A stretch of 63,549 nucleotides of DNA, counting the filler, from Octopus bimaculoides (Eukaryota), in the NCBI RefSeq assembly GCF_001194135.2. It is 9 parts of 8 records of this genome, joined end to end, with 100 filler letters (N's around TTAATTAATTAA, not from the genome) between each part and the next. Parts side by side here need not be neighbours in the genome. Positions count along the whole stretch, not along the records: positions 37,972 to 40,908 come from NW_026405976.1; 8 more parts are not named here. One strand, given 5' to 3'. The position numbers were made by a program, and so were the translations under genes. Below are positions 1 to 63,549 of the stretch, one piece after another. The stretch's first letter is position 1, and every line of letters starts with the position of its first letter. The notes beneath the pieces were generated by a model. It searched no databases and had not been told where the DNA came from. It worked only from the letters and a program-made list of their open reading frames with translations.

Positions 1-326
1 ATGAGATGCACCATTTTGAGCGTGGTCATTGTCAGTACCGCCTGACTGGCTCCCGTAGGATTTTCGAGCGAGATCGTTGCCAGTGCCCCTGGACTGGCTT
101 GTGCGGGTGGCACATAAAAGACACCATTTCGAGCGTGGCCGTTTTCGTGCGGGTGACACGTAAAAGCACCCACTACACTCTCGGAGTGGTTGGCGTTAGG
201 AAGGGCATCCAGCTGTAGAAACTCTGCCAAATTAGACTGGAGCCTGGTGTTGCCATCCGGTTTCACCAGTCCTCAGTCAAATCGTCCAACCCATGCTAGC
301 ATGGAGAGCGGACGTTAAACGAACGA
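1..326 (+). mobile_element. SINE 3' portion (family with GGTTGGCGTTAGGAAGGGCATCCAGC core and GGACGTTAAACGA tail)
   Basis: Core and tail recur in reverse orientation near 18165-18340, and the tail recurs near 5390-5420. Confidence 0.7.
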
Positions 327-415
327 TATATATATATTTATGTATTTGGTATTTTGTTCAAATTTAATATTCTATCATTAACTTTCACTAATCCCATTCT
401 TTTTTCTTGTTCCAG

Positions 416-515
416 AGTCAAGGGGCCATTATCAAACTCTGTGGAATTTTCCAAAGTATACAACTGTCCTTCGGGCAGTAACATGAACCCAGTGCACAAA
501 TGCCAAGTTTGGTAA
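416..515 (+). CDS. Terminal coding exon of an M13-family zinc metallopeptidase (neprilysin/endothelin-converting-enzyme-like)
   Basis: Polypyrimidine tract and TTCCAG acceptor (AG at 414-415). The phase-2 frame reads (R)[35 protein letters not shown] (stop 513-515). This matches the M13 C-terminal signature R-V-x-G-x-L-S-N-x-x-E-F-x-x-x-F/Y-x-C-x-x-G-S-x-M-N-P-x-x-K-C-x-V-W. Confidence 0.93.
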
Positions 516-1449
516 ACACCGTTTCATTCATTAGCACCATCAGAGTGACTTCTATATTCACCATACAAGCAGTTAACACTGATAAATGCAACTTGCAGCT
601 CATCTTCTCAGATCCCTTGAAAGGAAACACAGTCATGGTTCAACTTCTAACTTCAGCTTACCCCTTTTCTCTCTCTTTCTCCCTCTCTCAATGATGTATG
701 AGCTGTGATTTAGGGAGTTCAAGTGGTCGCAGTGGTGGTGGTGGTGGTTGTTATACCTTGTTGTTAATTCAGTCTTGTACACAATGTTATTTTGGTAAAA
801 GGATGGGAAAGTTTACACATGGTGGTAGTGGTGGTGTGGTGATGGTATTGGTTGTGTGGTAGTGGTGCAGTAGTATCAGTGGAAGTGGGGTGAGTCAGGG
901 GCAGGGTAGTAAGGAGAAGTATTTATATCAGTGTGTGGTGGCTGTTAGAGAAGGAGAGAGAGAGAGATCAGAAGTGGAATGTTGTTCTGCAGTTGGCAAT
1001 TGTGAAATTTGATCAGGGGGTTGCTTGAAAAGGGCTGACACAGGATCAAACAATAACTCCAGATAGACCAACAGTAACATAGTCCTAGAAATGTTATGGC
1101 TCAAAAAAACACCACATGGTGGACATGGCTGAAACACATCTGATCACAGGTCTACTCTATTATCAGGGCTGATCTGGATCTAAGCAACAATTCTTGAAGT
1201 TCAACACACCAGGGTTCAATTCCTGGTGAAGTTGGATATTTTTTTTCCACAGACAACTATTTTTGAATAAACAAATTTCCAACCCAAGCCAAGGAACAAC
1301 TGTCATTGCCCCACACCCCACATTTAACCAGAAGGACTGAAAGTTCTTTCAGACTGGGTTAGGGTTACTTAGGTTGTGATCATGGATGTAAGTCATTTGA
1401 ACTGACCCTGACAAACCTTCTCAAATAGTCAACCCCTGAATAAAGAAAC

Positions 1450-1750
1450 CTTTGTTACCATTTTCTTGTTAAAGTGCAACACTGCCTTCATTTCGGTTTT
1501 GAAGGTAGTGAAGTATTTAGTAAAATAACTGTCATTTATTAAATTAGTGTTTGGAATATCAGTTAACATAGAATTTTGATGGAATGTTTTACTCTAGGTT
1601 CACTTTAACCCTTTTGTTACCATATTTCTGTTGAAATATCCTGCCTCTGTTTCTATTAATTTTGAAGATAATGAAGAATTTAGTAAATTAACTTTATGTT
1701 TAAGTTGGTGTTTGGAACACATTTTGAGGGAAAGTTTTGACGTAGATCAT
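1450..1750 (-). mobile_element. piggyBac-like non-autonomous element, tandem terminal arms (inverted copy)
   Basis: TTAACCCTTTTGTTACC at about 1606; two ~160-bp arms that are the reverse complement of those at 2190-2520 and 9873-10260. Confidence 0.6.
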
Positions 1751-2124
1751 GTTAAAACCAGAAGTTTATATTATAGAACCAGGTGTGGTCTCAGGCAGGT
1801 TGGGAGTAAAATGGTTAAAGAACATGGTGACAGTCCATAAATTTCACATAGGGATCTGGCTCATTGCAAAACACAGAGGATGAAACAGAGAGTGAATGTG
1901 GGACAGGGGTAGGGGAAAGGGAGAGGATTTAATCTTATTGATTCTTCTTCAGCTGTAATTAACACAGATGGGAAGTGGTGTTAATGCCTGGCCGAAACAT
2001 ATAAAGCTCAGACTAAACACAAAGAAAATACCGACAAAATTCATTTCTTGGATGTAAGAAATGTATATGGGTGGGGTGTAAGAGAAGGGAGAGGTGTGAT
2101 TGATTTATTGATCTGGCAATGATA

Positions 2125-2520
2125 GATTAACCTTTCTGATACCAACCAGCTCAAGACTGTCCCTGGTTTTAAGATACACAATTGATGTTTTAAAGTGATT
2201 TAAATTAAAACCTTCCATCAAAATTTCATATCAATTTATGTCCCAAATACCAGCTTGATAACAACAAAAGTTATGTAACTAAATTCTTATTTATTTTTTT
2301 AAATAATTGAAACAAAGATGATTGATTTCAACAGAAATATGATAACAAAAGCATTAAAATGATCTAAATTAAAACCTTCCATCAAAATTTTATGTTAATC
2401 GTTGTTCCAAATACTAGTTTATAAATGGCAAAGTTATTTTACTAAATTCTTTATTATTTTCAAAATAAATTGAAACAAAAGTAGTTTGTTTCAACAGAAT
2501 TAAGGTAACAAAAGGGCTAA
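2125..2520 (+). mobile_element. piggyBac-like non-autonomous element, tandem terminal arms
   Basis: Two ~165-bp units, each ending in a GGTAACAAAAGGGTTAA-like terminus; same family as 9873-10260. Confidence 0.6.
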
Positions 2521-2647
2521 ATGTCATTTTGTTAAGACATTTCTGGGATTTTGAAGAAAAACCAAAGATCTTATGGCAAACTGAAAGGTTTGACATTGTC
2601 CTTAGTGTTTAAGGCCTGAATGACATTGTTTGAAGTATTGTTAGTAT

Positions 2648-3226
2648 TGAGAATGTATAGAATCAGAAGAAATAATGCCAAGCATTTTTGACCAATGCTC
2701 TAACGATTCTGCCAATATAACACTGGTGTGCTCCCTTGCAACTCAATGCTCTGGGCTTTATTGAATTTATTGACAGCAACAGATTGATTAGAATTGGGCC
2801 TCTTGACCAGCAGTACTCAACTGTGGCTCCAAGGGCTGCATGCAGTCTTCAAGCATCTTTCCAGCAGCCTCTGACCATTTTCCCTCTATAATTACGATAA
2901 ATTTTTCTTTAATTGACTTCAATCAAGGTTTTGGATCTAGCCCAGGTATTAAGTTTGAAAACCATTGGCCTAGACCTTTAAGGACCCATAGGCAATGCAC
3001 AGCATGCCCATGCCTTAAGAAATCACTGACTCAGAATATACACTCCTTCTAAGGATGTATATTCTAGGTGGGGGTAGACAAACACTACACACACTGACAT
3101 TCACCCCTTCCCATCACTGTTACACTCCCCTTTTGCAAGGGAGCACACCAGTGTTATATTGGCAGAATCGTTAGAGCATTGGTCAAAAATGCTTGGCATT
3201 ATTTCTTCTGATTCTATACATTCTCA
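2648..3226. repeat. Perfect 94-bp inverted repeat (arms 2648-2741 and 3133-3226)
   Basis: The arms are exact reverse complements by eye and include a SINE head plus non-SINE flank. Confidence 0.9.
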
Positions 3227-3390
3227 GTTCAAATCTTGCTGAGGTCAACACTATCTTTCATCTTTTCAGGTTTGATAAAATAAAGTACAAACTGCAGGTA
3301 CCGATAGGAAGGATGGTGGCGGGTGGGGGGGTCAATGAAATCAACTAGCCTCATCCTCTCAAAATTGCTGGCCTTGTGCCTTAATTAGAA
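3160..3390 (+). mobile_element. tRNA-derived SINE, family A (CTGGCAGAATCGTTAG head, GGCCTTGTGCC tail)
   Basis: Head, core and tail are shared with many copies in the window. Confidence 0.75.
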
Positions 3391-3657
3391 ATCAGTAGTT
3401 TAATTGAACTGAATTAGTTTTTCACAATAGCAAAGATATATAGAGAAATATAAAGGAGATGTGAAGGTGTGTAGAAATGAGTTAATATGAATAACAGGGT
3501 ACATAGCAAGGATTATAGGGGTTTGTAGAAAGATATATATAGCCAGAGATATTGGGACAGAATGGGTAGGAAGTGATGGAGGGGAGGAGCTGCAGTGAGA
3601 GGAAACATTTTCATCAGAACTGAAAGTAGTATTAATAAGAATTCCATGGGATAGCTC

Positions 3658-3688
<31 letters not shown>

Positions 3689-3776
3689 ATATGTGTATAA
3701 TGTCAAGACAAGGAGATATTAACATACATATGCTCACAAACACATACATACATAAGTGTGTGTGAGTGTGTGTGTG

Positions 3777-3838
<62 letters not shown>

Positions 3839-3839
<1 letters not shown>

Positions 3840-3895
3840 GAGGGGCGCTCAAAAGTTTATGGCTTTAGGTAAAAGAAAATAGTTTTATTGAGATC
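3839..3895. mobile_element. Solo mariner terminal inverted repeat fragment
   Basis: CGAGGGGCGCTCAAAAGTTTATGGCTTTAGGTAAAAGAAAA is nearly identical to the end of the element at about 4104. Confidence 0.75.
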
Positions 3896-4059
3896 ACTTT
3901 TTTTATGGCCAGACACAATTCTTGTTGCCAATCCTGACTGGTTCCAAGCAAGGAAATAGTTGTCCATGGCAGACATGTTGCCAGAGAATATTCAAAATGG
4001 ATGACACTACTTGAATGGCAGTAACAGTTTACATAATGTCAAGACACATACATACACAA

Positions 4060-4097
<38 letters not shown>

Positions 4098-4103
4098 GGG
4101 GGC

Positions 4104-5323
4104 GGGGTGCTCAAAAGTTTATGGCTTTAGGTAAAAGAAAAATACAGGAGGATCAGTTAATTATGATTTTATTCAATATATTCCCCTCACACTTATTGCA
4201 GTGGTCCTTCAGTTTTTTCTAAACCCTGTAAAAAGAACTCAGAAGGTTGGGCTTTCATCCAGGGTTCTGTGGCAGCAATCACTTCTGAATCAGAGTGAAA
4301 TTTCATTCTCTTTAGTTGTGGAAAGAGGTGATAGTTGGAGGGTGCCAAGTCAAGAGAGTAAGGTGGGTGGTCTACCAATTCAAAGCCAAAGTCACATGTT
4401 TTCCATAGAGTTTCGTGTGCTGTGTGTACTAGTACACCGTCCTGCAAAAACAGGACATCATGGCTCAGCTTCAAAGCTTCATGCAGTTTGTCCAACTTGT
4501 AGTATTCTGCATTGATGGTGCAACCCTTTGGCAAGTATTTCATGAGGAGTACCCTGTCTTTGTCCCAGAACACTGAAACCAGAATCTTTCCAGATAACTT
4601 CTGGATCTGAAACTTCTTGCGGTGCGATGAACTGCTGTGACACCACTCCACTGATTACTGCTTGGTAAGGGGATCATATGAATGAAGCCATGTTTCATCC
4701 ACGATGACTAAACGAGCCAAAAAATCAGCCTCTCCCACTGCAAACTGGCCCAAAATCGCCTTTAATGTCATCAATCTGATGCACTTCTGATCTGCATTCA
4801 GGCATTTCAACACCCATTCTGTGGAAAGCTTTTTCATGTCCAGAATGTTGTGGATGATGTGACCAACTCTTTCGCGGGAAATCCTCAAAGTCTCTGCTAT
4901 GGCTTTAGCTGAAATCCGGTGGTCCTCAAGAATCATGACATGAACAGCATTGGCTTTGTCCTCTGTGGCCACAGAAGTTGGCTGTCCTGACCGGGCTTCA
5001 TCTGTGACCTCAAAATGACTAGTCTGAAACTTTGACACCCAGATTTATACTAAGGACTAAGATGGGCAGCCATTCTTCAAGACTTCCTTCATCTTGCCAT
5101 GGATTTCCACCACTCCTTTTCTTTGCAAAAAGAGGAACTTCATGACTGCCTGTGCCTCAGTTTTACCAAAATCCACTGTAGAAGTTGCCATTGTGCATTA
5201 AATCTGCAAAAAAAGGGAAGGCTATAATCTATACCATCATGATATTTTGCATATCTTCCTCCGTAAAAGTTACAGTTCTTACCCTTTCATGATAGACTTA
5301 AAGACAGGAACTTTTCAGCACCC

Positions 5324-5326
<3 letters not shown>
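4104..5326 (-). mobile_element. Full-length defective mariner transposon (DD34D)
   Basis: TIRs GGGGTGCTCAAAAGTT / AACTTTTCAGCACCCCC, flanked by (TA)n tracts. Confidence 0.92.
4193..5191 (-). pseudogene. mariner transposase pseudogene
   Basis: ATG at 5191. Motifs include RSGQP (HTH linker), VDETWLHSYDP, FLQDGVLVH (for HQDNAPxH) and HPPYSLDLAPSNYHLF. In-frame stops and frameshifts split it into ORFs 4655-5038 and 4193-4651. Confidence 0.92.
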
Positions 5327-5389
<63 letters not shown>

Positions 5390-6189
5390 AAGGCGGGCGT
5401 TAAACAATGATGATGATGATATATATATATAATTTAGTCATAAGGATTCATTAGAGTCTAGGCACATCAACACATAGGATGCCAGAAATGGCTAGGCTCA
5501 ATAATATAGAGCTCACAGTGAATTAAACAAAATTGAAGACATCAAGCATTGGTAGGATATTGTAGATATGCAAGTACTGAATTTGACTTAAGCAGTAGAT
5601 CCAACTCTGGAGTTTGTGTGTGTGTCGACGTATATACATACACACACACATGTACACACCTTTATATATTGACCTGATGCCTCCTGTGGTTACTTCAAAT
5701 TTCCCAAATATTCTGTCAGTTGTTAACACAGACCTCATAAATAACATAACACTTGTATGTGTGAATCATGTGACCTGTGTTAGCCAATGAAATGATGATG
5801 TGTTGACACCATCTTAGATTACTGTCTATCATTAGTGATCAGCATGACCTTGAGACAAATGAATCATTTGACAAAGATTACATTGATAATTACTTTGAAA
5901 TTCTGGCTATGTAGCCTCCATCAGACAATTTGATAAAGGCCACATAACTGAAACTTCAAAGTGATTATCAATCTTTTGTGTAAAAATAAAATAGGTGTGC
6001 GTGTGTATAGATAGATATATTGATAGACAGATAGATTGATATACACACAAATAGATGATTATGTATGTATATCAATTTATTATGCGTTGATTATGCACAA
6101 CAGTATTTTGGATAATCTAAAAACTACGTAGGTAATAGTATACAATTTTAAATTTTAAGCTTCAATGTGAATTATAAACAAATTTGGAA

Positions 6190-6230
<41 letters not shown>

Positions 6231-6232
<2 letters not shown>

Positions 6233-6499
6233 GGGTGTCCACAAAGTTTGGCTACATGGAGTAAATAAAATTATAACATAAACAATTAAACATAAGAAAT
6301 AATAATTTCTTAAAGTATGTGTTAATCCCCATGTGGGTACATGGAGTAAATAAAATCATAACATAAACAATTAAATATAAGAAATAATAATTTCTTAAAG
6401 TATGTGTTAATCCCATAACATAAACAATTAAATATAAGAAATAATAATTTCTTTAAGTATGTGATAATCCCCATGTACCCAGACTTTGTGGACACCCTG
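6231..6499. mobile_element. Tc1/mariner-type MITE with internal ~80-bp tandem repeat
   Basis: TIRs CAGGGTGTCCACAAAG / CTTTGTGGACACCCTG followed by TA; the internal unit repeats about 2.5 times. Confidence 0.8.
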
Positions 6500-6502
6500 T
6501 AT

Positions 6503-6534
<32 letters not shown>

Positions 6535-6871
6535 CATCATTACATCTTTACATATATATTTATACACACACACACACATATCATCTTTATGTTTGCTTTC
6601 CATTCTGATATCAGCTGGATGTTTTGAGAGGAACCAATGTGTCACTTTGAGCATGCTTTCTATAGCTGGTTTCTCTTCCTGATACCAGGGTGTATTGGGT
6701 GCTGTTGTCATGGCACCAAGCAGAAGCAAGATCACTTTGTAACTTGCAAGACTAAAGAGCTTCCTAAACCTGAGAAGAGGAAGGGTAATGTCTTTATGCA
6801 ATATTACACACACACACACACACACACAAACAATGCTCATATATATGTATGTATGTATTTATGTATGCTAA

Positions 6872-7013
6872 ACAAGCATGGCTGTGTAGTTAAGAAGCTT
6901 GTTTTGCAACAATGTTGTTTCTGGTTCAGTCCCACAGTGCAGCATCTTGAACAAGTGTCTTCTACTATAGTCCCTGGTTGACCAATGCTTTGTGAGTGAA
7001 TTTGTTGGAGGGA
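6872..7013 (+). mobile_element. tRNA-derived SINE, family B 5' part (truncated by gap)
   Basis: The GGTTCAGTCCCAC B-box region and CAAGTGTCTTCTACTATAG core are shared with 11717-12050, 16227-16390 and 17376-17640. Confidence 0.7.
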
Positions 7014-7676
7014 NNNNNNNNNNNNNNNNNNNNNNNNNNNNNNNNNNNNNNNNNNNNNNNNNNNNNNNNNNNNNNNNNNNNNNNNNNNNNNNNNNNNNNN
7101 NNNNNNNNNNNNNNNNNNNNNNNNNNNNNNNNNNNNNNNNNNNNNNNNNNNNNNNNNNNNNNNNNNNNNNNNNNNNNNNNNNNNNNNNNNNNNNNNNNNN
7201 NNNNNNNNNNNNNNNNNNNNNNNNNNNNNNNNNNNNNNNNNNNNNNNNNNNNNNNNNNNNNNNNNNNNNNNNNNNNNNNNNNNNNNNNNNNNNNNNNNNN
7301 NNNNNNNNNNNNNNNNNNNNNNNNNNNNNNNNNNNNNNNNNNNNNNNNNNNNNNNNNNNNNNNNNNNNNNNNNNNNNNNNNNNNNNNNNNNNNNNNNNNN
7401 NNNNNNNNNNNNNNNNNNNNNNNNNNNNNNNNNNNNNNNNNNNNNNNNNNNNNNNNNNNNNNNNNNNNNNNNNNNNNNNNNNNNNNNNNNNNNNNNNNNN
7501 NNNNNNNNNNNNNNNNNNNNNNNNNNNNNNNNNNNNNNNNNNNNNNNNNNNNNNNNNNNNNNNNNNNNNNNNNNNNNNNNNNNNNNNNNNNNNNNNNNNN
7601 NNNNNNNNNNNNNNNNNNNNNNNNNNNNNNNNNNNNNNNNNNNNNNNNNNNNNNNNNNNNNNNNNNNNNNNNNNNN

Positions 7677-7725
<49 letters not shown>

Positions 7726-7789
7726 GTACATGTATACGTATATATATCTAAAGAATACTGGTAGAAAATTTTCAACTAAACTTCTACCA

Positions 7790-8170
7790 ACTGCAAATGT
7801 AACAGGAGGCTTGATATTGTTACTGGGGTCACTTCCCTGCAGATGTGAACATCCTTTCCATTATCAGTGAGACGGATAACATTTATGAACAACTGCTTCA
7901 AAACCTTAAACTCCTCCTCCCTGATTATAAATTCATATTTATACCAATAATTATTAGTTTTACTTGTTATGTTAGTAAATACTCAAATGACAATTTGAAA
8001 AAGCTAGAATTTTCAGGCAAACAAAGAGACCAGCGAACACACAGTTTACAAATACAACCTCTAAGTGGAACAGTAAAAATATGCAAAACTTTTCTAAAGT
8101 TCAACCTGTAGCATTTATTGTTGTTATTTAAGTTCCAGTGATGGCGCTTTGTTTCTTTGTTAGAAATCAA
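7790..8170 (+). mobile_element. 3' fragment of a non-LTR retrotransposon with restriction-like endonuclease (RLE)
   Basis: DNIYEQLLQNLKLLLPDYKFIFIPIII...GTVKICKTFLKF; the same C-terminus and 3' UTR recur at 10998-11250. Confidence 0.65.
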
Positions 8171-8489
8171 CTCCTTTCTTTTAGGAAGGATTCAAATAGA
8201 AACAAAGAAACATACATAAATACATGTACACACACACACAATGAAAGTTAGTTCAATAATGATAATGACCATTGCTTGTTAAAGGATCACAAAGTGAATG
8301 ACTTTATGGCCCAGTTGATTACCTGCAGTTTTTACTACAACTATTACATAAATGTCTCTTCTCAGTTAAATGCAATGCAGAATCATAGCAATTTGTCTTG
8401 TGTACAGATATACATCTCCTCAAACCACAATTTAGAACATGACTGGCACAAATAAACTCTTATGTGGTTATGATTTATTATTAGTTTAA

Positions 8490-8710
8490 GGCAGTGAGCT
8501 GGCAGAATTATTAGCATGACAGACACAATGCTTAATAGTATTTCTTCTGGCTCTTTATATCCTGGGTTCAAATCCCACCAAGATCACCTTTGCTTTCTAT
8601 CCTTTTGGGGTTGATAAAATGAAGTACTAGTTGAGCTCTGGGATCAGTGTTATTGAGTTGCACTCTCCCCTAAAATTTTTGGCTTCCTATCAAAATTTGA
8701 AACCATTATT
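8490..8710 (+). mobile_element. tRNA-derived SINE family A
   Basis: GGCAGTGAGCTGGCAGAATT head, TTTGCTTTCTATCCTTTTGGGGTTGATAAA core, ATT tail. Confidence 0.75.
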
Positions 8711-8714
8711 AGCT

Positions 8715-9865
8715 TGTTTTGGTTCATGCATTCTTGAGAGTCTAAAAGAACCAGTCTTTGAAAGACAAACTTGGTTAGAAGTTGAACATGTGAAATAGTT
8801 TTTTTCCTGTAAATCTCATTTAAAATTTGTGTGTTGAATGCAATTCTCTTCAAAATACATGAATACATTCAATATTTTTTTCTCTGTGATGCCCTCTCAA
8901 TTGCAATACTTTTCCAACTTCCCATATGAATATTGCATTTTTGTAAATAAGATTTAAGGCAGTGTTTGTATTTTAAGTCCAGTTTATAGAGAGGTCTTTT
9001 TATCTAGAACATAGTTCTCCACAAAGAAATGCTTTGGAATCCTTCCATCTTCCATCCAAACTCTGTGGCATGTCCATCCCAGTCTGTTATGTCACAAGAG
9101 AACTTCTATGCTTACACCATATGCTTTTACCAAGACATCAACATCACTCACCTCATCTCTCTAAGATGTATGCAAAAATTTGACAAACACACCTTTGCTG
9201 AAATCACTCCAACTGTTTAACATATTTTCAATCTAATGTCCATATTTCACAGCCATACAACAAAAGACAAAATGCATGTTACAAAAATACATATTTTACT
9301 GTCATATGTTAAGACAGTCTTTGTATGTTAACTTCAGTTTATAAAGAAGTCATTTTAACCCAGTTCATCACCTGCAACATTTACCACAGCTATTGCTTCA
9401 GTGTCTCTTCTTCTCAGTTAAATGCAATGCAGGATAAAGACAACTGACAATTGAAAACAGTTCAGAAACATGTCTCTTCAAATCACCAACAGAAAGACAA
9501 CATATATTACAATTGTTTTTTTGATATTGAAACAATAATAAGGATTGTAATTTTCTAAAAGTTACGTTGATTTTTAAAAACTTTATTTCTAATTTCATCA
9601 GCAAAATTCACATCCCCATTCAACATATAAAGGAATATACATTTTAACATTATAACTGTTTTTTGGATCCACACAAAGCTTTTCGGAGCAGAGCTGATAA
9701 AGAACAGTTTTGTTAACATTTATTGTGAGGTGTAACATGCTAAAGGCCAATGAAACTTCATCCACAAGAGTTTGAAGATCTTTTTCCCTGTGTGTAATAA
9801 CACTGGAATCATCATCACAGAGTACAGAAGAAAGCCTCTCATCAAAGAAACAAAAGTGTGATTTA
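8715..9865 (-). mobile_element. Degenerate RTE-clade LINE, 3' half
   Basis: Minus-strand translation gives LLY..DD (RT), LLYGCEIWTL and RLGWTCHRVWMEDGRIPK, plus a decayed C-terminal Cys/His motif; many stops and frameshifts. Confidence 0.8.
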
Positions 9866-9872
9866 GAATTAA

Positions 9873-10260
9873 CCCTTTTGGTAAAAAAATTACCTCACAG
9901 CACTGATCGTTCTCTGATGTGAATTTTATGTTCTAAAGTGAGCAAAATTAAAAGCTTCCATCAAAATTTCATGGTAGTTTGTGTTTCAAACACCAGATTA
10001 ATAATGACAGTTACTTCACTAAATTCCTCATCATTTTCAAAATTAATTGTAACAAAGGTTGTGTTTTTCGACAGAAATACGGTAACAAAAGGGTTAAAGT
10101 GATCTAGATTAAAACTTTCCATCAAAGTTTCATGTTAACTTTGTCCCAAACACCAAATTAATAACGACAAAGTTATTTTACTAAATTCTTTTATTATTTC
10201 AAGTATTAATTGAAACAAAGGCAATATATTTCAATAGAAATATGGTAACTAAAGGATCAA
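9873..10260 (+). mobile_element. piggyBac-like MITE (9873-10093, TTAA-flanked) plus an extra tandem right arm
   Basis: TTAA|CCCTTTTGGTAA ... GGTAACAAAAGGG|TTAA, followed by a second ~165-bp right arm. Confidence 0.75.
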
Positions 10261-10997
10261 GCTGTCTGAGGTTGAATAAATTACCAGTTGTGTGGTAGCA
10301 TATGTAAATATTCTAAGAGTCTTCTATGAAAGGGATGAAAAAAAAGCTATTGTGAAATATACTGCAAAGATGAAGCCATATTATTCCATCACAGACTGAA
10401 AACTAGTCTGAGCATTCCAACATATAATCATATATCAACATAAAAGGATTTAATAATGTCTATAAATTTATCAGGGTAACCAACTTCTGAGAATTACCCA
10501 TAATGCATCAGAATTCATTGAGGTCAATGAAACAATGCTAGAGGTCAAGTGTCTGCCCAATGCTTTTTTTTTTTTTTTGTTCTTGAAAATGGTGAAACAA
10601 AAATATGTCATTGTTTGGTTTCAGGTCCATGGAAGAAGGAATAGTTGTGTGTATTGAATGAGACAATGAAGAACAATATTTTCTCTACATACATACATAC
10701 ATACATACGCACACAAACATTACATACACAGACATGCTAATATGCAAATGTACAAGTATATATATGAACATACATGCGCACATCAAGACATACATACATA
10801 TGAATATACATACATAAATATATACAAACATACATAGCTACAGACATACACAAATAGATACATTCAAACATACCCAGATACATTTCTAACATATCTACAA
10901 AGGAATATACATACACAGACACACAGAGAAATATACATCCTATGTACATGCATGCATGCATAGATAACATGCATAGATAACATGCAAACATACATAA

Positions 10998-11250
10998 ATA
11001 ATTATGAATTCACCTTCATACCAATTATGATTGGTGCACTTGGTTGTGCAAATATATGTCTAAGTGATAAACCAAGGATTTTAAGGCCAAGAAAGAGATT
11101 GGCTAAAATAAACTTTACAAATACAATTTGTAAGTGGAACAGTAAAAATATGCAAGACTTTTGTAAACATGTAACATGTTTTTGTTGTTGTTGTTATCCA
11201 AATTCCAGTGATGGAGCTTTGGTTTTTTGTTGGAAACCAGTCTTTTTTTT
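10998..11250 (+). mobile_element. 3' fragment of RLE non-LTR retrotransposon
   Basis: YEFTFIPIMIGALG motif; shares AAGTGGAACAGTAAAAATATGCAA and the 3' UTR with 7790-8170. Confidence 0.65.
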
Positions 11251-11386
11251 TTTTTCTTGCAGGAAAAATTCTAATAAATGAAAACAGAGCATACATAAAT
11301 ACAGACATACATATATGCACACATATGTATATACACAAATATACATACACAAATAATACATGCATATACACACACACACATATAGT

Positions 11387-11422
<36 letters not shown>

Positions 11423-11716
11423 TACCTAACCCTGAATAAGAAATGATACATAAAATACTATAGTTCGAGATAAAAGACAGGATGATCATGCCTGGAATGC
11501 TTTTGATTCCAAGTTCAAATCCCGTTATGACCTATGTGATAGGTAGACTGAATCCCTTGCAGATTTAGTCCCACCACCTAACACTTGGCTGCCTTTAGGA
11601 ATCAAGTTCAGGTCTCAGGACATCTTCCTTCTTACATCCCTCCCACCACTCCTGGACGCTCTGTAAGGGGTCATGAGAAGTGCTTTCTCTTCTGACTTAA
11701 AGGTGGGGGAACCCTT

Positions 11717-12050
11717 ACTTCTCAACCACATGGTTTGGGCTTCAGTCCCACTGCATGGCACCTTAGGTAAGTTTTCTACTATAGTCTCAAGCTAACCAAA
11801 GCCTTGTGAATGGATTTGGTCGATGGAAACTGAAAGAATCTCAACGTGTGTGTGTGTGTGTGTGAGACCACTGCTTGACAACCGGTGTTGGGGTTTTTAC
11901 GTCCCTGTAACTTAACGATTTGACAAAAGAGACTAACAGAATAAGTACCAGGCTTTTAACAAAAATACTGGAATCGATTCATTTGACTAAAATTCTTCAA
12001 GGCGATGCTCCAGCGTGGCCGCAGTCTAATGACTGAAACAAGTAGAAGAT
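11717..12050 (+). mobile_element. tRNA-derived SINE family B, near full length
   Basis: Head, internal (TG)n, and GCTCCAGCGTGGCCGCAGTC...GACTGAAACAAGTA tail. Confidence 0.8.
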
Positions 12051-12354
12051 AAAAATTTAAGTCTGTTTTGCTAAGTATTAACAAAAGATATCTAGAGTTA
12101 TCTCCCATACTTATGAGAATTTTTTTTTTTCTTCTAATTAGGTAGAAGACCAACAACTTGCATATTTATTTTTCGGTGGAAGGTTGAGGTTAATAATTAA
12201 TCAATAATTACATTGAGATCCAGTAGTTGACAGATACATTATTGACCTTGGATGAAAGCCAATGCTGACTTCAGCAGAATTTCAACTTATAAACTCAGAT
12301 CGTAAGAACCAGAAGAAATACAGAAAGGTATTTTTGTCTGATACTAATGAAAAT

Positions 12355-12575
12355 AATACTTTCTAATTTTGGCACAAGGCCAGCAGTTTTCGTGGGGGTG
12401 GGGGTAAATCATTTACATCGATCCCCAGCACTTGACTGGTACTTTAATTCATCGATGGAGGGCAAAGCTGACTTTAGTGGGATTTGAACTCAGCAAGTAA
12501 CAAGCTGGAAAAAATACTGCACAGCATTTCGTCCAGGACTCTAATGATTTAGCCAGCTTGCCAACTTAAATCTAA
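12355..12575 (-). mobile_element. tRNA-derived SINE family A
   Basis: Reverse complement of the family A head, core and tail. Confidence 0.7.
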
Positions 12576-13228
12576 TGAAAAATAATATTAAAAATTTGCT
12601 TATATGGTCTTCCTTACGATATAATTATTTCAGTGCTGATACACTTTCACACCGAAAATGACGACTGCGTTATGCATAAACGCTATGACTATTATTAAGT
12701 CATACAAACACTTCTCAAGAATTAAAAAGTAATGACTATAATTATAATCATTTTTCCCTTGCAACCAATAAAGAAAGTAATTTCTTTTTAGTCTTCTTAC
12801 TAGCTGGCTCCATGTTGTTAAAAATGACAGTTAATTGTAGTATTTTATTTATAAATATGGATGGTAAATCAAATTAATCCACTTGTCAATGTTATCAATC
12901 ATCGCTTGTTACTGAAAGAACGCTGGTTCACGCATACAAACATTAACATATCCCTTGTACACGCACACACATACATACTCACACAGAATCGAAACGCTGT
13001 TTGATTTTCTTTTCAGCATTGAATGTTCACCATCCCACTTCCATTGCACACACACACACACACACACACACATTCACATACCTCCCTTTTACATACACAC
13101 ACACAGAGTTGAAAGCTCCCACTGCCAGTTTGCAATCACCCCTTCCTTCTTTATTCATCTATTCACCCCTTCCTTTCTCATTCATATACTGTATTATTAA
13201 AGAGTATTATTATAGTAGATTATTATTA

Positions 13229-14444
13229 AGGCAGTAAGCTAGGAGAATCGTCAGCACACCAGTTCAAATGTCATTGTGCTCAACCTTGCCTTTCATCCTT
13301 TTGGAGTCGATGAAATAAGTATCATTGAGCAATGGGACCAATGTATCAATTAACGCCTTCACCCAAACTTTCAGGCCTTGTGCCTATATTAGAAAGAATT
13401 ATTATTATTATCATTATAGCGAGCTGGCAGAATTGTGAGCATGCTGGGCAAAATGCTTAGCAGTATTCCGCTGAGGTCAACTTTGCCTTTCATTCTTTCG
13501 GAGTTGATAAATTAAGTACCAGCTGCATACTGGGGACCAATCTAATTAACTGACCCCCCTCCCAAAATTTCAGGCCTTGTGCCTCGAGCAGAAAAGATTA
13601 TTATTATTATTATTATGGTGGTGAGCTGGCAGAATCGTTAGCACACCAGGTAAAGTGCTTAGTGGTATTTCGTCCGTCACTGCATTCCGAGTTCAAATAC
13701 CGCCGAGGTTCACTTTGCCTTTCATCCTTTCAGGGTTGATAAATTACGTACCAGTTATGCACTAGGGTCGATGTAATCGACTTGATCCCTTCCCCCAAAT
13801 TTGAGGCCTTGTGCTTCCAGTAGAAAGGATTATTATTATTATTATCATCATCAAGGTGGCAAGCTAGCAGAATCATTGGACAAAATGCTTAAGAGCATTT
13901 CAGCTATCTTTACAATCTGAGTTCAATTCCAGCCAAGGTTGACTTTGCTTTTCATCCTTTCAGAGTCAATAAAATAAATACCAGCTGAGTACTAGGGTCA
14001 ATGTACTCAACTATCCCACTCCCACAAAATTTCAGGCCTGTGCCTGTAGTAGAAAGGCTTGTTGTTGTTGTTATTATTATTATTATTATAGTAGCAAGAT
14101 AGCAGAATTGTTAGTGAGTTGAACAAAATGATTAGTGACATTTCTCTTGGCTGTTTATGTTTTGAGTTCAAATTTCACCAAGGTCAGCTTTGCCAGTCAT
14201 CCTTTCCTCCCCAAAAATTGCTGGCCTTGTGCCTACATTAGAAATAATAATTATGAAGGTAGCAGCTGGCAGAATTGTTAGTATGCCAGACAAAATACTT
14301 GGTAGCATTTTGCTGATTTCTACATTCTGAATTCAAATTTTGTCAAAGTCAGCTTCACTTTCCATCCTATCAGGAGCAATAAATTAAGTACCAGTTGCAT
14401 ACTGCTCCCCCAAAATTTCGGACCTTGTGCCTATAGTAGAAAGG

Positions 14445-14492
<48 letters not shown>
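13229..14492 (+). mobile_element. Head-to-tail train of six family A SINEs, each ending in (ATT)n
   Basis: Starts at about 13229, 13418, 13617, 13853, 14089 and 14256; each ends GGCCTTGTGCC..AGAAA followed by ATT repeats. Confidence 0.88.
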
Positions 14493-14494
<2 letters not shown>

Positions 14495-15249
14495 GATAAT
14501 GGGAAAGATATTTTTCAGTATGTTCTGCCTCTTTTATGTTTTAGATTCAAACACCATCAAGATCAGTTTTGCCTTTCATTGTGTGTGTGTGNNNNNNNNN
14601 NNNNNNNNNNNNNNNNNNNNNNNNNNNNNNNNNNNNNNNNNNNNNNNNNNNNNNNNNNNNNNNNNNNNNNNNNNNNNNNNNNNNNNNNNNNNNNNNNNNN
14701 NNNNNNNNNNNNNNNNNNNNNNNNNNNNNNNNNNNNNNNNNNNNNNNNNNNNNNNNNNNNNNNNNNNNNNNNNNNNNNNNNNNNNNNNNNNNNNNNNNNN
14801 NNNNNNNNNNNNNNNNNNNNNNNNNNNNNNNNNNNNNNNNNNNNNNNNNNNNNNNNNNNNNNNNNNNNNNNNNNNNNNNNNNNNNNNNNNNNNNNNNNNN
14901 NNNNNNNNNNNNNNNNNNNNNNNNNNNNNNNNNNNNNNNNNNNNNNNNNNNNNNNNNNNNNNNNNNNNNNNNNNNNNNNNNNNNNNNNNNNNNNNNNNNN
15001 NNNNNNNNNNNNNNNNNNNNNNNNNNNNNNNNNNNNNNNNNNNNNNATAATAATAATAATAATAATAATATTAGGGATAAAATCCAAAATTACACGTAAA
15101 AACTCAATTAAAAATCAATTTATTAAAAATTAAAATTAAATTAAGTTTCACAGTATAAAATATATATAAATATGTGACTGGATTTTCATCGATGAGTTCA
15201 TAAACCTTGGTTCTTTTCCCTAACACTATATATTTATATATATATATAT

Positions 15250-15470
15250 ATATTTTTACTTGTTTCATTCATTTGACTGCAGCAATGCTGGAGTACCTCC
15301 TTAAAGGGTTTTAGTTGAAGAAATCGCCCCCAGGACTTATTCTTTGTGAGCCGAGTACTTATTTTGTCAGTGGCTTTTGCTGAACCGCTAAGTTACAGGG
15401 GTGTAAACATATCAACATTGGTTGTCAAGCAATGGTGGGTGGGGAACAAACTCAGACACAAAGAGACGTA
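15250..15470 (-). mobile_element. SINE family B 3' part
   Basis: Reverse complement of the family B tail (TTTTACTTGTTTCATTCATTTGACTGC...). Confidence 0.75.
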
Positions 15471-15629
15471 AATATATATATATATATATATAGTTAATTT
15501 GAGGAAGTTAAGTACTCATTAGGGATTATAGAATCCAAGGTGTTCCACTGGTTCAATCCGTATTATATAATGGCAAAGTCATTTGTATATGTTTAGGATT
15601 ATTGAAATTATTAATATTGAGAGAAAAAC

Positions 15630-15774
15630 AATTACTGATTTATTTGCCTGTTGTAGAAAGATGACGTTTTAGGTTCTTCTTACGTTTGTTTTTCTTAACA
15701 TTTTTGAGCTTTCAACTAATGTTTTTTTTTAAAAAAGCGTCATCTTTCTACAACATGCAAATAAATCAGTAATT
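15630..15774. repeat. 37-bp inverted repeat with ~70-bp spacer (MITE-like)
   Basis: AATTACTGATTTATTTGCCTGTTGTAGAAAGATGACG and its reverse complement at 15738-15774, one mismatch. Confidence 0.8.
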
Positions 15775-15816
15775 CCATCGATTTATTCTCCATTTTCTTC
15801 TCCTTGCTTTTCCCTC

Positions 15817-15857
<41 letters not shown>

Positions 15858-16163
15858 GGTTTAGATTTAGATTCAAGATTGAATATGGTACTTATGTTAA
15901 GGCACCCGAATATCGTATGGAATGGTATTATACAAATACCATTCCAATAAACTAGGTGATCAAAAAATCAAAATAAGCAACACGGATTTCAAAGATGATT
16001 GCAGTATGCACTTTTTATGCTACTCCATTTATTTAAGTAATGCGAGCATTACATTAAATGCAATATATATANNNNNNNNNNNNNNNNNNNNNNNNNNNNN
16101 NNNNNNNNNNNNNNNNNNNNNNNNNNNNTATATATTATTATTTTTATTTTTATTTTTATTATA

Positions 16164-16226
<63 letters not shown>

Positions 16227-16227
<1 letters not shown>

Positions 16228-16395
16228 CAAACACTACGGGCTTCTTTCAGTTTCCGTCAACCAAATCCACTCAAGGCTTTGGTCAACCCAAGGCTATTGT
16301 AGAAGGCACTTGACCAAGGTGTCACGCAGTGGGACTGAATCTGGGACCATGTGATTAGGAAGCAAGCTTCTTACCACACAGCCACGCCTGCACCT
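16227..16395 (-). mobile_element. SINE family B 5' part
   Basis: Reverse complement of the tRNA-like head and core. Confidence 0.75.
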
Positions 16396-17375
16396 ACAGA
16401 GAGAGAGAGAGAGAGAGAGAGACATACACATTCAAAATCTATTTTTGCCATGTGCTGTAATCACGGGCTGCATTTTATAACAGTGAAGATAATACAACTG
16501 AGATAACAAAACGCAGTGGCCTCCCTTGTCGTGTGAAAGTGTATGAACGCCATCATTTCTAGTTATCTTTGTGTTATTTTAAATGTTAACTTTGTCTCTC
16601 TGACAATCTACCTGCCTATCTATCTATCTATTTATCTATCCATCACACGACAATTTTTTGTAGTTAGCTACATTTCTATAATTATCTTTCAGTTCGATAC
16701 ATCAACCTTCAGTAACGAAATCAAGGAGTTCATTGATCTGTGACTATTGTGCACGTTACAGACATTCCTAAGTATACTCAACAATACAATTACAAGCATA
16801 CAATTATGTACACACACACACACACACACACAGAGGCTTAGATACATAGAAACATATAACTACACACACAAAAACATACATACACACACGCATTGAAGAA
16901 ATTCTCTTTTACAGTTTTACCTTCCCTAATTTATTTAGTTTAATCAGAATCCCACAACTATCATGGATAAAGGCAGGAACGAAATTTGCTTCGTGGGTAC
17001 AAACCCAGTGTTTTTAGGAGGACGTTCAAAGCATTTTCATTGCCCTCCACCATATTTGAGGGGGAGCAGTTGCCCTCTCTTTACCCCCTGTTCCCAAGCC
17101 TATGTTATCGTGTGACTTATGTAAAGTGACACTATAGAGCAACGTTTTTCAAATTTTGTTTTACCATCAATAAGGATAAAAACAGAGACAGAGATTGTCT
17201 AAAATTTTTTAAATTGCTAAAATTGAAATGTTTACTTGTTAATGAAACATAAACAGTGAGATCAAAAGGTCACAAATTTTGACTTATTTCTCTAAATATT
17301 TAATATTGGTTTCAAATTTTGGCACAAGGCCAGTAGACCTAAATATTTGATATTAAAATCTAAATGTAGACACAG

Positions 17376-17640
17376 GCATGGTTGTATGTTTAGAAGCTCA
17401 GTTTGCAATCTCATGGTTTCAGGTTCAATTCCATTGTGCAGCACCTTGGGCAAATGTCTTCTGTAGTCTCAGGCCAACCAATGCCTTGTAAATGAATTTG
17501 ATTGACGGAAACTGCATAGAAGCTTGTCATATATATGTTAGTGTTTGTCCCCCCACCACCACTTGCCAACAAGTGTTAGTTTGTTTACATCCCGATCGAA
17601 ATTAAGTAGCTTAAAAATAAGCACCAATCAAGTACTGTGG
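17376..17640 (+). mobile_element. SINE family B, degenerate
   Basis: GCACCTTGGGCAAATGTCTTC core and GACGGAAACTG motif. Confidence 0.7.
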
Positions 17641-18164
17641 TCAATGTAATTGACTTACCCCTTTCCCTCAAGAATGCTGGCTTTGAACCTTGGGACAAAC
17701 CAACCTCTCAATCGAGGGAATGTTGTGGTTTATATCACTTATATGCCATGGAAACTGAGTAACTGGCCTTAGTATTTCTAGGACCCAAGAAAAACGAAAA
17801 CATAATACCATGAAACAACCATAGTAAAGGAACAGTGATTAGAGACATCACTTTATGTCAGCATGGCAAATATGAATGACACTAAGTGAAATTAGAGAAT
17901 AATGAGTGTAACTTTTAATGTAGATCGGCACCACTTCACTAACTTGGTCTACATGCTTACATGTGAAATGAAATGTTTGTGTAACCCAATAGATTATGAG
18001 ACTTAGTAAAATGTGAATCAGACTTGTGTGCCTCCTGGGGTCAGATAAACTTTAAATCTAAATCGGTTTTAATTGATACTAAAATGAAAGCAGCACATAA
18101 TATGGTAAAATGTATTTCTAAATATCACACACACACACATGTGTGCATGTATGTATCATCATCA

Positions 18165-18345
18165 TCTTTTAATGTTCTATCCAACCCATGTTTGGTTTGA
18201 CAGAATTCACTGAGTCCAAGGACTGTAACATGCTTCAATATTTCTTTTGGCATGGTTCCTGTCGCTGGAAACCCTTCCTAATACCAACCACTTTACAAAG
18301 TGTGCTGGATGCATTTTTTCATGGCACCAGCACGAGTGAAGCTGT
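18165..18345 (-). mobile_element. SINE of the same family as 1-326
   Basis: Reverse complement of the GGTTGG..TTAGGAAGGG..TCCAGC core, with an (ATC)n tail. Confidence 0.65.
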
Positions 18346-18559
18346 CATGTAACTCACCAGATTATGATCCTATCAACTGAGTGGGACTACAGTAGAGAGC
18401 AAGGTGGCTTTATGCTAAATGATAAAGGAAAGGACTAGAACAAACTTCTCGCTCTAGAGGAGGCACTTGGCTGCTCTCGTTATACAAGAGTAATCAATAT
18501 CTATGTTTTTAAATATGTATATCTATATATAGTAAATAAGAATAAAACAAATGGATATT

Positions 18560-18960
18560 CCAGAGTATCACTACATGGGTTCCAATAACATTTATTCCGA
18601 ACACAAGTAGAATGGCCAAATTAAATAGGTAACTTTATCAGAGTTCATGTTGTTACAAGCTACCATTACTTCAGGAGATTCCTTGCCAACTATTTTGGTG
18701 ACATGCTTGTTTTTATGTCAAGTTGTATACAAAACAATTTAGCATTAAACCGAAGGATTAGACAACATATTTTAGTGGAGTACATATTTATTAACTTTCA
18801 TGTGGAAAGGTTTGACAAGTCAAAACTTTCAAATAACAATCAAACTTTCCCTTGTAAAAGTTTATTGCACACATACATAATATATACACTGACTAGTAAA
18901 ATAAATAAATATGTACATTCCGAGCATCTTCTTCCTTGGTCTTCAATTGAAGATTAAAGC
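18560..18960 (+). mobile_element. Possible Penelope-like (GIY-YIG) remnant
   Basis: Weak resemblance of LNRRIRQHI...FPCKSL to GIY-YIG domains; heavily decayed. Confidence 0.3.
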
Positions 18961-19918
18961 CTCTAATCCTGTCGAGATTTATCTAGAAATGATAATCTCC
19001 CTTACAATAACTGGCCACCAAGGCACATCACAGATTGATTAGTGACAGAGGCAGTAGTAATATCATGGATGTCTTGTTAGAATGCCAAATACTGTGGTAT
19101 TCACCTCAAGATCATCTCATGTAGACACAGGGTGCATAAACGCACAGACATATATCATAGCAGACAAGAATCATCTGTTATGGGTGCTAGAACAGCTAGA
19201 TAATAGGATTTCAGTCAACTGAATTTCCTCAGTGATAGATGTCCAGTGACCACATACCAGCCAAATCTCGCTGCCTGATATATAAAATTTCAGTGTCTTT
19301 TCAGTCACTTATGTTGCAAATAACCATCAGGCTTATTAAAAAGTAATTATTGTATTAATACCAAATGGTAATCTTTATATTTATGATGTGCATGTTTGTG
19401 TCAGTGAGAGAGAGAGACTGTTAGAGACAAATATTTTTCAGTGTATATAGCAACTAAGGTAAAATGGAATATATCCTTGCCTCATTGTCTTAACAAGATG
19501 TCTTTGATGTGGTCAACTGCTACTTTTTCTATCTCAATCATTGGTGTTCACAGTAGATATCACATCTGTTAACATAAGATTCTTGCATCTGTTACCAGAA
19601 AATATTACATCTGCCAACAACAATGTATGACATTTGTTGACATAAGGCATATGACATCTGTCAATAAAAATCCATTACAACTGTCAACATAGTTCAGCAC
19701 CAATTTAGCCCTCATCCCATTCCTTTGTTAGTAATAAATGCAATTATACATCACCTCAATTAGCCTCACTAATTATTGTGTCCAGACGTCATTTTTATAC
19801 TGTTGACCAATTTTATTAAATAGTTTAGGACTACACACACACATATATGAGTGTGTATATATATACATATACTCATATATTACATGCATGTATGTGCATG
19901 CATATGTGTGCGTGTATG

Positions 19919-19960
<42 letters not shown>

Positions 19961-20519
19961 CTCATACATATATATACAAATATATATATGCATATGTTTT
20001 ATGTATATAAATGTACAAACATATATAAATGTATGCACATATATTACACACACACAAATATGCATGTGAGTATGTGGTGATTGTGAGTGTGTGTAGTTGG
20101 GCACCACATGTACATACACCACATGTACATACACCACATGTACATACACCAATAAACATCTGTTATTTCACATTTCATTTTATATCTTTTATAATTTTAA
20201 ACACTTGTTAGATTTATTTACATTTGTTATTTTATAATTGTTGTTTAGAAATAATGATTCTTTACTATTCTAATTAATTGTTAACATTTGTTCAAACATT
20301 GTTTCTACGAAATAAAAACACATTCATTGCTCAGAATTAAAGATAAATCTATTAAGATCTTTTTTTATATATTTATTCATGTGTAAGTCAAACTGTTTCG
20401 TATTTAATTTAAAATCTTGGGGTGTGATTTATACATAGGACAAAGTTTGAATATGAAGAGAAAAACAATTCCTACCAAGATTTAACACTAAATTAGGATT
20501 GCAACTCATACATGAGGAA

Positions 20520-20760
20520 GAAAAAGAAAGGTAAAGTTACCTTGTTGAGTCATATCAACTCATAAGGGCCAGTTTCTCGGGTTTGTGGCATATATATATT
20601 CCATTGAAGGATTACTCATTTTTACCAGGTGAGGGGACTGGACCAACATGAAATGAAGCGTTTTGCTCAAGAACATACTATGTTACTTGGTCCAGGAACT
20701 GAAACCACAATCTTATGATCAAGAGTCCAACACCCTAACCACTGAGCAATGCACCTCCAC
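20520..20760 (-). mobile_element. tRNA-derived SINE
   Basis: Reverse-complement tRNA-like head (GTGGAGGTGCATTGCTCAGTGGTTAGGGTG..GACTC) and GTTCTTGAGCAAAACGCTT core. Confidence 0.7.
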
Positions 20761-21276
20761 TACATGCATGTGACTTATACAAGAATAGAACTTACACACA
20801 AGAGCAACTTACACATCAGAGCAATTTACACATGAGGAAATATAGTATTTTTCTCATCATCATTAATTTATCAGCTAATTGTAAATAAATGTGTTTCTTC
20901 CGTAGTGTACAATCTGTATTTTTCCACCAACTGCCTTAAGAATAATATATAAAGTGGCACATTTGTTGTATAGTTGGATAGTTTTGCACATTGGATTCAA
21001 GGCATTCCAACTAATTGTGAACCAAACTTGAAAGATGCTGTCTTTCAAATTGCCTGAAATTTTTCCTAATTGAAATAACCCTAATACCTAGTCAATCTTG
21101 AAAAAATTTCAGCTCATAACTGTGCATAAATCAGATTTTATGGGCATTCAAATTAACAGGTGAAATAAATTTGAGGATTTTTGTTAAATTTGGCATGGAA
21201 TTTAACCTCTAAAATCTTTCAAACTTTGAAACTTTATACATGCGACCTACTCCAGGAATACATTAGAAATAAATAA

Positions 21277-21662
21277 TGTTGTTGGCACTCCGTCGCTTAC
21301 GACGTCGACGGTTCCTGTTGATCTGATCAACGGAACAGCCTGCTCATGAAATTAACATGCAAGCGGCTGAGCACTCCACAGACACGTGTACCCTTAACAT
21401 AGTTCTTGGGAATATTCAGCGTGACACAGTGTGACAAGGCTGACCCTTTGAATTACAGGCACAACAGAAATAGGAAGTAAGAGTGAGAGAAAGTTGTGGT
21501 GAAAGAGTACAGCAGGGTTCGCCATCATCCCCTGCCGGAGCCTCATGGAGCTTTTAGGTGTTTTCGCTCAATAAACACACACAACGCCCGGTCTGGGAAT
21601 CGAAACCGCAATCCTATGACTGCGAGTCCACTGCCCTAACCACTGGGCCATTGCACCTCCAC
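21277..21662 (-). mobile_element. tRNA-derived SINE family C, full length
   Basis: Reverse complement of 50431-50810; flanked by a GAAATAAAT duplication. Confidence 0.88.
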
Positions 21663-21892
21663 TGAAATAAATGATAATGAGACTAAAAATGTCCCATTTG
21701 TTTTCCAATCAGTCCTAAAAATGAGATAAAAAATATTCGAAAAGCAAGATTTTTAGGTTATTTTGGCACCCTATAAAACAGTTTCAGATAATTATGAAAG
21801 TGTGAAGGCACATGGCCTAATGGTTAGGATATTTCACTCACGGTTGCTAGATCATAGGTTCGATTTCCAGACTGGATGGTGTGTTGTTCCAG

Positions 21893-22878
21893 TAACATGG
21901 ATGCAAAACCAAAAATTTAGGTAGCAGGGAGGTTAAGTAAATTATATCAAGCCCAGAACTTAAATGGACCGGAGAAAATTTTATCAACCAGGAAGGCAAA
22001 ACTGACCTTGGCAATTTAAAGGATTCAGAATTTAAAGGACTGTAATTTAAGACCAGAAGGCATTTGGTCCAATGAGCTAATGATCCAGCCATACATTTAA
22101 ACTTCTATAACTGCACTCTGTAAATACCATAATTTAATGGGTAACCTTGTGATAGAATAGTCTTCTGGTCAGAGAGTATGTTGACCTGCTCGCCTAACCA
22201 GCTGGGTGTCATTATTTGAAAGCTAAAACAATGCAAAGTGCATTGTGACTAGTGATGTATAGCAACATCTGATAGTCTGGTCAATACTGTGACATTATAA
22301 AACTAGACACCAATGTCTATTTTACTACTGAAATTCAGACACTGAGAATAATTAAGTCTGGAATTATTAATCATTGAATAGTGGCCTACGGTTGTGAATT
22401 CTCTGGTTCAAATCACAGCCAGGATCTCATTACAAATTCTTACCAACCTTATTTGTCCCTGACTTTCATCCTATTACACTACTAGTCAAACTTATAAGGA
22501 ACAGAGTATCATATTTCACAATCCAATACATTGGAAGACATTCTTCTGAATCTCTGCCTTGCAGTTCCAGCCATTAAATTCAAGAAGAAATAGTTCCATT
22601 TTCCATTATTTTCATACACATTGTGCTACAATAACAATTCCTAACATGGATGCAAAACCAAAAATTTAGGTAGCAGGGAAGTTAAGTAAATTATATCAAG
22701 CCCAGTACTTAAATGGACCTGAGAAACTTTTATCAACCAGGAAGGCAGAGCTGACCTTGGCAATTTAAAGGATTCAGAATTTAAAGGACTGTAATTTAAG
22801 ACCAGGAGGTATTTGGTCCAATGAGCTAATGATCCAGCCATACATTTAAACCTCCATAACTGCACTCTGTAAATACCA
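21893..22878. repeat. 237-bp direct duplication (21893-22129 and 22642-22878)
   Basis: About a dozen substitutions by eye; includes a decayed SINE plus flanking sequence. Confidence 0.88.
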
Positions 22879-23015
22879 ACCTATTTGTCTGTTTATCTGC
22901 CTGTCAGTCAATTTACCAATCAACTATCAGTCTCTCTCACTCATATATATATTTTTTTATGATGAATATATATATACTGATAGAGAACTAAGTCCAGAAT
23001 CAGCCAAGAGAGCAG

Positions 23016-23068
23016 TCCTCACTGATGAGGCTACGGGAAAAGTCGAAACTGATCGATCAGTATAAGGA
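23016..23068 (+). ncRNA. Type I hammerhead ribozyme motif with palindromic helix III
   Basis: CTGATGA (23022-28); helix II GGCT/AGTC with an 8-nt loop; GAAA (23045-48); helix III CTGATCGATCAG; GUA cleavage triplet (23060-62); helix I TCCTCA/TAAGGA with one mismatch. Confidence 0.8.
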
Positions 23069-23410
23069 ATTCTCAGCCAGTGTTTTCGGGTGATTACAGT
23101 CCATGTCAGTATTTGCAATGTCCCCATTTTGTCCACGTTTTTTTGCAACGTCCTGTACCCAGATATGCATCTATATATATATGTAGATGTAGGTATGTAC
23201 ATACATGTACGTATATATGCATATACTCACATATTATTTGTATTATATATATATATATATATATACAATTATGTGGTTTAACCACAGAATTAGAGCATTT
23301 TCGCTCTTATTTTTAGCGATGTAGGTTTTCTAACACCTTAGTCACATTTAGTGACAATTATAGTTTTCCTTTTTGGTAACACATTGTGCATGGCTGTCTA
23401 TATTAATTTT

Positions 23411-23470
<60 letters not shown>

Positions 23471-23482
23471 NNNNNNNNNNAC

Positions 23483-23534
<52 letters not shown>

Positions 23535-23654
23535 GTTAAAAGGATGAACTGCTAATGTTCATCCTTTTAACTTTATTGAATTTACCACATGCTATAAGTA
23601 GTTTATGTCACTTCTACAATTGGAGTTGTGAAATTCCTGTTTTCCTTTCCCAAT

Positions 23655-23829
23655 TAGTGGTTCTCAACATCTTTAATATCTGGGCAAGATCTAAAACATG
23701 GGTATCTTTAGGGGGATGCACCAAAAAAAGGTAAAACAAGTCAATTAAAACAAAATTTACTATATTTATAAGGGAAGACCATTATGGACCACTGGAGAGA
23801 TGCTTGTGGGCTATGGTTGAGAACCACTG
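23655..23829. mobile_element. hAT-Charlie-like MITE
   Basis: TIRs (T)AGTGGTTCTCAAC / GTTGAGAACCACTG; no recognisable target-site duplication. Confidence 0.65.
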
Positions 23830-24000
23830 CCCTACATTGTTTCAATTTTGTAATAGAAGACTGAAATATTTTTAATCAATCAATCTACTTATTTACTGAT
23901 CTATAGATTTTCCTCAGAATATCCTATAAGCCAATCATATGCTGGCAGCTATAGTCACTGTGATCCCAACCACTTCCTCCATTTGTTTCTCCCTCTACCA

Positions 24001-24037
<37 letters not shown>

Positions 24038-24348
24038 TTACCCCTGCTTGGTCACATGCTTCCGGTCACTAATCCTTTTCTTCCTTGGCTATCGCCGAGC
24101 AAACACACGAACTTACTTTGTCCCCACTCTCAGTTCATGCCTCACAGCGTTCATATACACATAATTTTTCACGTCTGGCCGCACAGCCTTTTCCGTTTGT
24201 TTTCCTATCTTGTTTTCTTTTCCGTTTGTTTTCCTGTCTTGTTTTTTNNNNNNNNNNNNNNNNNNNNNNNNNNNNNNNNNNNNNNNNNNNNTTAATTAAT
24301 TAANNNNNNNNNNNNNNNNNNNNNNNNNNNNNNNNNNNNNNNNNNNNG

Positions 24349-24754
24349 GGGGGAGGTGTGTGTGTGTGGATGGGTGGGTGGACGTACGCGCGCGTGTGTA
24401 TAAATGATTATGTGCGAGTGCGTGACTTGAGTGAACGTGTGTATGTGTGTGTGTGCGTGCGTGACTTGACTGAATATATGTGTGCGTGTGTGCGTGCGTA
24501 TGTGTATGTGTGTCTTTGTGAATGAAAGTCCGTGAGTGCATGTATGTGTGTGTGTGTGTGTGTGAGTGTGTGTGTGTATGACTGCATGTGAGTGTGACTG
24601 TGTGTGAATGTATGAGTCTTATTAAAAATACAAAAGTGAGAGAGAGGAGAGAGAGAGGGTGAGAAAAAACTGATAGATAGACAGAGAGAGACAGGAAGAG
24701 AGAGGGCGATAGTATATGTATGGGTTTGCGTATGCATAGACGAGAGATGAGAGA

Positions 24755-24802
<48 letters not shown>

Positions 24803-25499
24803 TATGGAGCGAGAGATAAATAAATAGATAGATAGGTAGATAGATAGATAGAGAGAGAGAGAGATATGGAGCGAGAGATAAATAAATAGATAGATAGGTA
24901 GATAGATAGATAGATAGAGAGAGAAATATGGAACGAGAGATAAATAAATAGATAGATAGGTAGATAGATAGATAGATAGATAGAGAGAAAATTAGAAGAA
25001 GGGAGAGAGAGCGAGAGAAAGAGAGAGAGGATATTCCCAAGAGAATACGTACGTATGAGAAAAATTTACAAGTGAAATAAGAGAAAGTAAATGTGAGGTG
25101 ACAGACAAGGTCAGAGATTTAGGTAAGGTCAATTCTATTGTGTGAAGGTCAAGATGGACGTTAGACAAGACAAGCGAAGAGATCTAATATAATTGGTGCA
25201 GAGATTTGAGACTTGGTAGCCATCTTGTATGGTAGATAAATTGTAGGTGGATGGAAAGAAACAGATAGATAACTAGATAGATAGATAGATTGCTAGATAG
25301 ATAGATAAATAGATAGATAGATAGATAGATAGATAGACAGGTAGAAAGATAAATAGATAGATGGATAAAGAGCAAGAGACAGAAGGGGGAAGGAAGGAGG
25401 GAGAGGGAGTGAGTGGTAGATAGAGATAGCTAAATAAGTAATTAAATTGACGGATTGATTGATAGATCGTTCGATAGATACACAGACAGACAGACAGAC

Positions 25500-25553
<54 letters not shown>

Positions 25554-37971: not shown

Positions 37972-40908
37972 CGAACGAAGGTACGTACGTTCTGTCCAAG
38001 TGCAACGAACGAAGTTCCGTAGCTCTTAGTTCGAACGAACGTACGTACGTTAGGTCCAAGGGCAACGAACGAATTTCCGTAGTTCATGGCTCGAACGAAT
38101 GTATGTACGTTCGGGCCAATTGCAACGAACGAAGTTCCGTAGCTCTTCGCTCGAACGAACGTACGTACTTTCGGTCCAAGAGCAACGAACGAAGTTCCGT
38201 AGCTCTAGGCTCGAACGAATGTACGTACGTTCGGGCCAACCGCAACGAACGACGTTCCGTAGCTCTTGGCTCGACCGAACGTACGTACGTTCGGGCCAAG
38301 AGCAACGAACGAAATTCCGTACCTCTTGGCTCGGACGAACGTACGTACGTTCGGGCGAAGAGCAACGAACGAAATTCCGCAGCTCTTGGCTCGGACGAAA
38401 GTACTTACGTTCGGGCGAAGAGCAAAGAACGAAGTTCCGTAGTTCTTGGCTCGAACGAACGTACGTACGTTCGGGCAAAGAGAAACGAACGAAGTTCCGT
38501 AGCTCTTGGCTCGAACTTACGTACGTGCGTTCGGGCCAATTGCAAAAAACAAGGTTCCGTAGCTCTTGTCTCGAACGAACGTACGTACGTTCGGTTTCAG
38601 AGCAACGAACGAAGTTCCGTAGCTGTTGGCTCGAACGAACGAACGTAATTTCGTGTCAAGACCAAAACACGATGTTCCGTAGCGCTTGGCTCGAACGAAC
38701 GTACGTACGTTCGGGCCAAGTGCAGCGAACGAAGTTCCGTATCTCTTGGCTCGAATGAAGGTACGTACGTTCGGGCCAAGAGCAACGAACGACGTTCCGT
38801 AGCTCTTGGCTCGAACGTACGTACGTACGTTCGGGCGAAGTGCAACGAACGAAGTTCCGTAGCTCTGGGCTCGAACGAACGTACGTACGTTCGGGCCAAG
38901 TGCAACGAACGAAGTTCCGTAGCACTAGGCTCGAACGAATGTACGTACGTTCAGGCCAATTGCAACGAACGAAATTCTGTAGCTCTTGTCTCGAACGAAC
39001 GCAAGTACGTTCGGGTCAAGTGCAGCGAACGAAGTTCCGTAGCTCTGGGATCGAATGAAGGTACTTACGTTCGGGCCAAGACCAATGAACGAGGTTCCGT
39101 AGCACTTGGCTCGAACGAATGTACGTTCGTTCGGGCCAAGTGCGGAGAACGAAGTTCCGTATCTCTTGGCTCGAATGAAGGTACGTACGTTCGGGCCAAG
39201 AGAAATGAACGATGTTCCGTAGCTCTTGGCTCGAATGAACGTACGTACGTTCGGACCACGTGCAACGAACAAAGTTCCGTAGCTCTTGACTCGAACGAAC
39301 GTACTTACGTTCGGGCCAAGTGCAACGAACGAAGTTCCGTAGTTCTTGGCTCGAACGAACGCACGTACGTTAAGGCCAATTGCAACGAACGAAATTCCGT
39401 AGCTCTTGTCGCGAACGAACGTACGTAAGTTCGGGTCAAGTGCAGCTAACGAAGTTTCGTAGTTCTTCGCTCGAATCAAGGTACGTACGTTCGGGCCAAG
39501 ACTAATGAACGAGGTTCCGTAGCTCTTGGTTCGAACAAACAAACGTACCTTCGGGCCAAGTGCAGTGAACGAAGTTCCGTATCTCTTGGCTCGAACGAAC
39601 GTACGTACGTTCGGCCCAAGTGCAACGAACGAAGTTCCGTATCACTAGGCTCCAACGAACGTACGTACGTTCGGACCAATTGCAACAAACGACGTTCCGT
39701 AGCTCTTGACTCGAACGAACGTACGTACGTTCGGTTTAAGAGCAACGAACGAAGTTCCTTAGCTGTTGGCTCGAACGAATGTACGTACGTTCGGGCCAAC
39801 CGCAACGAACGAAGTTCCGTAGCTCTTGGCTCGGACGAACGTACTTACGTTCGGGCGAAGAGCAACGAACGAAGTTCCGTAGTTCTTGGCTCGAACGAAC
39901 GTACGTACGTTCGGGCGAAAAGAAACGAACGAAGTTCCGTAGCTCTAGGCTGGAACGAACGCACGTACGTTCGGTCCAAGTGCAACGCACAATGTTCAGT
40001 AGCTCTTGGCTGGAACGAACGNNNNNNNNNNNNNNNNNNNNNNNNNNNNNNNNNNNNNNNNNNNNNNNNNNNNNNNNNNNNNNNNNNNNNNNNNNNNNNN
40101 NNNNNNNNNNNNNNNNNNNNNNNNNNNNNNNNNNNNNNNNNNNNNNNNNNNNNNNNNNNNNNNNNNNNNNNNNNNNNNNNNACCAATTGCAACAAACGAC
40201 GTTCCGTAGCTCTTGACTCGAACGAACGTACGTACGTTCGGTTTAAGAGCAACGAACGAAGTTCCTTAGCTGTTGGCTCGAACGAATGTACGTACGTTCG
40301 GGCCAACCGCAACGAACGAAGTTCCGTAGCTCTTGGCTCGGACGAACGTACTTACGTTCGGGCGAAGAGCAACGAACGAAGTTCCGTAGTTCTTGGCTCG
40401 AACGAACGTACGTACGTTCGGGCGAAAAGAAACGAACGAAGTTCCGTAGCTCTAGGCTGGAACGAACGCACGTACGTTCGGTCCAAGTGCAACGCACAAT
40501 GTTCAGTAGCTCTTGGCTGGAACGAACGTACGTACTTTCAGTCCAAGGGCAACCACCGAAGTTCCGAAGCTCTTGGCTCGAACGAACATACGTACGTTCG
40601 GGTCAAGAGCAACGAACGAATTTCCGTAGCTCTTGGCTTGAAGGAACGTACGTAAGTTCGGACCAAGTGCAACGAACGAAGTTCCGTAGCCCTAGGCTCG
40701 ATCGAACGTACGTACGTTCAGGCCAAGAGCAACGAACTAAGTTCCGTAACCCCTCGCTCGAACGAAAATACGTACGTTCGGGCCAAGAGCAATGAACGAA
40801 GTTCCGTTGCTCTAGGTTCGATCGAACGTACGTACGTTCAGGCCAAGAGCAACAAACGAGGTTCCGTAGCTCTTGTCTCGAACGAACGTACGTACGTTCG
40901 GTTTCAGA
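37972..40908. repeat. 60-bp CpG-rich tandem satellite, at least 45 units, gap-bounded
   Basis: Consensus CGAACGAACGTACGTACGTTCGGGCCAAGAGCAACGAACGAAGTTCCGTAGCTCTTGGCT recurs in register with the 60-nt lines. Confidence 0.95.
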
Positions 40909-41024
40909 NNNNNNNNNNNNNNNNNNNNNNNNNNNNNNNNNNNNNNNNNNNNTTAATTAATTAANNNNNNNNNNNNNNNNNNNNNNNNNNNNNNNNNNNN
41001 NNNNNNNNATATATATATATATAT

Positions 41025-41984
41025 ACTAGCTGAATTACCCGATAATACCAAGAAAAGCGTGGGCTATTTCCAGTTCTCGTTCTTATTACACTGTTTCATG
41101 TCCTATCTCGCTTCCTGTTCAGTTCCATTTAAATTACAAATAGATTTACAAATACAAGGTGAACTGGGATAGATTTACAAACACTGGCAAGTAACATGGT
41201 TGAATCATAAAATTGACTGATCGTAATGGAAAGGTAATGGTTGGACGGATGAGAGGATTGACGATGTGGGACTATGAAACAATTGAGTGATGTTTGATCA
41301 TTTTCAATTTTGCAGAGCCTCTTGATATACTACATTTTTGGTCATGCCCTCTGGAGCATAAATGAATAAATGATTTGGATTGCCGACCCTTGACCATCCT
41401 ACATACATTTGGCCATGGGAAGAAAGAGGTTCTGAAAGTTTTAGGCCAAACACCTCCAACGACTTACCTGGGGCTTGTTTATGGCCCAGGTAAGTTAGAA
41501 GAATCAGCGGAATTCGTGATATAAAACAACCCTACCACTTGCTTTGCATACGATAGCTAATTCATTAAAGTGCATACGTTAACTGATAGGTAAAAATTAA
41601 AGAACAAAGTATTAAGATTCGCTGTTCCCTTCGGTAAACACATTCTCTCTCTCTCTCCCGCTCTGTCGTTCTCTCTGTCTCTATCTTTCTCACATTCCCT
41701 GTATCTCTGTCTCTTCCTATATCCTCCCCTTCATTGATATCAACCACTCTCATTATGCCACCACATTTCCATCAACCTAACACTCTTTGCACTCTTCTCA
41801 TTTTATCATATAAAAAATCCAACCCCCGTAGGGGAGCCTATTATCGACTTTTATTGAGATTAATTAGCCTATAATTGAAATGAATGTTAGTTCAATATGC
41901 ATGCAGTTTAGTGAAGATTGGTTCGCTGGTATAGGATCAAGATGGTAACAGACAGAAAGATAGAAATTACCATATGTATAAGAT
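41025..41984 (+). mobile_element. Possible non-autonomous Helitron-like element
   Basis: 5' ACTAGCTG..TACCCG and 3' ATGCATGCAG..GAAGATTGG..GACAG..TATAAGAT resemble the ends of invertebrate non-autonomous rolling-circle elements, from memory. Confidence 0.4.
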
Positions 41985-42024
41985 ACATACATATTTAAAT
42001 ACTCACACACACACACACACACAA

Positions 42025-42088
<64 letters not shown>

Positions 42089-42504
42089 TGAGAGAATTTT
42101 GTTTGAGTCAGTCTGTTACTACCCGACATTAGCATGCCTGAAAACCTTGTACAACCATAGGTAAAATTCAGAGTTGCAGCTCTGCCGGTGCTCCAGCATG
42201 GCCACAGTCAAATGACTGAAACAAGTAAAAGAGNNNNNNNNNNNNNNNNNNNNNNNNNNNNNNNNNNNNNNNNNNNNNNNNNNNNNNNNNNNNNNNNNNN
42301 NNNNNNNNNNNNNNNNNNNNNNNNNNNNNNNNNNNNNNNNNNNNNNNNNNNNNNNNNNNNNNNNNNNNNNNNNNNNNNNNNNNNNNNNNNNNNNNNNNNN
42401 NNNNNNNNNNNNNNNNNNNNNNNNNNNNNNNNNNNNNNNNNNNNNNNNNNNNNNNNNNNNNNNNNNNNNNNNNNNNNNNNNNNNNNNNNNNNNNNNNNNN
42501 NNNN

Positions 42505-42547
<43 letters not shown>

Positions 42548-44370
42548 TGTGTGACGACCATGAATACGTCATTGACAAAGTACAAGAAGGCTGAAACGCA
42601 TCTAGAGTACTGTGAATTCCTGCCGGAGTCGATGTTCACTTCTCTCCAATTCTTATTGTGCTCTTAACTCATCATGTCTATGAAGAGAATTTTCTTTTAC
42701 ACAGAAACCACACCATCATGCTTTTCAATAGGTCATATACTTTAGCTATGGTACACAGATAACTACTTTACTTTAATGCTGTTTGAGTTGCGTCCGCTGA
42801 TATATTCGTGCTTGGCTGATGGCTTGTATTGTCTTCTGCAAACAGGTTCTCGCAACGTGCGATCCTTCCGGTGAATGACTACAATAAACACTGCAGCATG
42901 GCTTAAGTACTTTTGTCTCTCGTTTGTTTACCCAACCGTAAATGTAAAACTGCTTGCGTGTGGCTGTGCAACTCAGAGTTCATGCCTGTAACCATGTGCG
43001 TTGATGTGTGCATCCGTGTGTGTGTGTGTGTGTTTGTTTGTGTGTGTTTGTGTCTGTGTGTATGTGTGTGTACGCGCGCGTGTGTGTGCGTGTGTGTTTC
43101 TGTGTCTATGTGTGGTATTATTGGTATTACGGAAAACTAGCTGGTGGAATCGATTGAACAGAGATTGGTTACCTTCCCCTATGGTTTGCGTTCGATTCCT
43201 ATTCATATAGACTTGACATTCTATTCTTTTGGATCGAGAAAATAATGAATCAGTCAATCAAAATTGTTGTTGTAGTTGGTGTTGTTATTATCGTTATTGT
43301 TATTGTTATTGTTGTTATCATTGTTGTGATAGTAGAATGGCAATGGTGGCATCACCAACACATCACTTCGGGTTGCTCGTAAGTTTTGTTTATTTCAACT
43401 ATTTTCAGCATGCCAACAAAAAAATATTTGGAGATTTAGACAGAGAAGAAACTCTTCAAAACAAACACCAACACTAATTCCAGCAAACACAACACCAATA
43501 CTACCAGCATCACCACTACACTCACCACAATCATAGATACCACCAACATCGCAAACACTTGCCCAACGTAATCCGTGCCCAAACATACAAACATCCAAAC
43601 ACCTAAACATCCGAACACACGAACACCCGAACCAACATCGAGAGTAACTCTATAAGTATAAGCACCATCTGCAAAAAAATTGTTGGAGATATAATGGTAA
43701 ATAGGTAACGGAAGTAAAGAACTAAGAGAATGTGAGATAAACAGAACATTTGGACACGTTGGCGCTGATAGATTGAGAAACAGAATAGGCTCTGTTAAAA
43801 CACGGCGCAAAACTGCAGCCTAACAGAAAGCTACAGATCTATGACATGAGAACTGGTTGAGCCCACAGGCAGGAAGTTCCGACAAGAAATTTCCATGCCA
43901 TGCACGGCAGAAGCTTTCACTAAACTTCTCCGAGGCGATAGCTAGCCCACTGGTTGGATATGGAGGGTATTTGTCTGGTCAATAGATAATGATATAATTA
44001 ATGGGTACTCCACAAATCATAAGTTTGTGATCGGTACAATCAACATAGTGTGGGCACATGGACAAAAGCCAAACTACTAGAATCTGGACGAGTTAATTAG
44101 GGATGAGAAATGACGGCCGAAATGTAATCCTATGATTTGCAAATTTTATCGGAACAGTGAATTTATATTGTAGCCTTAAACATGAACAAGATACTGCAGA
44201 AAGAAGTAGAACTGCTAAATGATGTCACCTTTAAATTATATGAAAATGAAAATTTAGAACAGCTTATAATTGGTTGGTTTCAGTGAAATATAGGAATTAT
44301 GTTGTAAAGGTCCTTAAGGCAGTAATTACATTATTTAAGACTTCTGCAAGAGTGTGTGTATGTTTATAAT

Positions 44371-44425
<55 letters not shown>

Positions 44426-45389
44426 TATTGATATGTATTTGTATGCATGCTTAATAATTCCTTAATAGCGTATGCATGTATATATATATATGTGTGTGTA
44501 TGTATATATATATANNNNNNNNNNNNNNNNNNNNNNNNNNNNNNNNNNNNNNNNNNNNTTAATTAATTAANNNNNNNNNNNNNNNNNNNNNNNNNNNNNN
44601 NNNNNNNNNNNNNNTATATATATATCGTTTGTTTTATATTCTATTTGTATTCTGCCTGCCCACCCCTTACCCCACCCGCCAACATCCATCTTCTACTCAG
44701 TTACTAAACTTACCCCCTATATCATACCTTCCCCTCTTCTCGTTTTCTCATTCCCTAAAAATCAGTAAGTTCCTTCTCCTTAGCCCCACCCCCCACTCCC
44801 ACTATCGTCTCTACCACCACCACCTCCGTCGCTGCCGCCACTCCCACCACTACTCCGTCCAACACCACTATCAGACTGACCTAAAATTCACAAACTGTTT
44901 CGTTGCTCGACTTCCAAACAAGTTAAGTCGTGCTTAGAAACAGATGCTATAAGAGAACTTGTTGAACCTTTGCAAACAATGAAATACTACTCCCACTCCC
45001 GCTCCTTTTTCTCCTTCTTCTTTACTCCTCTGACTTAAACTATTTCTTCCCGCTCTTTTTTCTCTCTCCTTTCTCGGTTCTTCCCCTTCTCTCTCTCCCT
45101 TCTCTTCTTCATTATTATCATTCATACCTTCATCCTCACCGCTTTCTCACTCTCTTAGACCCTCTCTCTTTTCCTCTTCATACCTCACACCTTCCCCCTT
45201 TCACCATCACCCCTTTTAACTCTTCCTTATTCTCACTCACTTTCTAACTTTTCATTCCATGTATCCAACTCCATCCTACCCTCACAGCACTGTAATCCAC
45301 CTCTCTCTTTCTTTCTTTCTTTCTCTCTCTCTCACACAGTCTGTCGCTCTCTCTCTGTCTCTCTCTGTCTCTCTCTCTCTGTCTCTCTG

Positions 45390-45476
<87 letters not shown>

Positions 45477-46473
45477 ATAATTTTGCACTAAATGTTGACT
45501 TTCTCTTCGGCAATCCAACAATAATGATTGCTATTGTTCACCTCATTTGTCCCTCTCAACGACTCCCTGCTCGCTACATTGTTTCGCTCAAGACGTACTA
45601 AGCAACTCTCCTATATAATGCAATAAGCATATCAAGTAAACTATTCTTATTGCCCTGTACTCAGATGTGGGATTCACCAGTAGTAACGCAATTCGAAGGA
45701 AACGAATACAAAGGTTTTGTACAAAGCGTTGATAAAACGCACAATTCGGACACACGAACGAAACACACGTTCTTTTTATGAACAAACTGCACAGATAAGC
45801 TGGTTTCATACTTTAATCCTTCATAGATCCCATTCTTTTTGGATGTAATCTTGACACTACACGAATATCGGTCAGGTAAAATAAAGATCAGTAAGTGTGA
45901 AGACAGCCATTTTTTCTTTAATGAATATTATAATTCAACCAGCTACTCTCTCTTTAATGAAAACTAAATGGTGTGTACCAGATCAATAACCGCTTTGAAT
46001 GTTTGTGGGATATAGCATCTTCTGGTTGAAAATATAAGGGAAGCTAATTAGCAGTATGTATGTATGTATGTATGTACATTATTCAGTTTGCATGTGTATG
46101 TGTATGTATATATATATGTATGTGTGTGCGTGTATATTTATATGCAAACTTACACGGATCTAGTTCAAAACGGGGGCACCAGTATTTTCTTAACGAAACA
46201 CTAACGAAACACTTTGAAACTTGGGACACTGGTAGAATGTGTCTTAGTCTTCTTAACAAAAAAACGCACATCGCAAGTTATTCCATGTTAAAGTTGTCAT
46301 ATTTCTGTAATTTCAACCAATCACTGACGTCTATTCAGCTGAATAGAGTTACTGCTGGCCGGTCATAAAAATGTTATTCCCTGTGACATATTTCATCCGG
46401 TTTAATCGTAATTTATACGCATATATTGTTTATATAATAAATTACGCTGTGCATATCTATGTGTGTAACAATT

Positions 46474-46526
46474 TTAGAGTTCGGATTCTAGAGTTAGGGT
46501 TAGTTTTAGGATTAGGGTTAGGGTTA
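46474..46526 (+). repeat. Interstitial telomere-like (TTAGGG)n with variant units, running into a gap
   Basis: TTAGAG..TTAGGGTTAGTTTTAGGATTAGGGTTAGGGTTA. Confidence 0.7.
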
Positions 46527-47126
46527 NNNNNNNNNNNNNNNNNNNNNNNNNNNNNNNNNNNNNNNNNNNNNNNNNNNNNNNNNNNNNNNNNNNNNNNNNN
46601 NNNNNNNNNNNNNNNNNNNNNNNNNNNNNNNNNNNNNNNNNNNNNNNNNNNNNNNNNNNNNNNNNNNNNNNNNNNNNNNNNNNNNNNNNNNNNNNNNNNN
46701 NNNNNNNNNNNNNNNNNNNNNNNNNNNNNNNNNNNNNNNNNNNNNNNNNNNNNNNNNNNNNNNNNNNNNNNNNNNNNNNNNNNNNNNNNNNNNNNNNNNN
46801 NNNNNNNNNNNNNNNNNNNNNNNNNNNNNNNNNNNNNNNNNNNNNNNNNNNNNNNNNNNNNNNNNNNNNNNNNNNNNNNNNNNNNNNNNNNNNNNNNNNN
46901 NNNNNNNNNNNNNNNNNNNNNNNNNNNNNNNNNNNNNNNNNNNNNNNNNNNNNNNNNNNNNNNNNNNNNNNNNNNNNNNNNNNNNNNNNNNNNNNNNNNN
47001 NNNNNNNNNNNNNNNNNNNNNNNNNNNNNNNNNNNNNNNNNNNNNNNNNNNNNNNNNNNNNNNNNNNNNNNNNNNNNNNNNNNNNNNNNNNNNNNNNNAT
47101 AAAATTTAAACGCATATATGCTCTGC

Positions 47127-47191
<65 letters not shown>

Positions 47192-47434
47192 CACTAAGTA
47201 ATATGTTTCACGGCCTATGACAATGCAAACAAATACAAGTGTATCAAAAGCTACACAACTTAAGTTCTTGGTTTATTGAAATTATCTCCGCCTCCACGGT
47301 GATATATCATAAATATCAAATGGCAGTTAAGATCAGCTCCACTTGAGAAAGAGAAATAATCTCAAGGTATCAATGATTCTCCAAAGTTGACACGCCATTA
47401 AAGAAAAAGATAGGATCATTGTCTGGAGATAAGA

Positions 47435-47492
47435 GGACAGTCGTGGGCACATGTTTCTGGCTCAACAGCCGTCATCAGCATAACAATTGTCC
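47435..47492 (-). ncRNA. Hammerhead-like motif, type I, probably inactivated
   Basis: Minus strand: GGACAATTGTTATG-CTGATGA-C-GGCT-GTTG-AGCC-A-GAAA-CATG-TG-CCCACGACTGTCC. Helix III is palindromic (ACATGT), helix I is extended, and the cleavage triplet is GUG. Confidence 0.6.
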
Positions 47493-47864
47493 GATCTTGT
47501 CTCTAGCAGCCACACGGGACTTAAGCCGCTGGCTACTCTGAGTTATTTCCCTTGGCTCTTTTTTTTTTAAATTAGACATATAAAAGTGGGTGTATATCAC
47601 ACACACGCATTCTCTTAACCTTAGATACTCAAATACACAGTCAATTCACTCACTCAAAATCCTTTCAGGTCATTGCTCACACCTAACATCTCCAGCCACC
47701 AAGAAATATATAAAAGAGCACATAACAGCCTTCATTATGGAAACTTACTGTATTTTCATTATATTTCATCTTTGTGCCAATGCAGTGATATTGTAGTCCC
47801 ACATAGTAAGTTCACTGTAATGATGCAGCCACCAAGAATGTCCAGGAAGATCACGTAATATAAC

Positions 47865-48180
47865 AGTACCAGCACTCCGTCGGTTACGACGACGAGTTTT
47901 CCAGTTGACTCAGTCAACGGAACAGCCTGCTCGTGAAATTAACATGTAGGTGGCTGAACACTCCACAGACACGTGTACCCTTAACGTAGCTCTCAAGGAG
48001 ATTTAGCGTGACAGAGTGTGACAAGGCTGGCACTTTGAAACACAGATACTACTCATTTTTGATAGCTAAGTGGACTGGAACAACGTGAAATAAAGTGTCT
48101 TGCTCAAGGACACAACGCGTTGCCGGGAATTGAACTCATGGCAATCCCTGGCCAAATATCCAAATCACTCAGCCACATAA
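47865..48180 (-). mobile_element. SINE sharing the family C 3' tail
   Basis: GCACTCCGTCGGTTACGACG...AACGGAACAGCCTGCTCGTGAAATTAAC is shared with 21277. Confidence 0.8.
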
Positions 48181-48189
48181 CATACATGA

Positions 48190-48665
48190 ATCTTAGCGTG
48201 TTCGGGCGAGACATCTCCTGCATTGAAACCACAATTATGTGGCATCAACTGTGGTGGGCTGACCATGTCAGGCAAATCTCGACTCATCGGTTGACCAGTC
48301 AGTTGCTTTAAACACGGCTAAATAAAAGGCAAAATGGATGCATAGAGAACAAAGCAAGCAGTTCAAAGACGTACTTTACGAAAATTTTGAAAAAAAGAAG
48401 TGTGACATCATGGTTTGGAATTGTTGGCAGATAACTGATACAAATTGGTAACGGGTTACCAATGATGAAGCTAATCTATTGACACAGCGCAAACGGAAGA
48501 TTTCAGCGGTAGCAAGCAGTACGAAGTAACCGACCCAGTCGCTTGCCTTCTTTGCTCATTCTATGACAGGATTTGTGGTCCTCGCATTGTTATACATAGT
48601 TACGTGCAGATCCACACCGCATGGACAATCATTTTCAGCATCGAAAGATTTCGACGACGATGACT
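48190..48665 (+). mobile_element. RTE-clade LINE 3' end
   Basis: IETTIMWHQLWWADHVRQ..RLTSQLL, then CSFYDRICGPRIVIHSYVQIH (decayed Zn motif) and a GACGACGATGA tail. Confidence 0.8.
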
Positions 48666-50016
48666 ACAGTAACATTCTTGTGTCACGGGACGTCAACTGT
48701 ACGTTCACTGTAGTCCTACACAGAAGCATTGCAATGTCATTATAACTTAACTGTAGTGACACTGTATACACTGTTGTAGTTAATACACTGTTGTAGTTAA
48801 TACACTGTTGTAGTTAATACACTGTTTAGTGAGAGAACTCCTGAATAATCGCTCGACATGCAAGAAGTAGCAGTCAGTTTCCATCAAATCACATTTCGCA
48901 GTTTACAAGGACAATGTTGCCAAACATAGAAAGAGATGAGGTGGTCACATCAGAACAGAAATACTTTTCGTCTTAGGTCAGCTCGATCAGATCTGACTTC
49001 TGATTAAACAACAACAACAGCAGTAACATCAACAACAGCAGCAAAAACAACACCTCTTACAGAACAGTATTAACCCCTCAGTGTTCATTCACCCGTAACC
49101 AATACTCCTGCTCAATCATATTAACTTTGCTCACTTAAATAATAATGACGTGAATCGAATCAACAAACCAGAAAACCAGCTGGATACTTAGATGTTACCA
49201 TATTCTTTTAAATAATTAATGTGTCCCTGAGAGCAACATAAAATGCCACACAATCTTCAATCTCCTCTATTGTATTACAAATATTGATATTTAGATCGCG
49301 GGAGCCCGTGGAAATTCCGCAATTTTATAAATGATCTTATTCCTACTTTGCCACATACATTTTCTACATTTTCATAAAATTGCTTCAGTATGTTTAATAT
49401 TTTAATTATATTTTCCATTTCCTTAAATAATTAACAGCGAAACATTCCAGCTTGTATCGTAGTATGAAAAATTTTGATTATATCATTGCTTTAGTTCCAT
49501 AATTGAGATTGCTTAATACGTAACACGTGAACTTGTGTCATATGAAAAATTTCGATTATGTCTTAAATGTCGTTCCATAGTTATGCATTTTAAAATGTCT
49601 CACGCTCAATAAGCAAGGGGAACTTTCGCCTTCCAAAAGAGCGGCTTGCTTTTTTCTTTTCTTTTCTTTCTATTTTTACAAACCCTTTTATTCTTTCACA
49701 TCTGGCATAACGTACCAACTGGATAAATTCTATACAAGACATTATTTTCAGTTGTCATGAAATATTTTCGGGGTTGTAAGCGAGAGTACACAGTTACAAC
49801 CTGAAGTTTGGGATTTCAAAGTATTTAGGTTTCATTCCTCGTTTTTAGTTATGAATGATCAAGAGAAGTATTTATTCAAGAAAATCTCCCTTATACATGG
49901 TCATTTGGCCTGCTAAAAATAGCAGCCAAATTACCCTCAAATTATACATCTCTCAGCCTTGAAAAAAAGGATACAACTTTGAACGGTCCTTGCTAGAATA
50001 CCTTTGATCATAGGTA

Positions 50017-51230
50017 CAAGATGCATTCCGTAAGTTTTCAGGAGAGACATTTATTAATTTCGAAGAAGTACAAAACTTAATTTCATTCAAAGTAGAATCA
50101 TCTGCAGCCAGTACACTTGCTGTAGCGCTCCAGCCACTTCCCAAAGGCCCCATGGAAGCTCTCCAAAGTGAAGATGCCCGGGAGCCTTGTCAGAGCTTTC
50201 TTCATCTTCAAAATAACTGCCTCTGAGGTTCACCTTCAGTTTGTGGAACAACTAGAAGTTACAGGGAGCAAGGGTGAAGGACAGTTTTGATGACCCTCTC
50301 TGTCAAATAGTTGATTACCAGGATGCTCATCACCAAGTACCCTGGGAAAAAAACTTTGCACAAATTTTTCCCTTGTTCAGATTATCATGAGTGATTCGTA
50401 CGCTTATTGTCTTTATAGACACACAAAAGTGGAGGCACAATGGCCCAGTGGTTAAGGCAGCGGACTCGCGGTCATAGGATCGCGGTTTCGATTCTCAGAC
50501 CGGGCGTTGTGAGTGTTTATTGAGCGAAAACACCTAAAAGCTCCACGATGCTCCGGCAGGGGATGGTGGCGAACCCTGCTGTACTCTTTCACCACAACTT
50601 TCTCTCACTCTTCCTGTTTCTGTTGTGCCTGTAATTCAAAGGGTCAGCCTTGTCACACTGTGTCACGCTGAATATCCCCGAGAACTACGTTAAGGGTACA
50701 CGTGTCTGTGGAGTACTCAGCCACGTGCACGTTAATTTCACGAGCAGGCTGTTCCGTTGATCAAATCAACTGGAACCCTCGACGTCGTAAGCGACAGAGT
50801 GCCAACAACAAGACACACAAAGGTTTTCATCCAGAAAATTGCGAATTTTCTCTATCAGCTCTGATGTTCTGACATGCCTCTTCCTCTCACACTTCTCATC
50901 ATTTCTCAGCTGCTCTCCACCGTCCTTGAACCTCTTTTTGCCAGCGAAAATGTTACTCTGTAAGCACGCTGGAGCATTTCATAAGTTTCTGTTGTGTTTT
51001 TGTCCTGTTTAACGCAGAACTTTATTGCATAGCAAGCTTCCAAATTGTCTTCACCTCCCGATTGCATTCTGCAAACTAGTCAGCTGTGACAAGCAGTGTT
51101 TTGCATGATGTGTTCAAAGTGCTGTTACAGCTGTCTCCTTCAATCTGGAATAGCAAAAGTTGGCAGATTAGCTTATTAGGTGTAATATAACGATACACTA
51201 AAAGGCTCAAAACTTCTGGAATGCACCTCG
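50017..51230 (-). mobile_element. Internally deleted mariner (same family as 58197-59128), interrupted by a SINE
   Basis: TA-flanked TIRs CAAGATGCATTCCGTAAGTTTT / AAAACTTCTGGAATGCACCTCG. Confidence 0.8.
50431..50810 (+). mobile_element. tRNA-derived SINE family C, full length, with TSD
   Basis: A-box TGGCCCAGTGG, B-box-like GGTTTCGATTC, (CAA)n tail, and AGACACACAAA duplication on both sides. Confidence 0.9.
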
Positions 51231-51672
51231 TATGCTTTATTAAGGTTGCTCAAGGATTCATCAGGAACAACAATGAGAACAAAATATTAGTCTTTAAATT
51301 TATAAAATTTATATTTTTACCATAGCTATCGGCTCTTCGACACAAATTTGACCGAATTCAGACGAAAAGAAGTAAACCAGGCATAGACTCCTTCCAAAAT
51401 TTTAGGAAATGTTCTACGCGAATGGCCATCACTGTTAAATACATCAATAACAAGATAAGATGTGCAAAATGTCCTTCTCCCGTGCAGGTGGTACGATTTT
51501 TAAGAAATGTGTATGAAGTATGTGTGAAGAAGAAATTAGAAACTTCACAAGGGGGAAAGAGGAGAAGTGATGGGTAAGATGTATTTCAAAGTGACGACAT
51601 ATTATCTTCCTCTGCATTCGTGGTTTGGTGTAGTTTTTGCCACTCCCAGTTTATATGAGTCGTATATATGTA

Positions 51673-52384
51673 CGAGGGAGAGTCAAAAATTATACACACT
51701 CTTGCTTTTTCAATGTATTTACACAAAAGCAGGGGATGAACAAATACGTTGTTTTTCTATAGTCTCCATCCTTTTCGATGCACTTAGTCCAACGGTCCAC
51801 AAGCTTGCGTATTTCCTCCAAGAATAATGTTTTCGGTTAATCGTGCAATCATTTATGCACCGCTTCCTTCGCATCTTCATTCGTAGGTGATCGACGACCT
51901 CGTAAACCCTTTTTGAGCGGTCCAAATATATGACAGTCGGAAGGGGCGAGATCTGGGCTGTAGGCAGGGTGTTCCAGCACCTCAAAACCCAATTGGTTAA
52001 TGGTTTCAACGGTCTGGGCGGCCGTGTGTGGACGTGTATTGTTATGCAACAACAAAACTTTTTTCAACAATAGGCTTCGGCGTTTGGTACGAATTGCTGG
52101 CTTCAGTCTGTTGACCAGTAAAGCACTTTATCTTGCACTGTTGATCGTACACCCTTTTTCCAGATAAAACGCATCTCTGCTCTTAGTTCTTCTTTGGTGC
52201 ACATTGCTAGTGGAGCAGCCATGCTTACACTGTAAAGCCAGAAAGAAAAAAGGCGCGATCAGGCTCAAACTTCGTTCACGTGACCACAATAGTACCAAAT
52301 ATAAGCACGCATGCGCAGAAGGCAGTGTGACAATAATAAAGATATGTTATGGTGAAAGTGCGGATAATTTTTGACTTACCCTCG
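51673..52384 (-). mobile_element. Internally deleted mariner
   Basis: TIRs CGAGGGAGAGTCAAAAATTAT / ATAATTTTTGACTTACCCTCG; LLHNNTRPH...HPAYSPDLAPSDCHIFGPLK. Confidence 0.88.
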
Positions 52385-53193
52385 AATGTATATAGATACA
52401 TGGTGGCACTTATGTAATATAGTATAACATAATATATACTAATATTTGTACATACATACATACATGCCTACATACTCACATACATACATGCATGCATGCA
52501 TGCATGCATGCATACATACATACATACATACATACATACATACATACATACATACATGTAAAAATCTGTAAAACTTTCCAGAAGTTTATCATTTAAATAT
52601 ATATGAGCATATCTAGATATGCAACTACATACATGAGAATACATACATAAAGCATACATACATACATACATACATACATACATACATACATACATACATA
52701 CATGCATACAAACAAACAAAAATACCCTGTTGTTGATGTTAAAACTCCAATGAAGGAGCCTTGGATCTTGGTTAGAAACCGGTTCTTTCTCTATTGGCAA
52801 GAAATCTTGAAATAAACGGAATAGTGGTATATATTTAAAAGTTAATTATAAATTAGCATTATCGTTTGAAGTTTCNNNNNNNNNNNNNNNNNNNNNNNNN
52901 NNNNNNNNNNNNNNNNNNNTTAATTAATTAANNNNNNNNNNNNNNNNNNNNNNNNNNNNNNNNNNNNNNNNNNNNTATATATATATATATATATATTCAT
53001 GTATGATATATATCATATATAAATCATATATCATATATATATATATGTGTGTATATATATTTGTTTATGAATTTACGACTTAACCGGACATATAATCATA
53101 GTGAGTTGAGATTACATATTTAAAATCCGGTAATGTAGAATACTTAACTACGGATATATCTTCTTGTACACGATTTTTCCTGACATCTGCCTG

Positions 53194-53266
<73 letters not shown>

Positions 53267-53484
53267 TGCATGTATATAACATTTTCATGATACATGCAGA
53301 CATACATAGATACACACACTCAGACAGACACATGCAAGCACACACACACATTGCACAGACACCAACAGAAGCATAGACGCGCACACGCGTAAGCTTATAT
53401 ATCAAATAAGAAGAGTTGCTTCAAAGAAGCCAAGTCTCTCTCCTGAATAAACATGCCAATAAGGAAAAGATAAATACACACACT

Positions 53485-53517
<33 letters not shown>

Positions 53518-53539
53518 GAAATAATAATTAAAATAAATA

Positions 53540-53715
53540 AATAATGCCTCCTCAATGATATGACTGTCCCAATCAATATAAACGTATCTGTCAAGACATA
53601 CCAAAAACTGAACAAGTATAAAGATCTTGAAATAGAAATTAGCAAAATGTGGAACCTGAAGTCTAAAACAAAACCTGTTGTCATAGGTGCCCTAGGAATG
53701 AGACCAAAAGGGGCT
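53540..53715 (+). mobile_element. R4/Dong-like LINE RLE-domain fragment
   Basis: CLLNDMTVP...KLNKYKDLEIEISKMWNLK...PVVIGALG. Confidence 0.8.
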
Positions 53716-54634
53716 GATTGTATGTATGTATGTATGCATGTAATTATGCAGGTAAGCAAATTAGATATAAGAAATATATAAAATATAATAAATGTTTATT
53801 ATATTTACTATATTGAATTTGTTTATCTGGATAATTTGCCTTTATATCTGCTCAACTTGATCCCTCTAACAGCCGTTCTTTACCCCGATGAATCGATCCC
53901 CTTTAAAGGCATCGGAGTCTAAGTTTGAATCTTTTGAACACTACATAGTGTCTTTTATATACTGAGAATTTCAGGATCTCATGTGTTGACTGTATGCATG
54001 TATGTATGTATGTATGTATGTATGTATATGTATGTATGTATGTATGTATGTATGCATGTATGTATGCATGTATGCATGCATGTATGTATGTATGTATGTG
54101 TGTATGTGTGTATGTATGTAAGTATGTATGTAAATATATGTATGTATGTATGCATGTATGCGTGTATGCATGTATATATGTATGTGTGTATGTATGTATG
54201 TATGCATGTATGTATTATGTATGCATGTATGTATGTATACTAAGTGAGACTGTAAGCGAGCGAACGAGAGCAGTAATTGCTTGTAATTACCATTAACATT
54301 GCGATTCTTGTATTAAGGCTATTTCTATAGAAAACGGTAATCTGAATGCAATTGATCTAGAGAATAACTCTGCAAATGATTGAAACCAAGAAGAGAAATT
54401 AAAAGACCCAAAGGCTCAAAGCAGCATGAATTAAATCCTGATCCCTTTTAAAAGATTTACAGTAATTAATGGCAAAATCTATATTCAGTGCATGAGTGAA
54501 GAAATTTTATTCAATTCACTTCACTCGTGAATCGTTCTGGAAAATACTTGAATCTCCCAAATTAACAAACTACAGCCTTAGAACATGCGAATTTTTATAC
54601 ACTGTTAGAATGAAATCTGGTGGCGTAATAGATA

Positions 54635-54855
54635 TTGTTTTCTACTCTAGGCACAAGGCCCGAAAATTTTGGAGAGGGGGGTGGTCTGTCGATTAGATCG
54701 ACCCCAGTATCTAACTAGTACTTAATTTATCGACCCCCGAAAGAATGAAAGGCAAAGTCGACCTCGGGGGAATTTGAACTCAGAATGTAAAGACTGACGA
54801 AATACCGCTAAGCATTTCGCCCGGCGTGCTAACGTTTCTGCCAGCTCGCCGCCTT
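54635..54855 (-). mobile_element. SINE family A, near consensus
   Basis: Ends CTGCCAGCTCGCCGCC. Confidence 0.85.
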
Positions 54856-55670
54856 GGGTGTAATAGAAATTCATGATGCATGTAGTTCCCATAATGGGCT
54901 GAAATAAACTAAGTACATCTACTAAAAATTATATATATATATACTGACGTCCGTGATGCATAACTTAACATGTAATGTATGTGATGAATCTTACATCAGG
55001 AACACTATTAGCACATTACATATAGAAAATATTACAAATGCTTCCTCTATAAAAGCAAAATCCCCCTGGAAATACGCTATAACTAGGATATTACAGTCAT
55101 TGATAAAGCCATAGAACGAAATGTTGTACATTTAAGTAGGCACAAGTTCAAATACCGCCGAGGTCCACTTTTCATTTTCTCCTTTCGGATTAAAAAAAAA
55201 GTATATACCAGTAAAATACAGAGGTCGATATAATCTACTACACACCTCCCCTTAAAGCTGCAGGTCCTGGGCCAGGATTTAGAATTATTAATAAACTGAA
55301 TCGGTTCACCAAAATCTCACAATAAGCGTGCGAAGCTCTTTCACTATTTTCACACCAACATTTTGCTCTGCTCATGTAGCAGTCTTCTTTGCTCCGTGAT
55401 CGTGTTAGATAAACTAACTGCTTCGTTACTTTTCATCTGCGCGGAATAGAGTTGGTCCAACCTTCACCTTTCTCCTGATAAAGGGTCTTACATAACCAAA
55501 ATACTGATATATGAAGTGCAAAGCCATTGTAGTTGCTCAGTATGAAATGTAAAGTAGAGGCTATTGTTGCTACTTTCACTTTAGATTCGCTTTTGTTTTC
55601 ACTGTTGTATGTCCCGCTTGCATTGTAGTGGCTTTCAGAAAATCTTTAATCTTTAATCTATCTATCTATC

Positions 55671-55747
<77 letters not shown>

Positions 55748-56099
55748 ACCTAGAGATAGATTTTAAGATAGATATATAGATAGATAAATAATTATAATAT
55801 ATTACATATATTTTTGTATTCGCATTTATACGTATATATACACATACACATACATATACATACAGTTATATCTACGTGCGTATACATATAAATATACATA
55901 TTCACATATATATATATATATACCCACACACACACATATATTCACATATACACATACATATACAAATCTATACATATTGTGTAGNNNNNNNNNNNNNNNN
56001 NNNNNNNNNNNNNNNNNNNNNNNNNNNNTTAATTAATTAANNNNNNNNNNNNNNNNNNNNNNNNNNNNNNNNNNNNNNNNNNNNTATATATGCGTATAA

Positions 56100-58020
56100 G
56101 AAGGGATGACCACTAGGTGGACATCCAATATGCTTGTGGACATGCCGACTGGCCCTCTTCTCTCTTTCACTCTAATCATCATCCGGAATTTTGCTTGCAC
56201 CAGACTGTGGTCTGTCCAGTATTCCGATCCATGAAAGAACTTGACATTACAAATGTCATGGATGTCACGCTTGTGGATGATGACATAATCCAGCAAGTGC
56301 CAAACTTTAGACCTCGGATGCATCCACGTTATTGTGTGATCCCCTTTGTGCATATAATGAATGCTTGCAATGTAAAGTCCACCTTCATTGCAAAACTCCA
56401 GCAGCATGAGACCATTGCTATTCATTTTCCCTACACCAGAACGTCCTTAAGAGTTCCATGTTTTCCAGTCTGTCCCAACCCTGGCATTGAAATCCCCCAG
56501 TANNNNNNNNNNNNNNNNNNNNNNNNNNNNNNNNNNNNNNNNNNNNNNNNNNNNNNNNNNNNNNNNNNNNNNNNNNNNNNNNNNNNNNNNNNNNNNNNNN
56601 NNNNNNNNNNNNNNNNNNNNNNNNNNNNNNNNNNNNNNNNNNNNNNNNNNNNNNNNNNNNNNNNNNNNNNNNNNNNNNNNNNNNNNNNNNNNNNNNNNNN
56701 NNNNNNNNNNNNNNNNNNNNNNNNNNNNNNNNNNNNNNNNNNNNNNNNNNNNNNNNNNNNNNNNNNNNNNNNNNNNNNNNNNNNNNNNNNNNNNNNNNNN
56801 NNNNNNNNNNNNNNNNNNNNNNNNNNNNNNNNNNNNNNNNNNNNNNNNNNNNNNNNNNNNNNNNNNNNNNNNNNNNNNNNNNNNNNNNNNNNNNNNNNNN
56901 NNNNNNNNNNNNNNNNNNNNNNNNNNNNNNNNNNNNNNNNNNNNNNNNNNNNNNNNNNNNNNNNNNNNNNNNNNNNNNNNNNNNNNNNNNNNNNNNNNNN
57001 NNNNNNNNNNNNNNNNNNNNNNNNNNNNNNNNNNNNNNNNNNNNNNNNNNNNNNNNNNNNNNNNNNNNNNNNNNNNNNNNNNNNNNNNNNNNNNNNNNNN
57101 NNNNNNNNNNNNNNNNNNNNNNNNNNNNNNNNNNNNNNNNNNNNNNNNNNNNNNNNNNNNNNNNNNNNNNNNNNNNNNNNNNNNNNNNNNNNNNNNNNNN
57201 NNNNNNNNNNNNNNNNNNNNNNNNNNNNNNNNNNNNNNNNNNNNNNNNNNNNNNNNNNNNNNNNNNNNNNNNNNNNNNNNNNNNNNNNNNNNNNNNNNNN
57301 NNNNNNNNNNNNNNNNNNNNNNNNNNNNNNNNNNNNNNNNNNNNNNNNNNNNNNNNNNNNNNNNNNNNNNNNNNNNNNNNNNNNNNNNNNNNNNNNNNAA
57401 CCCGTCAGGTCTACATTCTTCACCACCTCCCCATCTTCCGAATAAAAATAAAGTAAATATATGCTAAAAATAAATAAATATATACTAAAAATAAAGATAC
57501 ATATATACTGAAAATAAAACAAATATATATAGGAAAAGAAAAAACCAGCACATATTGAGCAGAGGTCAGCAATGCCTGTGCAGAGTTTTAGGTGCAATAA
57601 GGCTTGCACGACACCTCATAGAACCTCTCCACTCTATTGACATTATCCAGAGACAAGCCAGAGCAAGATGTCTGGTGCCAATATGAGTCGCAGGCTCAGG
57701 GGTATGGGAGTACCATAATATCTAGTACAGACTAAAGATCCTCTAAATGTCCAATGCCATTCCCTGCATATCTGGTTTTATATCAGAGTGACCTTCTCCT
57801 CGAGACATGCTTCAACAGAAATTTCTACGTACCTGTGCTATTGCTAGATAGCCGTTGAGCCTGCACTAGGTTCATCCGACCTTTCACCAAGTCTTGTTTT
57901 TAATCCTGCTGGGTTTCTAGCAACCCTCCTCACCAGGGTAGCTGGTTTAGCCGCCGACAACCCGAGCATGCAACAGGTTGTACTGGATTCCATGTTACCA
58001 GTAGCACTTATGAGAGCCTC
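56100..58020 (-). mobile_element. RTE-clade LINE 5' part (AP-endonuclease domain) spanning a gap
   Basis: GKMNSNGLMLLEFC...TWMHPRSKVWHLLDYVI...WTDHSLV at 56100-56500. The link to 57400-58020 is weaker (RASLIA motif, GC-richer putative 5' region). Confidence 0.75.
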
Positions 58021-58196
58021 ATAAGTGACATGACATAACATACATACATACATGCATACATACATACATTCATACATACATATATGCATCCACGCATACA
58101 TACGTACATATACACACACATACATACATACATGCATGCATACATACATGCATGCATGCATACATACATACATACATACAAACATACATACATACA

Positions 58197-59128
58197 TACA
58201 AGGATGTTTGAGACTTTTTAAAAAGAGGCAGTTATAACTGTCCTAGATTGTTGTAATTTTAGTACATCATTACTATACATCTAATAAGCTGACCTGCCAA
58301 CTTTTGTTATTCCAGATTGAATTGTAACAATTTGGAAGCTCGCTATGCAATAAAGCTTTGTATTAAACTGATAGAAATGCGACAGAAACTTATGAATTTC
58401 TCTAAATTGCTTATGAATTAACTTGTATTTACCGAGCATCTGTTTTTCGTTGGCACAGAAGTTTCAAGAACGGTAGAGAGTCGGTGAAAGACAATGAGAG
58501 AGGCGGTAAAAGACAATGAGAGAGGCGGTGAAAGACAATGAGAGGTGCGGTAAGGGGAACTTCAGAATACCAGAGCTCTTTGAGAAAATTCGCAATTTTC
58601 TGGATGAATACCGTTGTGTGTCTGCAAAGACAATAAGCATACAGTTTGGAGTTGGGGTTGCTAGATGGTCAACATAGAGTACTTTGTGGAGATTTTGAGG
58701 GAATTCAGGAAGAGATTTAGTTGTAAAAGGTCAGAGCCCTTCCATTCAGGTTGGTGTAATCTGTACCAGGACATTGCACCAGTCCACAATTCCATCTTGG
58801 TGATCAACTACTTGACAGAGACGGACATCAAAACTGTCCTTCGTCCTCCCTACACTCCAGAACTAGCTCCCGGTGTCATTTAATTGCTTGTCAAGATGGA
58901 GAACCTTAGGGGCAGTCGTTTTGAAGATATTGAGATGAAAGAGGTTGTGACAAGGGTTCTGGACATCTTCACTTTAGACTTCCAAGGGACCTTCACAACG
59001 TGACTGAAGTGCTAAAAGTGTATTGAAGTCAGAAGATCCTACTTTGAAGGAGATTATTGTTTTGTATTTCTTTGAAATTGATAAATGCCTTTCCTGAAAC
59101 AATCTTAAAATTCCTGGAATACACTTTG
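58197..59128 (+). mobile_element. Internally deleted mariner with internal 20-bp tandem repeat
   Basis: LYQDIAPVHNSILVINYLT...PPYTPELAP; homologous to 50017-51230 in the opposite orientation. Confidence 0.78.
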
Positions 59129-59515
59129 TTCACACATTCATACATACATTCATATCTTTTCTCAGGCCAAAAATGCTGAATTGATGGGTAATGCGGCTGA
59201 AGAATAATCCTAGGTGGATATAACAGCTGGTTAAGCGAAAAGAGATCTTGAAAGGCTTGAAAGGGCTTGGATTCCATTGGAAAGGTAGGCAAAATTTCGC
59301 CAGTTTCTTCTGCTTACATACAGCAAGCAATATCATTTGTGTTTTTAATTTCTTCTGCTTACGTCATAAAAATTTAGAAACTTCAAGAGACAGAAAATGA
59401 ATAGTTGCTTCCCAANNNNNNNNNNNNNNNNNNNNNNNNNNNNNNNNNNNNNNNNNNNNTTAATTAATTAANNNNNNNNNNNNNNNNNNNNNNNNNNNNN
59501 NNNNNNNNNNNNNNN

Positions 59516-59765
59516 CTATGTAAATGAGATGATTTATATTTTTATCAAATATTTTATAACCATACTGTGCATCATTGAGCAATTTTGAAAGCGGTATTGG
59601 GGCTAGACAGAAGATGAGTGGTGATAGTGAGTCACCCTGGAAAATGCCACATGAAATTCTTACATCTCCAGCATTTAGAGATTCATTGTCATTGTTCAAC
59701 GTCAGTGTGGTTCTCCATGATCTCATACTTACAGATTAAAAAGTTTCGCAGAGTAGGAGCTATTT
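59516..59765 (-). mobile_element. R4/Dong-like LINE RT fragment
   Basis: GIFQGDSLSPLIFCLAPIPLSKLLN..YGY..INHL; the 5' junction abuts (AAT)n. Confidence 0.85.
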
Positions 59766-59770
59766 TATAC

Positions 59771-59885
<115 letters not shown>

Positions 59886-59912
59886 ATATATATATATAGT
59901 GGATACAAATAT

Positions 59913-62284
59913 CGAACCAACGCACGTACGTACGTACGAACAAACGAACAAACGAATGAATGAACGTACGTATGTACGTAAGTAAGTACGTACGAACGAA
60001 CGAACAAACGAATGCACGAACAAACGAACGAACCAACGAAAGAAGAGACAAATGAACGAACGAACGTACATACGTACATACGAACGAACGTACATATGTT
60101 CATACGAACGTACGTACTACATACGAACGAACAAACGAACGCATGCACGTACGTACGAACGAACGAACGCACGTACGTACGTACGTACGTAAGTACGAAC
60201 GAATTACGAAGCGAAGGAACGAACGAACGAATGAAGGAATGATCGAACGAACGAACGTACCTTGCATCCGTACGTACAAAAGAACGAACGAACGAACGAA
60301 AGACCGTACGTACGTACGAACGAACGAACGAACTAACAAAAGAACGAACGAACGAACGAACGAAAGAACGAACGAGCGAACGAACGAACATACGTACGTC
60401 CGTACGAACGCACGAACGACTGAACGAAAGGATGAACGAACGAAATAACAATTTAAACGAAAGAATGAACGAAAGAACGAACGAGCGAACGAACGAATGT
60501 ACGTACGTCCGTACGTAAGAACGAACGAACCAACGAAAGAATGAAGGAATGAACGAACGAATGAACGTACGTACGTACGTACATACGAACGAACGAACGC
60601 ACGCACGCACATACGTACGAACGAACGAACGAACATACGAACGAACGAAAGAAAGAACAAACGAACGAACGAAAGAACGAAAGAACGACCGTACGTACGT
60701 TCGAACGAACGAATGCACGTACATACGTACGATGAACGAACGAATGTACGTACGTACGTACGAAGAAACGAACGAACGAACGGACGAACGAACGGTCGAA
60801 CGAATGAAGGAATGAACGGACGAATGTACGCAAATACGTACGTAACTAAGAACACACGAACGAACGAAAGAACGAACGTACTTAAGAACGAACGTACGAA
60901 CGAATGAACTATCGAACGAACGAACTCACGTACGTACGTACCTACGAACGAACGAACTAACGATCAAAAGAACGAACGAACGGACGAAAGTACAAACTAA
61001 CGAACGAAATTACGTACGTACGAACGAAGGTACGTACATACGAACGAAGGAACGAAAGAACGTACGTACGTACGTACGTACGAATGAACGAACGAACGAA
61101 CGAAAGAACCAACGAATAAACGAACAAAAGAACGATCGAATGAACGAACGAACGAATAAATGAACGAATGAACGTACGTACGAACGAACAAAAGAACGAA
61201 TATACGTACGTACGTACGAATGAACGAACGAACAAACGAACGTACGTACGTAAGAACGAACGAACAAACGAACGAACGAACGAACGAACGACCGAACGAT
61301 CAAACGAACGAACGTACCTTACATTCGTATGTACGAACGAAGGAACGAAGGCACGTATGTATGTACGTACGTAAAAACGAACGAATGAACGATCGAATGA
61401 AAGAACGAACGAACGACCGTACGTACGTACGAACGAACGAACGAAAGAACGATAGAACGAACGATCGAACGAACGATCGAAAGAGCGAACGAGTGAACGA
61501 ACGAACGTACGTATGTCCGAACAAACGAACGAACGAACGAACGACCGACCGAACGAACGTAAGGACGAACGATCGTACGTACGTACGTATAAACGTAGGC
61601 GCGAAATATCGAACGAAGGTACGTACGTACGAACGAAGGAACGAAAGAACGATAGAACGGAAGAACGAACGTGCGTACGTACGTACGAACGACCGAAAGA
61701 AACAATGAACGTACGTACGTACGTACGAACGAACGAACGATCGAACGAAACAAACAAACGAACAAATGAACGAACGAACGAAAGAAAGAACGAACGAACG
61801 AATGAAAAAACGAACGAAGGAACGAATGAACGAACAATAGATCGATCGAACTAACGAACGAACGTACGTACGAACGAAAAAACGAACGTACGTACGAATG
61901 AACGAACGAATGAACGAACGTACGTAAGAACGAACGAGCGAACGAACGAACGACCGAACGAACGAACGAAGGGACGAACGTACGTACGTACGAACGAATT
62001 ATCGAACGAACGAACGAACGAACGAACGAACGAACGAACGAACGTACGTACGTACGTATGTACGTAGACATGAAATATCGAACGAACGTACGTTCGGACG
62101 AACGAACGAATGAAAGAACGAACGAACGAACGAACGAAAGAACGAACGACGAACGAACGAACGAAAGAACGAACGAGCGAACGAACGAACGAACGTACGT
62201 ACGTAAGAACGAACGAACCAACGAACCAACGAAAGAATGAACGAACGAACGAACGTACGTACGTACATACGAAAAAACGAACGA
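59913..62284. repeat. 2.4-kb CpG-rich (GAAC)n array interspersed with palindromic (GTAC)n runs
   Basis: Direct reading; strand-asymmetric, with T almost confined to GTAC/GAAT units on the + strand. Confidence 0.95.
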
Positions 62285-62536
62285 GATCTTATTGAAACCT
62301 AATCAAATAACGTAATTAACAAAGCCATTAACCAAACATACTTTTTAATTTTACATCTTCAAAGGAAATCCTTAGTTAGGTTGCACTTCTGAGGTGAACG
62401 TTTTCTTTGGGGAATTCTGGCGGACTTTCTTATGAGAAAATCCTGAGTTAGCAAGACAAGATCACGAAGTGTGCTGTTCTCCATGCGACATATTCAAAGA
62501 GATGAAGACAGAAAAAGGGAAGGTAAATAAAAAATA

Positions 62537-62611
62537 TCATCATCATCATCATCGTCGTCATCGTCGTTGTCATCATCATGATCATGATCACCACCATACC
62601 ATCACCATCAC

Positions 62612-62645
<34 letters not shown>

Positions 62646-62673
62646 TTCATCATCATCGTCGTGGTCGTCGTCG

Positions 62674-62707
<34 letters not shown>

Positions 62708-62710
62708 TAT
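62537..62710. repeat. (CAT)n / (CGT)n / (CAC)n microsatellite
   Basis: Direct reading. Confidence 0.95.
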
Positions 62711-63394
62711 CAGTTATGCATAAGAAAATATTCTGATCAAGTATAAAGGAAAAAACTATGAAAATAGCCGAGAAAAAACTTTCAAGCGTTCATTATTAGT
62801 TGCATTACAGAATCTCAACGATCTACCACAACTACCGAACCTCTTCCATCACTTGATACGCCAGCTGCAATAACAATACAACGAACAATACAGACTAGAG
62901 AGTCTACGACAAAACTATCACTACAAACAAACAGCAACAACCAGCGCAAATATGTCACTAACAGCAACATGAACGATATCAACAACTAAAACCTTATCAT
63001 ACCAGCACAGTGACTCCTTCGAGGTCTCTACTATTCAAATCACACCAACTGAGAACCATCCCCATCAAAAGTAAATGTCATCAGAAGCCTCTATGCCAGT
63101 GGTTCCCAAGCCTTTTCAGGCGGCCGCTCCCTTCATACTCGAGCGACATCCCTAGCGCCTCCCCCACCCCTCATCACCTCAAACGTTCACCACTTTCTAC
63201 AGCACATTCAAAACAAAAAAGTCTTTCACATATAAAACTTAACTTTATTAAACCATTATTTTGACATGGTTGATCATGGGCTGAACAGTTCCATGACTTC
63301 TTAAAAGACAGAAGTCACGGAAAATATAAAAAAATGTAAGCATCTGGCAATTGTGTGCTGGTGTCATAGGAAATGTTACTATATTGTGACAGTT

Positions 63395-63549
63395 AAAGGC
63401 GGCGAGCTGGCCGAGTGGTTAGCACGCCGGGCGAAATGCTTAGCAGTATTTCGTCTGGCTTTATGTTCAAATTCTGCCGAGGTCGACTTCGCGTTTAATC
63501 ATTCCGTGGTGGATATATAAAGTACCAGTTGCATTCTGGGGTCGATCTA
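63395..63549 (+). mobile_element. SINE family A, cut by window end
   Basis: GGCGGCGAGCTGGCCGAGTGGTTAGCACGCCGGGCG head and GCCGAGGTCGAC core. Confidence 0.85.

What the first reader, a model, noticed from the sequence alone, without database searches (positions are those of the whole stretch)
37972..40908. 60-bp satellite in which every unit is two hairpins
Seen: each unit is an 18-bp palindrome (CGAACGTACGTACGTTCG) plus a hairpin GCCAAGAGC...GCTCTTGGC around an 18-nt partly pairable loop. CpG density is very high for this AT-rich window. A few units show paired changes (AGTGC/GCACT at ~38899-38924; AGTG/CACT near 39620), others are unpaired. Diagnostic variant units recur, suggesting higher-order structure. 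Inference: a structure-forming satellite (cruciform DNA or processed repetitive RNA), possibly centromeric or subtelomeric. It is not CRISPR, since there are no unique spacers.
Basis: partly seen in the sequence, partly recalled or inferred. Interest (0 to 1): 0.7.

Follow-up and report, generated by a model that had tools for sequence, protein, structure and literature searches.

The report
60-bp self-complementary satellite DNA array
This is an ordinary non-coding tandem satellite whose 60-base unit is almost its own reverse complement, so it looks like two hairpins per unit, but its mutations ignore the pairing and nothing indicates a structured RNA or a selected hairpin.

Summary
The 60-bp tandem array is real. 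It has about 40.5 non-redundant units with no indels, 84% identity between units, 52% GC and CpG observed/expected of about 2.

The assembly gap is probably spurious. The 347 bases before it (39675-40021) are exactly identical to the 347 after it (40182-40528), while the next-longest exact repeat is 56 b. The finding therefore counts about 5.8 units twice.

"Two hairpins per unit" holds only for the consensus. A perfect 18-bp palindrome occurs in 10 of 40 units, perfect 9/9 arms in 1 of 40, and both in none. The consensus is self-complementary about one circular axis at 46 of 60 positions (best of 2000 shuffles: 38). A tandem array of such a unit must have two dyad centres per period.

Substitutions do not respect pairing. 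Paired cells are 83.1% against 84.0% in shuffles. The two "paired changes" are near-copies of one unit. The stem arms are the most variable part of the unit.

Coding, Rfam, tRNA, CENP-B-box and CRISPR readings all fail. A weak 7-unit (420-bp) higher-order period exists in 38512-39711. No relatives were found, but no eukaryotic genome collection was available.

Verdict: an ordinary dyad-symmetric satellite, of low interest.

The parts
37972..40021 (.). Left part of the 60-bp satellite array: 34 full units in register from 37972, plus the first 10 bases of unit 35. It runs to the left edge of the piece.
   Evidence: TRF period 60, 34.2 copies, 84% matches, 0% indels. Gapless alignment A1.
40022..40181 (.). 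Assembly gap of 160 N. It is most likely spurious, marking unmerged overlapping contig ends, and its length is out of register with the repeat.
   Evidence: The flanks overlap exactly by 347 b. The left side ends at unit position 10 and the right side starts at unit position 24, so an in-register gap would be 13 + 60k bases, not 160.
40182..40528 (.). Exact duplicate (0 mismatches in 347) of 39675-40021. This is redundant sequence counted twice in the finding.
   Evidence: The next-longest exact repeat in the array is only 56 b, and mean unit-to-unit identity is 83.7%.
40529..40908 (.). Unique continuation of the array: about 6.3 units, with units in register at 40519 + 60k. It runs to the right edge of the piece. 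Its last 50 b repeat 38552-38601 exactly.
   Evidence: TRF period 60, 11.9 copies..
38512..39711 (.). Zone with a weak 7-unit (420-bp) higher-order period, units 9-28. Diagnostic variants T29, C31, G34, T51 and T58 recur at lag 7.
   Evidence: Shared minor variants at lag 7: 0 of 5000 permutations reach the observed value. Lag-7 identity is 87.5% against about 82% at neighbouring lags.
38276..38293 (.). Example of the perfect 18-bp palindrome CGAACGTACGTACGTTCG (unit positions 5-22). This is dyad centre 1.
   Evidence: Read directly from the sequence. It is perfect in 10 of 40 units. As a DNA hairpin on the consensus it gives -7.0 kcal/mol.
38775..38783 (.). Arm A, GCCAAGAGC (unit positions 24-32), in unit 38752, the only unit whose two arms are perfectly complementary.
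38784..38801 (.). The 18-nt 'loop' (unit positions 33-50), itself a small hairpin (ACGAAC / GAA triloop / GTT-C-CGT). This is dyad centre 2 and the best-conserved part of the unit.
   Evidence: Fold of the consensus. It has 2.8 variants per position against 5.0-5.9 in the arms.
38802..38810 (.). Arm A', GCTCTTGGC (unit positions 51-59). It can pair back to arm A of its own unit, or forward across the palindrome to arm A of the next unit.
   Evidence: The two registers are equally stable, -20.5 and -20.4 kcal/mol per 60 nt. The Rfam miRNA-like hits span the forward pairing.

Best explanation
This is a non-coding tandem satellite, of the kind found in eukaryotic nuclear genomes. Its founding 60-bp unit was almost exactly its own reverse complement, in effect an inverted dimer of about 30 bp.

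Any sequence that is both periodic and reverse-complement symmetric must have two dyad centres per period, half a period apart. Here they lie near unit positions 11.5 and 41.5. They are one property, not two separate devices.

Shown here:
- The symmetry belongs to the consensus.
- Individual copies are losing it through substitutions that are biased from GC to AT and are indifferent to pairing.
- Units are gained, lost and copied in whole 60-bp steps. There are no indels, there is a diverged 7-unit higher-order block, and there are scattered near-identical unit pairs.

Inferred:
- The array is propagated by unequal exchange, slippage or conversion.
- The dyad symmetry persists because homogenisation keeps re-spreading consensus-like units, not because each stem is selected.
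- The DNA could extrude cruciforms or form fold-back hairpins when single-stranded, which may itself promote whole-unit slippage. No selected structural or RNA function is indicated.
For: - Array anatomy.
- One circular symmetry axis (i + j = 23 mod 60) matches 46 of 60 consensus positions. The null best-axis mean is 26.7 and the maximum is 38 in 2000 shuffles.
- The intra-unit and cross-unit hairpin registers are equally stable.
- A 240-nt stretch folds as one long fold-back rather than as two hairpins per unit.
- No covariation in any register.
- The arms are the most variable part, with stratified permutation p = 0.026. Non-complementary positions are better conserved than complementary ones, at 2.2 against 3.8 variants per position.
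- Substitutions: 117 GC-to-AT against 38 AT-to-GC, and 0 indels against 224 substitutions.
- Higher-order period at lag 7, and near-identical unit pairs at 56-59 of 60.
- Coding is rejected. Five of six frames are open in the consensus. Stops and synonymous/non-synonymous counts match random expectation. There is no 3-base periodicity, p = 0.83. All Pfam hits are below their cut-offs.
- No true protein homologues.
- No tRNA and no Rfam family at its gathering score.
- Absent from viral, prokaryotic, plasmid, phage and metagenome collections.
Against: - The source organism and the chromosomal position are unknown, so 'eukaryotic nuclear satellite' is an inference. It rests on the anatomy, the scaffold gap and the absence from non-eukaryotic collections.
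- A dyad density about twice the shuffle level, together with CpG observed/expected of about 2 kept despite roughly 16% unit divergence, could reflect constraint at the level of the whole array. A per-pair covariation test cannot see that.
- Forty related copies from one, probably short-read, assembly give limited power. The order of units may be partly an assembly product.
Confidence: 0.72

Rival explanations
1. This is a functional non-B-DNA satellite, for example a centromeric one. Selection acts on the overall density of dyad symmetries in the array (cruciforms recognised by centromere-loading factors, as in the Kasinathan and Henikoff model) rather than on each base pair.
For: - Dyad density z = 8.5 against dinucleotide shuffles.
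- Fold z = -10.8 as DNA.
- No CENP-B box, which fits the model's dyad-rich class (PMC5889037).
- Monomers with whole-unit dyad symmetry occur in putative (peri)centromeric satellites of Tribolium (PMC13081366).
Against: - The stem arms are the fastest-changing part of the unit, and pairing decays exactly as independent substitution predicts.
- Only 10 of 40 units keep the palindrome intact.
- No positional, ChIP or cross-species evidence is available.
- The high dyad density is fully explained by inheritance from one symmetric founder unit.
Confidence: 0.14
2. This is an array of palindromic binding sites for a dimeric DNA-binding protein. The conserved boxes ACGTACGTT (positions 12-20) and GTTCCGTA (43-50) would be the constrained parts, and the dyad symmetry would reflect two-fold symmetric protein contacts.
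For: - The best-conserved stretches are 12-21 and 37-50, not the long arms.
- Nine columns are invariant, all of them within 8-20 or 39-45.
- An ACGT core lies at the exact dyad centre.
Against: - A/T positions are generally less mutable here (2.9 variants per position against 4-5 at C/G). That alone explains much of the pattern.
- No binding protein or motif match has been tested.
- The conservation contrast is modest (p = 0.026).
Confidence: 0.08
3. The array is transcribed into a repetitive RNA that folds into hairpins and is processed, for example into small-RNA precursors.
For: - Very stable predicted RNA folds on both strands, z = -13.4 and -9.5.
- Weak miRNA-precursor-like Rfam hits, the best being mir-278 at 29.1 bits, E = 0.0003.
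Against: - All Rfam hits are far below the gathering scores of 55-99 bits.
- No compensatory changes.
- Both strands fold about equally well, as expected for any reverse-complement-symmetric DNA. The fold therefore carries no strand information and is not evidence of an RNA.
Confidence: 0.04
4. The piece is a protein-coding gene for a 20-residue tandem-repeat protein, since 60 = 20 codons and there are ORFs of up to 219 aa.
For: ORFs of 142-219 aa on both strands.
Against: - Five of six frames are open in the consensus simply because it lacks stop triplets.
- Observed stops and synonymous changes match random expectation in every frame.
- No codon periodicity.
- Pfam hits are all below their cut-offs.
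- A large protein search found nothing. The representative search found only unrelated proteins with their own repeats of other periods.
Confidence: 0.01

Closest known systems
Satellites whose monomer is itself a large dyad symmetry: Tribolium madens TmSat2 (704 bp with a ~600-bp palindrome-like core), the T. brevicornis 1061-bp satellite (~470-bp inverted segments), and the Trichogramma brassicae 385-bp satellite (80-bp inverted repeats). All as summarised in PMC13081366.
   Same: - The inverted segments cover most of the monomer. Here 46 of 60 positions lie on one axis.
- As reported for TmSat2, a fold spanning the whole monomer competes with, or beats, small local hairpins.
- The arrays run head to tail and have higher-order organisation.
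   Different: - The unit is 6 to 18 times shorter (60 bp). It is CpG-rich and 52% GC.
- No sequence similarity could be tested.
- No array-level inversions ('macro-dyads') are seen within the 2.4 kb available.
- Genomic location is unknown.
Dyad-symmetry-enriched centromeric satellites (Kasinathan and Henikoff 2018, PMC5889037)
   Same: - Short dyads (arms of 5 or more, spacer of 20 or less) are enriched about two-fold over permuted sequence.
- Stable non-B folds are predicted.
- There is no CENP-B box.
   Different: - That class is defined by centromeric location and CENP-A association, and neither can be tested here.
- Their dyads are under 10 bp and scattered, whereas here one symmetry axis organises the whole unit.
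- Here the stems decay without constraint.
Higher-order-repeat satellites such as primate alpha satellite
   Same: Diagnostic variant monomers recur with a fixed multi-monomer period, here 7 units (420 bp).
   Different: Higher-order copies are only about 87.5% identical, against about 82% background. In regular higher-order repeats the figures are above 95% against 60-80%. The period holds only in the middle of the array.
CRISPR arrays
   Same: Regularly spaced short palindromic elements.
   Different: - There are no unique spacers. All 60 bases of every period are homologous, with 84% identity between units.
- There are no cas genes and no leader sequence to inspect.
- No match in prokaryotic collections.

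Membership tests
Satellite DNA (long non-coding tandem array) | Head-to-tail repetition of a unit over kilobases | tested here: met
   TRF period 60, 34.2 + 11.9 copies, 0% indels. There are 40.5 non-redundant units.
Satellite DNA (long non-coding tandem array) | Non-coding | tested here: met
   No frame shows coding constraint. Pfam hits are below their cut-offs. No homologues.
Satellite DNA (long non-coding tandem array) | High copy number and chromosomal clustering in a eukaryotic genome | not testable with these tools
   There are no flanks, no reads, and no eukaryotic genome collection. The array reaches both edges of the piece.
Dyad-enriched (non-B-form) centromeric satellites, Kasinathan and Henikoff 2018 | Dyad symmetries enriched over permuted sequence | tested here: met
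   Dyad density 3.62 against 1.75 +/- 0.22, z = 8.5. Consensus axis test 46 of 60 against a maximum of 38.
Dyad-enriched (non-B-form) centromeric satellites, Kasinathan and Henikoff 2018 | Predicted folding more stable than composition-matched sequence | tested here: met
   DNA fold -82.9 kcal/mol against -44.4 +/- 3.6 for shuffles, z = -10.8. Unit-level folds.
Dyad-enriched (non-B-form) centromeric satellites, Kasinathan and Henikoff 2018 | Centromeric location and CENP-A/CenH3 occupancy | not testable with these tools
   The organism and its chromosomal context are unknown.
CENP-B-box satellites | Core CENP-B box TTCGNNNNANNCGGG | tested here: not met
   0 matches on either strand.
Structured RNA family or miRNA-type hairpin precursor | Match to a curated covariance model at its gathering score | tested here: not met
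   The best hit is mir-278 at 29.1 bits against a gathering score of 55. All 11 hits are sub-threshold.
Structured RNA family or miRNA-type hairpin precursor | Base pairs maintained by compensatory substitutions | tested here: not met
- Full minimum-energy structure: 2 against 5.6.
- Cross-unit hairpin: 9 cells, which the slid controls (9-15) equal or exceed.
CRISPR array | Conserved repeats separated by unique spacers | tested here: not met
   Every column of the 60-bp period is homologous across units, with mean column identity 91%. There is no spacer segment.
Regular higher-order-repeat satellite | Multi-monomer blocks much more similar to each other than neighbouring monomers are | tested here: inconclusive
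   The lag-7 signal is significant for shared variants (0 of 5000 permutations). The identity gain is small (87.5% against about 82%) and local. A whole-array identity test gives p = 0.18.
Whole-monomer dyad-symmetric satellites (TmSat2 and similar) | Inverted segments spanning most of the monomer | tested here: met
   23 of 30 position pairs are complementary on one axis. The 42-nt cross-unit hairpin gives -18.0 kcal/mol.
Whole-monomer dyad-symmetric satellites (TmSat2 and similar) | Sequence homology to a described member | not testable with these tools
   No satellite or eukaryotic sequence library was available. Searches for sequence strings in the literature found none.

The most novel reading that the evidence does not exclude
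This would be a short, CpG-rich satellite whose entire unit is built on a single two-fold axis because the array is read as non-B DNA or as symmetric protein-binding sites, for example in centromere specification. Constraint would act on array-level dyad density and on the conserved ACGTACGTT and GTTCCGTA boxes rather than on individual stem pairs.
Probability: 0.1. Interest if true: 0.5.

Novelty: new member of a known kind. Interest (0 to 1): 0.22.

Why it matters
As it stands, this matters little. It is one more tandem satellite with internal dyad symmetry, a class already discussed for centromeres.

There are two useful points. First, 'two hairpins per unit' in a tandem repeat is a geometric consequence of a single reverse-complement symmetry, so it should not be counted as two independent structural signals. 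Second, the scaffold gap here hides an exact 347-b overlap, so copy counts from this assembly are inflated.

If the array turned out to be centromeric in its host, it would be a compact example of whole-monomer dyad symmetry. PMC13081366 calls that arrangement uncommon.

Tried and rejected
- **Structured RNA:** The Rfam E-value search gave only sub-threshold miRNA-like hits. Three pair-count tests showed no covariation.
- **Coding repeat protein:** Rejected from the ORF list, the frame-by-frame stop, synonymous and periodicity tests and Pfam. A word-indexed protein search found nothing. A full HMMER search of representatives returned only unrelated repeat proteins, such as a THAP protein and an AIF-like protein, with their own different periods.
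- **tRNA-derived repeat:** ARAGORN found none.
- **CENP-B box:** None.
- **Viral, prokaryotic, plasmid or phage origin:** Three viral scans, two prokaryotic genome scans, blastn against plasmids and phages, and one metagenome scan were run. The metagenome scan gave two hits (L001, L002), both single chance 20-mers inside coding DNA with no tandem repeats.
- **Tracing the source by exact ORF look-up:** Four ORFs tried, none on record.
- **Literature search for 14- to 18-mers of the unit on both strands:** Nothing apart from one chance primer match in a human-cell paper.
- **Methylation-driven CpG decay:** CpG positions are no more variable than other C/G positions, at 3.9 against 5.0 variants per position.
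- **Regular higher-order repeat across the whole array:** Not supported (p = 0.18). Only a local 7-unit period is supported.
Full report
**The gap, tested first.** The piece is 2937 positions, including 160 N at 40022-40181. The 347 bases that end at the gap (39675-40021) are identical, without a single mismatch, to the 347 bases that begin after it (40182-40528). Elsewhere in the array the longest exact repeat is 56 b, and units are on average 83.7% identical. The identity stops exactly at both contig ends, which is the signature of two overlapping contig ends that a scaffolder joined with N instead of merging. The N run also breaks the repeat register. The left side ends at unit position 10 and the right side starts at unit position 24, so an in-register gap would be 13 + 60k bases, not 160. 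I therefore treat the non-redundant sequence as 2430 b, or 40.5 units. A true recent duplication of at least 5.8 units cannot be excluded without long reads. In either case the unit counts in the finding are inflated. The array reaches both edges of the piece, so there are no flanks.

**The observation.** Tandem Repeats Finder reports period 60 with 34.2 and 11.9 copies, 83-84% matches and 0% indels. A gapless alignment of the 40 non-redundant units (A1) gives this consensus: CGAACGAACGTACGTACGTTCGGGCCAAG[A/T]GCAACGAACGAAGTTCCGTAGCTCTTGGCT. Units differ from the consensus at 9.3% of positions. It also contains the 9-bp arms at 24-32 and 51-59, around 18 nt that form a small hairpin of their own. 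GC content is 52% and CpG observed/expected is 1.9-2.0. "Every unit", however, is an overstatement. The palindrome is perfect in 10 of 40 units, the arms are perfectly complementary in 1 of 40 and at least 8/9 in 7 of 40, and no unit has both perfect.

**One symmetry, not two hairpins.** I compared the consensus with its own reverse complement at all circular offsets. One axis (i + j = 23 mod 60) makes 46 of 60 positions complementary. In 2000 shuffles the best axis averaged 26.7 and never exceeded 38. A sequence that is both periodic and reverse-complement symmetric must have two dyad centres half a period apart. As a result, arm 51-59 can pair backwards with its own unit's 24-32, or forwards across the palindrome with the next unit's 24-32. 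The two registers are equally stable, at -20.5 and -20.4 kcal/mol per 60 nt as DNA. A real 240-nt stretch does not fold as eight small hairpins but as one long fold-back. The z-scores are -10.8 (DNA), -13.4 (RNA, plus strand) and -9.5 (RNA, minus strand). Both strands fold well, as they must for symmetric DNA, so the fold says nothing about an RNA. Dyad density, as defined by Kasinathan and Henikoff, is 3.62 against 1.75 +/- 0.22 in dinucleotide shuffles.

**Do substitutions respect the pairing?** They do not.
Only 2 cells show a change on both sides, against 5.4 expected.
- The full minimum-energy structure gives the same result.
- The cross-unit hairpin has 9 such cells against 4.7 expected (15 of 500 shuffles reach that). 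The slid-partner controls give 9-15, and the tool's own documentation warns that such shuffle counts arise in related sequences without any structure.
The third A53 unit is unpaired, and Fisher p = 0.58.
- The 9-bp arms are the most variable part of the unit, at 5.0 variants per position without position 30, against 2.8 in the "loop" (stratified permutation p = 0.026).
- Positions that are not complementary on the axis are better conserved (2.2 variants per position) than those that are (3.8).

The dyad symmetry is therefore a property of the founder or consensus unit, and it is decaying as independent substitution predicts.

**Other readings.**
- *Coding.* The period is 60 = 20 codons, and ORFs reach 219 aa. 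However, five of six frames are open in the consensus merely because it lacks stop triplets. Stops and synonymous changes occur at random expectation in each frame, and there is no codon periodicity (p = 0.83 without position 30). Pfam hits are all below their cut-offs. One large protein search found nothing. The full HMMER search returned only unrelated proteins with repeats of other periods.
- *Known RNA.* Only sub-threshold miRNA-like hairpin hits, and no tRNA.
- *CENP-B box.* None.
- *CRISPR.* There is no spacer segment.

**Array dynamics.**
- There are 224 substitutions and 0 indels, so unit length is strictly kept.
- Substitutions are biased from GC to AT, 117 against 38. CpG positions are no more mutable than other C/G positions. 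Together with CpG observed/expected of about 2, this argues (as an inference) against germ-line CpG methylation of the array.
- Diagnostic variants recur at lag 7 in units 9-28 (38512-39711): T29 at units 2, 9, 16 and 23; C31 at 11, 18 and 25; T51 at 12, 19 and 26; T58 at 9, 16 and 23. None of 5000 permutations reaches the observed lag-7 sharing. Lag-7 identity there is 87.5% against about 82% at other lags.
A whole-array identity test is not significant (p = 0.18).
- Units 4-8 resemble units 30-32 (up to 59/60), and lag 12 is mildly enriched.
- These patterns fit whole-unit unequal exchange or conversion. Unit order in a probably short-read assembly should still be trusted with care.

**Origin.** No relative was found in IMG/VR viral contigs (three patterns), GTDB genomes (two patterns), metagenome contigs (two chance 20-mers in coding DNA), phage or plasmid records, exact-ORF look-ups, or full-text searches for sequence strings. 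None of these collections holds eukaryotic nuclear genomes. The result therefore excludes viruses, prokaryotes and plasmids, but it does not show that the satellite is undescribed in its host.

**Comparison with what is known.** Short dyad symmetries enriched in centromeric satellites, and their proposed role in centromere specification, are described in PMC5889037. The sequence-level criteria of that class are met here (enrichment over permuted sequence, stable predicted folds, no CENP-B box). The defining location and CENP-A criteria cannot be tested. Monomers that are themselves large dyad symmetries are known but "not so common" according to PMC13081366, which cites T. madens TmSat2, T. 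brevicornis and Trichogramma brassicae. The present unit is a much shorter, CpG-rich example of the same design.

**Verdict.** I rate this a new member of a known kind. The best explanation is a neutrally decaying satellite derived from a reverse-complement-symmetric founder unit (confidence 0.72). The main rival is array-level selection for non-B DNA or for symmetric protein-binding sites, with a combined probability of about 0.2. Interest is low.

Noticed in passing
window 39675-40021 and 40182-40528: The two flanks of the N gap are an exact 347-b duplicate of each other, so the gap is probably an unmerged contig overlap. The 160-N length is also out of register with the 60-bp repeat.
   Followed up: yes
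window 40859-40908 and 38552-38601: The last 50 bases of the piece exactly repeat an internal stretch, including the rare GGTTTCAGA variant. This could be a duplication at a distance of 30 units, or a second unresolved assembly overlap or loop.
   Followed up: partly
window 37972-40908, all units: There are no indels in 40 units against 224 substitutions, so unit length is held at exactly 60 bp. This is unusual for neutrally diverging DNA at about 16% pairwise divergence.
   Followed up: partly
unit position 30, e.g. window 38001 + 60k: This position is split evenly, A in 18 units and T in 18. T-type units cluster in the middle of the array (13 of 17 in units 12-28, against 5 of 23 elsewhere). 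T30 breaks the stem pair with T53.
   Followed up: partly
unit positions 12-21 and 37-50: The best-conserved stretches are ACGTACGTTC and AACGAAGTTCCGTA, not the 9-bp arms. All nine invariant columns fall within 8-20 or 39-45. These could be protein-binding boxes, or could simply reflect the lower mutability of A/T positions.
   Followed up: partly
window 37972-40908: Substitutions run 117 GC-to-AT against 38 AT-to-GC, yet CpG positions are no more variable than other C/G positions and CpG observed/expected stays near 2. This suggests the array is not CpG-methylated in the germ line.
   Followed up: partly
unit positions 1-20 and 33-43: The unit has 4-bp sub-periodicity, (CGAA)n and (TACG)n, with a self-match of 28 of 60 at shift 4. 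The motif AACGAACG occurs twice per unit, 30 bp apart. The unit may have grown from a tetranucleotide repeat.
   Followed up: no
L001 246-265 and L002 848-867: The only metagenome matches to a 20-mer of the unit lie in ordinary coding sequence with no tandem repeats. They are chance matches, not relatives.
   Followed up: yes
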